DNA of 42,513 nt from positions 1 through 42,513 of the IMG/VR virus record IMGVR_UViG_3300029240_000023; one strand, written 5' to 3'. The stretch's first letter is position 1, and each line of letters begins with the position of its first letter. Source of the stretch: a virus. This document shows, piece after piece, positions 1 through 42,513 of this stretch. Below the pieces are notes generated by a model. That model ran no database searches. It was not told the DNA's origin and saw only the letters and a list, made by a program, of their open reading frames with translations. Both the position numbers and the translations under genes were made by a program.

Positions 1-99
1 ACCGCGCGGAAATGCCCGGGCGCATATCCCCCGCCCCCGGTGCTATCCGGCAGCAGCCGGAACCGCTGAACAGTGCCGGACAGCCCAACCCCTGAACTG
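1..99. repeat. Terminal direct repeat copy 1, identical to 42415..42513; marks circular closure or assembly overlap
   Basis: Read directly: 99/99 identical bases at both window ends. Confidence 0.95.
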
Positions 100-104
100 A
101 AAAA

Positions 105-179
105 TACGGTAAAAATTACGATAAATCTTGAATTGCCTATTGACAATTACGGTAAATCGTGATATAGTATCACCGTAAA
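105..179 (+). promoter_or_regulatory. Operator-like repeats around the 140..168 promoter
   Basis: TACGGTAAA at 105 and 148, TACGATAAA at 117, CACCGTAAA at 171. The inverted pair TTACGGT (147-153) / ACCGTAA (172-178) brackets the -10. Confidence 0.4.
140..168 (+). promoter_or_regulatory. Sigma70-type promoter for the 285..982 cassette
   Basis: TTGACA (140-145), 17-nt spacer, TATAGT (163-168). Confidence 0.6.
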
Positions 180-284
180 CAAAAAGCGCCCCCGAAGCCG
201 TAGCAAGCAAACCGGGAGCGCACCACACAAGGAGGCACCGCTATTATAGCACGGCCTCCGCAGAATTACAAGGAGGAAATAAAA

Positions 285-680
285 ATGGCAATCTATGATA
301 AAATCACCGCCGAGCTGGAAGCCCGGAAGGATCGCAGCGCATGGGATAAGGGCGTCAATGCCTACGCCCTGGAGCTGGTAGAAGAACTGAAAGAACGGGC
401 GGAATATGAAGGCCGGAACCCTGAATCTGAGAAAGAGTGCCGGGAGTGGATGTTGAACGGGGCGCAGGACTGGGAGCAATACAGCTGGGGCGGTTCCGCC
501 CTGATCTATGACGGCGACATTGCGGGACGTCTTTGCTGCCCGTCCGAACTCAAGAAAACCCGCAACGGTGAGCGCAGACCAAACAGCCGGGAAGAATGGC
601 TAGACGTGCAAGCAAGAGCCTTGTATCAGGCCGCAAGCCGTGTTGTCAATGCATACCGGGCGGAGGTGCAGCCCAAATGA
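285..680 (+). CDS. Hypothetical protein, 131 aa, accessory cassette
   Basis: ORF with SD AAGGAGGAAATAAAA before the ATG; protein-like composition; own promoter and terminator. Confidence 0.75.
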   Translation: MAIYDKITAELEARKDRSAWDKGVNAYALELVEELKERAEYEGRNPESEKECREWMLNGAQDWEQYSWGGSALIYDGDIAGRLCCPSELKKTRNGERRPNSREEWLDVQARALYQAASRVVNAYRAEVQPK

Positions 681-901
681 GAAAATACACGTTGAAAGCG
701 CTCCGGGAGCTTGTGCGGCTCGGAGTGGCTGAGGACTACACCAACAAGCCCGCCGAGAACCTTTACACGCTCCGCAGGCTTGAAAAAGTGGGCTATTCCT
801 CCGGGGTTTACGGAATTAACGGCGGATTGGTCGAAGATACCGAAACCGGGCAGTTATACGCCATTATCGGGCGTTGTTCCAATTTGTTTATCTTGTTTTA
901 A
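677..901 (+). CDS. Hypothetical protein, 74 aa (MRKYTLKAL...)
   Basis: ATGA start/stop overlap with the 285..680 ORF; internal start of track ORF 596..901. Confidence 0.65.
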   Translation: MRKYTLKALRELVRLGVAEDYTNKPAENLYTLRRLEKVGYSSGVYGINGGLVEDTETGQLYAIIGRCSNLFILF

Positions 902-913
902 GGGGGTGTAGCC

Positions 914-982
914 GTGGCACTGCTTGCAATTCTGTTTTTCCCGCTGCTGGTGCTGGCGGAGCTGCTGAAGATCAGCAAATAA
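914..982 (+). CDS. Possible 22-aa hydrophobic micropeptide (VALLAILFFPLLVLAELLKISK)
   Basis: GTG start 5-6 nt after AAGGGGG; followed directly by a terminator. Too short to be sure. Confidence 0.3.
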   Translation: MALLAILFFPLLVLAELLKISK

Positions 983-989
983 TATTCAA

Positions 990-1023
990 GCCGTCCGGGC
1001 ATTGTCCGGGCGGCTTTTCTTTC
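990..1023 (+). terminator. Rho-independent terminator of the plus-strand cassette
   Basis: 9-bp GC-rich stem 990-998/1006-1014 (one G-T pair) followed by TTTTCTTTC. Confidence 0.65.
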
Positions 1024-1449
1024 TGTCCGCGTCCAGATCTGGCGCGGCGTTCTCTTTGCCCTGCCAACGTGGCGGGGCTTTTCTCTTGCTATGCCCTGTA
1101 AGGCGCTCAGCGGCTTTTTAAGCGGTTTTTATTCTTGTAATATAAATTAACGTTGAGCATCGTTCCCGCCTTAAAATGGGCGCGTATGGACGCAACACAA
1201 CGCCGTGCGGTATTTTATGCCGCGTGTAAAGCGTTCAGCGCCCGCCCTTGCCCCGTTTCCCGTGCCGGATATGCCAGGGCAACCCCGAAGCTTTTTCCCG
1301 GCCTGTCGCTTTCTGCGCCCCCCCGGTGTTCTGCCATCTGCAACGGTGCAGGAGCGCCGCCCTATAAGCCGCCCCGGTCCCGATCAGATTTCCCGCCATG
1401 TTTTTGCGCCAGAGTTGAAAATCCTCGCAAGGCTCCCAGCTCGTGAGCC

Positions 1450-1577
1450 ATAGTCGCAAAGTCGCAGCCGAAAATTCCCGTTTCATAGTCGCAGAAAGTC
1501 GCCCCGAAAGTCGCAAGACCTCCGGGGCGTTTTTATAGTCGCTATAGTCGCTGGGTCAAAGTCGCTGTTATAGTCGC
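1450..1577 (+). repeat. Array of nine same-orientation 8-mers A[T/A]AGTCGC
   Basis: ATAGTCGC at 1450, 1485, 1535, 1544, 1570. AAAGTCGC at 1458, 1495, 1507, 1558. A tenth ATAGTCGC lies at 1811 inside terS. Confidence 0.9.
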
Positions 1578-1786
1578 TCGAGCTTCCGACCGCACACTGG
1601 GCAAAAATTCCAAGTCACCGTCATTTGCCGCCCGCTATGGGCAACCACGGTGAATGTTTCCGGTTTGTTCACACACTCTCTGCAAAAGTCGCAGGCGGGT
1701 TTCCTAGCGCCGCCCTCCATCAGCATCCGGATTTGGGCAACCTCTGTGCACATTCGTTCGATGGCGTATTCCGTCTTTTCTCTCAT
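1568..1786 (-). CDS. Small zinc-ribbon protein, 72 aa
   Basis: CDFC...CPVC pairs; ATGA overlap with the terS stop. Confidence 0.7.
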   Translation of the reverse strand: MREKTEYAIERMCTEVAQIRMLMEGGARKPACDFCRECVNKPETFTVVAHSGRQMTVTWNFCPVCGRKLERL

Positions 1787-2331
1787 TCCGTTCCACCCTC
1801 CGCGTCAATGATAGTCGCACCGCTCCCGCGAACATCTTCCAGATACTTCTGCCGCAGCTTCTCCGGGTCTGCCCGCTCTCCAAGCGGATTATCCGGCTTT
1901 AAGACCACTTCCTGCTGGTCGGTGTAGTTCATATTGTTTTTCATCAAAAAAATTCCGGCAACGGGGTTAATCTTGCCATTTTGCATGAAATCCTCCATCT
2001 GAGCGTTGATTAAATCCCGTGCTTTTTTGATAGTGTCACGCACAGAGTCGCTTAAATCCCTGCTTCTAGGCTGATTATTGCACCATCTCCACATGGTCAT
2101 TCTGTCCACACCGAAAGCTAAAGCGAATCCTGCGAAAGTCGGCTTCATATCGTTCTCAGCGCACAGGCTGAAATAGTCGAAGCACCGTTTCTGTACCGCC
2201 TCCAAGCTGTCCATGTCCGGCTTGTCCCACTTCATGATAGTCATGGAATGGTTAATGTACTTGGTGTTGTCTCCTGGTTCCAGATCAGGAACTTGATAAG
2301 GCTTCTTTTTGAGTTTATTGCTTTCCGCCAA
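1783..2331 (-). CDS. terS: Terminase small subunit (Terminase_2-like)
   Basis: HTH-like GFALAFGVDRMTMWRW and INPVAGIFLMKNNMNYTD motifs recalled from TerS families. TTG start 10 nt after AAGGAGG. Confidence 0.6.
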   Translation of the reverse strand: MAESNKLKKKPYQVPDLEPGDNTKYINHSMTIMKWDKPDMDSLEAVQKRCFDYFSLCAENDMKPTFAGFALAFGVDRMTMWRWCNNQPRSRDLSDSVRDTIKKARDLINAQMEDFMQNGKINPVAGIFLMKNNMNYTDQQEVVLKPDNPLGERADPEKLRQKYLEDVRGSGATIIDAEGGTE

Positions 2332-2334
2332 AGT

Positions 2335-2455
2335 CGTTGTCCTCCTTTACTATCTTAGTAGATTTACTTATATTCTTTACCATAACACATACACACTACA
2401 AGATATAAGATTATATTATATACTATACAGGGATAAAGCTATAATATTAAATTCC
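2335..2455 (-). promoter_or_regulatory. AT-rich intergenic region upstream of terS; candidate late promoter region
   Basis: Sharp drop in GC with several TATAAT/TATAGT-like hexamers on the minus strand. No clean -35 identified. Confidence 0.3.
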
Positions 2456-2621
2456 GTCTCCTGTTTTTCGTTTTCGCCCTCCTTTCTGTACAATCCTTCC
2501 CAGGCGGGCAAGGCCGCTTTCCCCCGCGGACGAATATGTAATTGCAGCACCGGCTGCCTTCGTAGTATCCGAAGAAATACCGGCACCCGACGCAATACTT
2601 CCTGCTATCCTTGTATTCCAT
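2439..2621 (-). CDS. Small Cys-rich protein, 60 aa (MEYKDSRKYCVGCRYF...)
   Basis: Internal ATG of track ORF 2439..2660, just downstream of the stop of 2629..3030. Confidence 0.55.
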   Translation of the reverse strand: MEYKDSRKYCVGCRYFFGYYEGSRCCNYIFVRGGKRPCPPGKDCTERRAKTKNRRRNLIL

Positions 2622-2628
2622 ATTGCCC

Positions 2629-3030
2629 CTAGAGAACAGGCAGGCTCCCAATCCCGCCAAGCATCCCGGTTTCTTGGCATATCATAAGCAGTCTTGTCTG
2701 CGCCGTCATCCGAATTTCAGCCGGTGCCCGTTCCGTTGCCGTGTGCAAGACGGAAATACACTCGATCCCCTTTCCCTTGTCCACAGACAGCACATAGGAC
2801 GTCGCAGATACCGCAGAGGCAAACCACTCCGGGACGTTGCCGTAGGCGTATTTTGCAAACATCCTCCGGAGAATCTTTTCCGGGTCAGATTCTTCCTGCT
2901 CGATGGTGGTTATCTCCCATTCCCCGGACTTGGCGACCTCTTTCACTGTTTCGGTCAATTTTTTTGCAAGCATCTCGCGTGCAGTCTTCATGAGCAACGC
3001 ATCATCAAATTTGAAATCCTGTTCTGCCAT
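2629..3030 (-). CDS. Hypothetical protein, 133 aa
   Basis: ORF tightly packed in the minus-strand operon. Confidence 0.75.
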   Translation of the reverse strand: MAEQDFKFDDALLMKTAREMLAKKLTETVKEVAKSGEWEITTIEQEESDPEKILRRMFAKYAYGNVPEWFASAVSATSYVLSVDKGKGIECISVLHTATERAPAEIRMTAQTRLLMICQETGMLGGIGSLPVL

Positions 3031-3221
3031 TATTCATGTACCTCCAATTCCTTATTTTTCCTGTCTCTGTCATATTTCAGAGCTTTCAGAAGTTCTTCCC
3101 GATTCACCCGGATACCAATTTTTATAATCGCCTGTACTACGGCATCTCCGATAGCATCCTGGAAGTCGCTTAAATTCAAGCTGGCAGGTGGGGTGTAGCC
3201 GTTAAGTTCTTCCATTTTCAT
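3030..3221 (-). CDS. Hypothetical protein, about 63 aa
   Basis: Internal start MKMEEL preceded by AAAGGTGG. The longer track start overlaps the upstream gene. Confidence 0.6.
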   Translation of the reverse strand: MKMEELNGYTPPASLNLSDFQDAIGDAVVQAIIKIGIRVNREELLKALKYDRDRKNKELEVHE

Positions 3222-3456
3222 CCACCTTTCGCTCCCCATAACTGCAAAAATCATTGCCGTCTACCTCATTTGGGGACATGCCCTGCTCATATTGCCAATG
3301 ATAGCAATACCCAAATGGTGTTCCTCCATTGTTGGTGGGGTGCTTGCCTATTTCCTCAAATGTAATGCAGTCCCGGCACCTGACAACCGGCACCATGGAT
3401 TTCATTTTTTCTTTCGCGTCCAGCAGTTGGGCACGGTGTTCTTGTCTTTCACTCAT
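3202..3456 (-). CDS. Hypothetical Cys-containing protein, 84 aa
   Basis: ATG 8 nt after GGAGG (MSERQEHR...). Confidence 0.7.
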   Translation of the reverse strand: MSERQEHRAQLLDAKEKMKSMVPVVRCRDCITFEEIGKHPTNNGGTPFGYCYHWQYEQGMSPNEVDGNDFCSYGERKVDENGRT

Positions 3457-3634
3457 TCCCAATACCTCCATTTTTCGTAAGATATTTAATTTCTTCTTGC
3501 ACCAGCGTTCGGTTGCTCATGATAATATGTGATTCTGTAACCCTGTTGGGGCAAGCCACGCACTCGCACTTGTAGGGAGGCTTTCCCTCATTCGCCCCTC
3601 TGCACAAGCATTGGTAATTGAAGCAGTCTGCCAC
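3449..3634 (-). CDS. Small Cys-rich protein, 61 aa
   Basis: GTG start 9 nt after AAGGGG; six Cys in the first 28 residues. Confidence 0.6.
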   Translation of the reverse strand: MADCFNYQCLCRGANEGKPPYKCECVACPNRVTESHIIMSNRTLVQEEIKYLTKNGGIGNE

Positions 3635-3640
3635 TTTCCG

Positions 3641-4243
3641 TCACCCCTTCGGCAATTCTGGAAGCGGTTGCCAGTGTGTGATTTCAACATCGTCATCCAC
3701 CTGATCCGTTTCGTTCGCGCCGCACTCTACAAGCAAATCTTCGCAAACACACGACCACCAATACCAAGCCCCCCTGTAATAGACAGCAGTCGCTTTTTGC
3801 GGAACGTCCTTCATGTACCGGTAGTACGGCGCTGGGTTGTGATTTACCCACACCACATTTACAGGCTCAAGTTCCTTCGGCAACCGAACAGACGCGGAAA
3901 TACATGGGGTGAACTTCTTACAATAGGGGTAGCCGACGATCTCACAACACTCCTTGTTCCCGTAGACAATATTTCCGTCTGTACTGTGGTCAAAATGACC
4001 GCACATGGTGCAAATGAACATTTCGGCATCCTGCCACTTCTTCCGAAGCTGGACGACGGCTTTCTCGCGCTCCTGGGCATCGTATTTAAGATCCCTGATT
4101 TTATTCTGCTCGCTGCACGGAATCCACCTTGTCCGCTCCAACGCCTCCATGCCCATTCGGCAGGCTTCGTTCACCTCGTCCATGCCGTCATAATGCTCCC
4201 GGTGTTCCGGGTTCAGAATTTCAATCGCTCGGTCAATCGTCAT
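3641..4243 (-). CDS. Hypothetical protein with DUF551-like C-terminus
   Basis: C-terminal ITHWQPLPELPKG resembles the DUF551 hallmark (THWMPLPEPP). Confidence 0.75.
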   Translation of the reverse strand: MTIDRAIEILNPEHREHYDGMDEVNEACRMGMEALERTRWIPCSEQNKIRDLKYDAQEREKAVVQLRKKWQDAEMFICTMCGHFDHSTDGNIVYGNKECCEIVGYPYCKKFTPCISASVRLPKELEPVNVVWVNHNPAPYYRYMKDVPQKATAVYYRGAWYWWSCVCEDLLVECGANETDQVDDDVEITHWQPLPELPKG

Positions 4244-4502
4244 CGCCCTTATCCTCCTTATCCTCCAAGAGGTGCTGAACAGCGAGCGTGTTCAAAACGT
4301 GTGTAAATTCCAAAATATCCCAACTGTTATGGGTAATTCGCCCCGCAACACTGCACATTGCGAACAGCATAGCGGTTAAATCCTCCGTGAAATCGCCGCC
4401 CAAATCCATCTTTGGGAGTGCCGGTAGCTCACAATCTTCCTCATCTTTGTAAACGTCCGTTAATGCAGCTCCAAAAATTGATGCTTTCATAAATAAATCC
4501 AT
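4233..4502 (-). CDS. Hypothetical acidic protein, 89 aa
   Basis: ATG 5 nt after GGAGGAG. Confidence 0.7.
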   Translation of the reverse strand: MDLFMKASIFGAALTDVYKDEEDCELPALPKMDLGGDFTEDLTAMLFAMCSVAGRITHNSWDILEFTHVLNTLAVQHLLEDKEDKGDDD

Positions 4503-4504
4503 AA

Positions 4505-4825
4505 TTACTCCTCCAAATCCATTTTTGCGCCGCAATGGCAATATGGATTATTCTCTGGCTTGTTAAAGCAACCAAATGTCTCAATGCGGCCACACACGGA
4601 GCATTCGTATTCCCCACAAGCTGCCATTCTGCGAACAAGTCGCCATTTCCCATGCCGCACCGGCTCCACATCGGCGGCGGGGAGGCTCTTAACTAGGCGG
4701 ATAGCATTATAAACGTCACAAACGTTGCAGACGCAAAGGGCGCTGCTGCTTCCAGCACACTCAGCACAGCCTACTGCCACCCGAATCTTCTCGATTGCCG
4801 CTTCCCGGCTGATGTAATCACTCAT
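4505..4825 (-). CDS. Hypothetical zinc-ribbon protein, 106 aa
   Basis: Several CxxC pairs; ISREAAI...VEPVRHGKW pattern common in Firmicutes phage proteins (from recall). Confidence 0.75.
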   Translation of the reverse strand: MSDYISREAAIEKIRVAVGCAECAGSSSALCVCNVCDVYNAIRLVKSLPAADVEPVRHGKWRLVRRMAACGEYECSVCGRIETFGCFNKPENNPYCHCGAKMDLEE

Positions 4826-5124
4826 TTCAATTCCTCCAAAGTAATCTGCCCATCAATGGGCGTATTGTCGGCCTCTTTCCGCTTCCGTTCCGGGACGACT
4901 TCTCTCACAAGGGGGTTGCGGCTTATTGCCCGATTGAATGCCCCACAAGCCATCCATCGTCCCGCCCAGTCCGTCGCTTCACTATGGGTAATCCCGTATA
5001 CTTTGCATTTGCAAAGCACTTTATCGTGATACTTGCCCTTTATGAAGTTGCTACACTCCCGGCACGTATGCCCATCCAAAACGCCGAAAAACCGGTGCAT
5101 TAGAGCAAGTTTACGTAAAGCCAT
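4822..5124 (-). CDS. Hypothetical Cys-rich protein, 100 aa
   Basis: ATG 5 nt after GGAGGAA; 1-nt overlap with the upstream stop. Confidence 0.7.
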   Translation of the reverse strand: MALRKLALMHRFFGVLDGHTCRECSNFIKGKYHDKVLCKCKVYGITHSEATDWAGRWMACGAFNRAISRNPLVREVVPERKRKEADNTPIDGQITLEELK

Positions 5125-5705
5125 TATAGTTCCTCCACATAGCACCAACTCTGGGGCGGGCGTTTGATATGACCGCCATTTTCGCAATATGCACACCCAT
5201 ATTCATCGCACACTTTGCCTATGCAGATTTCAAGCGGGCGAAAAAACTTGCTCAGCTTCTTCGGCGTGTCGTAGATTTCCAGCTTGGAAATGTGCCAGCC
5301 GTAAAGCGTTGCACCTTTTCCGTAGTCCCACAAAGCACCGTCCACAAGCCTAGTCTGCGCCACAAAGTCATCATCCACATCGTAGATTCCATACGGTTCT
5401 GTTGCCGCCTTGATGGTTTCAACCCGGTCACATACAAATTCCCCGGCAACATGCCCGTTGAAAACGTCCCAGTTTCTGTCTGCTTCTGCTCTGCCATACC
5501 CCGAAAGGCGGGTAAACTCCGTAAACCAATCGCCCTGGAAAACATCACCCCACACAAGGAACGGCCTTGTGTTTGTGCAGTATATATAGCACTTGAAAGG
5601 CGTGTCCAAATGTGGCTTTGTCTTGCGAACCTCGATTGTCTTCCGCCCGTTGGCAATCTTCTCCACCCACTCCGGGCGGATGCTGATAAGTACCGCGTTA
5701 GCCAT
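5124..5705 (-). CDS. ASCH (PUA-like) domain protein
   Basis: N-terminus AVLISIRPEWVEKIANGRKTIEVRK matches the ASCH beta-barrel signature. Confidence 0.7.
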   Translation of the reverse strand: MANAVLISIRPEWVEKIANGRKTIEVRKTKPHLDTPFKCYIYCTNTRPFLVWGDVFQGDWFTEFTRLSGYGRAEADRNWDVFNGHVAGEFVCDRVETIKAATEPYGIYDVDDDFVAQTRLVDGALWDYGKGATLYGWHISKLEIYDTPKKLSKFFRPLEICIGKVCDEYGCAYCENGGHIKRPPQSWCYVEEL

Positions 5706-5707
5706 GT

Positions 5708-6055
5708 TCAGCCCTCCTGTTCCAGACTTCCGTCAAACGCCGTAGCGCGTGCGAACTGCTTCATTCCTTGAATATCCTCCGCAGACGCTTGATTATTATC
5801 CTCCCAGTAAACCGGAATCCTTTCTGTGCGGCCATCATCAAAAATAGCGTATAGCGTAGGCGTTGCCCAATAGGAACCAGTAATTCCCATCACCTCGATG
5901 AATCGCTCATTCAAATTCTTTCGAAATTCCCCGTTGCGCCACACTTCGTCAGTTGTCCATCCCCAGTCCTCGTCCATGCCTATTTCAACGGCAACAAGTC
6001 CATCCGAATGAGTGCGGATATATTCTTTGATTTTCTTTCCATCATAATATTTCAT
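5708..6055 (-). CDS. Hypothetical protein, 115 aa
   Basis: ATG (MKYYDG) 7 nt after AAGGAG. The longer track start would overlap the small ORF 6103..6249. Confidence 0.7.
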   Translation of the reverse strand: MKYYDGKKIKEYIRTHSDGLVAVEIGMDEDWGWTTDEVWRNGEFRKNLNERFIEVMGITGSYWATPTLYAIFDDGRTERIPVYWEDNNQASAEDIQGMKQFARATAFDGSLEQEG

Positions 6056-6102
6056 GCCATTTCTCCTTCCCGCCCGGGTTGCCCCGGGCTTATCGCTTGT
6101 TT

Positions 6103-6249
6103 TCATTCTCTCAAAAATCTCCACTCCAAAGCTATCCATGCAAATTCATAGGGCAAAGACCCTTTCCGGAACTCTTGCGCAATCCTGTTTGCATTGTTCC
6201 GCTTAACGCCTTTCGACATGAGCAGCTTTACAAAACGTTTTCGTGTCAT
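6103..6249 (-). CDS. Small basic protein, 48 aa (MTRKRFVKLLMSKGVKRNNANRIAQEF...)
   Basis: Hand translation; ATG 6 nt after AGGAG. Below the ORF-track size cut-off. Confidence 0.45.
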   Translation of the reverse strand: MTRKRFVKLLMSKGVKRNNANRIAQEFRKGSLPYEFAWIALEWRFLRE

Positions 6250-6314
6250 TGGTCTCTCCTAACAGTGTCGATTTCGAGGCGGTTAAACCATTTCCGTGAC
6301 CTCACGAAAATGGT

Positions 6315-6980
6315 CTATCCCCACTGTTCCGCCATAGCTTTTGCAATACCGGGGAAGGTCTTTGCACGGGTTTTGCTGTCCCGGTTTGATTTCAGGGTGT
6401 ACTCGGGGTTTACCCTGCCCGTACTGTGCTCCCTCCCGGAGGCGCTGCCGACCCATAGACCCTCGGGTTTCACGATGTTTGTCGGAATCAGCGGTGGGAC
6501 GTTTCGCAGCCAGAGGCACGTCCGCTTTTTCCACGGGTCGCCGAACATATACGGCTCAATGATCTGGTCGTACTCGGGCAAGTTGAACCACCGGAGCGGA
6601 CACGGATTTTCCACAACGATTCTTTCAACCCCGGAAGACAGCAGTTGCAAGAAGAAGCGCCGCGCTTCCCATCCAAGCCGCTCTCTGTTCCAGTCTTTCA
6701 CCGTATGATCGCGATTAAAAAGGCGTATCGCGCTGGCCGACGTCAGGTATGTACACGGCGGGTGTGCAATCAGCATATCCCACTTCCCAACATCATGCGC
6801 CTGCCCGTCCATAGTGGTCACGTGCCCTCCCTCGAGAGCTTTCAGGGCATCACCAAGGATGTGCCATTCAGGTTTCCCGCCGGACGGCTCCTGAATATCG
6901 CAGGAATAGGCCTCATGCCCCAGCGCCCGGAACGCCTTGCACACGGTTTGCGATTCCTCGCAGGCTATCAGGACTTTCAT
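6315..6980 (-). CDS. Compact C5-cytosine-methyltransferase-like protein, 221 aa
   Basis: HPPCTYL (motif IV PC-like) and VVENP (motif VI ENV-like). No canonical FxGxG motif I. ATG after AAGGGGGAAAA. Confidence 0.6.
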   Translation of the reverse strand: MKVLIACEESQTVCKAFRALGHEAYSCDIQEPSGGKPEWHILGDALKALEGGHVTTMDGQAHDVGKWDMLIAHPPCTYLTSASAIRLFNRDHTVKDWNRERLGWEARRFFLQLLSSGVERIVVENPCPLRWFNLPEYDQIIEPYMFGDPWKKRTCLWLRNVPPLIPTNIVKPEGLWVGSASGREHSTGRVNPEYTLKSNRDSKTRAKTFPGIAKAMAEQWG

Positions 6981-7258
6981 TTTTCCCCCTTGCTTTCTGC
7001 CGGGGCTTTGAGCCATGCCAACCTGCATTCCTCGCATCCCGGCATATTCTCGCAGATATCTTTACGACCCTCGCAAATAAACGTTCCGGTGCTGAGTAAC
7101 TTTGCCAGCTCCTCGTCCGTCATGTTCCGGATGCGGTCGGCGTTGGTCATCGGCTCATACCTATCTTTCAAGCCTTCATCGTGAATGCAGCCGTCACAAG
7201 CCGCCCATCCACCCGGGGCAATTCGGTACTTGCAGCTGGTGCATAGCTCATTTTTCAT
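6977..7258 (-). CDS. Hypothetical Cys-rich protein, 93 aa
   Basis: ORF with ATGA coupling to the downstream gene; TNADRIRNMTDEELAKLL motif. Confidence 0.75.
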   Translation of the reverse strand: MKNELCTSCKYRIAPGGWAACDGCIHDEGLKDRYEPMTNADRIRNMTDEELAKLLSTGTFICEGRKDICENMPGCEECRLAWLKAPAESKGEK

Positions 7259-7326
7259 TTCCCATTTCCTTTCTGTTTTCCTTTATTCCCCCGCCGGCTT
7301 GAAACAGCCGTACATTTTCGCTTTGC

Positions 7327-8196
7327 TCATTGAAAATCCTCCATACTGGTCTGCCCCGGCAGCACATCGTACTCCATCCACCAGCGGAACACATCTTCTG
7401 CGGTTGCCCAGCTCGATTCCTTGCCCCGCCGTTTGCGTTCCTCCAGCATCCGTTCAAAGGCGTTCAGGTAGAGTTGCTTGTACTTTGGCCATCTTGCGAA
7501 CGCTGCTTCCCGCGCCTTCATACCAGCCATAGAGCAGCCGATACACCCAACCCGGCATTGGCCCTCGGCGTATAGCGGGTTCATCGGGACTTTTGCGTCT
7601 TGTAAAAATCCGTAAACATCCTCATCTGTCCAGTCGATGATAGGATTCACAACCCGCGTTGCTTTCAAGCGGCAGTTCTCAAAAAGCATCCTCTTTTCAT
7701 CATTGTCATTTGCGAGAATGATACTTTTATCCTTGGTTGCACCCAGTTTTTCGTAGATTCCACGGTTGTTTTTCCGGGATGCAGATTCCGCCCACCGAAC
7801 GCCGGTGCAAATAAACCGTCCTGCCCCGCCTGGTTCTTTCAGGATGGAGCAGCAGTACCGCATTAGTCGCGTCGGCGGCATCAGCTTTTGTGGAATCAGG
7901 CTCCACATGGACACCCTCTGCCCCTTGTAAGTCGGCATATTCACTGTGCATTTGTAGCCCTTTTCCTCCAACCGTTTGAACTCACTTCTGACAAACCGCA
8001 CCGTTTCCGGGGCATCAGCCGTGGTGTGGTTGTGCTGGAACTCGCAGGGGATGCCGGAGCGAACCGCAAGCTCGGTGATAACCCCGGAATCCTTCCCGCC
8101 TGAAATGCAAATAACCAAAGGCTGCTGATACGCCATGAGCGACATATCCGAGGCAGCTTTCAGGCGTTCAATTGCCATCTGCTCCAAGTCATTCAT
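7327..8196 (-). CDS. PAPS reductase / DndC-like PP-loop ATPase family protein
   Basis: PP-loop SGGKDS plus a C-terminal Cys cluster CRVGCIGC. Confidence 0.8.
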   Translation of the reverse strand: MNDLEQMAIERLKAASDMSLMAYQQPLVICISGGKDSGVITELAVRSGIPCEFQHNHTTADAPETVRFVRSEFKRLEEKGYKCTVNMPTYKGQRVSMWSLIPQKLMPPTRLMRYCCSILKEPGGAGRFICTGVRWAESASRKNNRGIYEKLGATKDKSIILANDNDEKRMLFENCRLKATRVVNPIIDWTDEDVYGFLQDAKVPMNPLYAEGQCRVGCIGCSMAGMKAREAAFARWPKYKQLYLNAFERMLEERKRRGKESSWATAEDVFRWWMEYDVLPGQTSMEDFQ

Positions 8197-8443
8197 TCTC
8201 GATAACAATCCCCTCTCTCACCAAATCCGGGTGTTCGTACCGGAAAAATTGGCGTTGTTTTTTGTGGTTTCCAATTGATTTCATGATGTTTTCGTTCCAA
8301 TTCGCTACGAAATATGCTTCCCATGCCTTGCAGCCGTCCCCGTTGGTGGGGCAATCGTCCCGCGTGCAGTTCCTGCAAAAGGGGCTCTCTGAGTCGATGT
8401 ACTGGCCAGGGCGTTCCTTTCCCCCGTCTACTTCGTTTTTCAT
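8189..8443 (-). CDS. Hypothetical Cys-containing protein, 84 aa
   Basis: ORF overlapping both neighbours by a few nt (operon packing). Confidence 0.7.
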   Translation of the reverse strand: MKNEVDGGKERPGQYIDSESPFCRNCTRDDCPTNGDGCKAWEAYFVANWNENIMKSIGNHKKQRQFFRYEHPDLVREGIVIENE

Positions 8444-9000
8444 ACTCCACCGCCTTCCGGTAGCATTTCAAAGTCCATCTTCTCGGTCAGCTCGGCGATA
8501 AAGCTCTTCACCGCTCCGGGGAGCTTCTGGTAATCGTCCTCCCGCTTCTGGCACACTTGGAACGATCTCTGGAAATTCGATGCAACCACGGACTGCACCG
8601 TTTCTGCGTCCATCAGCGCCCATTCCTTGAGCTGGGCGGGGCTTCCCACCGTCCGCTGTACCGCCGGTGGCAGCTTCCGGAACTCGTCATCCGCGCCGTA
8701 CACGCTGTTTCTCAGTGCACTTGCAACCAACCCCCATGCCTCCATCTGGGTCATCTGCTGAGGCGACTGCATCCGATGGAGCATATCTTTCAGCTTCCCG
8801 ATGGTGGGCATAAAGCCGCCGGTATCCGTCGCTATGTACGCTTTTGCAGCTGCGGCAACGGCCTCAAATGGCTCTTCGGAAAACATATCCGCCCAAAGAT
8901 TGACTTTCACGTTTGCCGCTTCTTTGGACATTCCCCGGAAAGAATCGGGATAATTTGCCTGTAAAAGCGTGAGAATCTGGTACGCTTCCTGTTTATCCAT
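8440..9000 (-). CDS. Replication-module protein, G39P-like helicase-loader N-terminal pattern
   Basis: ILTLLQANYPDSF...VNLWADMFSEEPFEAV...FMPTIGKL resembles the SPP1 G39P family (from recall). Confidence 0.5.
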   Translation of the reverse strand: MDKQEAYQILTLLQANYPDSFRGMSKEAANVKVNLWADMFSEEPFEAVAAAAKAYIATDTGGFMPTIGKLKDMLHRMQSPQQMTQMEAWGLVASALRNSVYGADDEFRKLPPAVQRTVGSPAQLKEWALMDAETVQSVVASNFQRSFQVCQKREDDYQKLPGAVKSFIAELTEKMDFEMLPEGGGV

Positions 9001-9676
9001 TCCCAAATTCCTCCCTGTACATCTCCGCCAGACGGTCAACGCCGCTGGTGTAGCCGCTGCGGGTATTTGCGTTGCCTATTCTCTGCCTTTCGCTCTTCGT
9101 CCAAGTGACAACGGCGGACTTCCAATCCTTCATGGGGCTTTTGCCAACCATCCATCCTTTCGACGCATAGAACGCTACAAAGGCTTCCGGGTCAATGTGG
9201 TACCCCTTTCCCTGGCAATACTCCGCCACCTGCTCCACCGTAGGCGGGGTGAATCGCTTTTTCTTTTCGCTTCCCCCCGCAAGGGGGTTAGGGGGATAAC
9301 ATTCGTTCTCTTTCTCTTTCTCTCTCTCTTTCTCCTTCTCTTTCTCGCTTGCGGGCTGCTCTTGCTTATCGTTTTCTTCTGCTTTGCTTCCGCTTTGCTT
9401 GCTATTTGCTTCCACTTTGCTTGCTATTTGCTTGGTGTCTCCTCCTTTTTTCCCGGATTTTGCTTTCCGCCTGCTTGCGTCCAGATTCGGCTTGATAAGC
9501 ATAAAGGCAATGGCGGCGGCGTCAGACATTTTGTCTACGTCCGGGGCATCGTTAAACAGAGCGTATTTGCAAATAGCGTCATAGGCTTCTGCCCTTGCGG
9601 CCTTGTTTTTTATCTTGAAAACCGCTTCAAAAAATGAGCGGTAAAAAGTGAATTGGTTTCTTACTTCATCTTCCAT
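8993..9676 (-). CDS. Replisome-organiser / DnaD-like protein with a low-complexity EK linker
   Basis: N-terminal FTFYRSFFEAV motif; C-terminal FVAFYASKGWMVGKSPMKDWKSAVVTW motif; central EKEKEKEREKEKE. Confidence 0.5.
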   Translation of the reverse strand: MEDEVRNQFTFYRSFFEAVFKIKNKAARAEAYDAICKYALFNDAPDVDKMSDAAAIAFMLIKPNLDASRRKAKSGKKGGDTKQIASKVEANSKQSGSKAEENDKQEQPASEKEKEKEREKEKENECYPPNPLAGGSEKKKRFTPPTVEQVAEYCQGKGYHIDPEAFVAFYASKGWMVGKSPMKDWKSAVVTWTKSERQRIGNANTRSGYTSGVDRLAEMYREEFGNG

Positions 9677-10097
9677 CTGTGTCACGGGGTGCCTCCTCTC
9701 CGGTGAGGCGAACCGCCACGCATGGGCGGGTGCCGTACCGCTTGCAGACTGTGGCGTCTGTGATAGCTGCATCATCCTTGTAGGCGATACCGTTCAGGGC
9801 ATCACACACAATCTTGCCTATGTTGTCCCAGTCGGGTTTCACCATGGGAAGAATCCGATTGTCAATCGCTTCGGCCTGCTTGCGCTTGCTCCACGAATGG
9901 GGAACGGGGTAGATTGCCGCAATGTCAACTCGGATAGCCCCGGTGAACTTTGCCCCGTGGGCTTCGCACTGGTATGCCCATGCCACCAGCTTTTCATAGT
10001 CCTTCGTTTTCTTTGGGGTGTATGTCTCACCGTTCTGGGTGAAGCGGGGGCGCTCCTTCCCTTGCGGAACGCCAGGAATCGTAAATTCAATTGTCAC
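9666..10097 (-). CDS. rusA: RusA-family Holliday junction resolvase
   Basis: IPGVPQGKERPR N-terminus and KPDWDNIGKIVCDALNG motif. Confidence 0.85.
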   Translation of the reverse strand: MTIEFTIPGVPQGKERPRFTQNGETYTPKKTKDYEKLVAWAYQCEAHGAKFTGAIRVDIAAIYPVPHSWSKRKQAEAIDNRILPMVKPDWDNIGKIVCDALNGIAYKDDAAITDATVCKRYGTRPCVAVRLTGEEAPRDTDGR

Positions 10098-10199
10098 GTT
10101 TTCGCTCCTTCCTTTGGAGTTGGCGGTTTAACCTCCCCCCGCCAAGGGAAATGTAAACTACACTGTCAATCTTTTTGAGGAAAGATTGATTTTCCCGGC

Positions 10200-10643
10200 C
10201 TAGAACGGCAATTGTTCGTCCTCTCCATCCAGCTCCGCGAAGTTCTCCGCAGGGGCGGGAGCCTGATACGCCGGTGCGCTGTATCCGTTGCCAGCCCCAG
10301 AGCTGGCCTGAGTGCCGCTTTCCTTGCTTCCGCAGAAATAGATACTGTTTACCAAAATCTCCGCCTGACGGCGCTTCTGGCCGTTCTTGTCCGTCCAGTC
10401 CCGCAACTGTAATCTGCCGGTCGCTACGGCCATCTGGCCTTTATGGAAGTACTTCTCCACCATTTCGGCGGTGCCGCCCCATGCGACGCATTCAATAAAG
10501 TCAACTTCCTTCTCACCGGTCTGCTGGTTCTTGAAATCCCGCTCACAGACCAGCGTGAAGCTGGTCACGGCCTTCCCGGAATTGGTTCTCCGCAACTCCG
10601 GGTCACGGACGAGGCGGCCTTGGATTGCAATCTGATTAAGCAT
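10200..10643 (-). CDS. ssb: Single-stranded DNA-binding protein
   Basis: OB-fold N-terminus NQIAIQGRLVRDPELR and acidic tail DEQLPF. Confidence 0.9.
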   Translation of the reverse strand: MLNQIAIQGRLVRDPELRRTNSGKAVTSFTLVCERDFKNQQTGEKEVDFIECVAWGGTAEMVEKYFHKGQMAVATGRLQLRDWTDKNGQKRRQAEILVNSIYFCGSKESGTQASSGAGNGYSAPAYQAPAPAENFAELDGEDEQLPF

Positions 10644-11448
10644 TGTCTGCCTCCTGAGAAATCACCTCGCCGGTGTCCTGGTCAACGTCGATGTACTCAG
10701 TCATGTCCGGGATATCTGTCATGTCGGAGGAAATATCCGTCTTTGTGGTGCCGTCCTGAGCCATACCGCGCACAAAGTCGGATTTCAGCGGGGCGTATTT
10801 CAGCACCTTTTTCAGAACGGTTTTCTTTGCCATCTCGTCAAAATTGGTCTGCCACGGGCCATTCCCGAAGCTCTTAGAGAACTTTCTCGCGTGCTCGGTA
10901 ACTTCCTCGATGCTCATAACCTGAAATCCGTAGCCGCCGTCCTTGGTCTTGAACATAGCGTAGTAGGCAATGGGCTTGCCACGGTTGCTCTTGGCGGGGA
11001 CGTGCCGCAGCTTCGGGTCAAGGCCAAGGGCATACTCAAACTCGTCGTTTTCGTATACGGTGTGCGCCTGAATGATGGAAACCTCACCGGAACGGTAGGC
11101 CAGATCAATAAGCCCCTTATAGCCAAGCTGGAATTGGCACTCCATCTGGCCGTGATTGCGGAAGGGAATCAGGTAAGCCTGCCCAAGAGGGGTATTCGGC
11201 TCCAAGCCCAACTGTGCGGCGGTCATCATAGCGCCAAGGAAAGACTGGGGGGTGCATTCCTTGAGCTTCGGGTTGGCGCTCAGTGCAGACAGGGTAATGC
11301 GGCTGAACCGCTCCGGGGTCATCACGCTGGGCAGTGCCGCCTGAATGGCGGGCTTCATAACCTCAATGTAGTCCTGAATGCTGCTGGGTTTCTTGCTTTT
11401 TGCTACCGCCTGCGTGGAAGCGGCGGCGTTCTGAATCATGTTTGCCAT
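10636..11448 (-). CDS. recT: RecT-family single-strand annealing recombinase
   Basis: Motifs CTPQSFLGAMMTAAQLGLEP and GQAYLIPF; ATG after GAGGAGGAAG. Confidence 0.85.
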   Translation of the reverse strand: MANMIQNAAASTQAVAKSKKPSSIQDYIEVMKPAIQAALPSVMTPERFSRITLSALSANPKLKECTPQSFLGAMMTAAQLGLEPNTPLGQAYLIPFRNHGQMECQFQLGYKGLIDLAYRSGEVSIIQAHTVYENDEFEYALGLDPKLRHVPAKSNRGKPIAYYAMFKTKDGGYGFQVMSIEEVTEHARKFSKSFGNGPWQTNFDEMAKKTVLKKVLKYAPLKSDFVRGMAQDGTTKTDISSDMTDIPDMTEYIDVDQDTGEVISQEADNA

Positions 11449-11450
11449 TT

Positions 11451-11912
11451 TTATTCTTCCTCCTCGATAATTTTCATTTCTTTCTGCTTGTAGCACATAT
11501 GCGCCGCGTAGCTGATGGACTGCATGAGGTCAAGCTCCCGCGCCCCGCGGATGCTGCTCCATGCGTGCATGATTTCTTCTCCGTTGAAAAGGACCGCGAA
11601 CCGTACCTTTTTGGGGTAGACGTCCAGTTTTACGGAGTATCCGATGGTTTCACAGCCCGAAACGGCTTCCGCCTCCGCTTTTTGAGGGGGGGTAACTGCC
11701 TGCTTTTTCAGCAGGTCACCTTCCGATACGCCGAGGAGCACACACAGCCTGCGGAACGCATATTCCGGAATCTGCCCTTTATTGACTGCGTAGCTGAGAT
11801 AGCTGGGGCAGCGCCCGATTTCCTCGGAGAGAACTGCCAACGTCTTTCCGGAATCATACACGGCTTCTCTTGTGGCGGAAGTGTCGATTTCTACCATATT
11901 TGTTTTTCCCAT
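11451..11912 (-). CDS. HTH (XRE-like) domain protein, 153 aa
   Basis: KTLAVLSEEIGRCPSYLSYAVNKGQIP helix-turn-helix pattern. Confidence 0.65.
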   Translation of the reverse strand: MGKTNMVEIDTSATREAVYDSGKTLAVLSEEIGRCPSYLSYAVNKGQIPEYAFRRLCVLLGVSEGDLLKKQAVTPPQKAEAEAVSGCETIGYSVKLDVYPKKVRFAVLFNGEEIMHAWSSIRGARELDLMQSISYAAHMCYKQKEMKIIEEEE

Positions 11913-12850
11913 TATTGTTCATCCTTTTTGAACCGGAAAGTTCTGCTTTCCGAAGATTTGAAATAGTCCTGTGGGATTTCTCCGTGGTCTTTCTCCCACT
12001 TCTTTCTATCGAACGTGGAGCGCTTCTGTGTCTTCCATGTGACGCTGTAACTCCCGTATCCGCCCCGCTCGGCGGTTCCCATGGCCTCCATGATACGCGC
12101 CTGAGCGGTTGCTTTCTTTTCTTCCAGCACCTTGATCTGCTGGCTGCATTCGTCCATGATCGCCAGGTCAACGGCGCAGCCGGTCAAATCCATTTCGGTG
12201 TCCGGATCGCTGGCCGGGAACTCTGCGTTCAGGGCGTCAATGGTGGAATCCATGCCGTCAATGGCCGGGGGCGTTTCGCTCTGAATGTTCTCCCAGAAGC
12301 TTTCTTCCACCTCTTTCAGGGCTTCCAGCTCTGCCTCGTCTCGCTCGATGACGAACACCTTGAAGTCAATGCCCAGAACCAGAACCGCCAGATACCAGCG
12401 ATCAAGGCCGGACACAAGAAGGTAATGGCAGCATTGCGCGTAGTAAGTAGCCGGGAACTCGCCGTTCTTGAATTTGCTCAAGTGGAGCGCGTTCGTGGTC
12501 TTGATCTCTAATCCTGCCCGTTCACCGATGACCAGCCGGTCGTAGTTGGCGTGGGCGTAGGGCATATCGTCCCGGAATACGGTGTAGTTCTCCCGGCGTA
12601 CCTTTTTCCCGGTAGCTTCGGTGAACCGCTTTGCTACGTATCCCTCCAAGTCCGTGCCGAGGCGTACCGCCTCTTTCTGGGAAATATCCTCCGGGATGAC
12701 CTTCCCTGTTTTCTCCGCCCACAGGGCATACGGTGACTTGTAGGGATTCAGACCCAGAATGGCGGCGGCATCCGAACCACCAATGGTGGTAGAGCGTAGC
12801 GCTGTCCATTCCTCTTTGCTCATGGCCTCGGTTGGAATTTTCCGTATCAT
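11912..12850 (-). CDS. YqaJ-type (lambda Exo-like, PD-(D/E)XK) recombination exonuclease
   Basis: IGGSDAAAILGLNPYKSPYALW and LEIKT motifs; sits next to recT. Confidence 0.8.
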   Translation of the reverse strand: MIRKIPTEAMSKEEWTALRSTTIGGSDAAAILGLNPYKSPYALWAEKTGKVIPEDISQKEAVRLGTDLEGYVAKRFTEATGKKVRRENYTVFRDDMPYAHANYDRLVIGERAGLEIKTTNALHLSKFKNGEFPATYYAQCCHYLLVSGLDRWYLAVLVLGIDFKVFVIERDEAELEALKEVEESFWENIQSETPPAIDGMDSTIDALNAEFPASDPDTEMDLTGCAVDLAIMDECSQQIKVLEEKKATAQARIMEAMGTAERGGYGSYSVTWKTQKRSTFDRKKWEKDHGEIPQDYFKSSESRTFRFKKDEQ

Positions 12851-13062
12851 TCCTCCACCTCCGCTTCCTCGTTAAATTCCGTCATGGAATCGATGCAATC
12901 CAGGCAGTAGAACTCATCATGCGCCGGGATATATACCAGTTTGCTGTCTGTGATGGGACATCCGCACCTGGCACACTTCGGGAGTGCCGCTTCCCGAAAG
13001 TCGGCATCCGCCGCCAACTGTTCAGCCTGCCGCCACGGCTCCATGCTATCAAAAACGTCCAT
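12847..13062 (-). CDS. Small zinc-ribbon protein, 71 aa
   Basis: ATG after GAAAGGAAAG; CARCGC...CLDC. Confidence 0.6.
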   Translation of the reverse strand: MDVFDSMEPWRQAEQLAADADFREAALPKCARCGCPITDSKLVYIPAHDEFYCLDCIDSMTEFNEEAEVEE

Positions 13063-13154
13063 TGACTTTCCTTTCTCAATTTGATATACTGTAAGTGGTA
13101 GAGATTCTTTATATCGCTTGCCGTCCCCGGTGCTGTAACATCGGGGGCGGCTTT

Positions 13155-13388
13155 TTATCGCCCTCTGATGCACCGGCCGATACCGGCGCCCATCAGGATA
13201 GCGCACACCCACATTGCGGGGACTGCCGCCTTGTCTGCCAGCAAATCAGCCTGTTGCCACCAGAAAAGCACCAGATTCAGCCCCGCATAGGGGAGAACAC
13301 GGAAAACGCATTCCCTGATATTGAACGGCTTCCGGTTCTCCGGCACCGGCTCCCACCGGGCATCCACGGGCTTATTTCTGCTTGCCAT
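13155..13388 (-). CDS. Small membrane protein, 77 aa
   Basis: Two hydrophobic segments; ATG 5 nt after AGGAGGTGA. Confidence 0.55.
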   Translation of the reverse strand: MASRNKPVDARWEPVPENRKPFNIRECVFRVLPYAGLNLVLFWWQQADLLADKAAVPAMWVCAILMGAGIGRCIRGR

Positions 13389-13393
13389 ATCGT

Positions 13394-13570
13394 TCACCTC
13401 CTGTCGTGGTTTTTGTGGACTACGTCGAAAAGCTCCACGTTCTCATCGTCAAACGCCTTGCTTTCCTTCGATTCCATCAAAAGGGATTCCCGCAAATGCT
13501 CATTTTCCCGGCGCAACCGGCGGTTCATCTCCGCCATGGTGCGAAGCTGGGCAACCTCATTCGGCATCAT
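13394..13570 (-). CDS. Small coiled-coil protein, 58 aa (MMPNEVAQLRTMAEMNRRLRRENEHL...)
   Basis: Hand translation; ATGA overlap with the stop of 13567..14178. Confidence 0.45.
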   Translation of the reverse strand: MMPNEVAQLRTMAEMNRRLRRENEHLRESLLMESKESKAFDDENVELFDVVHKNHDRR

Positions 13571-14178
13571 TTGGATTTCTCCTTGTAGGGGCGAACCTCA
13601 CTCGGATGAAGTATTTGTATGACGCCGCTCTTGTCAACCAAGCGGAAACATCCGTCCTGCTGGATATTTATCAGCACAACAATGTCACCGATATCGAAAC
13701 CGTGGCCAAACCTACCGCCCTTTACCGTGACAACGAACTTGTCCCCCATCTTCGGCTTGCTCTCCTTTGGCTTGTCCTCCTTGCGCTTCTTCTCAAACAG
13801 CCGCTCAACGGCGACCCTTGCGCCCTCCGATCTGCTGTAGGTATCCTTCGGATTGCACCGGGCTTCTGCGGTCTTCACGTCCCGCCCGCCCCGTTTCAGC
13901 GTGGCCGTGGTAATCATCCCGTCAAAGCGGAGTTCCACGGTGTATTCCCGATCAGACTCTGCAAGTCCAGAAATCATGTCTGCGTACCAGCACCAGCCGC
14001 AGCCATAAAAGTCTCCGCGATCCTCTGCCATGCGGTAGAAAATTTCTCCTTTGGAGTTGACGTTGACAGACGTGATCGTCATGGTCTCCCCCAGCCACTT
14101 GTTCATAACGCCGTTCCAGCGCGCCAACCGGGGCGTGCTCACAATCCGCACCTTATCCCCCACTTTGTATTTCGCCAT
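13567..14178 (-). CDS. Hypothetical protein, 203 aa
   Basis: Long ORF; KVGDKVRIV / GDIVVLI SH3-like strands at both ends. Confidence 0.75.
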   Translation of the reverse strand: MAKYKVGDKVRIVSTPRLARWNGVMNKWLGETMTITSVNVNSKGEIFYRMAEDRGDFYGCGWCWYADMISGLAESDREYTVELRFDGMITTATLKRGGRDVKTAEARCNPKDTYSRSEGARVAVERLFEKKRKEDKPKESKPKMGDKFVVTVKGGRFGHGFDIGDIVVLINIQQDGCFRLVDKSGVIQILHPSEVRPYKEKSK

Positions 14179-14255
14179 AAATAACTCCTTTCAAAAGTTC
14201 GGCGCTCTGCCGTATGTCTCGCGGTAAATCCGCTCGTAGATGTCCGGCTGCTCTT

Positions 14256-14549
14256 TCATGAATGCTCTGACCCGTTTTCCAAGCTCCCGGATCGCGTTTG
14301 ACCGAAGCAGCTCTGCTCGTACAGCTTGCAAATCTGCTCCGCTCTGGCCAGAAACTCGTCCGTCTTCGGTGTCATGCACCGAACTGCCAGCGCGTCGCAC
14401 AGGGATGTCGCAGAGATGATGAAGCCCTCGTTCCGAAGCTGCTGAATCAGCCAGTTGTTCCGAAGATTGTAGGTGTTCAGCGTCTGCCGGATATACTTTG
14501 CCAGCTTCTCCCGCTCCCCGTAAGATTGCGGAAGTTTCAGTTTTGCCAT
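14256..14549 (-). CDS. Cro-like early HTH protein, first gene of the lytic operon
   Basis: ATG after AAGGAGGAGGGACAA; NNWLIQQLRNEGFIISATSLCDAL HTH-like segment. See the finding on the overlapping -1 frame. Confidence 0.65.
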   Translation of the reverse strand: MAKLKLPQSYGEREKLAKYIRQTLNTYNLRNNWLIQQLRNEGFIISATSLCDALAVRCMTPKTDEFLARAEQICKLYEQSCFGQTRSGSLENGSEHS

Positions 14550-14590
14550 CCATTTGTCCCTCCTCCTTAAGTAAAAAAATGTTTGTTTGG

Positions 14591-14607
14591 TTGACTGCGG
14601 CGGAAAG
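14591..14607. repeat. 17-bp inverted repeat, left copy TTGACTGCGGCGGAAAG
   Basis: Exact reverse complement present at 14911..14927. Confidence 0.9.
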
Positions 14608-14619
14608 GTTCGCTATAAT
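14591..14619 (+). promoter_or_regulatory. Consensus sigma70 promoter P1, rightward
   Basis: TTGACT (14591-14596), 17-nt spacer, TATAAT (14614-14619). Confidence 0.65.
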
Positions 14620-14640
14620 GCCCATAGCCCGTTGCGGCAA
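14612..14640 (-). promoter_or_regulatory. Candidate leftward early-lytic promoter whose -10 overlaps the P1 -10
   Basis: Minus strand: TTGCCG (14640-14635), 17-nt spacer, TATAGC (14617-14612). About 55 nt upstream of the Cro-like ATG. Confidence 0.4.
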
Positions 14641-14662
14641 ATAAAGAGTGAGGAGGTACTTT

Positions 14663-14722
14663 ATGTCCAACAAACTTTTGTTACCGCCAGTACCGAACCA
14701 CGAAGGTGGCGTGATGCGTTAG
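14663..14722 (+). CDS. Possible 19-aa leader or micropeptide MSNKLLLPPVPNHEGGVMR
   Basis: ATG 7 nt after GAGGAGG, inside the P1 transcript. Confidence 0.3.
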   Translation: MSNKLLLPPVPNHEGGVMR

Positions 14723-14874
14723 GGCGAGGGGCAGAACCGAAACTGCCAAAGTGAAACGGTGCGTCAAGGACGCAGGTTTGGTCTGCTGTTGAAAGTAAAG
14801 CGGGAATCTAGGGTTTCTCGCCGTTTAGGAATACGGACTTCCAACGCAGCGCATTTCGGCAAATAAATTTGGGG

Positions 14875-14915
14875 AAAATTCACTCGTGACCAAACCACGG
14901 GTGAATTTTTCTTTC
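14875..14915. terminator. Bidirectional rho-independent terminator in the switch region
   Basis: AAAATTCAC/GTGAATTTT outer stem plus CGTG/CACG inner stem, flanked by A-run and T-run. Confidence 0.65.
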
Positions 14916-14927
14916 CGCCGCAGTCAA
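14911..14927. repeat. 17-bp inverted repeat, right copy CTTTCCGCCGCAGTCAA
   Basis: Exact reverse complement of 14591..14607. Confidence 0.9.
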
Positions 14928-14956
14928 TTTCTTTGAACATTTTTTCCGCAAAAGAC

Positions 14957-14985
14957 TTGAAAATCTGAGTAGCGCATGGTATACT
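14957..14985 (+). promoter_or_regulatory. Promoter P2 for the repressor gene
   Basis: TTGAAA (14957-14962), 17-nt spacer, TATACT (14980-14985) with upstream TGG (extended -10). Confidence 0.6.
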
Positions 14986-15173
14986 GAATTTGCCGAAACA
15001 ATAAACCATCCGCTACTCGCCGGAGTTTGAATTTCCGAAAACTCGGATTTCATACCCCGTGATTTTCTGCACCCTTTTTGGAATCGGTGTTCATGACGTT
15101 AGTATAGTCCCATAAGTCCCAAATGTCAACACCAAAAGTCTCAAAAGTCAATGTTTGGAGGACTGTACAAAAA

Positions 15174-15521
15174 ATGAAGATTGACTATGTGAATTTTTAC
15201 AATAATTTTGTAAACCTTTGCAAAGAGAAAGGATTGAAGCCGTCCAGAGCTGGCATCGAGGCAGGCATTCCAAAGCAAACAGTGTCCAACTGGAAAGCCG
15301 GTCGCAAGCCGAGTGACACCTATGTCGCACAGTTAGCCGACTACTTCGGCGTACCCGTCTCCTACTTCTCCGAAGAAGCCCCGGAAACAGAAAAAGCCCC
15401 GGCTCCCAGCAAGGGAACCGAGGTTTTCATGAAGATGTATGACATGCTCACACCGGAGAGACAGGCACGTCTTTATGAAACTCTGTCTGATCTTGTAAAA
15501 GAGCAGATGCAAGAGCGATGA
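15174..15521 (+). CDS. XRE-family HTH repressor (CI-like)
   Basis: GLKPSRAGIEAGIPKQTVSNWKAGRKP HTH; divergent from the lytic operon. The ATG at 15174 lies 12 nt after GGAGG. Confidence 0.75.
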   Translation: MKIDYVNFYNNFVNLCKEKGLKPSRAGIEAGIPKQTVSNWKAGRKPSDTYVAQLADYFGVPVSYFSEEAPETEKAPAPSKGTEVFMKMYDMLTPERQARLYETLSDLVKEQMQER

Positions 15522-15873
15522 TCTTTTCCTTGTCCTCTTCACTAAGCTGTTCAAACATCTTCAAAGCTTCCTCCCGCATGTTGTTTCTCTCCTTTACTTT
15601 TTATCATTATCGAACGCCTGTTCGGCTTACGTGCTGGTTATAACATACTATCTGTCCAATAAACCGGACTAAATATGGGTTTTGAAAAAATTTTTTGAAT
15701 CGCCCCGCCACCCGTGCCACAAGGTGACGGGGCTCGCCGCCGGAATGGTGTGTCCCTTACCTTTGGCTAGTATGATGATACTGTTCAGCCGGTGGTGACG
15801 TAAAGGTGCATCCGGGTAATTCAGTCGTTTTCAGCGTAATTCGTAGGATTTTTTCGGAAAGGGCGAGCAGAAA

Positions 15874-16503
15874 ATGGAAAAACGGAAAATAATACAACAA
15901 ATATCGACGATTTGTGATAATCTGCCCGCAAAGATGAAATGGGCAAAGGAGGAACAGCACAAAACCAATCAGCAGATTATCGACAGCACAGGGCTAAGTG
16001 AATCCATGGTTAAAAAGTTTTTCTCCGGCCACCTGACGGGCCCAAGTATCTATGATGTGACCGCCATTGCCATTGACCTTGATCTGTCCCTGGATGAGCT
16101 GATGGAGCTGTCCCCGCCGAAGCAAGACCAGAGCGCGGAAATCGAACGGCTGAAAACCGAAATTTCGCACAAGGAAGAACTTATCTCGGAAAAAGATAAC
16201 GCCATCTCCCGGCTGGAAGAGCGCAGCCACATGATGGATAAAGAAATATCCGCCGTCCGGCATAACTGGAAGCATGTGACTTATGGAGCCGCGGGGCTTG
16301 CGGCTCTGTTCGGCATCTTCCTTATGGTATATGTCTTTCTGGATATGCGAAACCCGAGCCTTGGTCTGTTCCAGTCCGGCCACACCGAGCCGATCGTTTA
16401 TGTCGCGGCCTTTTCCATTATCGGAACATGCCTGTATATCGTCCGAACTGTGATAAAACGAAACACAAAAAGGGGGAAACACGATGCAAACAATACCAAT
16501 TGA
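15874..16503 (+). CDS. Membrane-anchored XRE-like HTH protein (HTH + coiled coil + 2 TM)
   Basis: TNQQIIDSTGLSESMVKKFFSG HTH; two C-terminal hydrophobic helices; overlaps the integrase start by 20 nt. Confidence 0.7.
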   Translation: MEKRKIIQQISTICDNLPAKMKWAKEEQHKTNQQIIDSTGLSESMVKKFFSGHLTGPSIYDVTAIAIDLDLSLDELMELSPPKQDQSAEIERLKTEISHKEELISEKDNAISRLEERSHMMDKEISAVRHNWKHVTYGAAGLAALFGIFLMVYVFLDMRNPSLGLFQSGHTEPIVYVAAFSIIGTCLYIVRTVIKRNTKRGKHDANNTN

Positions 16504-18145
16504 TCTATCGGCTCTTACGCCGGAGGAAAGACAGCAGTTTGCGGATAATCCCTCCGTTCTTTCATCGGACTGCGAGGCGGTCTGCTGCCTGTATATGCGC
16601 TACAGCTCCGACCGGCAGACAGAGCAGTCCATCGAAGGGCAGCTCCGGGAGCTGATAGCCTATTGCAAGCACCACAGCTATCGGGTTGCCGCCATTTATG
16701 TTGACCGGGCGATTTCCGCCCACGCAAGCATGGACAAGCGGCCAGCGTTCCAGCAGATGCTTGCTGACAGCGCCAGATCGTCATGGAAAACCGTTTTGGT
16801 TTACAAACTGGACAGATTTGCCCGGAACAGGGAAGACAGCGCCATTGCCCGCATGCGGCTCCGTAAGAACGGCTGCAACGTGGAATCCGCGAAAGAGGGC
16901 ATTTCCAAGAACCCCGAGGGTGTGATTCTGGAAGCCCTGCTGGAAGGTATGGCGGAATATTATTCTCTAGAGCTGTCCCAGAAGGTACGTCGCGGCATGA
17001 GCGAAACAGCCAGAAAAGGGAACAGTACAGGCGGCACTACACCGCTAGGATACACTGTCGTAGACAAGCGCCTGCAAATCGACCCCATGACTGCCCATTT
17101 GGTGGAGGAAGCATTTCGCCGGTATGCAGACGGCGATACCGTGGCCGCGATCTGCGACGATTTCAACGCCCGCGGATACCGGACAACGCGGGGAACGAAA
17201 TTCAACAAGTCCAGTTTTAAGAACGTGTTCCGGAACGAAAAATATATCGGGGTTTACAAGTTTGACGATGTTCGCACAGACAACGCCGTCCCCAGAATTA
17301 TATCCGATGAGCTTTGGCGGGCTGTACAATCCAGACTGAAAGCCAGCGAGCAAGCCCCAGCTAGAGGTAAGGCGAAGGTGCCGTATCTTTTGTCGGGGAA
17401 AATTTTCTGCGGTCACTGCGGCGCTCCCATGGTGGGAGAGTGCGGCAGAGGAAAAGGCGGGAAGACTTACAATTATTATTCCTGCGCCAATAGAAAGAAG
17501 GCCCGCTTATGCGACAAAAAGCCAGTCCCGAAGGACTGGCTGGAAGATGTGGTGGCTCAGGACGCTCTTGACGTACTGACAGACGAAATTATCGAATTTG
17601 TGGCAGAAGTAGCCGCCCAGCAGTCAGAGGAAGACATTCAGAAGAATACACAGATTCCGGTCATACGCAAAAAGATTTCTGAAATTGAAAATAAAATCCG
17701 CAATCTGACGAAAGCACTTGAATGTGCTTCCGTTGCGCCGGACGCTATTGTGGAAAGGCTTGCCGAATTAGAAGCCCAGAAAAAGGGACTGTCTACACAA
17801 CTATCCGATGAAGAACGCGGCGTGATTCCGCTCACAAAGGAATCTGTCGTGGTTTATCTGAAAGCGGTAAGGGAAAATGCGGTTCCGCTGGAAACCCAGA
17901 AAGCCATGCTTATTGAAATGCTTGTAAATTCCGTCACCGTTTACGATGACGAGCCGGGATTCCTGAAATTTGTGACCGCCTACCGGCTGACGCAGATCCC
18001 ATCAAAGACATACCGCGTTCCTACTCCGGCAGTATCCCCGTGTTCGGATATAGGGCGCGTTGGGTCACCATTGGACGCAAATCCGAACACAATTACCGTT
18101 GTGGGAATGGTTTTCATCCAAACCAGAAGACACGCCCTGCCTTAA
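16484..18145 (+). CDS. int: Large serine recombinase (phage integrase)
   Basis: Resolvase catalytic domain YMRYSSDRQ, recombinase domain, zinc ribbon CGHCG...YYSC...LCD, and coiled-coil region. Confidence 0.9.
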   Translation: MQTIPIDLSALTPEERQQFADNPSVLSSDCEAVCCLYMRYSSDRQTEQSIEGQLRELIAYCKHHSYRVAAIYVDRAISAHASMDKRPAFQQMLADSARSSWKTVLVYKLDRFARNREDSAIARMRLRKNGCNVESAKEGISKNPEGVILEALLEGMAEYYSLELSQKVRRGMSETARKGNSTGGTTPLGYTVVDKRLQIDPMTAHLVEEAFRRYADGDTVAAICDDFNARGYRTTRGTKFNKSSFKNVFRNEKYIGVYKFDDVRTDNAVPRIISDELWRAVQSRLKASEQAPARGKAKVPYLLSGKIFCGHCGAPMVGECGRGKGGKTYNYYSCANRKKARLCDKKPVPKDWLEDVVAQDALDVLTDEIIEFVAEVAAQQSEEDIQKNTQIPVIRKKISEIENKIRNLTKALECASVAPDAIVERLAELEAQKKGLSTQLSDEERGVIPLTKESVVVYLKAVRENAVPLETQKAMLIEMLVNSVTVYDDEPGFLKFVTAYRLTQIPSKTYRVPTPAVSPCSDIGRVGSPLDANPNTITVVGMVFIQTRRHALP

Positions 18146-18172
18146 TAGGCTGGGCGTGTTTCTTTATTTTTT
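18130..18172 (+). terminator. Terminator at the integrase 3' end; also the attP candidate palindrome
   Basis: ACACGCCC/GGGCGTGT stem with inner GCCT/AGGC, followed by a T-rich run. Confidence 0.55.
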
Positions 18173-18472
18173 ATACATACCCTGCACCACTCCGACGTTC
18201 TCCGCCCGCTCAATATCTCGCTTGTGCAGGTACTCATAGACGGCCATCATGGCCGCAGGCGGTTCGCCCTTCTGCTTGCGGTATTCCTCAATGTGGGAAA
18301 CAACGGCCTTGTGCAGGGCGTTCATGTGGTTCATTTCCTCCCCGCTCAGCCTGTAAAACAGGTCTGCCAGTTCCGGGTCGTCGTGCTTGTATTCCACGGC
18401 CAGCTCTGCGTAGGTGTGCGCGTCCTCCAGCTCATCCTCAATGTGCTCCATCAGCAGTTTGATTTCTTTCAT
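18164..18472 (-). CDS. Hypothetical helical protein, 102 aa (moron cluster)
   Basis: ORF with ATGA-type overlap to the upstream gene; charged helical composition. Confidence 0.75.
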   Translation of the reverse strand: MKEIKLLMEHIEDELEDAHTYAELAVEYKHDDPELADLFYRLSGEEMNHMNALHKAVVSHIEEYRKQKGEPPAAMMAVYEYLHKRDIERAENVGVVQGMYKK

Positions 18473-18819
18473 CTGATGCCCTCCTGAATGTACGCATACA
18501 GCGTATCAATATCTTGCTTTCCCAGCTTGAGCGTAAGCCCGATTCCGGGGATTTTCACGGGAAGCGCCTCTGCCCCCATGTATGGCTTTGCGGCGTTATA
18601 CAGGGCGTCAACATCCACCGTGCCATGCTCCATATCGTAAACGCCCAGCGCCTTTACCATGGGATGATCTGCGTACTGGGCAATAATCTTCGGGAAATTT
18701 GCGGTAAGCAGCCCCCCAGCCCCGGCCACCAGAACTCTGTCCCAGCCGGAAAGACTTGGAGCAATGCTTCTGTCAATGAATCTTGCAAGCCCTGCCTGCA
18801 CGTTTTCCATAGGAATCAT
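18469..18819 (-). CDS. Hypothetical protein, 116 aa (moron cluster)
   Basis: ATG after AAGGAGGTAATTT. Confidence 0.75.
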   Translation of the reverse strand: MIPMENVQAGLARFIDRSIAPSLSGWDRVLVAGAGGLLTANFPKIIAQYADHPMVKALGVYDMEHGTVDVDALYNAAKPYMGAEALPVKIPGIGLTLKLGKQDIDTLYAYIQEGIR

Positions 18820-18872
18820 AAATTACCTCCTTGAAAGTATGGGGCGGCGGCTGCCGCCCCAATTGTCGGGAA

Positions 18873-19490
18873 TCAACCGTTGCAGCACCCGCCGCACTTG
18901 GGCAGGGGGTTGTACAGCGTCTGTGCCGTGGTGCCGGTTCCGGTGGTCACGTCGGCAACCTGCTTCGGATAGAAGGTCGCGTTGGCGTAAGTCACGATGG
19001 AATTGTCAGCGCAGCAACGCCGCTCTGCCTCGATCTTGATGTCCTTGGACAGCTCAGCCCGAACGCATTCCACGTCCTGACGAACCAGCGCGAAGCTGTC
19101 CTCAGTGCGCTGATTGTGTACGGCCTGATCGCACAGGGTCTTGCGAATGTCCTTGAGCTGTCCGTCAATGTAAGCGTACAGCTCAATGGATTTCTGGTCG
19201 TTGTAGGCGTTTGCCTTCAACAGCGCGATTTCGGAATCCTTGGCGGCGAGCTGCTGCTCACGATCCAGTTCATACCGGCTCACGGGCATGTTCTCGCTGC
19301 ACCCTCCCCAGCCATAGCCATAGGGCATGGCGGGCATAACTGGAGCGGTGGGAACAGAATTGCGGTTGCCGAGAGCCAGAGCGCCCAGACCGCCCGCAGC
19401 ATTCATCACGCCCAGCGCCAGACCGGCAATACCCGTGCCAAGACCGGCACCGGCTACGCCTTTGCTTGCATAATCCTTTTCTACTTCCAT
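18873..19490 (-). CDS. Hypothetical protein: Gly-rich hydrophobic N-terminus, coiled coil, C-terminal CGGCC
   Basis: ATG after GAAGGAGGA; has its own promoter-like and operator-like elements upstream. Confidence 0.75.
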   Translation of the reverse strand: MEVEKDYASKGVAGAGLGTGIAGLALGVMNAAGGLGALALGNRNSVPTAPVMPAMPYGYGWGGCSENMPVSRYELDREQQLAAKDSEIALLKANAYNDQKSIELYAYIDGQLKDIRKTLCDQAVHNQRTEDSFALVRQDVECVRAELSKDIKIEAERRCCADNSIVTYANATFYPKQVADVTTGTGTTAQTLYNPLPKCGGCCNG

Positions 19491-19517
19491 AGTTTAGAAG
19501 TCCTCCTTCAAAATATT

Positions 19518-19544
19518 AGGAGGTGGCCACCTTCTGTCATTATA
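19518..19544 (-). promoter_or_regulatory. 18-bp near-perfect palindrome (operator-like) next to a TATAAT -10 hexamer
   Basis: AGGAGGTGGCCACCTTCT (19518-19535; core GGTGGCCACC). Minus-strand TATAAT at 19544-19539. The -35 is weak. Confidence 0.4.
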
Positions 19545-19549
19545 ATAAC

Positions 19550-19592
19550 AAAAAACCAGGCGAACGAATCATCATCGTTTCGCCTGGTTTTC
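19550..19592. terminator. Bidirectional terminator between the HTH gene and the moron
   Basis: CCAGGCGAACGA / TCGTTTCGCCTGG stem flanked by an A-run and a T-run. Confidence 0.65.
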
Positions 19593-19615
19593 GTCAGAAA
19601 ATCGTCAATTTGTGG

Positions 19616-19852
19616 TCAAATAACTAGGTCATCCGGGAGTGTGGCACTGTACCCCTTGACTGCATCATATTTCTGCTGCAATCTTCGGACAACCCTGGTT
19701 ATCGTGGCTTGGGACACATGGAGATTTTGTGATTGCCATATCTGGCTTTTCCCGGCGGCACGGGTGGTTAGGACATCCATTTCCAGTGGCGTTAGATACG
19801 CCAGCCTGTCAAATTCTTTCACAACCACCCGGTTTATCCGGGATTTATCCAT
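19616..19852 (-). CDS. Small HTH protein, sigma70 region-4 / LuxR-like, 78 aa
   Basis: LTPLEMDVLTTRAAGKSQIWQSQNLHVSQATITRVVRRL. Confidence 0.7.
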   Translation of the reverse strand: MDKSRINRVVVKEFDRLAYLTPLEMDVLTTRAAGKSQIWQSQNLHVSQATITRVVRRLQQKYDAVKGYSATLPDDLVI

Positions 19853-19860
19853 TTATGGAA

Positions 19861-20118
19861 TCAGTCCTCCTTGGGGGAACTGTAAGTTCTTGCCTGTTTG
19901 CTGTCAGCGATACCGGCGGTGGTAGGATCATTGACCACACCCAGAATCACCAGCAGGGCAAACACGGCGTTCACCACGGCCAGCAGCTTGTCGCCAATCT
20001 CGCCCAAGTCCAGCGTAAAGCCGAACAGGGCGGCTACTGTTTGCACCAGCAGAAGCAGCGCGGGAATCGCGGCCAGCCAGAAGTTTTTGTTTTTGACACG
20101 TACAATCCAGTTAATCAT
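19861..20118 (-). CDS. Holin (phi LC3-like family)
   Basis: MINWIVRVKNKNFWLAAIPALLLLVQ and LGVVNDPTTAGIADS motifs; two TM segments; next to the endolysin. Confidence 0.8.
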   Translation of the reverse strand: MINWIVRVKNKNFWLAAIPALLLLVQTVAALFGFTLDLGEIGDKLLAVVNAVFALLVILGVVNDPTTAGIADSKQARTYSSPKED

Positions 20119-20132
20119 TTTGTTTTCCTCCT

Positions 20133-20432
20133 TTAATTATGCAGCGGAAGTTTCCGCACTTCCTCCATTACACGTTTCGCAGAGCCGTTGCCTCCGGCTT
20201 CTGCATATGGCGCATAAAGATAATCGTTCAGGTTCTCGTACTCATCACTGGTGATATACCCGCGCTCCACGTACTTCATTCCGAGAAATACGATCCTATC
20301 ATGCGCGATTCCCACCAGCAGGCGAGTGCTTGCGCTTTTCTTTGTCCGGCGGGCATCCAGATAGCTCCAGAAGCCCGCCGACCCGATCAGCGTGATTAGA
20401 ATCGTAACGGCAGTTTTTACCAATTCGTGCAT
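20133..20432 (-). CDS. Membrane protein in the lysis cassette, 99 aa, N-terminal TM
   Basis: Single N-terminal hydrophobic helix; lies between endolysin and holin. Confidence 0.65.
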   Translation of the reverse strand: MHELVKTAVTILITLIGSAGFWSYLDARRTKKSASTRLLVGIAHDRIVFLGMKYVERGYITSDEYENLNDYLYAPYAEAGGNGSAKRVMEEVRKLPLHN

Positions 20433-20447
20433 CTCGTTCCTTCTTTC

Positions 20448-21059
20448 TTATCCATTCCACCGGGCATAGCCGGGACGGGTGTCCACATGAATGCCCCAGC
20501 TGTACAGCCCAATGCCGCCAGTGCGCCCCATGACATCCTCCGCCACGGCTTTCATCTGCGCCGGACTTACAGCACTGTGCAGATCAGCGGCAAGCCCAAA
20601 CAGATGCTGAGAGTTAGCCACGCCGCCAACCTCGGCATTGTGAGCCGCACACCGGACGCCGGAACCACCGCCGTCCACAATGGAAATCGGGATGCCCAGC
20701 CGGTGCCGGATTTCATCTACAGCACGCACCATGGATTCTTGCGGCTCCACCGGGAACCCACCGCAGCGGCCGCAGGGGCATCGAAATTCCTTCCGGGTGA
20801 AATACTTGATATCGTCCCAGAACGTCCCGGTTTTCGGCGCGTCGCTGCTTTCCGGCTTCTCCACCTTTACCGCCGTCCCGGCGATAGCACCAATCAGCAT
20901 TTTCTGGGTAGCCGCACCCGGTATCCCGTCCACGGCAAGCCCGTAGTCAGCCTGAAACGCCCGGATAGCCGCTTGCGTGTTCTTGCCGTCAGCTCCGTCA
21001 ATCGTGCCGGGAGAATAGCCCAGATAGGTCAGAAGGCACTGAATTTGCTTTACCGTCAT
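20448..21059 (-). CDS. Endolysin: PG_binding_1 domain plus M15-type zinc peptidase domain
   Basis: GTIDGADGKNTQAAIRAFQADYGLAVDGIPG, and SGVRCAAHNAEVGGVANSQHLFGLAADL. Confidence 0.85.
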   Translation of the reverse strand: MTVKQIQCLLTYLGYSPGTIDGADGKNTQAAIRAFQADYGLAVDGIPGAATQKMLIGAIAGTAVKVEKPESSDAPKTGTFWDDIKYFTRKEFRCPCGRCGGFPVEPQESMVRAVDEIRHRLGIPISIVDGGGSGVRCAAHNAEVGGVANSQHLFGLAADLHSAVSPAQMKAVAEDVMGRTGGIGLYSWGIHVDTRPGYARWNG

Positions 21060-21505
21060 ACGTTCACCTCTTCCCAGCCCTGTGGGTATGCGGACGGCGA
21101 CCATACATTATTGTCCAACGTGGAGCGGTACACTTTACCGCCTTCCATGCAGCAGTCGTCCTTATTATAGGGGCTGGTAGACATAGCGACGAACGGCAAT
21201 GCTTTTGCTGGGTCGGTACTCCACGCAAACCCCCACTGTGCGGGAAGTTCCTCCGGCTCCTGGGTATAGATAGTGCTGTCGTAGGGCTGCACCAGCCGCA
21301 CCACGCGGCCAGCAGACGACTGGCACACAAACCCAGCCTTGCGCTCCAGCATGTTTTTGTTTGCGACAGCGGCCTTAAAACTGGGAATATCACTATCCGC
21401 CGCGTTCAGTTCGGTGCCTGTCATGTCCGGGGCTTTCTCCTGCAAGGCAAGCGCATTTGCACGCCCCTGGGCATACATGATGCTTTTTCTTTCCTCTTGT
21501 GTCAC
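21056..21505 (-). CDS. Hypothetical protein with a CBM5/12-like C-terminus
   Basis: GGKVYRSTLDNNVWSPSAYPQGWEEV resembles a carbohydrate-binding motif; GTG start overlaps the upstream stop. Confidence 0.65.
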   Translation of the reverse strand: MTQEERKSIMYAQGRANALALQEKAPDMTGTELNAADSDIPSFKAAVANKNMLERKAGFVCQSSAGRVVRLVQPYDSTIYTQEPEELPAQWGFAWSTDPAKALPFVAMSTSPYNKDDCCMEGGKVYRSTLDNNVWSPSAYPQGWEEVNV

Positions 21506-21627
21506 AGACTGTCAACCCCCTTCTTGTAGGCTTCATCCAGCTCTTTCAACTGTTCCTCACCGCCGCTGGCTTTTATCTCCCTGATTTTTTCAAGGATAGC
21601 GTTTTTACGCTCTTCGATGGTCATCAT
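21502..21627 (-). CDS. Small protein, 41 aa (MMTIEERKNAILEKIREIKASGGEEQLKELDEAYKKGVDSL)
   Basis: Hand translation; ATGA overlap upstream and GTGA overlap downstream. Confidence 0.45.
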   Translation of the reverse strand: MMTIEERKNAILEKIREIKASGGEEQLKELDEAYKKGVDSL

Positions 21628-21944
21628 GCGTTCACCCCCAGAGCGGTTTCAATTTCAGTCAACGCCTCTTCGTATTCAGCGTTCTGAGTAGAAACCGTTT
21701 TGTACTGCTCCCGCTCATATTCCCGCTGAACGGCGTCAAGTTCATCCCAGGGTTTCCATGGGGCAATCATCTCGCCGGTGAACACCACGCCATCAGCACG
21801 TGTCCACGTCTTACCCGCCGGGATGAAGCGATAGCCCTGAATATAAATATTGCACTTACCGTCGAAGACATCTGTTTCAATAGGTGTAAGGCCTTCGCCA
21901 GGGGTGACGTAGCACTTAAAGTCAGAATCAATGTAAATCATCAT
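21624..21944 (-). CDS. Hypothetical tail-fibre-associated protein, 106 aa
   Basis: ORF translationally coupled to the tail genes. Confidence 0.7.
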   Translation of the reverse strand: MMIYIDSDFKCYVTPGEGLTPIETDVFDGKCNIYIQGYRFIPAGKTWTRADGVVFTGEMIAPWKPWDELDAVQREYEREQYKTVSTQNAEYEEALTEIETALGVNA

Positions 21945-22897
21945 TCTTCACCCCATATCTCAGATATTGTCAGCGTCGTTTTGTTGTATCCTCCAGTGGT
22001 TATCCATATACCAACGTATCCCGCGGTTACAGCTGAAACGTCAACAGAATACTCGCCGGTTGCCAGGATCTTCATATCTGCGGCAAATGTTGGGTTTTGC
22101 TTGGTAGGCCGTTCATTTGCCACCACAAGACTGAATCGGAACTTATGTGTATTGCCCTCTTTGTCCGAGTATGCAGTATTACCAATACCCGTTATTTTGA
22201 ATTTCAGAGTATTTACTCCTGTCAGATCAATCGAGTTATTCGTGAATGCATTTGCGTATGCTACGCTGCCACCAAATACTTCCGTCGATAATAGCATGCT
22301 ATCGTCGTTTAGAGTAAGCACACTGTCAAAACTTCCACCAGTTGAGGGATGCTCGGCTACTGACCAGCCTCCGGTTACTGCATTATAGGTGTTTCCGCTT
22401 TTATACAGCCAGAGCAAATAGCTCAGCTCAATGGCTGCGATTTGACCATCTGTAGTTATAGATACAGATTCACTGGTGTTTTCTACCCCATCTGTAGCGG
22501 CTGCAGTCCAAGTCCCGGCGTTCGGCACAATGCAAGCCCATGTACCACTGGTGTCAGGGGCGGATAGAGTCGTTGTGCCGTCAGAGCAAGTGCAGGTCGA
22601 ACCGGCAGGATAGGTGATGTTGATAGTGGCCGTGAAAAATGCAATCACGGTTGAATAATCGGCAGTGACGACAACAGGCTTAGATGAGGTTTGTGACCCA
22701 TCCGTAATCGCAAGTGTCCACGTCCCGCTTGCAAGCCCCTTGAAGACAACCACGCCGCTGGTGCCGGAGTTCTTGGTCTTTGCCTTGCCGTCCTTGGAAA
22801 CAGTCACGGTGACGTTCGCCGGGGCTGTGACGGTAAGGGTGCCGCCGGAACCGCCACCGCTGGCTCCAAATCCATATAAAGGCACTGCAATGCTCAT
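21941..22897 (-). CDS. Tail / receptor-binding accessory protein, 318 aa
   Basis: Gly/Thr/Ser-rich beta-type sequence in the tail module. Confidence 0.7.
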   Translation of the reverse strand: MSIAVPLYGFGASGGGSGGTLTVTAPANVTVTVSKDGKAKTKNSGTSGVVVFKGLASGTWTLAITDGSQTSSKPVVVTADYSTVIAFFTATINITYPAGSTCTCSDGTTTLSAPDTSGTWACIVPNAGTWTAAATDGVENTSESVSITTDGQIAAIELSYLLWLYKSGNTYNAVTGGWSVAEHPSTGGSFDSVLTLNDDSMLLSTEVFGGSVAYANAFTNNSIDLTGVNTLKFKITGIGNTAYSDKEGNTHKFRFSLVVANERPTKQNPTFAADMKILATGEYSVDVSAVTAGYVGIWITTGGYNKTTLTISEIWGEE

Positions 22898-23958
22898 ACG
22901 TACACCTCCACCGTAATCGGAATATCCACCGTGGGCTTGTCCTCAAGGCAGGTAAACGTCAGCGTGCTGCCCGACCGGGAAGCGAAACTGACCATGCCGC
23001 ACGCCTCTTTCAGCGCAAGATTGGTGGCCGTGTTGCTCCCGTATACTGGATAAGCCATCGCACGCTTTGTATCCGTCAGCCCGGAGACCGTAACAGACTG
23101 GGTATACGGGGCGCTGGCAGACCAACCGGCAGCAGTTAACGTTGCGGTCTTTACAATCGTTTTGGCATTACTTAACGCCGTATCCACGTACCCCTTGGTT
23201 GCAGCATCAGCGCTGTCCGTGGGCGCACCTAATACTTTGATTTGGTGGGAGTTCATGACAATATTTCCAGTCATTAAACCGCCAGCACTAGGCAACGCCC
23301 CAACATTTTCAGCTTCTAGCTCAACGTTGCCATTGGAGTTAGGTTCTTTGCCGCACACTTTGGATACAGCACCGGTGCCATCCAAGCCCATACGGGAGAC
23401 GGAGTAGGCATAAATCGGGGTTCCGGAATTGAACGTCATTGCAACTCGCGTCCACAGGTAAGCGCCCTGTGCTACCGTGGGAATGCTGCCTTGCCAGTTT
23501 CCGGACGGTATAACATTCCCGGATGTGCTAGCTTGGTATGTTACGGACTGACTGGTCAACAGAGCCGGGTTCCCGATGTCACCCTTTTCGCCCTTGATCT
23601 CAAACCACTGATACTTCGTCCAGTCCGTTGGGGCAGTTGCGGAATTGCCGCTGTATACGCCCATCCAGTTGTCAGGGAGAACACCGAAGCTATGAGAAGC
23701 TGCCGTGGGCTTCTGCGCCGCGTACCGAATCCAGACGTATGCGTTGTCGCCTTTGTCACCTTTCGCGCCGTTCGTGATGGTAAACGTGCTAGTGGTATTA
23801 TCGTTATAGGTAATACGGTACGTGTCTACCAGCCCGCTGGCGGAGACTTTGGCAATGGTTGAAATGCTCCGACCGTTTTTTACGGTGAAGTCAAAGGTAG
23901 TGGTGTCCGCCATGGTGATACGGTATGTATCCGTAAGGCCGCTGGTGGAATGCTTCAC
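22894..23958 (-). CDS. Tail fibre protein with collagen-like GxKGDxG triplets. Coordinates give the minimal ORF; the frame is open to 24123.
   Basis: GAKGDKGD and GEKGDIG; duplicated GL(T/V)DTYRIT segment. See the finding on the start and the in-frame TGA. Confidence 0.75.
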   Translation of the reverse strand: MKHSTSGLTDTYRITMADTTTFDFTVKNGRSISTIAKVSASGLVDTYRITYNDNTTSTFTITNGAKGDKGDNAYVWIRYAAQKPTAASHSFGVLPDNWMGVYSGNSATAPTDWTKYQWFEIKGEKGDIGNPALLTSQSVTYQASTSGNVIPSGNWQGSIPTVAQGAYLWTRVAMTFNSGTPIYAYSVSRMGLDGTGAVSKVCGKEPNSNGNVELEAENVGALPSAGGLMTGNIVMNSHQIKVLGAPTDSADAATKGYVDTALSNAKTIVKTATLTAAGWSASAPYTQSVTVSGLTDTKRAMAYPVYGSNTATNLALKEACGMVSFASRSGSTLTFTCLEDKPTVDIPITVEVYV

Positions 23959-24123
23959 GATGCTGCTGATACCGCCATGGCCGTCAGCGGCTGCGGTCAG
24001 CCAGTTCAGCAGAATTTGTCCCGTCAGCTTCTTTGCCGCGCTGTCCTGTTCCAGGACGAAAAGGTCAGAAGCTTTTATCTGTTCCGCTGCAATCAGCTCG
24101 GATATTGCTTTATCTGCGATAAG

Positions 24124-24297
24124 TCATTCCTCCTCAACATCGGTACTCTTTTGGGAACCAGTAGGAGCAGACAGCTCCTGCACCACTTCCTCAACGGCCT
24201 GCATACTGCCCAGCATCCTGTCCCAGTTTTCCCGGCCTGCGACCTGAACGCCCTCAAGGGTATTCAGGACTGCCCTGAGTTTCATTACAGGGTTCAT
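24124..24297 (-). CDS. Small protein, 57 aa, ending at a TGA in frame with the tail fibre ORF
   Basis: Codon-by-codon hand translation; ATG 6 nt after AAAGGAG. Confidence 0.5.
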   Translation of the reverse strand: MNPVMKLRAVLNTLEGVQVAGRENWDRMLGSMQAVEEVVQELSAPTGSQKSTDVEEE

Positions 24298-24300
24298 TTT

Positions 24301-24546
24301 CTACTCCTTTCCCAGCACGACGCGCACCGCGCCGGTTTCCGGTACGATAGCGATTATCTTCGTATATTGGGCGGCGTACTGCCCTTCCCACCACATTTGC
24401 ACCGTCTCAGCGGGGTTTGCAAATACCGTGGCAATCGTCGCCAGGGATTCCCCGAGAATACGGATGTTTATCTGCCCCACCAGGGGAAAGGGGTTGAAAT
24501 AATCGCAGTCGAATTCTTTGCCTGTTGCGGTTTTCAGTTTTTCCAT
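24301..24546 (-). CDS. Hypothetical tail-module protein, 81 aa
   Basis: ORF in the tail operon. Confidence 0.7.
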   Translation of the reverse strand: MEKLKTATGKEFDCDYFNPFPLVGQINIRILGESLATIATVFANPAETVQMWWEGQYAAQYTKIIAIVPETGAVRVVLGKE

Positions 24547-24573
24547 CGAAACCTCCTATTATAATCAGTCATA

Positions 24574-25770
24574 TCAAATCCATGTTAGGTATTTTATAGA
24601 TACTGTTCCGCCGTTTCCATCCCTGAACGATGTAGAAGCTATAGCTATCGTATGGCCTCCAATTACCAGTCCTTTATCTTCGGTTGATAAACTAGGCGCT
24701 GTATTCCATCCATTGAACACGCCATTTGCAAAATCCGCATACCCAAGGGAGGTGTTGATACCGCCGGATACTGCGTAATTGCCGATAGAACCGCCATATA
24801 TCTGCCCGCCGTAGCCGCCTGAGATACTGCCGGAAGTAATGCCGCCGCCGTTGAAATAGCCATCGTCGCCGCCATAGTCAATTCTTCCGGCGCTGACGCT
24901 TCCCCGGAAATAGCCATTCTCAGCGTACAGATTCCCAGTCGGCGTAATCTGCACGCCGTTAGCCTCAGAGCCGCACTGAATTCCGTTGACACCAATGTAA
25001 ATACCCCGGCTGTTGGTGCCGTTCCAGACCTGATTGTTATAGCTGAGGTAGTCGGATTGGATATCAAGACCGCCGATTTTGCCGCTTAAGGCGATGAACT
25101 TTCCACGGACTTCTGCACCGGATTTGGTGATCCGGAACACCGTGGTATTGTTGGCCTTGACCGTCCAGGAATCGTCAAGCAGCTCCCAGCCGAAGGACGA
25201 ACTACTACCTCCGGTTTTGGTCACCCGCGCGGAGATCTGGTCACTCTGAATGTCCAGCCGCGAGGTGAGTTCATCTCCCTGTTCGATACGGGCAGAGACT
25301 TCGGCGGAAATCTGGTCGGCCTGAATTTTCAGTTGCGCCCGGGTTTCTATAAACTGACGTTCTACCTTACGTGTTTCGTGGGATTTATAGGGAACGGATT
25401 CGTCGATTTCCTCAGAGCCGGGGGCGGAAACATCCGCGCGTATCATTTTCCCGTAGGACTTTGACACGCTGTAAATGCCGCCATAGGTTCCATCAACCTG
25501 AACCGCGTCTCCAATCTCCGCCGCCGGGTCTAAGATTGCGCCTGTAGCCGTATATGTTTGGTAGGAATAGCCGTTGATTCTGGCCAACATATCGTTTGCC
25601 ATTTTTTGAGTTCCGAAAGGGTTTTCGGAGATCAGTTCCTTGCCGCTGTCTGTACCCGCCGTATACTCCACGCCGTCAGCAACCTTCAACGTGACGCGGC
25701 TGTACGCGCTGAGTGGGTCTGATATTTTCAGGCTGTCGGCGGCAGACCCGATGATGAACTTATCAAACAA
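24574..25770 (-). CDS. Tail tip / minor structural protein, about 399 aa
   Basis: TTG start 9 nt after GGAGGTG with an 8-nt overlap on the upstream stop; coiled coil and Gly-rich C-terminus. Confidence 0.75.
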   Translation of the reverse strand: MFDKFIIGSAADSLKISDPLSAYSRVTLKVADGVEYTAGTDSGKELISENPFGTQKMANDMLARINGYSYQTYTATGAILDPAAEIGDAVQVDGTYGGIYSVSKSYGKMIRADVSAPGSEEIDESVPYKSHETRKVERQFIETRAQLKIQADQISAEVSARIEQGDELTSRLDIQSDQISARVTKTGGSSSSFGWELLDDSWTVKANNTTVFRITKSGAEVRGKFIALSGKIGGLDIQSDYLSYNNQVWNGTNSRGIYIGVNGIQCGSEANGVQITPTGNLYAENGYFRGSVSAGRIDYGGDDGYFNGGGITSGSISGGYGGQIYGGSIGNYAVSGGINTSLGYADFANGVFNGWNTAPSLSTEDKGLVIGGHTIAIASTSFRDGNGGTVSIKYLTWI

Positions 25771-26545
25771 GGATTCTGACACCTCCAAACGTGATCGCTC
25801 TGTTATCGCTTCCGCCAACAATCAGATAGTTGGTTTCCTTCGGAAGCCCCGTGAGCGTGACCAGCATCAATTCTCCGGTGGCCGTCATAGCCCAGGAGCC
25901 GGTGTACATTGCGCCGATGTAGCCAATGACCTCACGGCAGCTGTACCCGGCAGGGTACGGGATTTCGTAGCCAGAGGTGACGATTTGATATACCCGGCTA
26001 TCCAGCGAGATGCCGACTGCATCGGAAATCTCTTTCAGAACTTTAATGTCACTTGCAGGCCAGTTAAGTGAGGATTCTGCCGGATAGTCTTCTTCCAGAA
26101 GAAGCATTCCGTCATATCCGTGGAGCGTTAGTTTTGTCCGGTCACCGATTTCTCCTTCGCTCCGTTTGTCAATGTAATACTTTCCTTGTGGCAGCCATTC
26201 AGAGGCGGCATTCTCATTTGCAGCTCTGATATATGGCCGAAGAAGCGCACGTTTTGGGATATCACCATAGGGATGAATCATTTCAACGTTGATCTCACTG
26301 GCGCAGGTTTTTCCAACGTCAGGAGAATCGGAAAGAAGCGGTTGCTTCTGCTCCATGGATATCAGCAGTTCTTCACCGTAGCCGGTTTCGGCGCCACCGC
26401 TATCTACCAGAATGCGCACTCCGCCGAACGTGATTGCGCTTCCGCTTTTGTCAATTAGCTTTCCGGTATCACCGATGCAGAGACGGTTTTCAAACCAGTG
26501 GTCGCCAGCTACAATGTCCCGGTATGCCTGTGATACGTTCTGCAT
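25763..26545 (-). CDS. Tail tip protein, 260 aa
   Basis: ORF downstream of a Dit-like gene; carries the duplicated AITFGGVRILV peptide. Confidence 0.75.
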   Translation of the reverse strand: MQNVSQAYRDIVAGDHWFENRLCIGDTGKLIDKSGSAITFGGVRILVDSGGAETGYGEELLISMEQKQPLLSDSPDVGKTCASEINVEMIHPYGDIPKRALLRPYIRAANENAASEWLPQGKYYIDKRSEGEIGDRTKLTLHGYDGMLLLEEDYPAESSLNWPASDIKVLKEISDAVGISLDSRVYQIVTSGYEIPYPAGYSCREVIGYIGAMYTGSWAMTATGELMLVTLTGLPKETNYLIVGGSDNRAITFGGVRILV

Positions 26546-26554
26546 AAGCGCCCG

Positions 26555-26923
26555 TCACCTCTCAATCAGGGGAAAGGTAATGCCGCTCCACCAATCGTCT
26601 TCCGGCTTCTCTATCAGGAAAGATGCAGGGTTATTGTTGGAGTACATGGTCACATTGTTGCGGTACCCGCTCATAGGGTCGTAGTAGTCCACGGTCACAT
26701 ATTCCGGGAGAATGGTATGCAACACGGTCATAGCTTCCTCGGCCTTTAGCGGGCGGCAGGTGATGTCCAGACGGATTTTGGTTGTCACCCGGCCACGTTG
26801 CATTGTTCCGTCCATTGTGCGCCCGGAATTGGGTGCGTCAATGTCGTTGCGCTGCCACTTTACGCCCTGTTTGGCGATGAACGGCATGAAGTCCACGCCG
26901 TTTATCTTGAGCATCATCTTCAT
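26555..26923 (-). CDS. Short distal-tail (Dit-like) protein, 122 aa
   Basis: Position immediately after the tape measure gene; beta-rich sequence. Confidence 0.6.
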   Translation of the reverse strand: MKMMLKINGVDFMPFIAKQGVKWQRNDIDAPNSGRTMDGTMQRGRVTTKIRLDITCRPLKAEEAMTVLHTILPEYVTVDYYDPMSGYRNNVTMYSNNNPASFLIEKPEDDWWSGITFPLIER

Positions 26924-26943
26924 GCCGTTTTCACTCCTTTCGC

Positions 26944-29900
26944 TTATCCATACATTCTTGCGTTCCTGCGCTGGGCATCCCGGACAGCCCGGTCAAAATC
27001 ATATCCGCCGCCACCTCCGTTGTCCTGATTGCGCATTTCCGCAATAATCTGCTGAGCGACAGCATACAGGGCGTTGATGAGGTCTTCGTTTCCTTCACGG
27101 GTAGCCGTTGCGATACCCTCAACAATCTGGTCATTGTTGGCAACAGCCGTTCTTCTGCCAATAGAGCCAACCATTTCTGCGCCCGCTTCACGGGCTATAA
27201 AGAGTTGGCCTTGGTCTACAAAACCGCCGTCGGCAAGCATCGGAATTTGAGGAACGCTAATTGTTCTCAGGCCTGCAAATGGCGAATATCCGGCAATGCT
27301 GAAATTCTTGAGATCACTTAAAATGCTGTTGATTCCGCCGAATATCCAGCGCAGTGCAGAATTGAGTGCAGATATTACGCCATTCAGTGCTGCTTTTACT
27401 GCGCCAACCAGCCCGTCAAATACCGTCGCCACAGCTGTTCTCAAAGGCGTTAAGAAATGGGTGTTAATGTAGTTGTATGCAGTCAAGAAGCCATCGCAAA
27501 TCTTCGCCCATGTGTCGGAAGCCCACTTCGTTATTCCGTCCCAAAGGGAAGAAAACAGGTTAGAAAGCGGCTGGATAACGTTTGTATCGAACCAGTTCCC
27601 CACTTCGTAGAAGGTGTTTTTTATCCCAATCCACGCATCACTTGCCCATACTCGAATATCTGACCACAAATTGGAAAAGAACTCTCCAACAGGGACAATA
27701 ATGTCTGTTTCGACCCATTGTGTAAATTCTCCCCACGCGTTTGTGATGCTTTCCCATGCGCTAACCGCCCACTCGGATATATTCGTCCACAACTCGCTAA
27801 AGAATCCTGCTACTGGCTGAATAACGTTTGTGTCCACCCATTCGGAAGCAATCCCCCAAACAATTTTTATGGTTTCCCATGTTCCGTTTGCAATCACTCC
27901 GATGTTGTAGAAAACGTCCTCAAATGTCTGACTTACGCTTTCCCAGAGATCAGAGAACCATGTAACAGCGGGGGAAAAGAAATCTGTAATTTTTTGCCAC
28001 GCCCCACCAGCCCAAGTTGAAACATTCATCAACAGCTCTGAGAGAAAGCCAGATACTGGCTGAATTATGCTCACATCGAACCATTCCGCCACATCTCCGA
28101 AAGCACCAGAAATTGATTCCCAACACTTGCCAGCAGTGCTTGAAATGTCTTCCCATAAGCCAGAGAAGAATTTCTCAACAGGCTTAACGACATTGGTATT
28201 AAACCATGCAGAAACGCTCCCCCATGTTTCTGTGATAGAGCCCCATACCCCGGATAGTAATTCCCCTATAGAGGAAAAAGTTTCCGAAAACCAAGTACTA
28301 ATTTCATCCCATTTCTGGTAAATTAGAATGCCAAGGTCTGTCAGTGCGCCTACTGCTAGGCCAATCAATGCGCCTATTCCGGTGCCAATCGGGCCTCCTA
28401 TGGAGCCAATAATGGCACCGATTCCAGCGCCCGCCATTGTTGCCCCGGCAGGAACCAGCAATCCATTCAAGATATTCAGGCCATTCATGATTGCGTCGTA
28501 TACACCGGTAACGAACATTGGGATTCCAGCAACAATTCCACCGATAGCTGCCCCGATAAGCCCTGTGCTTATCGTTCCACCACCAGCTGTGATTGCCTTT
28601 GCCACGGCGCTTTCCCCAAACGCTTTTGCTATAAACTGCCCGATGCCCTTCCCCAAAAGTCCGGCACCAGCTGTTCCAGTAAGGCCACCAAGAATAATTT
28701 CTCCGAAATTGAAACTGTTGAGCTTTTTCTCGATAGCATCTTTGATGCCGCTGAACTCGATTGTAAATCCTGTGGCGGTTAGAATCACGCCTGCGGAAAT
28801 CGTAAGCGGAATGGAAAGGCCGTTTTTCCCAAGCGTTTTGAGCGCCATAATTCCGTTAAGGAAATTGTTTGACAGCTTCCATGCAAGTAGCGCAATTCCG
28901 ATTGTGGCAATAAGCTCCAGGATCTCTTTCAGATTGTCCTTAACAAAGGAAACAAGCGGCTCCAGTTTCTTTTTCCACTCGTCAATCTGCGTGGTTACTG
29001 CATTTTTCAGGAAATCGTACCCCGGCAAGTCTAAGCCAAGGTCTCCACCGCCTACACCGGCTCCGCTTCCGCTGCCGCCCTGATTCTGGTCGGGGAGGAC
29101 ATTCAGTTCATCAAACCCGGCAAGGTATCGTTTCAGTTCCTTGGCAGACCCGGCGGCACTGTCCATGTTGTCGGCAATGGCACCGCTCCCGGCAGAAGCG
29201 CTCCCAATCGCATCCCCCCATTTCGGGGACTTTACCGTTACCCCGAACAGGGCGGCAATGGCCGCTATGATTTCCTGCAAGGCGCTTGCCACGGCAATAG
29301 CAATTGGCAGAACCTTCGTCAGAATCGGAATAAAGATGTTTCCCACGGCACGTGCGGCTTGTTCCAGCTCCGCCCGTAGTACCCGCAGCATGTTTGCCGG
29401 ATTTTCCAGCGTCCGCGCCATATCTCCTTGCACCTGCGTTACCTGCGTCATCATGGCGTAGTACCGCAGCTGGGATTTCTCCGCCTGCGTCATGCTGGAA
29501 ACGCTCTTGTCAATTCCAAGATTCAAGCGTTCCTGCTCCAACCGGGCAACAGACAGGTCGTAGCCCAGCCGCCGCAGAGGTTCGAGTTCTCCGGAAATAC
29601 CGGACTGAACCTTCTGCATTGCCGATTCAAAATCGATATTATAGAAGGAGGCAAGGTCATAACCCAACTGCGTCAGGTTCTTGGCCATGAACGCTGCCTT
29701 GTCACCAGCCACACCGAAACCTGTGATAATGGTGTTAAAGACGCCCTGATTCCGCATCCATTCAGCGGGGTCAATGCCCATTACCTCAGAAACCTTCTGG
29801 GCGTAGTTATAGGCTTCTTCGGCGTACTTTCCCATTGAAACGGTGAACAGGTTCAAATCCTCCGTATACTGGGACGATTTTGCAATTGCGATACCCAGGA

Positions 29901-30603
29901 GCTTTGCCGCCGCCCGGTATATGGCCGCAAAGCTGATTGCTTTGAGCGCACTGCTCCAAGCATTTGTGCTTGTGGTTGCCCGCCTTACCGTACCGTTGTA
30001 CTGCTCCGTCGATGTAATCAGCCTTTGAATTCTGCTTGGAAATGCCGAAAACCCGGAGGAAACCTTGTTCATTTCGTCAGCAAACGGTTTCATGGCCGAA
30101 GCCAAGTCTTTCATCTGCTGAGTGAACTTGCCAATGTCCGCTTTTTCAAGCTCCTGGATGACCTCTGGCAGCTTTTTCAGCTGGTTGATGAAGGAAGTCA
30201 TATTAGACCGGCCAAGCTCGGACAGAGGCTGCAATCCGGATGCCAGATTCCGCAGTTTTTCTCCGGGGGTGTCCGGCAGATTGGTGATTGCCTGATTGAT
30301 GGCCGCCAGCTGGTTTCCGATGGACGCGGAGATTTTCAGGCTATCCGTCTGGTCTTTCAGATTGCCCAGGGAGCTGCTAATGCGGTTTATCTTGTTCGCA
30401 AAATCGCCGGTATTCATGTTGTTCACGGCATTCTTGATCTGCGAAATTCCCGCTGCAACTTTGGAAAGGGCAGTTGTGGAACCGCTGATGGATGATTTCA
30501 GCGCCGCCAGTTTCTTGGCCAGCTGCTCTACACCCGCAGATGCCGCGGCACTGTCATTCACAATCTGAAATTCAATGCCCTGCATTTCCACATTGTCAGC
30601 CAT
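26944..30603 (-). CDS. Tape measure protein, 1219 aa
   Basis: Size, position after the G/G-T genes, Gly/Ala-rich TM-like block, and Trp-rich tandem repeats. Confidence 0.9.
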   Translation of the reverse strand: MADNVEMQGIEFQIVNDSAAASAGVEQLAKKLAALKSSISGSTTALSKVAAGISQIKNAVNNMNTGDFANKINRISSSLGNLKDQTDSLKISASIGNQLAAINQAITNLPDTPGEKLRNLASGLQPLSELGRSNMTSFINQLKKLPEVIQELEKADIGKFTQQMKDLASAMKPFADEMNKVSSGFSAFPSRIQRLITSTEQYNGTVRRATTSTNAWSSALKAISFAAIYRAAAKLLGIAIAKSSQYTEDLNLFTVSMGKYAEEAYNYAQKVSEVMGIDPAEWMRNQGVFNTIITGFGVAGDKAAFMAKNLTQLGYDLASFYNIDFESAMQKVQSGISGELEPLRRLGYDLSVARLEQERLNLGIDKSVSSMTQAEKSQLRYYAMMTQVTQVQGDMARTLENPANMLRVLRAELEQAARAVGNIFIPILTKVLPIAIAVASALQEIIAAIAALFGVTVKSPKWGDAIGSASAGSGAIADNMDSAAGSAKELKRYLAGFDELNVLPDQNQGGSGSGAGVGGGDLGLDLPGYDFLKNAVTTQIDEWKKKLEPLVSFVKDNLKEILELIATIGIALLAWKLSNNFLNGIMALKTLGKNGLSIPLTISAGVILTATGFTIEFSGIKDAIEKKLNSFNFGEIILGGLTGTAGAGLLGKGIGQFIAKAFGESAVAKAITAGGGTISTGLIGAAIGGIVAGIPMFVTGVYDAIMNGLNILNGLLVPAGATMAGAGIGAIIGSIGGPIGTGIGALIGLAVGALTDLGILIYQKWDEISTWFSETFSSIGELLSGVWGSITETWGSVSAWFNTNVVKPVEKFFSGLWEDISSTAGKCWESISGAFGDVAEWFDVSIIQPVSGFLSELLMNVSTWAGGAWQKITDFFSPAVTWFSDLWESVSQTFEDVFYNIGVIANGTWETIKIVWGIASEWVDTNVIQPVAGFFSELWTNISEWAVSAWESITNAWGEFTQWVETDIIVPVGEFFSNLWSDIRVWASDAWIGIKNTFYEVGNWFDTNVIQPLSNLFSSLWDGITKWASDTWAKICDGFLTAYNYINTHFLTPLRTAVATVFDGLVGAVKAALNGVISALNSALRWIFGGINSILSDLKNFSIAGYSPFAGLRTISVPQIPMLADGGFVDQGQLFIAREAGAEMVGSIGRRTAVANNDQIVEGIATATREGNEDLINALYAVAQQIIAEMRNQDNGGGGGYDFDRAVRDAQRRNARMYG

Positions 30604-31395
30604 TCCCTTCACCGCCCTTCTTCTCAAATTTCTTGTTGATGGATACCATAAACATCTCCATCATGGCTTTCGCCTTTTTGTCGCTCTTTTCCTGCTGGGT
30701 CAGCTGCTTTTCTCCACTATCCGCCGCTTTCCGCTGCCCAGTGTGCAGCTCAAATGGTTGCTCCCGGTAGGGAACCGGCTTCGGAGGCTTCTTGCTGAAA
30801 CTGAACCGCAGAACCGGGGCGGCATCCAGAAGGGCTTCATAGTAATAAGCCCCTTGCATCCACATATCCTGATTCTTCAAGTCCCGTTTGATCTTGTCAG
30901 CCTCCCGGTAGGCTTTCACCAGTTCCACGTCCTGATTCCAGAACTGGTCATAGGTCATTCCGATTGCAAGATAGTACGGGAATAACTTCTTGAAGATATT
31001 TGTGTAAGCGTAAGAGGGGGTAGGGGTCTCCCCACCCCCTCCGTTTTCGGAAAGAAGTTCGCTTACTCGACTGCTTCCCAGCCGGGGTTTCCCTCGTTTT
31101 CCTCTTCATCATCGGAAAGCAGGGTGTACACGGCCTCGGAGTACATTTCCGTCAGCGCCTTTACCAAGCCAGTCTTATTGCTCAGACCGTCGTAAATCTT
31201 GTTGATGGTAGCAACCTTGGTGTTGGGATGATTGGCCGCGAAAGCGCCGCTGAACAGCATGGGAATCATGGTAGCGGGCTTGTCGCCAAGCTCATTGATG
31301 GAGAACCCGGTCTTCTCCATGGCGGAAACCGTGGAGCGGGTGAATTCCAGCGTGTACTTCTTGCCGTTGTAGGGAATGCAGATTTTCTTAGCCAT
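30596..31395 (-). CDS. Tail assembly chaperone G-T fusion made by -1 programmed frameshift
   Basis: The -1 frame is open from just upstream of the slippery site through 30596. It reads through a protein-like YAYTNIFKKLFPYYLAIG stretch into track ORF 30596..30958. Confidence 0.6.
31063..31395 (-). CDS. Tail assembly chaperone (gpG-like)
   Basis: Position between the major tail and tape measure genes; acidic C-terminus; slippery site near its 3' end. Confidence 0.8.
   Translation of the reverse strand: MAKKICIPYNGKKYTLEFTRSTVSAMEKTGFSINELGDKPATMIPMLFSGAFAANHPNTKVATINKIYDGLSNKTGLVKALTEMYSEAVYTLLSDDEEENEGNPGWEAVE
31087..31093 (-). promoter_or_regulatory. Slippery heptamer G GGA AAC in the G zero frame
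   Basis: Frame checked: GGA codon starts at 31092, and 31395-31092=303. Confidence 0.65.
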
Positions 31396-31434
31396 CGCTA
31401 ATCCTCCTTAAAAATGTGTGGTCTGTGTTTTGGC

Positions 31435-31869
31435 TCAGGTCGCGTCGTCCAGCTCAATGGGCGTGGACGGGGCAATGGAAATGTTCAGGTCTACAACCTC
31501 GTTGACGCCGCCGCCGGTGGGGTAGCAAGTCAGCTGACCATCGAACTTGAACTTGCCGTCAGAGCCGGTAGGGGTCAGGTTCGTGCCGTCACCGGTTCCG
31601 CCGAACCACACAGCGTAGCTCTCGGTCTTTCCGTTGAGAGCCACCAGCTTCTTGTAGTCATCCAAGGTGTAGTTCGCCGTGAAGGAGAGGGCATCCAAGG
31701 ACTGGATACCGGCGATGTAGGTCTGCATCTTGTCAGACAGGGTAGTGGTTTCCAGCATCTCCGGATCGCCGCCCAGATCAGGGAATTCCTTGATGTCAAT
31801 GAGCTTTTCGTAGGTGTTGCCGGTGGTTCCCTTTTTCATCAGGAAAACTTTATACGTGCTTATGGCCAT
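31435..31869 (-). CDS. Major tail protein (TP901-1-like)
   Basis: Size, position and beta-rich sequence upstream of the chaperone gene. Confidence 0.75.
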   Translation of the reverse strand: MAISTYKVFLMKKGTTGNTYEKLIDIKEFPDLGGDPEMLETTTLSDKMQTYIAGIQSLDALSFTANYTLDDYKKLVALNGKTESYAVWFGGTGDGTNLTPTGSDGKFKFDGQLTCYPTGGGVNEVVDLNISIAPSTPIELDDAT

Positions 31870-31890
31870 GTTTAATCATCCTTTCGTTGT

Positions 31891-31952
31891 AATAAAAACG
31901 GGCTGCCTCCTGTGAAGCAGCCCTTCGGCTCTCTTTCCGCCCTTGCGGAAAG
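31891..31952 (-). promoter_or_regulatory. Three-hairpin RNA element, copy A, 5' of the major tail gene
   Basis: H1 31933-31940/31945-31952. H2 31919-31922/31927-31930. H3 31900-31906/31917-31923 plus a T-run. Shares AGCCCTTCGGCT with copies B and C. Confidence 0.6.
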
Positions 31953-31963
31953 GTAAAGCATAT

Positions 31964-32365
31964 TTACCTGCGGTAAATTGTTCCGCCGTCCGTCTCCGCC
32001 CGATACCGGGCTACCAGACGGTAAATCGTCCCGTTTTCCATATTCGGAACAGGGGACAACGAAATTCGCGTGAAATTCCGTTTGTAGAGCATTTCGTCTA
32101 TAACGCCCATAATCTCCCGGCATACGCTTTTCTTGCTTCCTGCCTTGTCGGAGTACACATTGACTTCGTACATCAGCGTTGAGAACTTTTCCCGGTCGCT
32201 GCTGTCCAGCCTGTTCGCGGACATATAATTGTCCTGCTCTACGATGCTTACATAGGGGAATTTTGGAGGAGCGTTCACATATTCGCCGGATACCGCAATG
32301 CCCTTGAAGCGCTTTCGCAGAGCCTCGGCAATGGGGGTATAGATCAGCTTTTCAATATCAGTCAA
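31964..32365 (-). CDS. Tail completion / terminator-like protein, 133 aa
   Basis: Position in the head-tail joining block. Confidence 0.6.
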   Translation of the reverse strand: MTDIEKLIYTPIAEALRKRFKGIAVSGEYVNAPPKFPYVSIVEQDNYMSANRLDSSDREKFSTLMYEVNVYSDKAGSKKSVCREIMGVIDEMLYKRNFTRISLSPVPNMENGTIYRLVARYRAETDGGTIYRR

Positions 32366-32859
32366 GCCCTGAACACCTCCATAACGATTCTCGGAAGCTC
32401 CTGCTCAATCGCTTTTCTCGCCTCATACATGGGCATTGCAGGAGGATTTCCGTATGTGTGGCCGCCGCCCTTGTCTTTGGGCAGATACCAGCCTTTGGGG
32501 TCGTCCCAATGACCTTTCCCGTCCGGGTAGGTGCCAGCCCCCATGCCAAACTCCGACGCTTCCGGGTGCCCGGTTCCGTAGGTGATACCGGCTCCAAATT
32601 CAATGAAAAGGACGGATTCCCCATCGGCATTTACGGCGTAACCATTCGGGATTGCCACGACGGACACGGTTGCATCCCTCATCCCGGTGTAAACAGCCCG
32701 TGAGAACCGAATGGAAGCCACAGAAGCACCCAGCATTGCCAGCCTTTCGGCCAGTTCCTTTGCCTTGTCCTTCTGCCAGCGTTTGTATTCCTTCAATTCG
32801 TCCTGAATCTTCTGGATGCCGGAAACCGACAGTGGAACCACGATTTTCTTGTAGCTCAC
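32362..32859 (-). CDS. HK97 gp10-like head-tail joining protein
   Basis: FIEFGAG motif and position. Confidence 0.6.
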   Translation of the reverse strand: MSYKKIVVPLSVSGIQKIQDELKEYKRWQKDKAKELAERLAMLGASVASIRFSRAVYTGMRDATVSVVAIPNGYAVNADGESVLFIEFGAGITYGTGHPEASEFGMGAGTYPDGKGHWDDPKGWYLPKDKGGGHTYGNPPAMPMYEARKAIEQELPRIVMEVFRA

Positions 32860-33230
32860 GACACGCTCACCTTCGTAACGGCGATGGACACTGAGTTCAG
32901 AGACTTTGCCACCCGCCTGACCATGTAGTCATACAGGGGCTTCCCGTCCTCGTCATACACAGGCTCCTTGTCCAGAAATAGCACGGTATTCTCGTCAACG
33001 GGGCAGGTCATGTCATCCGTAACGATGACCTTGTCATACCCGGCAAGATTGCCGAACTGCTCCACCTGAGAAGCCCCGGTCGCAGCGGATACGTTGGCGC
33101 GGAAGCAAACGGCAGGTTTGTACACAACAGTTTCCTCGCCGGTTTCGTTGCCGTCTTCGTCGGTGACAGGCACTTTCCGGTCATACAGCAGATACCAGAA
33201 GCTTTGCTTGTTTCGCTCCATGATTCTCAT
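32856..33230 (-). CDS. Head closure / head-tail adaptor-like protein, 124 aa
   Basis: Position; ATG 5 nt after GAGGTG. Confidence 0.6.
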   Translation of the reverse strand: MRIMERNKQSFWYLLYDRKVPVTDEDGNETGEETVVYKPAVCFRANVSAATGASQVEQFGNLAGYDKVIVTDDMTCPVDENTVLFLDKEPVYDEDGKPLYDYMVRRVAKSLNSVSIAVTKVSVS

Positions 33231-33239
33231 ACTGTCACC

Positions 33240-33551
33240 TCACAGGACCCCGGCCATGGGAACGATCTGCCGCATCATGGATTCCGGAACGTCCCCGTTC
33301 TCGTAGGAACGGGAAATGCCGTTCTCGCTGTGAGACAGCTCCCCCTCGCCGCCCCGCTTGTTCAGAAGATACGTAGCAATCTCCACCTGTAGATAGCTGT
33401 ACTGCTCCGGAACCTCCATAATGGAAGGGTTAAACGGGTATGCCCTGCGGCAAATCTTGCTTGCCGCAATGCCAAGGTAGGCAGAAACCGTGCTTTCGTC
33501 GGTTTCATTCGCCATGGCTTTTACCAATGCGTTTTTTTCGGCTTCCTGCAC
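33240..33551 (-). CDS. Head-tail connector protein (gp6/gp15-like)
   Basis: SHSENGISRSYENGDVPESMM motif typical of connector proteins. Confidence 0.7.
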   Translation of the reverse strand: MQEAEKNALVKAMANETDESTVSAYLGIAASKICRRAYPFNPSIMEVPEQYSYLQVEIATYLLNKRGGEGELSHSENGISRSYENGDVPESMMRQIVPMAGVL

Positions 33552-33567
33552 GGTTTCTTCCCTCCTT

Positions 33568-33831
33568 TCATTCTACGGGTTCTCCCGCCTTCTTGCGTGG
33601 CTTCTTGATAACGGGAATAGGATTATTCTCCGATAAACCAAACTTGGTGATAACTTCCTCGCGGGTGAGCGGTACGGGGTCGTTGAGGGTATCAACGACT
33701 ACCGTTCCCATCACCACAGAAGTGCTCTCAAGTTCGCGCCGGGTAATCACCTTGTCCTTTGCGGTAAAGCCCACGTTGCGAAAGTGATCTCCCTCGCGCA
33801 CATACACTTTCCCGTCAGAAACATAGAACAT
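33568..33831 (-). CDS. Hypothetical head-module protein, 87 aa
   Basis: ORF immediately after the capsid gene. Confidence 0.65.
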   Translation of the reverse strand: MFYVSDGKVYVREGDHFRNVGFTAKDKVITRRELESTSVVMGTVVVDTLNDPVPLTREEVITKFGLSENNPIPVIKKPRKKAGEPVE

Positions 33832-33842
33832 GGTGAACCTCC

Positions 33843-34880
33843 TTAGCCGTTGGTGATGATCTTTGCCAGAGCAATGGTCTTCGGGTCGGCCACGATAGAC
33901 CAGTTGGCAGATGCCGCAAGCTGTGCATCCGTGGGAGAAGCGGTATAGCCAGAAGTTGGCTTGGTGAAGCTGAACCCGTTGGGGTGCATGGTTTCACGGA
34001 TACGAGTCACCAGAGCGTCATAGCCGCCGCCCTTGAGAGCATCACGGGTCAGTTCGGAAGGAACCTTCACGGGAGCGGGGGCGTACTGAATTGCGCCAAG
34101 GCCGAGGACGTAGGTGGTGTAGGTGGCCGCTTTCGCACTTTCTCCGCTGGTAGCGGCGGTGGCGGGGCAGCTGTCATCTACGACAACAGTCATGCCATTC
34201 ACGGTGCCAATGCGGAGGGGGCGCTCAACGCCGTTGGCGTCGGTGTATTTCAGGAAGTCCAGCAGCTTCAGGCCAGCCATATTGGTGGCGACCTTACTGT
34301 GCATGAACACCAGCCGGAAAGCGTCCTGATTGTCGCCCACGGCCTTCTGAATCGCATCGCCAATGGTGGTCGCACCCATCTTGTTTGCATCCGCAACAGT
34401 GGTGGATGCGGAAGACAGGTCAGTGATGTGGTTCGCCCAACCGGCAAACTCACCGCTGCCGGTCACGCCGAACACCGCATTCAGGATTTTCAGCATGATG
34501 GACTGGCGCTGCTTCTGCCAATACTTGGACACCTGAGACACGATCTGCTGCATGGGGTCGGCACCGCTGTTGTAATCAACGATGAAGTCCTTCTCCTTCC
34601 AGCCGTGGGCGCGGCCAAACACGATACCATTCTGAGCGCTGCCTTCGGGGTCGGTCAGGGTGATGTCAGTCGCGCCATCGTAGTTCTCAGGAGTGCCGCC
34701 AATAACTTTGTAGAACGGCAGGGTGTAGAAATCGGAGCCGTTGGAAATCAAACTCGCCAGCTCTGCGTTCGGGGCGACAGCGCCGCTCTCAAACATCGCG
34801 GTCAGGGTGGGGTCTTTCGCATTTGCCCAGTTGTAGTTAAACAGCTCGGGGTCAAACGGAAAGCCAAGATAAGTAGCCAT
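33843..34880 (-). CDS. Major capsid protein
   Basis: 345-aa ORF directly after the scaffold gene; strong SD; composition typical of a capsid protein. Confidence 0.8.
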   Translation of the reverse strand: MATYLGFPFDPELFNYNWANAKDPTLTAMFESGAVAPNAELASLISNGSDFYTLPFYKVIGGTPENYDGATDITLTDPEGSAQNGIVFGRAHGWKEKDFIVDYNSGADPMQQIVSQVSKYWQKQRQSIMLKILNAVFGVTGSGEFAGWANHITDLSSASTTVADANKMGATTIGDAIQKAVGDNQDAFRLVFMHSKVATNMAGLKLLDFLKYTDANGVERPLRIGTVNGMTVVVDDSCPATAATSGESAKAATYTTYVLGLGAIQYAPAPVKVPSELTRDALKGGGYDALVTRIRETMHPNGFSFTKPTSGYTASPTDAQLAASANWSIVADPKTIALAKIITNG

Positions 34881-34898
34881 AATGTTTTACCTCCATAA

Positions 34899-35459
34899 TC
34901 ATTTCAAAATTGTTTTCCAGTCAGGATTGTTCTTGATAAACTCCATCTGGGATTTGGTGTCGAGTTTCAGGAAATCCGCCTTGGTCATTGCGCCGCCGGG
35001 GTTTCCATCCGCGCCTCTGGGCGTTCTTTTCAGCTTGTCCGCAATGACTTTTTGGGCGTATTTTTCCAAAAACGTCTGGTTGTTGGCAAAAACCGTAGCC
35101 ATATCTCCGGATTCCATGGCCGCCGCAGTAGCGTCCGCAAGGGCTTCATCATAGCCCTGCGCAACCAGCTTTGCTTTGTAACCGGCAACGGTTTTTTCCT
35201 TCCGCAGACCGGCCAGTTCCTTTTCCATGTTCTCCCACTTTTCGGCCTGCTCCTGTTGCTTCCTCTGCTCGTCAGTCAGAAGCGCATTGTGCTTACGCTT
35301 CCATTCCGCAGCCTCGGAATTGGCCTTGGACAGCGCGTTTTTCTGCCTTTCCAGCTCTACGGCGTTGTCCTCGTACTCAAAGCCCTCCAAAGCGGCAAGC
35401 TTCTGTTCCGGGGTCATGTCCGCATAACCTTCAATGAGATTTGTGTCGATTTTTGCCAT
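34899..35459 (-). CDS. Capsid scaffolding protein
   Basis: Charged coiled-coil protein with an MTPEQKLAALEG-type N-terminus, upstream of the capsid gene. Confidence 0.75.
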   Translation of the reverse strand: MAKIDTNLIEGYADMTPEQKLAALEGFEYEDNAVELERQKNALSKANSEAAEWKRKHNALLTDEQRKQQEQAEKWENMEKELAGLRKEKTVAGYKAKLVAQGYDEALADATAAAMESGDMATVFANNQTFLEKYAQKVIADKLKRTPRGADGNPGGAMTKADFLKLDTKSQMEFIKNNPDWKTILK

Positions 35460-35567
35460 AATTATTCCTCCTGCGTTTGGTGAGGCGGTTCCCTCCGCCG
35501 TGATCTCTGTTTTTACGGGTTGTCTCCCGTCTGCGTTTTTGATAGAGCAGCTTCCCTGCTGCTGTTA

Positions 35568-35643
35568 TGGAGGGCTGTACAGGCTTCGATCCTGTGACCT
35601 GCGGATTAACAGTCCGTTGCTCTACCAACTGAGCTAACAACCC
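35568..35643 (-). tRNA. tRNA-Asn (GTT) with encoded CCA
   Basis: Hand-folded cloverleaf: acceptor GGGTTGT/ACAGCCC, D-arm GCTC-AGTTGGTA-GAGC, anticodon loop CTGTTAA. The T-loop ATCGAAG is atypical. Confidence 0.75.
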
Positions 35644-35728
35644 ACATATCCCCGGCTTACGGTGCCGGGGAACCGCTTTGCCCGTTTCCGGGTTTCATCG
35701 CCGATAGGGAGGCCATCGGCGATATATA

Positions 35729-35797
35729 TGGCGCGAGGCCGATTTGAACGTCCTTCTGTGGGGGGAGAGGTGAACCCCACTCGCTGTCTGCCGCGCC
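35729..35797 (-). other. tRNA-like element with non-canonical core (possibly a degenerate tRNA)
   Basis: Good acceptor GGCGCGG/TCGCGCC and a T-arm with TTCAAAT loop. No D-arm. A 6-bp stem carries an 11-nt loop TTCACCTCTCC. Confidence 0.3.
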
Positions 35798-35987
35798 AAA
35801 TTTTAGTCTTCTATTCTTCATGTACTCGGCTTGTGGCCGAGGGAATGTTTTTGCGGGACGGGGCAAGCTACTTTGAGCTATCGTGCGCTTATGTACACTT
35901 ATCACACAATGCTGTTCCTTCTCCTTCGCTTTGGCTGCCTTGCGCATACAGCAGTTACCGGCGTGCTTGAATTGTCCAGCCCCCCGC

Positions 35988-36061
35988 TGGTTGCGGCAGA
36001 AAGAATCGAACTTCCATTACATGGGTCAAAACCATGTGCCTTACTTTTTGGCTATGCCGCA
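35988..36061 (-). tRNA. tRNA-Gln (TTG) with encoded CCA
   Basis: Hand-folded: acceptor TGCGGCA/TGCCGCA, anticodon stem CATGG/CCATG with loop TTTTGAC, T-arm GGAAG-TTCGATT-CTTTC. Confidence 0.7.
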
Positions 36062-36065
36062 GTGT

Positions 36066-36137
36066 AAAAAAAGAAGGGCTTCCAATACCATTTCTGGTAT
36101 CAGAAGCCCTTCGGCTGTTCGCTGCTCCCTAGAGCAG
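36066..36137 (-). promoter_or_regulatory. Three-hairpin RNA element, copy C, 5' of the tRNA / capsid unit
   Basis: H1 36122-36127/36132-36137. H2 36105-36108/36113-36116. H3 36073-36082/36103-36112 plus a T7 run. Confidence 0.6.
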
Positions 36138-36199
36138 TCACAAATTATACCATTTGGTGTGGCTCTTCCGCGAAAGGTGCGGCGCTCTTTGCCAAACAG

Positions 36200-36349
36200 T
36201 CAGTTAACCTTCTTGCGCCGAATCTCAATGACCACGATCTGGCCTTGTTCGACTTTGATTTCCGCCTGATTCCGGCGGTGGATGATTTCCTCAATCGCCC
36301 GAATTTCCTTCGCCGTCACTCTGACCGCCGGTCTGGTTTCCGCTTCCAT
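36200..36349 (-). CDS. Possible 49-aa ORF overlapping the portal 3' end (MEAETRPAVRVTAKEIRAIEEIIHRRNQAEIKVEQGQIVVIEIRRKKVN)
   Basis: Hand translation; ATG 6 nt after GGAGGGA. Confidence 0.35.
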   Translation of the reverse strand: MEAETRPAVRVTAKEIRAIEEIIHRRNQAEIKVEQGQIVVIEIRRKKVN

Positions 36350-37745
36350 CGCCGTTCCCTCCGTTCTGCGCGGCAAGCTTCGCCGCTTTTTTCTCCTGCT
36401 CGGCCATGTAATCCATGCTCATTCGGTAGGCCAACTGCGGGTCGGAAAATAACCCGCAATGTGTAAATGCCAGTTCAGGGGCGATCTTCTCGCAAGCAAG
36501 CATCTGGGTTAGAACCGTTGATTTCTGCGCGATATTCTCATAATTCCGCCGCGTGAACCGGATTTCCAGTGCCGATAGTTTCAGGCTCAGATGCCCCATG
36601 TCCCGGCAGATACGCAGCACCAGCTTCAAAAATTCCTTTTCGGACTTCTTGAAAATCAGCTCCGTGTCCTTGGCTCTGGCTTCCGCTGCCGACCAGCCGT
36701 CCCGCATGATGACCGCTGATCCGGTGTCAGAGGTAGAAGTCCCTCCGTTCCGGTTTGGCATTCCGCAGATTGTCAGCACCGTTTCATACATGCTGTCCAC
36801 AAGGGTCTGCGTCTGGGTCTGGTTCATTTCGGAGGTCAGATATTGAATCTCCGCTTTCAGTGTGGCGTCAATATCCCTGAACTTGATTGCGCCCTCGTCC
36901 CGCAGTTTCTTGTAGTCCTCGCTGCTGATGTCAACATTATGGAACAGCATCAGTGCTTGAACGAACTGCTCTACGCCGTCAATTCGGTTGCTCTCCGTCA
37001 TGTTGATTGCGTCAAGCAACGGAATCACGATTTCAAATGCTCCTAAACGAGCCATGTTCGCCGGGTACTCCACAATCGGGATTCCCAAAATCTGATCTTC
37101 TGCGCGAATAACAGCCCATGTGTTCCAGACCTCGAAATACCTGGTTTCTGTCCAACAGGAGAAAACGAGCGTTCCGTCCTCTTTTAGAACATACCGTACA
37201 CCCATCATAGGCTTATGTCCAAGCCCTACAGAGTACACCACGAATGCGTATCTTGGGTCAAGAGTGAAGATTTCAAAGGGCGCTTCGTCTTCTTCCACAT
37301 CGGCCAGAACGTCCGGCAAAGTCATTCGATAAGAGGTACCGCAAGTGAAGAGCCAATCGGCAAGTTCCTTATCCTTTTCCGGCTTGTCTTCGGACAGCAT
37401 ATAGTCATTCAGTTTCAGCACTTCGGAGGAAATGTCTTCGTCCCCGCCACGGCTTACGTACTGGATTGGTTCGCCGACCTGATAGGCCGATTTGAAAGAT
37501 ACGATCTCATTTGCTCGGTTCTCCACAACCATGTTGTTGATTTCCGGGCGGACTTCCTTTACGCGGTTAAGGATTGGCTGCTCTCCCTTGTAATACCAGT
37601 ACAGGTAATCAATCTCTGCCTGATTTTGCAGGTGCGTAAACAGTGCCTTTTGTAGCACGTCGATGATATTCCCCTCGTTTATATCCGTAACCTCGGTGTA
37701 AATTACCCGACGCCCGAATAACCGCCTGCTCTCCGTATTACGCAC
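36291..37745 (-). CDS. Portal protein (SPP1 gp6-like)
   Basis: Size, position after terL, and YLYWYYKGEQPILNR N-terminal motif. The GTG start is uncertain. Confidence 0.85.
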   Translation of the reverse strand: MRNTESRRLFGRRVIYTEVTDINEGNIIDVLQKALFTHLQNQAEIDYLYWYYKGEQPILNRVKEVRPEINNMVVENRANEIVSFKSAYQVGEPIQYVSRGGDEDISSEVLKLNDYMLSEDKPEKDKELADWLFTCGTSYRMTLPDVLADVEEDEAPFEIFTLDPRYAFVVYSVGLGHKPMMGVRYVLKEDGTLVFSCWTETRYFEVWNTWAVIRAEDQILGIPIVEYPANMARLGAFEIVIPLLDAINMTESNRIDGVEQFVQALMLFHNVDISSEDYKKLRDEGAIKFRDIDATLKAEIQYLTSEMNQTQTQTLVDSMYETVLTICGMPNRNGGTSTSDTGSAVIMRDGWSAAEARAKDTELIFKKSEKEFLKLVLRICRDMGHLSLKLSALEIRFTRRNYENIAQKSTVLTQMLACEKIAPELAFTHCGLFSDPQLAYRMSMDYMAEQEKKAAKLAAQNGGNGDGSGNQTGGQSDGEGNSGD

Positions 37746-37778
37746 CCCCTTTTCCGGAAATCTATTTTCTCATTTACC

Positions 37779-37807
37779 ATTATACCACAGTGGCGGATGG
37801 TTGTCTA
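37779..37807 (-). promoter_or_regulatory. Promoter-like element between terL and the portal gene
   Basis: Minus strand: TAGACA, 17-nt spacer, TATAAT with upstream TGG. Confidence 0.35.
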
Positions 37808-37844
37808 CTTAATTCTCGTTCGTAAACCATCGGCTACTTTCTGG

Positions 37845-39491
37845 CTAAAACGGCCTGCTGAAAACCTCTATAACCGCCCCGTTTAAGCTTTGGGCAAACT
37901 CAGCAAACATAGCCATTCCGTCTGGAACGTCATCGTGCTTATTCTTTCCCGCTACAGTGTAGGAACATAGCATATCCATCATCCTGCCGTAATCCGTGTT
38001 CCGCTTATACTTGCTTTCATCCAGAAACAGGCAGTGTTCCTTCACCCACGCCGAATTTACAATGATCTTTGTCTCTTTATTTGCCGTGGTGAACTTCGTC
38101 GTGATGTTTGTGATGCCACCCAGTTTCTTCACTTCGTTCTGAATCTTTTCAGCGACCCGGCGGCCAGCGGAGTTACTTTCAAACCGGCACATTTTCACCT
38201 TGTCCCGCACCAGAATTTCAGACAGTCTTGCATCAACTGTGTCAGGAAGCCCATTGTCGCAGATACAGTCCCCGATATAGTAGTCCTGCCCATATACATA
38301 TCCAACCGGCAGGAAGGCGTAGTCAGCGCCCTTGTCCTTGGTATCGCACACGCCGATAATGGCATCTGGTTCCTCTGCTGGCAGCTCAAAGAACCGCCGC
38401 AGTTCGTCAGGATGGTAGACAAGCCCCTCGCGTTCAATGGGTTGATTCTGATACAGCGCTTTCCAACTGACGCTATCCATAATATCCCGCTGTTCCCGGT
38501 AGAACTTGGTGGAGAACCCCACGCCAAACTCATAATCAAAATTGCTTTCGTCATCCTCGTTCATGGCCGGAATCCGAATGAATTTCGCCCGGGGGTTGTT
38601 CTCATATTCCCGTTCCAGCCGCCCGATCACATCATGCACGCTCCACCGGGTAGCAATATGAAGCTCTTTGCATTTGTCACCGATTTTACGCTGCCGCAGG
38701 TCGGTGGTGTAAGTCTCCCACAGCTTGTCCAGCCGCTCTTTGGATAGCGCGACCTCAATACCAGATACCAGATCGTCGCAGTACAGCAGGTTTGCCGCCC
38801 GGTACAGACCGGCATTTCCCGTTCCTATGGAGGTAAATTCCAGCGTTTCAAATCGCTGACGCTTATCAAGGTCAATTCGGCAGTCCTTTGCGTTGGTGCT
38901 GGACACCTGAACGGCAGGGAAGACATCATGCCATAGATATTCCCCCTTTGAGTCAAACAGCCGCAGACATTCGTCATACACGCCCCGCACAAAGGAATTG
39001 GAGTGGCTGCCCGTCAGATTCGGGTTGTTTGGGTCGCGTCCGGCAATCCAGGTCAGCAGGAAGATTGCAAGCGTGGTCTTTCCTACGCCGGGGGGCAAAC
39101 TAACCGCCAGCAAATCCAGCTTGTCATCCCCGCACAGCGCTTGCAGCGCGTCCACCACGGGCTTTAGCTGCTTCTTCCGTGGCTGATAAAACCGCTTTTT
39201 CGCCTGCCTGTCCAGCTCCATATAGGTGAGATAGCTGTCAAAGTCATATGGAGCCTCAAACAATAGCCCCCGCCGCCAAAGGCTGTAGAACCCCTCCACC
39301 TGAGACATGGGCACTTTATCCATCATTCGGTCGCACATATCCTTCAATTGTTTATTCGCCCGATGTGCCGCCGTGAAATCAGTCTCAGCCCATGCCTGAC
39401 ACAGGGAAAACAGGTCTTCGTATGCCCCGATATCACCCGGTCTGTTCTCGATAGCCCTCAGAATGGAGGTTGACAATTTCTCATAATCCAT
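37845..39491 (-). CDS. terL: Terminase large subunit
   Basis: Walker A SLPPGVGKTT, Walker B LLYCDDLVSG, and a C-terminal nuclease-like domain. Confidence 0.9.
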   Translation of the reverse strand: MDYEKLSTSILRAIENRPGDIGAYEDLFSLCQAWAETDFTAAHRANKQLKDMCDRMMDKVPMSQVEGFYSLWRRGLLFEAPYDFDSYLTYMELDRQAKKRFYQPRKKQLKPVVDALQALCGDDKLDLLAVSLPPGVGKTTLAIFLLTWIAGRDPNNPNLTGSHSNSFVRGVYDECLRLFDSKGEYLWHDVFPAVQVSSTNAKDCRIDLDKRQRFETLEFTSIGTGNAGLYRAANLLYCDDLVSGIEVALSKERLDKLWETYTTDLRQRKIGDKCKELHIATRWSVHDVIGRLEREYENNPRAKFIRIPAMNEDDESNFDYEFGVGFSTKFYREQRDIMDSVSWKALYQNQPIEREGLVYHPDELRRFFELPAEEPDAIIGVCDTKDKGADYAFLPVGYVYGQDYYIGDCICDNGLPDTVDARLSEILVRDKVKMCRFESNSAGRRVAEKIQNEVKKLGGITNITTKFTTANKETKIIVNSAWVKEHCLFLDESKYKRNTDYGRMMDMLCSYTVAGKNKHDDVPDGMAMFAEFAQSLNGAVIEVFSRPF

Positions 39492-39500
39492 ACTCTCACC

Positions 39501-39833
39501 TCACAGAGCGTCCGCTTGTTCAAATGCTTTCAGCAGTTTTGGAAACTGGATTGCGAAGAAATCCACCATTTCCTCGTTCTGCGCCCAGTAAGAGTTTTCA
39601 GCAAGGCCGCTTTCAAATAGAAATGCGTGAATGATCTCATGCCGCTTCACCTTGTTTGTCTGAGCCGGAAGGTTTTGCTTGCAATTTGGTTCCCACTTGC
39701 TGTCTTCGTAATTTTCGACCAGCATTTCTTTCGTAGTTTCATCACAGAAACCGTCACAATCCTTGAGCCTTGGCTCTTTGCTTCCCCGAATTACTGTAAG
39801 CGTATATTCTGCTCCCAAAACGTCGATTTTCAT
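39501..39833 (-). CDS. HExxH-motif protein (putative zinc metallopeptidase-like), 110 aa
   Basis: KRHEIIHAFLFESGL motif; ATG after GGAGGGAATTT. Confidence 0.65.
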   Translation of the reverse strand: MKIDVLGAEYTLTVIRGSKEPRLKDCDGFCDETTKEMLVENYEDSKWEPNCKQNLPAQTNKVKRHEIIHAFLFESGLAENSYWAQNEEMVDFFAIQFPKLLKAFEQADAL

Positions 39834-39850
39834 AAATTCCCTCCTGATAC

Positions 39851-39921
39851 AAAAATAAGGGCTGCCCGTGCGTATCTCAGCACAAGCAGCCCTTCGGCTG
39901 TCCTCCCGCCCTTGCGGGAGG
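39851..39921 (-). promoter_or_regulatory. Three-hairpin RNA element, copy B, 5' of the HExxH-terL unit
   Basis: H1 39902-39909/39914-39921. H2 39887-39891/39896-39900. H3 39859-39865/39886-39892 plus a T-run. Confidence 0.6.
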
Positions 39922-39935
39922 TTATTTCATCTTTA

Positions 39936-40274
39936 TCAAATCAAACCGGACAGCAACGCCACAAGAGCGCCAGACGCAACGCCTGTCACAACGCCAAACA
40001 CAAATCCTATCAGGCGTTCTTTCCACCGTTCCCGGTTTTCCAACTTCTCAATATTTTTGTACGCTCTGGCTTCTTCCAAAAGCCAAAACGCCGAATGGCA
40101 CTTATCTCCCCAGTGTATGTAGCCTCTGTTCCCGAGGGATTCCAGGATCATGATTGCATCTCCGTGCTTCATCTTCGATTGAAGTTTGGAAACAGAGTAA
40201 AATCCGTTCGGCAAGTCCGGTTCATAACCGCATACCGTATCGATCAGATACTTGGTATCATCACTGAATATCAT
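39936..40274 (-). CDS. C-terminally membrane-anchored protein, 112 aa
   Basis: ATGA overlap with the upstream small ORF; C-terminal LIGFVFGVVTGVASGALVALLSGLI. Confidence 0.6.
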   Translation of the reverse strand: MIFSDDTKYLIDTVCGYEPDLPNGFYSVSKLQSKMKHGDAIMILESLGNRGYIHWGDKCHSAFWLLEEARAYKNIEKLENRERWKERLIGFVFGVVTGVASGALVALLSGLI

Positions 40275-40375
40275 CCGATGCACCTCGCTAGGGACAGCGC
40301 AATGAATATCCCTGCCGGTAGCCCGACTAAGGCTCCGCAAACCCAGTCCAACCACTTGTCATATTTCCGTTTCAT
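40271..40375 (-). CDS. Small membrane peptide, 34 aa (MKRKYDKWLDWVCGALVGLPAGIFIALSLARCIG)
   Basis: Hand translation; ATG after TAGGAGGGATTGC. Confidence 0.4.
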   Translation of the reverse strand: MKRKYDKWLDWVCGALVGLPAGIFIALSLARCIG

Positions 40376-40399
40376 GCAATCCCTCCTATGAAAATTCGG

Positions 40400-40465
40400 T
40401 CATTTATGCTTCATAATCTCTATCAGCACGAATATGGGGAACAGCAGGATTAAGAGAAATTCCAT
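40400..40465 (-). CDS. Possible 21-aa hydrophobic peptide (MEFLLILLFPIFVLIEIMKHK)
   Basis: ATG immediately follows the TAA of the upstream gene. Confidence 0.3.
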   Translation of the reverse strand: MEFLLILLFPIFVLIEIMKHK

Positions 40466-40822
40466 TTACTTTTTCACATCCTTGCATACTCCTGAATACC
40501 CGCAGTCAGAACAAGTGATGACCGTCTGATATGTCTGCGGAACTAAACCGTTTACGATTGCACCGATAACCAGCCCAAGTAAAGCGCCAACAGCCAAGCC
40601 GATAACCCCTAAAAACATCAACCCGAACCCGCCGAATGTCATCACAAGTGGCACTGTCAGCTTTGGCTTATACTCTTTCGGTGTTGCCGTGACATTCGTG
40701 GAATTGCACTTAGGGCATCTAACACCGCTCCCTACATCCTCCGTAACCGCCGTTCCGCACTTGGAACAGAACTTTGCTCCATCGGGTAATTCGCTTCCGC
40801 ATTTGCTGCATACTCTCTGCAT
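40466..40822 (-). CDS. Double zinc-ribbon membrane protein, 118 aa
   Basis: CSKCGSELPDGAKFCSKCG, CPKC and CSDCG, with a central hydrophobic segment. Confidence 0.75.
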   Translation of the reverse strand: MQRVCSKCGSELPDGAKFCSKCGTAVTEDVGSGVRCPKCNSTNVTATPKEYKPKLTVPLVMTFGGFGLMFLGVIGLAVGALLGLVIGAIVNGLVPQTYQTVITCSDCGYSGVCKDVKK

Positions 40823-40826
40823 TTGG

Positions 40827-41603
40827 TTATTCCTCCTTCAAAATCGGTTCGTGCTGACCTTTTACCCATTCAGCGTCCTTATTAGACCGCTTTCCGTAGC
40901 GATAGAACCCTTGGTAAACTTTCTTGTTTTCATAGATCGTCTGAACCGTGCTGATAATAAACGGCTTCCCGCTTTTGTTCAGTTTCCCGGCACGGTTTAG
41001 TGCATCTGTCACATCTCGATATGTCATGCCTTCGGCATCTTTCATCCTAAAGATTTCACGAACTGTTTCTGCTTCCTCCGGAACAATGACCATTTGGCGG
41101 TTTTCTGCTCTGTACCCGTAAGGTGTCCTGCCGCCGCTATAGCCGCCACTAGCCGACTTAACAGCACGACCGCCGCTTGTTCTCTTGGTGATATTGTTTC
41201 GCTCCTGCTCTGCCACAAACAGCATGAGAGCCTTGTAGACATTTCCTAAGCCGGTATCGTCATTGACTACTTCCTCTGTTGCACTGATTAGCTTCATTCC
41301 ACGCTTTTCAAGCAGCATCATAAAGTAATAGTACAACTTGATGTCTCTTGCCATTCTGTCAGACTTCGCAACGACCACGGCCTCAATAGGCGGATTCTTC
41401 ATTTCTCCGTAAAGGATGGCATCAAGCTGAGGCCGGTTTTCTTTTACGCCGCTTTCGCCCTTATCCACGAACCACTCAGATACCATCATATCATGGCTAT
41501 CACAGTAGCTTGTGATAAGCTCCTTCTGCGCTTCGATTCCAAACTTATCGCCCATAGCCTGAGCATCGGTGCTAACTCTCACATAAGCAATGACATTCTT
41601 CAT
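40827..41603 (-). CDS. Short serine recombinase: resolvase catalytic domain plus recombinase domain, without zinc ribbon or coiled coil
   Basis: AYVRVSTDAQ catalytic Ser; E-helix ERNNITKRTSGG; TPYGYR...IVPEEAETVREIF; ends at GQHEPILKEE. Confidence 0.8.
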   Translation of the reverse strand: MKNVIAYVRVSTDAQAMGDKFGIEAQKELITSYCDSHDMMVSEWFVDKGESGVKENRPQLDAILYGEMKNPPIEAVVVAKSDRMARDIKLYYYFMMLLEKRGMKLISATEEVVNDDTGLGNVYKALMLFVAEQERNNITKRTSGGRAVKSASGGYSGGRTPYGYRAENRQMVIVPEEAETVREIFRMKDAEGMTYRDVTDALNRAGKLNKSGKPFIISTVQTIYENKKVYQGFYRYGKRSNKDAEWVKGQHEPILKEE

Positions 41604-41632
41604 ATCCGCTTACCTCCTTTTGTTACGATAAC

Positions 41633-41661
41633 ATATTACCATAATTACGGCATGAAGTCAA
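41633..41661 (-). promoter_or_regulatory. Promoter of the recombinase operon
   Basis: Minus strand: TTGACT (41661-41656), 17-nt spacer, TAATAT (41638-41633). Bracketed by TTACGG (41645-41650) / CCGTAA (41664-41669). Confidence 0.55.
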
Positions 41662-41823
41662 TACCGTAAACTCTTTTTGTATGACTGCATAAATTCTCTT
41701 TTTGATTTTTGGCGATTTTTTAGGATTGGTAGTTCCTTTTTTGTTTTTGCGGGATTTTTGAAATGTTGATTTTGTGCAGCATAAAAAATAAGAGAACCCC
41801 CGCAAAGGATGGCTCTCATTAAG

Positions 41824-41852
41824 TTGACATTATTCGACAATCTGTGTATAAT
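41824..41852 (+). promoter_or_regulatory. Consensus sigma70 promoter of the structured RNA
   Basis: TTGACA (41824-41829), 17-nt spacer ending TGTG, TATAAT (41847-41852). Confidence 0.7.
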
Positions 41853-41858
41853 AAATTC

Positions 41859-42250
41859 CGTGGAACCCACCGTCCGCGTCGAGTTTCCTGGCTTGCCATA
41901 GCCTATCTCCTTTGTAGACGGTGTACGGTTAAAAAGACGGTTGCCTGTCATCCCGCGAGTGCGGAATGGAGGCGTGTGTATAGCCCTCGCGGGAAATTTA
42001 TTTCTCATGGAGGTGACCATACATAACTCTTCAAGATGTTTTCTGGATTGTGTCTATCTGCTGGATTCTCGTCCAAGCGTGGGACAAGTTCCATAACAGA
42101 AAGAAGTGAGCCGTCTGTTCACAGCAGAACGGCTCACGGTTGTTTGAGCGCTAAGCTCTCGACCTACTAACTTGTATGCTCGTGGCAACCGTCTGGGTTC
42201 CCACCGCAGGGGACATCTGTTACCAGCAGGTGTTCCCTGTGTTATTATTA
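41859..42250 (+). ncRNA. Unclassified structured non-coding RNA, about 390 nt
   Basis: No credible ORF or SD. Stacked long-range helices 41860-41869/42194-42204 and 41936-41945/42184-42193. Several internal hairpins. Terminator stem 42207-42219/42227-42239 with two G-U pairs. Confidence 0.55.
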
Positions 42251-42414
42251 TAGACCTTTACAGAAGCGTTGTCAAATAATTTTTTAATAACTTTTTTAGA
42301 TTTTTCCCACATTCCCAATCTTTCAAGACTTCCGTTTGGAGGTCTTTTTTTCTTTTTCGGGATTTTTCGAGAAGGGAAGGAAGCCTTTTTGGCTGAAATC
42401 TATTTGGGGGGCTT

Positions 42415-42513
42415 ACCGCGCGGAAATGCCCGGGCGCATATCCCCCGCCCCCGGTGCTATCCGGCAGCAGCCGGAACCGCTGAACAGTGCCGGACAGCCC
42501 AACCCCTGAACTG
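42415..42513. repeat. Terminal direct repeat copy 2, identical to 1..99
   Basis: Read directly: 99/99 identical bases at both window ends. Confidence 0.95.

Follow-up and report, generated by a model that had tools for sequence, protein, structure and literature searches.

The late operon of a temperate siphophage of Oscillospiraceae contains, at three of its gene junctions, copies of a conserved RNA element made up of two small hairpins (H1 and H2) and an intrinsic terminator (H3), whose 5' arm includes the 3' arm of H2. Our preferred reading, to which we assign a probability of roughly 0.45, is that these elements are factor-dependent terminator/antiterminator switches with a logic like that of the ANTAR targets in the eut operon.

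Results

The phage genome

The window that we analysed, 42,513 nucleotides in length, is a complete circular assembly of about 42.4 kb. Its two ends (1-99 and 42415-42513) are an exact direct repeat of 99 bp, from which it follows that the assembly closes into a circle and represents the entire phage genome. Nearly all genes are carried by the minus strand. The early block on this strand encodes a YqaJ exonuclease, RecT, SSB, a G39P-like loader and a PAPS reductase, and ends with terS (1783-2331). After the early block comes a variable accessory region, and beyond it the late block, whose genes are ordered as follows: the phrog_1233 protein, terL, portal, tRNA-Gln, tRNA-Asn, scaffold, major head protein, connectors, tail terminator, major tail protein, tape measure and other tail genes. 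The gene context described in the first-pass annotation is borne out, in that PHROGs and Pfam identify terL, portal, major head, tail terminator and major tail proteins, and two tRNAs are present. The plus strand carries a serine integrase and an HTH repressor.

The nearest genomes belong to Oscillospiraceae and include the isolate Dysosmobacter segnis BX15, a cultured strain that harbours a related prophage with the element. We found no close cultured phage. Members of this phage family are very common in metagenomes of the human gut.

The genome has several further features apart from the element. Besides the 553-aa integrase (16484-18145, plus strand), there is a 258-aa serine-recombinase-like protein in the accessory region (40827-41603, minus strand), which has resolvase and recombinase domains without a zinc ribbon; homologues of this protein occupy the same gap between terS and terL in 11 of 21 distant relatives. 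A FuFi-1 RNA (Rfam RF02986, 86.4 bits) lies at 14705-14910 on the plus strand, with its own sigma-70-like promoter at 14591-14619 (plus strand). It is antisense to the early leftward transcript from a promoter-like site (15129->15101, minus strand), and may be a cis-antisense regulator of the early genes. The motif GCGACTWT occurs nine times within 130 nt (1450-1577, minus strand), just downstream of terS and a 72-aa zinc-ribbon ORF, and 11 times in the whole window, compared with 2.2 expected; the cluster is a candidate pac or TerS-binding array. At 42098-42275 on the minus strand, a perfect consensus promoter leads into about 145 nt of structured non-coding sequence with a terminator-like hairpin at its end (fold z = -2.9), a candidate small RNA. 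Finally, a conserved hairpin, GGAGGCCGUGCUAUAAUAGCGGUGCCUCC, followed by a terminator (GCGCUCCCGG...GGGGGCGC U5), is found at about 186-270 on the minus strand, antisense to the 5' end of the plus-strand gene 285-680, and also in dozens of related loci; we regard it as a candidate antisense RNA.

Table 1. Coordinates of the three elements, of the neighbouring late genes and of the candidate promoters upstream of site 3. All positions refer to the window.
Feature	Coordinates	Strand	Description
Candidate feeding promoter (inferred)	42247..42275	-	TTGACA-17-TATAAT, 12/12 consensus match
Candidate feeding promoter (inferred) of the accessory operon ending at the site 3 terminator	41633..41661	-	near-consensus sigma-70
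Site 3 H1	39902..39921	-	CCUCCCGC-AAGG-GCGGGAGG; begins 14 nt past the upstream ORF stop codon
Site 3 H2	39888..39899	-	AGCC-GAAG-GGCU; the 12-mer; candidate antiterminator stem
Site 3 H3	39857..39894	-	15-bp intrinsic terminator hairpin; 5' arm has GGCU and loop bases of H2
Site 3 U-run	39851..39856	-	AUUUUU; phrog_1233 gene ATG at 39833, then terL
terL	37845-39491	-	PHROGs and Pfam
Portal	36291-37745	-	PHROGs and Pfam
Site 2 H1	36122..36137	-	CUGCUC-UAGG-GAGCAG; 62 nt past the upstream stop codon
Site 2 H2	36105..36116	-	AGCC-GAAG-GGCU
Site 2 H3	36073..36112	-	18-bp terminator hairpin overlapping H2
Site 2 U-run	36066..36072	-	U7; tRNA-Gln starts at 36061, 4 nt on
Tail terminator	31964-32365	-	PHROGs and Pfam
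Site 1 H1	31933..31952	-	CUUUCCGC-AAGG-GCGGAAAG; begins 11 nt past the tail-terminator stop codon
Site 1 H2	31919..31930	-	AGCC-GAAG-GGCU
Site 1 H3	31900..31923	-	10-bp terminator hairpin overlapping H2
Site 1 U-run	31894..31898	-	U5 after one G; major tail protein ATG at 31869
Major tail protein	31435-31869	-	PHROGs and Pfam

A three-part element at late gene junctions

The 12-mer AGCCCTTCGGCT (in plus-strand notation) has exact copies at 31919, 36105 and 39888, as the first-pass annotation had reported, and there is no further copy in the window even when one mismatch is allowed. In shuffled sequences the mean number of copies is 0.28, and none of 100 shuffles reaches three. The common architecture that had been described for the three sites is likewise present at each of them: on the transcribed minus strand we find, in this order, H1, a linker of 2-5 nt, AGCC GAAG GGCU (H2), H3 and a U-run (Table 1). 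The GGCU of H2, together with one to four bases of the H2 loop, forms part of the 5' arm of H3 at all three sites, so that the overlap between the two hairpins also stands.

Each H3 has the properties of an intrinsic terminator, namely a GC-rich stem of 10-18 bp followed by U5-U7, and the three H3 hairpins are the top three minus-strand terminator matches in the region 24-42.5 kb. The next feature begins very soon after the U-run: 17 nt separate it from the phrog_1233 ATG at site 3, 4 nt from tRNA-Gln at site 2, and 24 nt from the major tail ATG at site 1. Since spacers of 4-24 nt leave room for a ribosome-binding site only, the transcripts of terL, portal, capsid and tail genes must cross these terminators. 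The late region closes with two more terminator-like hairpins (19556-19587 and 17520-17541, minus strand), and these are plain, with neither H1 nor AGCC. The special form is thus tied to those internal stops that need passage.

Transcription from upstream of site 3

Two candidate promoters are directed toward site 3 (Table 1), and the only minus-strand hairpins between them and site 3 are weaker terminator-like ones at 42125-42110 and 40103-40086. Upstream of site 3, the interval from terS to terL is occupied in all relatives by a variable accessory region of about 4 kb. Given that near-consensus accessory promoters run toward it, site 3 is at least an insulator between the accessory and the late genes.

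This insulating role is one point in favour of a simpler explanation, according to which the three elements are constitutive, factor-independent attenuators or insulators with a fixed leak. H2 would then slow the closure of the terminator base, and H1 would insulate the fold from upstream coding RNA. Three serial stops would filter out stray transcription, for example from the accessory promoters in a lysogen, and a strong late promoter would push polymerase through. Such serial leaks, however, would make transcript levels fall from terL and portal to capsid to tail, and the copy numbers of the corresponding virion proteins run in the opposite direction. We consider leaky attenuation an unlikely account of the elements, if one to be taken seriously, and we return to it below where other evidence bears on it.

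Folding and energetics

The minimum-energy folds of sites 1, 2 and 3 consist of H1 and H3, with energies of -32.8, -39.7 and -45.9 kcal/mol and fold z-scores of -5.4, -7.7 and -7.4, respectively. H2, by comparison, is a stem of 4 bp (5 at site 3) worth -5.1 kcal/mol. Its probability in the equilibrium ensemble is 0, and enforcing it costs 8.0, 13.6 and 10.4 kcal/mol at sites 1, 2 and 3. As the terminator state is more stable by 8-14 kcal/mol, termination is the default, and H2 depends on a factor to stabilise it.

A permissive scan found comparable 4-bp pairing beside 156 of 294 terminator-like hairpins. Because such pairings are common by chance, and because H2 is absent at equilibrium, the support for H2 comes from its conservation and not from any single sequence. 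During transcription, the nascent RNA has the H2 structure for as long as the 3' arm of H3 is still to be made; this temporal order is compatible with leaky attenuation too. Release at intrinsic terminators needs the bottom stem pairs next to the U-run, and C(GAAG)G is listed among the unusually stable tetraloops. The form of H2, with its C(GAAG)G loop, fits that of a purpose-built mini-hairpin.

Conservation and covariation among relatives

We gathered 162 related loci through their portal protein (74-100% identity). The element is found before terL in 143 of 148 loci, after portal in 139 of 156, and before the major tail gene in 58 of 130; in 69 of the latter 130 loci the flanking genes abut without a site 1 element. 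With site 1 missing in about half of the relatives, the copy at the tail genes is dispensable, which fits leaky attenuation. The first-pass annotation had held that its reading would suffer if relatives kept the flanking genes and lost the overlap between H2 and H3. The overlap is kept wherever the element exists; at site 1, on the other hand, the genes are kept in those 69 loci and the element as a whole is gone. The orientation is always that of the coding strand and the gene junctions are always the same, and the element also occurs in Oscillospiraceae genomes.

From these loci we parsed 97 distinct copies, 95 of them with a terminator. The sequence of H1 has turned over almost freely, with 42 different 5' arms among the 97 copies, and yet all of them are paired. 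In an alignment of 30 sequences, all 8 pairs of H1 show changes on both sides, and 95.4% of the H1 cells are paired, compared with 74.5% after shuffling and 44-54% when the partner is slid. The linker between H1 and H2 measures 0-5 nt in 96 of 97 copies, GAC and AAC being the commonest. The H1 loop is AAGG in 53 of 97 copies and UAGG in 8; a hexaloop occurs in only 7 copies, 5 of which fit A1/G4. H3 is represented by 57 distinct sequences with compensatory changes and a variable upper stem, and has a mean dG of -25 kcal/mol over 95 copies; one set of H3 sequences was chosen for pairing, so that only its covariation counts.

Against this background of change the arms of H2 stand almost still. 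AGCC:GGCU is present in 91 of 97 copies, and AGCC...GGGCU is essentially invariant. Pairing is kept in all six variants, which are AGCU (U.G) in four copies, GGCC (G.U) in one and GACC:GGUC in one; the last of these (L201) is weakened as a clean compensatory event, because AGCC persists just upstream. As far as the alignments go, then, the evidence for pairing in H2 is invariance together with very few independent variants. In every one of the 95 copies with a terminator, the whole 3' arm of H2, four bases long, is paired within H3.

The H2 loop itself takes 14 forms of 4-6 nt (GAAG, GAGG, GAUG, GUGG, AAGG, AAAGG, AUUACG, AUAACG, ACUACG and others), which we group into GNNG tetraloops, ANNACG hexaloops and A-rich loops. 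The class of the loop is the same across the sites of one genome in 259 of 263 site pairs, and a few genomes mix classes. Examples are GAAG/GAAG/GAAG, AUAACG/AUUACG and AAAGG/AAAAGG, where H1 and the upper stem of H3 differ between the sites. This concordance points to either a shared trans-acting reader or concerted evolution; it is expected if a single genome-specific factor reads all of the sites. Leaky attenuation leaves it unexplained, and the near-invariance of AGCC and constant presence of H1, amid turnover of linker, loop and stem, seem to require more than folding hygiene.

Three copies (L044:745-1225, L043:7780-8260 and L257:4770-5260) consist of H1 and H2 without a terminator. In these, H1 and AGCC-loop-GGCU run into ACAUUUGAAAGGAGG and a 98-aa ORF, after which a complete element precedes terL. 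The unit with the 98-aa ORF has the appearance of a gene cassette that entered through recombination at the conserved core.

That H1 and H2 can stand before an inserted gene without a terminator is also what one might see if the element were a module for RNA processing or stability. A host endonuclease would cut the single-stranded linker or AGCC, H1 would shield the upstream mRNA at its 3' end, transcripts would be stabilised by H3 or the terminator end, and the mRNAs of the modules would differ in half-life. The position of H1, 11-14 nt past the stop codons at sites 1 and 3 (62 nt at site 2), resembles that of a 3' stabiliser, and processing of the tRNAs is required right after site 2. A processing module does not explain, however, why AGCC is complementary to the base of the terminator, or why the full terminator with its U-run is kept; we see no long duplex of the RNase III type, no known cleavage motif, and no sign of cleavage in the data. 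We therefore judge this explanation to be very improbable.

Distribution of the element

The element is confined to one clade. It is absent from MT835537 (73% portal identity), Clostridium phage Maintenon (42%) and Dulem virus 39, and so these deeper relatives provide no further covariation for H2. A search for portal homologues returned only relatives with at least 76% identity. When IMG/VR was scanned for the exact core (AGCCGAAGGGCT + N8-36 + GCCC), about 100 of 120 stretches had no H1/terminator architecture, and the architecture occurred in the same phage family only.

A covariance model, R1, built from 15 gap-free copies, recovered sites 3 and 1 in full and the H2 part only of site 2; the model is too sequence-specific, and its search of the window gave no further copy above noise. 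In Rfam 15, nothing matches the three sites at the gathering score, and at E≤10 there is only a chance match to ctRNA_p42d, with 18 bits compared with a gathering score of 50. This agrees with the first-pass annotation, which had recognised no named motif of this form. Nor did we find, in the literature searched, any paper on the core sequence in this context. As an RNA motif the element is new; its logic is of a known kind.

An RNA element rather than a DNA site or a mobile repeat

The reading of the repeats as a DNA operator or promoter was considered and rejected. The sequences of H1 are fully different from one another and are nonetheless paired, the spacer between the half-sites AGCC and GGCT varies from 4 to 6 nt, and there is no conserved -10 or -35 upstream. 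Sequence turnover with kept pairing, variable half-site spacing and constant orientation together argue against a dimeric DNA site or a promoter; a loop of 4-6 nt between fixed half-sites fits an RNA hairpin instead.

An extended -10, TGGTATAAT, is present at W-type site 2 only (36148-36156, minus strand), 6 nt upstream of H1, and it is kept in the closest subgroup only. A transcript from this promoter would start with H1-H2-H3, in the manner of lambda 6S RNA. The idea of promoters hidden in the terminators was rejected as well: the sole match is a weak one at site 1, TTCACA-N16-TATTAC, which is not common to the other sites. A dispersed repeat similar to MITE or REP sequences was rejected on the grounds that every copy has the orientation of the coding strand and occupies one of the same three gene junctions, and that exact-core matches elsewhere lack the architecture.

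Comparison with known systems

The E. faecalis eut operon has four internal terminators, each behind two small hairpins, and a conserved 13-mer, AGCAANGRRGCUY, that overlaps the 5' arm of the terminator; ANTAR recognition requires each hairpin to have a hexaloop in which position 1 is A and position 4 is G (PMC3369931). Our element shares with the ANTAR/EutV system (and with the NasR and AmiR leaders) several terminators, each preceded by two small hairpins, and here these are 0-5 nt apart in 96 of 97 copies. In both cases termination is the default and the 3' half of the second hairpin lies in the 5' arm of the terminator, as it does in all 95 of our copies with a terminator. Even the core sequences are alike, since AGCAANGRRGCUY and AGCCGAAGGGCUK both read AGC...GCU with six bases between.

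The loops, by contrast, are different: H1 and H2 have mostly tetraloops (AAGG and GAAG) in place of A1/G4 hexaloops, and those hexaloops that H2 does have (AUUACG, AUAACG and ACUACG) carry A at position 4 and so lack G4. Moreover, ANTAR systems control metabolic operons, whereas the element belongs to a phage late operon in which no ANTAR protein was found among the approximately 60 ORFs scanned. By analogy, we conclude that the element would work like an ANTAR target but should not be classed as one.

Two further systems share part of the proposed logic. The RAT sequences of BglG, SacY and LicT share with the logic proposed for our element a protein-stabilised hairpin over the 5' arm of a terminator, and default termination. 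But RAT is a single imperfect hairpin of 29-30 nt with conserved internal loops, whereas our element has a separate second hairpin upstream, and the CAT/PRD protein that RAT systems use is not present here. In lambda (PR', tR', Q), as here, late genes past constitutive-looking promoters are shut off by a terminator, the morphogenesis genes need read-through, and a small GC stem has a purine-rich loop. Lambda Q, however, acts via DNA at the promoter, and N acts processively from a promoter-proximal nut, whereas the cis element described here is repeated at, and overlaps, every terminator; we found neither a Q or N homologue nor a boxA in our phage.

In lambda, N is recruited by boxB, and in HK022 the put sequence acts directly on RNA polymerase. 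A nut site of the lambda type lies close to the promoter and has boxA followed by a boxB hairpin with a GNRA-like pentaloop, and the N protein is rich in arginine. The nutL boxB of lambda is GCCCU-GAAGA-AGGGC. It is conceivable that H1 and/or H2 act in a comparable way, as nut- or put-like elements that recruit a factor or act on polymerase for processive antitermination, and that the overlap between H2 and H3 is incidental. Two small stem-loops do lie immediately upstream of the terminators, H2 (GCC-GAAG-GGC) resembles the nutL boxB, and a 58-aa arginine-rich ORF (13394-13570) is found in the early operon. H2 has a GAAG tetraloop and not a pentaloop, and there is no match to the N family. For processive action one loading site suffices, whereas here every terminator has its own copy attached, and 95 of 95 copies preserve the overlap with the terminator arm. 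No boxA-like element was seen beside H1/H2, no N, Q or NusG paralogue was detected, and there is no Rfam match. We consider processive antitermination quite improbable. HK022 put and the RNAs of conjugative elements such as Tn916 (PMC11658703) have in common with our element, as we read it, two stem-loops that, in the nascent RNA of a mobile element, permit passage of terminators; unlike our element, they act processively on polymerase, do not overlap the terminator, and occur in single copy near the promoter.

The search for a trans-acting factor

Among about 60 candidate ORFs, compared with Pfam and, for subsets, with PHROGs or NCBIfam, we found no ANTAR, sigma, Q, N, NusG-like or RNA-binding antiterminator protein. 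The ANTAR domain PF03861 in particular has no match in these roughly 60 phage ORFs, which include a minority of the tail and lysis-region ORFs. With respect to a trans-acting RNA, no copy complementary to the core was found outside the sites, and none in FuFi-1 or the two candidate small RNAs. The first-pass annotation had suggested a conditional terminator or an antitermination target. This suggestion stands insofar as the element is a conserved, oriented RNA module through which transcription must read; the antiterminator protein or RNA that it implies did not appear in our searches, and H2 alone cannot compete with H3. That the scans yielded no regulator is, again, as leaky attenuation would have it.

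The early regions of W-type and L062-type phages, both of which bear the motif, have almost no proteins in common. A conserved early factor is therefore unlikely, leaving a late-module protein, a host factor or no factor. One late-module ORF stands out, a basic ORF of 49 aa (36349->36200, minus strand) with the Shine-Dalgarno sequence GGAGGG, which overlaps the last 59 nt of portal in another frame. Every relative has it immediately before site 2, and no other small non-structural candidate close to the sites is universal; members of the hexaloop subgroup have its stop codon within H1. An identical 49-aa protein is found on about 600 contigs. It has no family match, a Foldseek search of its model against the PDB gave nothing below E = 2, and the AlphaFold model (pLDDT 70) shows a helix and a beta-hairpin. 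We regard this protein as a candidate for the factor, a lead by position only.

Discussion

Our preferred reading, a factor-dependent switch at each terminator, may be pictured as follows. By default, the nascent RNA would fold into H1 and the strong H3, and polymerase would halt at three places: ahead of terL, ahead of the block with the tRNAs, scaffold and capsid, and ahead of the gene for the major tail protein. The conserved AGCC precedes the terminator by 4-6 nt. It can pair with GGCU at the foot of the 5' arm of the terminator, and the resulting H2 would be made first during transcription. A dimeric or bipartite RNA-binding factor would probably hold H2 together with the adjacent H1, and H2 held in this way would block the bottom 5-9 bp of the terminator beside the U-run, resulting in read-through. 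Thus one trans-acting factor would gate late-gene expression at each module boundary. Among the observations that speak against this reading are the lack of site 1 in about half of the relatives, the three copies without a terminator and the few genomes with mixed loop classes.

A more specific version of this proposal, rather unlikely in our estimate, is that an abundant clade of Oscillospiraceae phages has its late operon gated by a previously undescribed system, in which a small factor without a known RNA-binding domain binds H1 and AGCC-loop-GGCU at each boundary and pries open the base of the terminator. This factor might be a host protein; or it might be the universal 49-aa protein encoded upstream of site 2, in which case positive feedback would produce an all-or-none late switch. 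Should a factor system of this kind exist, the concordance of H2 loop classes would represent co-evolution between the factor and its targets.

The element is abundant, cleanly defined and, by virtue of the cultured BX15, experimentally accessible. If it is factor-dependent, there is a new antiterminator to be found along with the new RNA motif, and the switch would also yield a compact, modular terminator/antiterminator part for Clostridia. If it is unregulated, it offers a clean case of insulating terminators that keep accessory ('moron') transcription out of the lethal late genes. What is known of late control in the temperate phages that infect Gram-positive gut anaerobes concerns mainly DNA-binding activators such as RinA, ArpU and LtrC. 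The element described here suggests a checkpoint at the level of RNA, based on terminators and repeated at each morphogenesis module.
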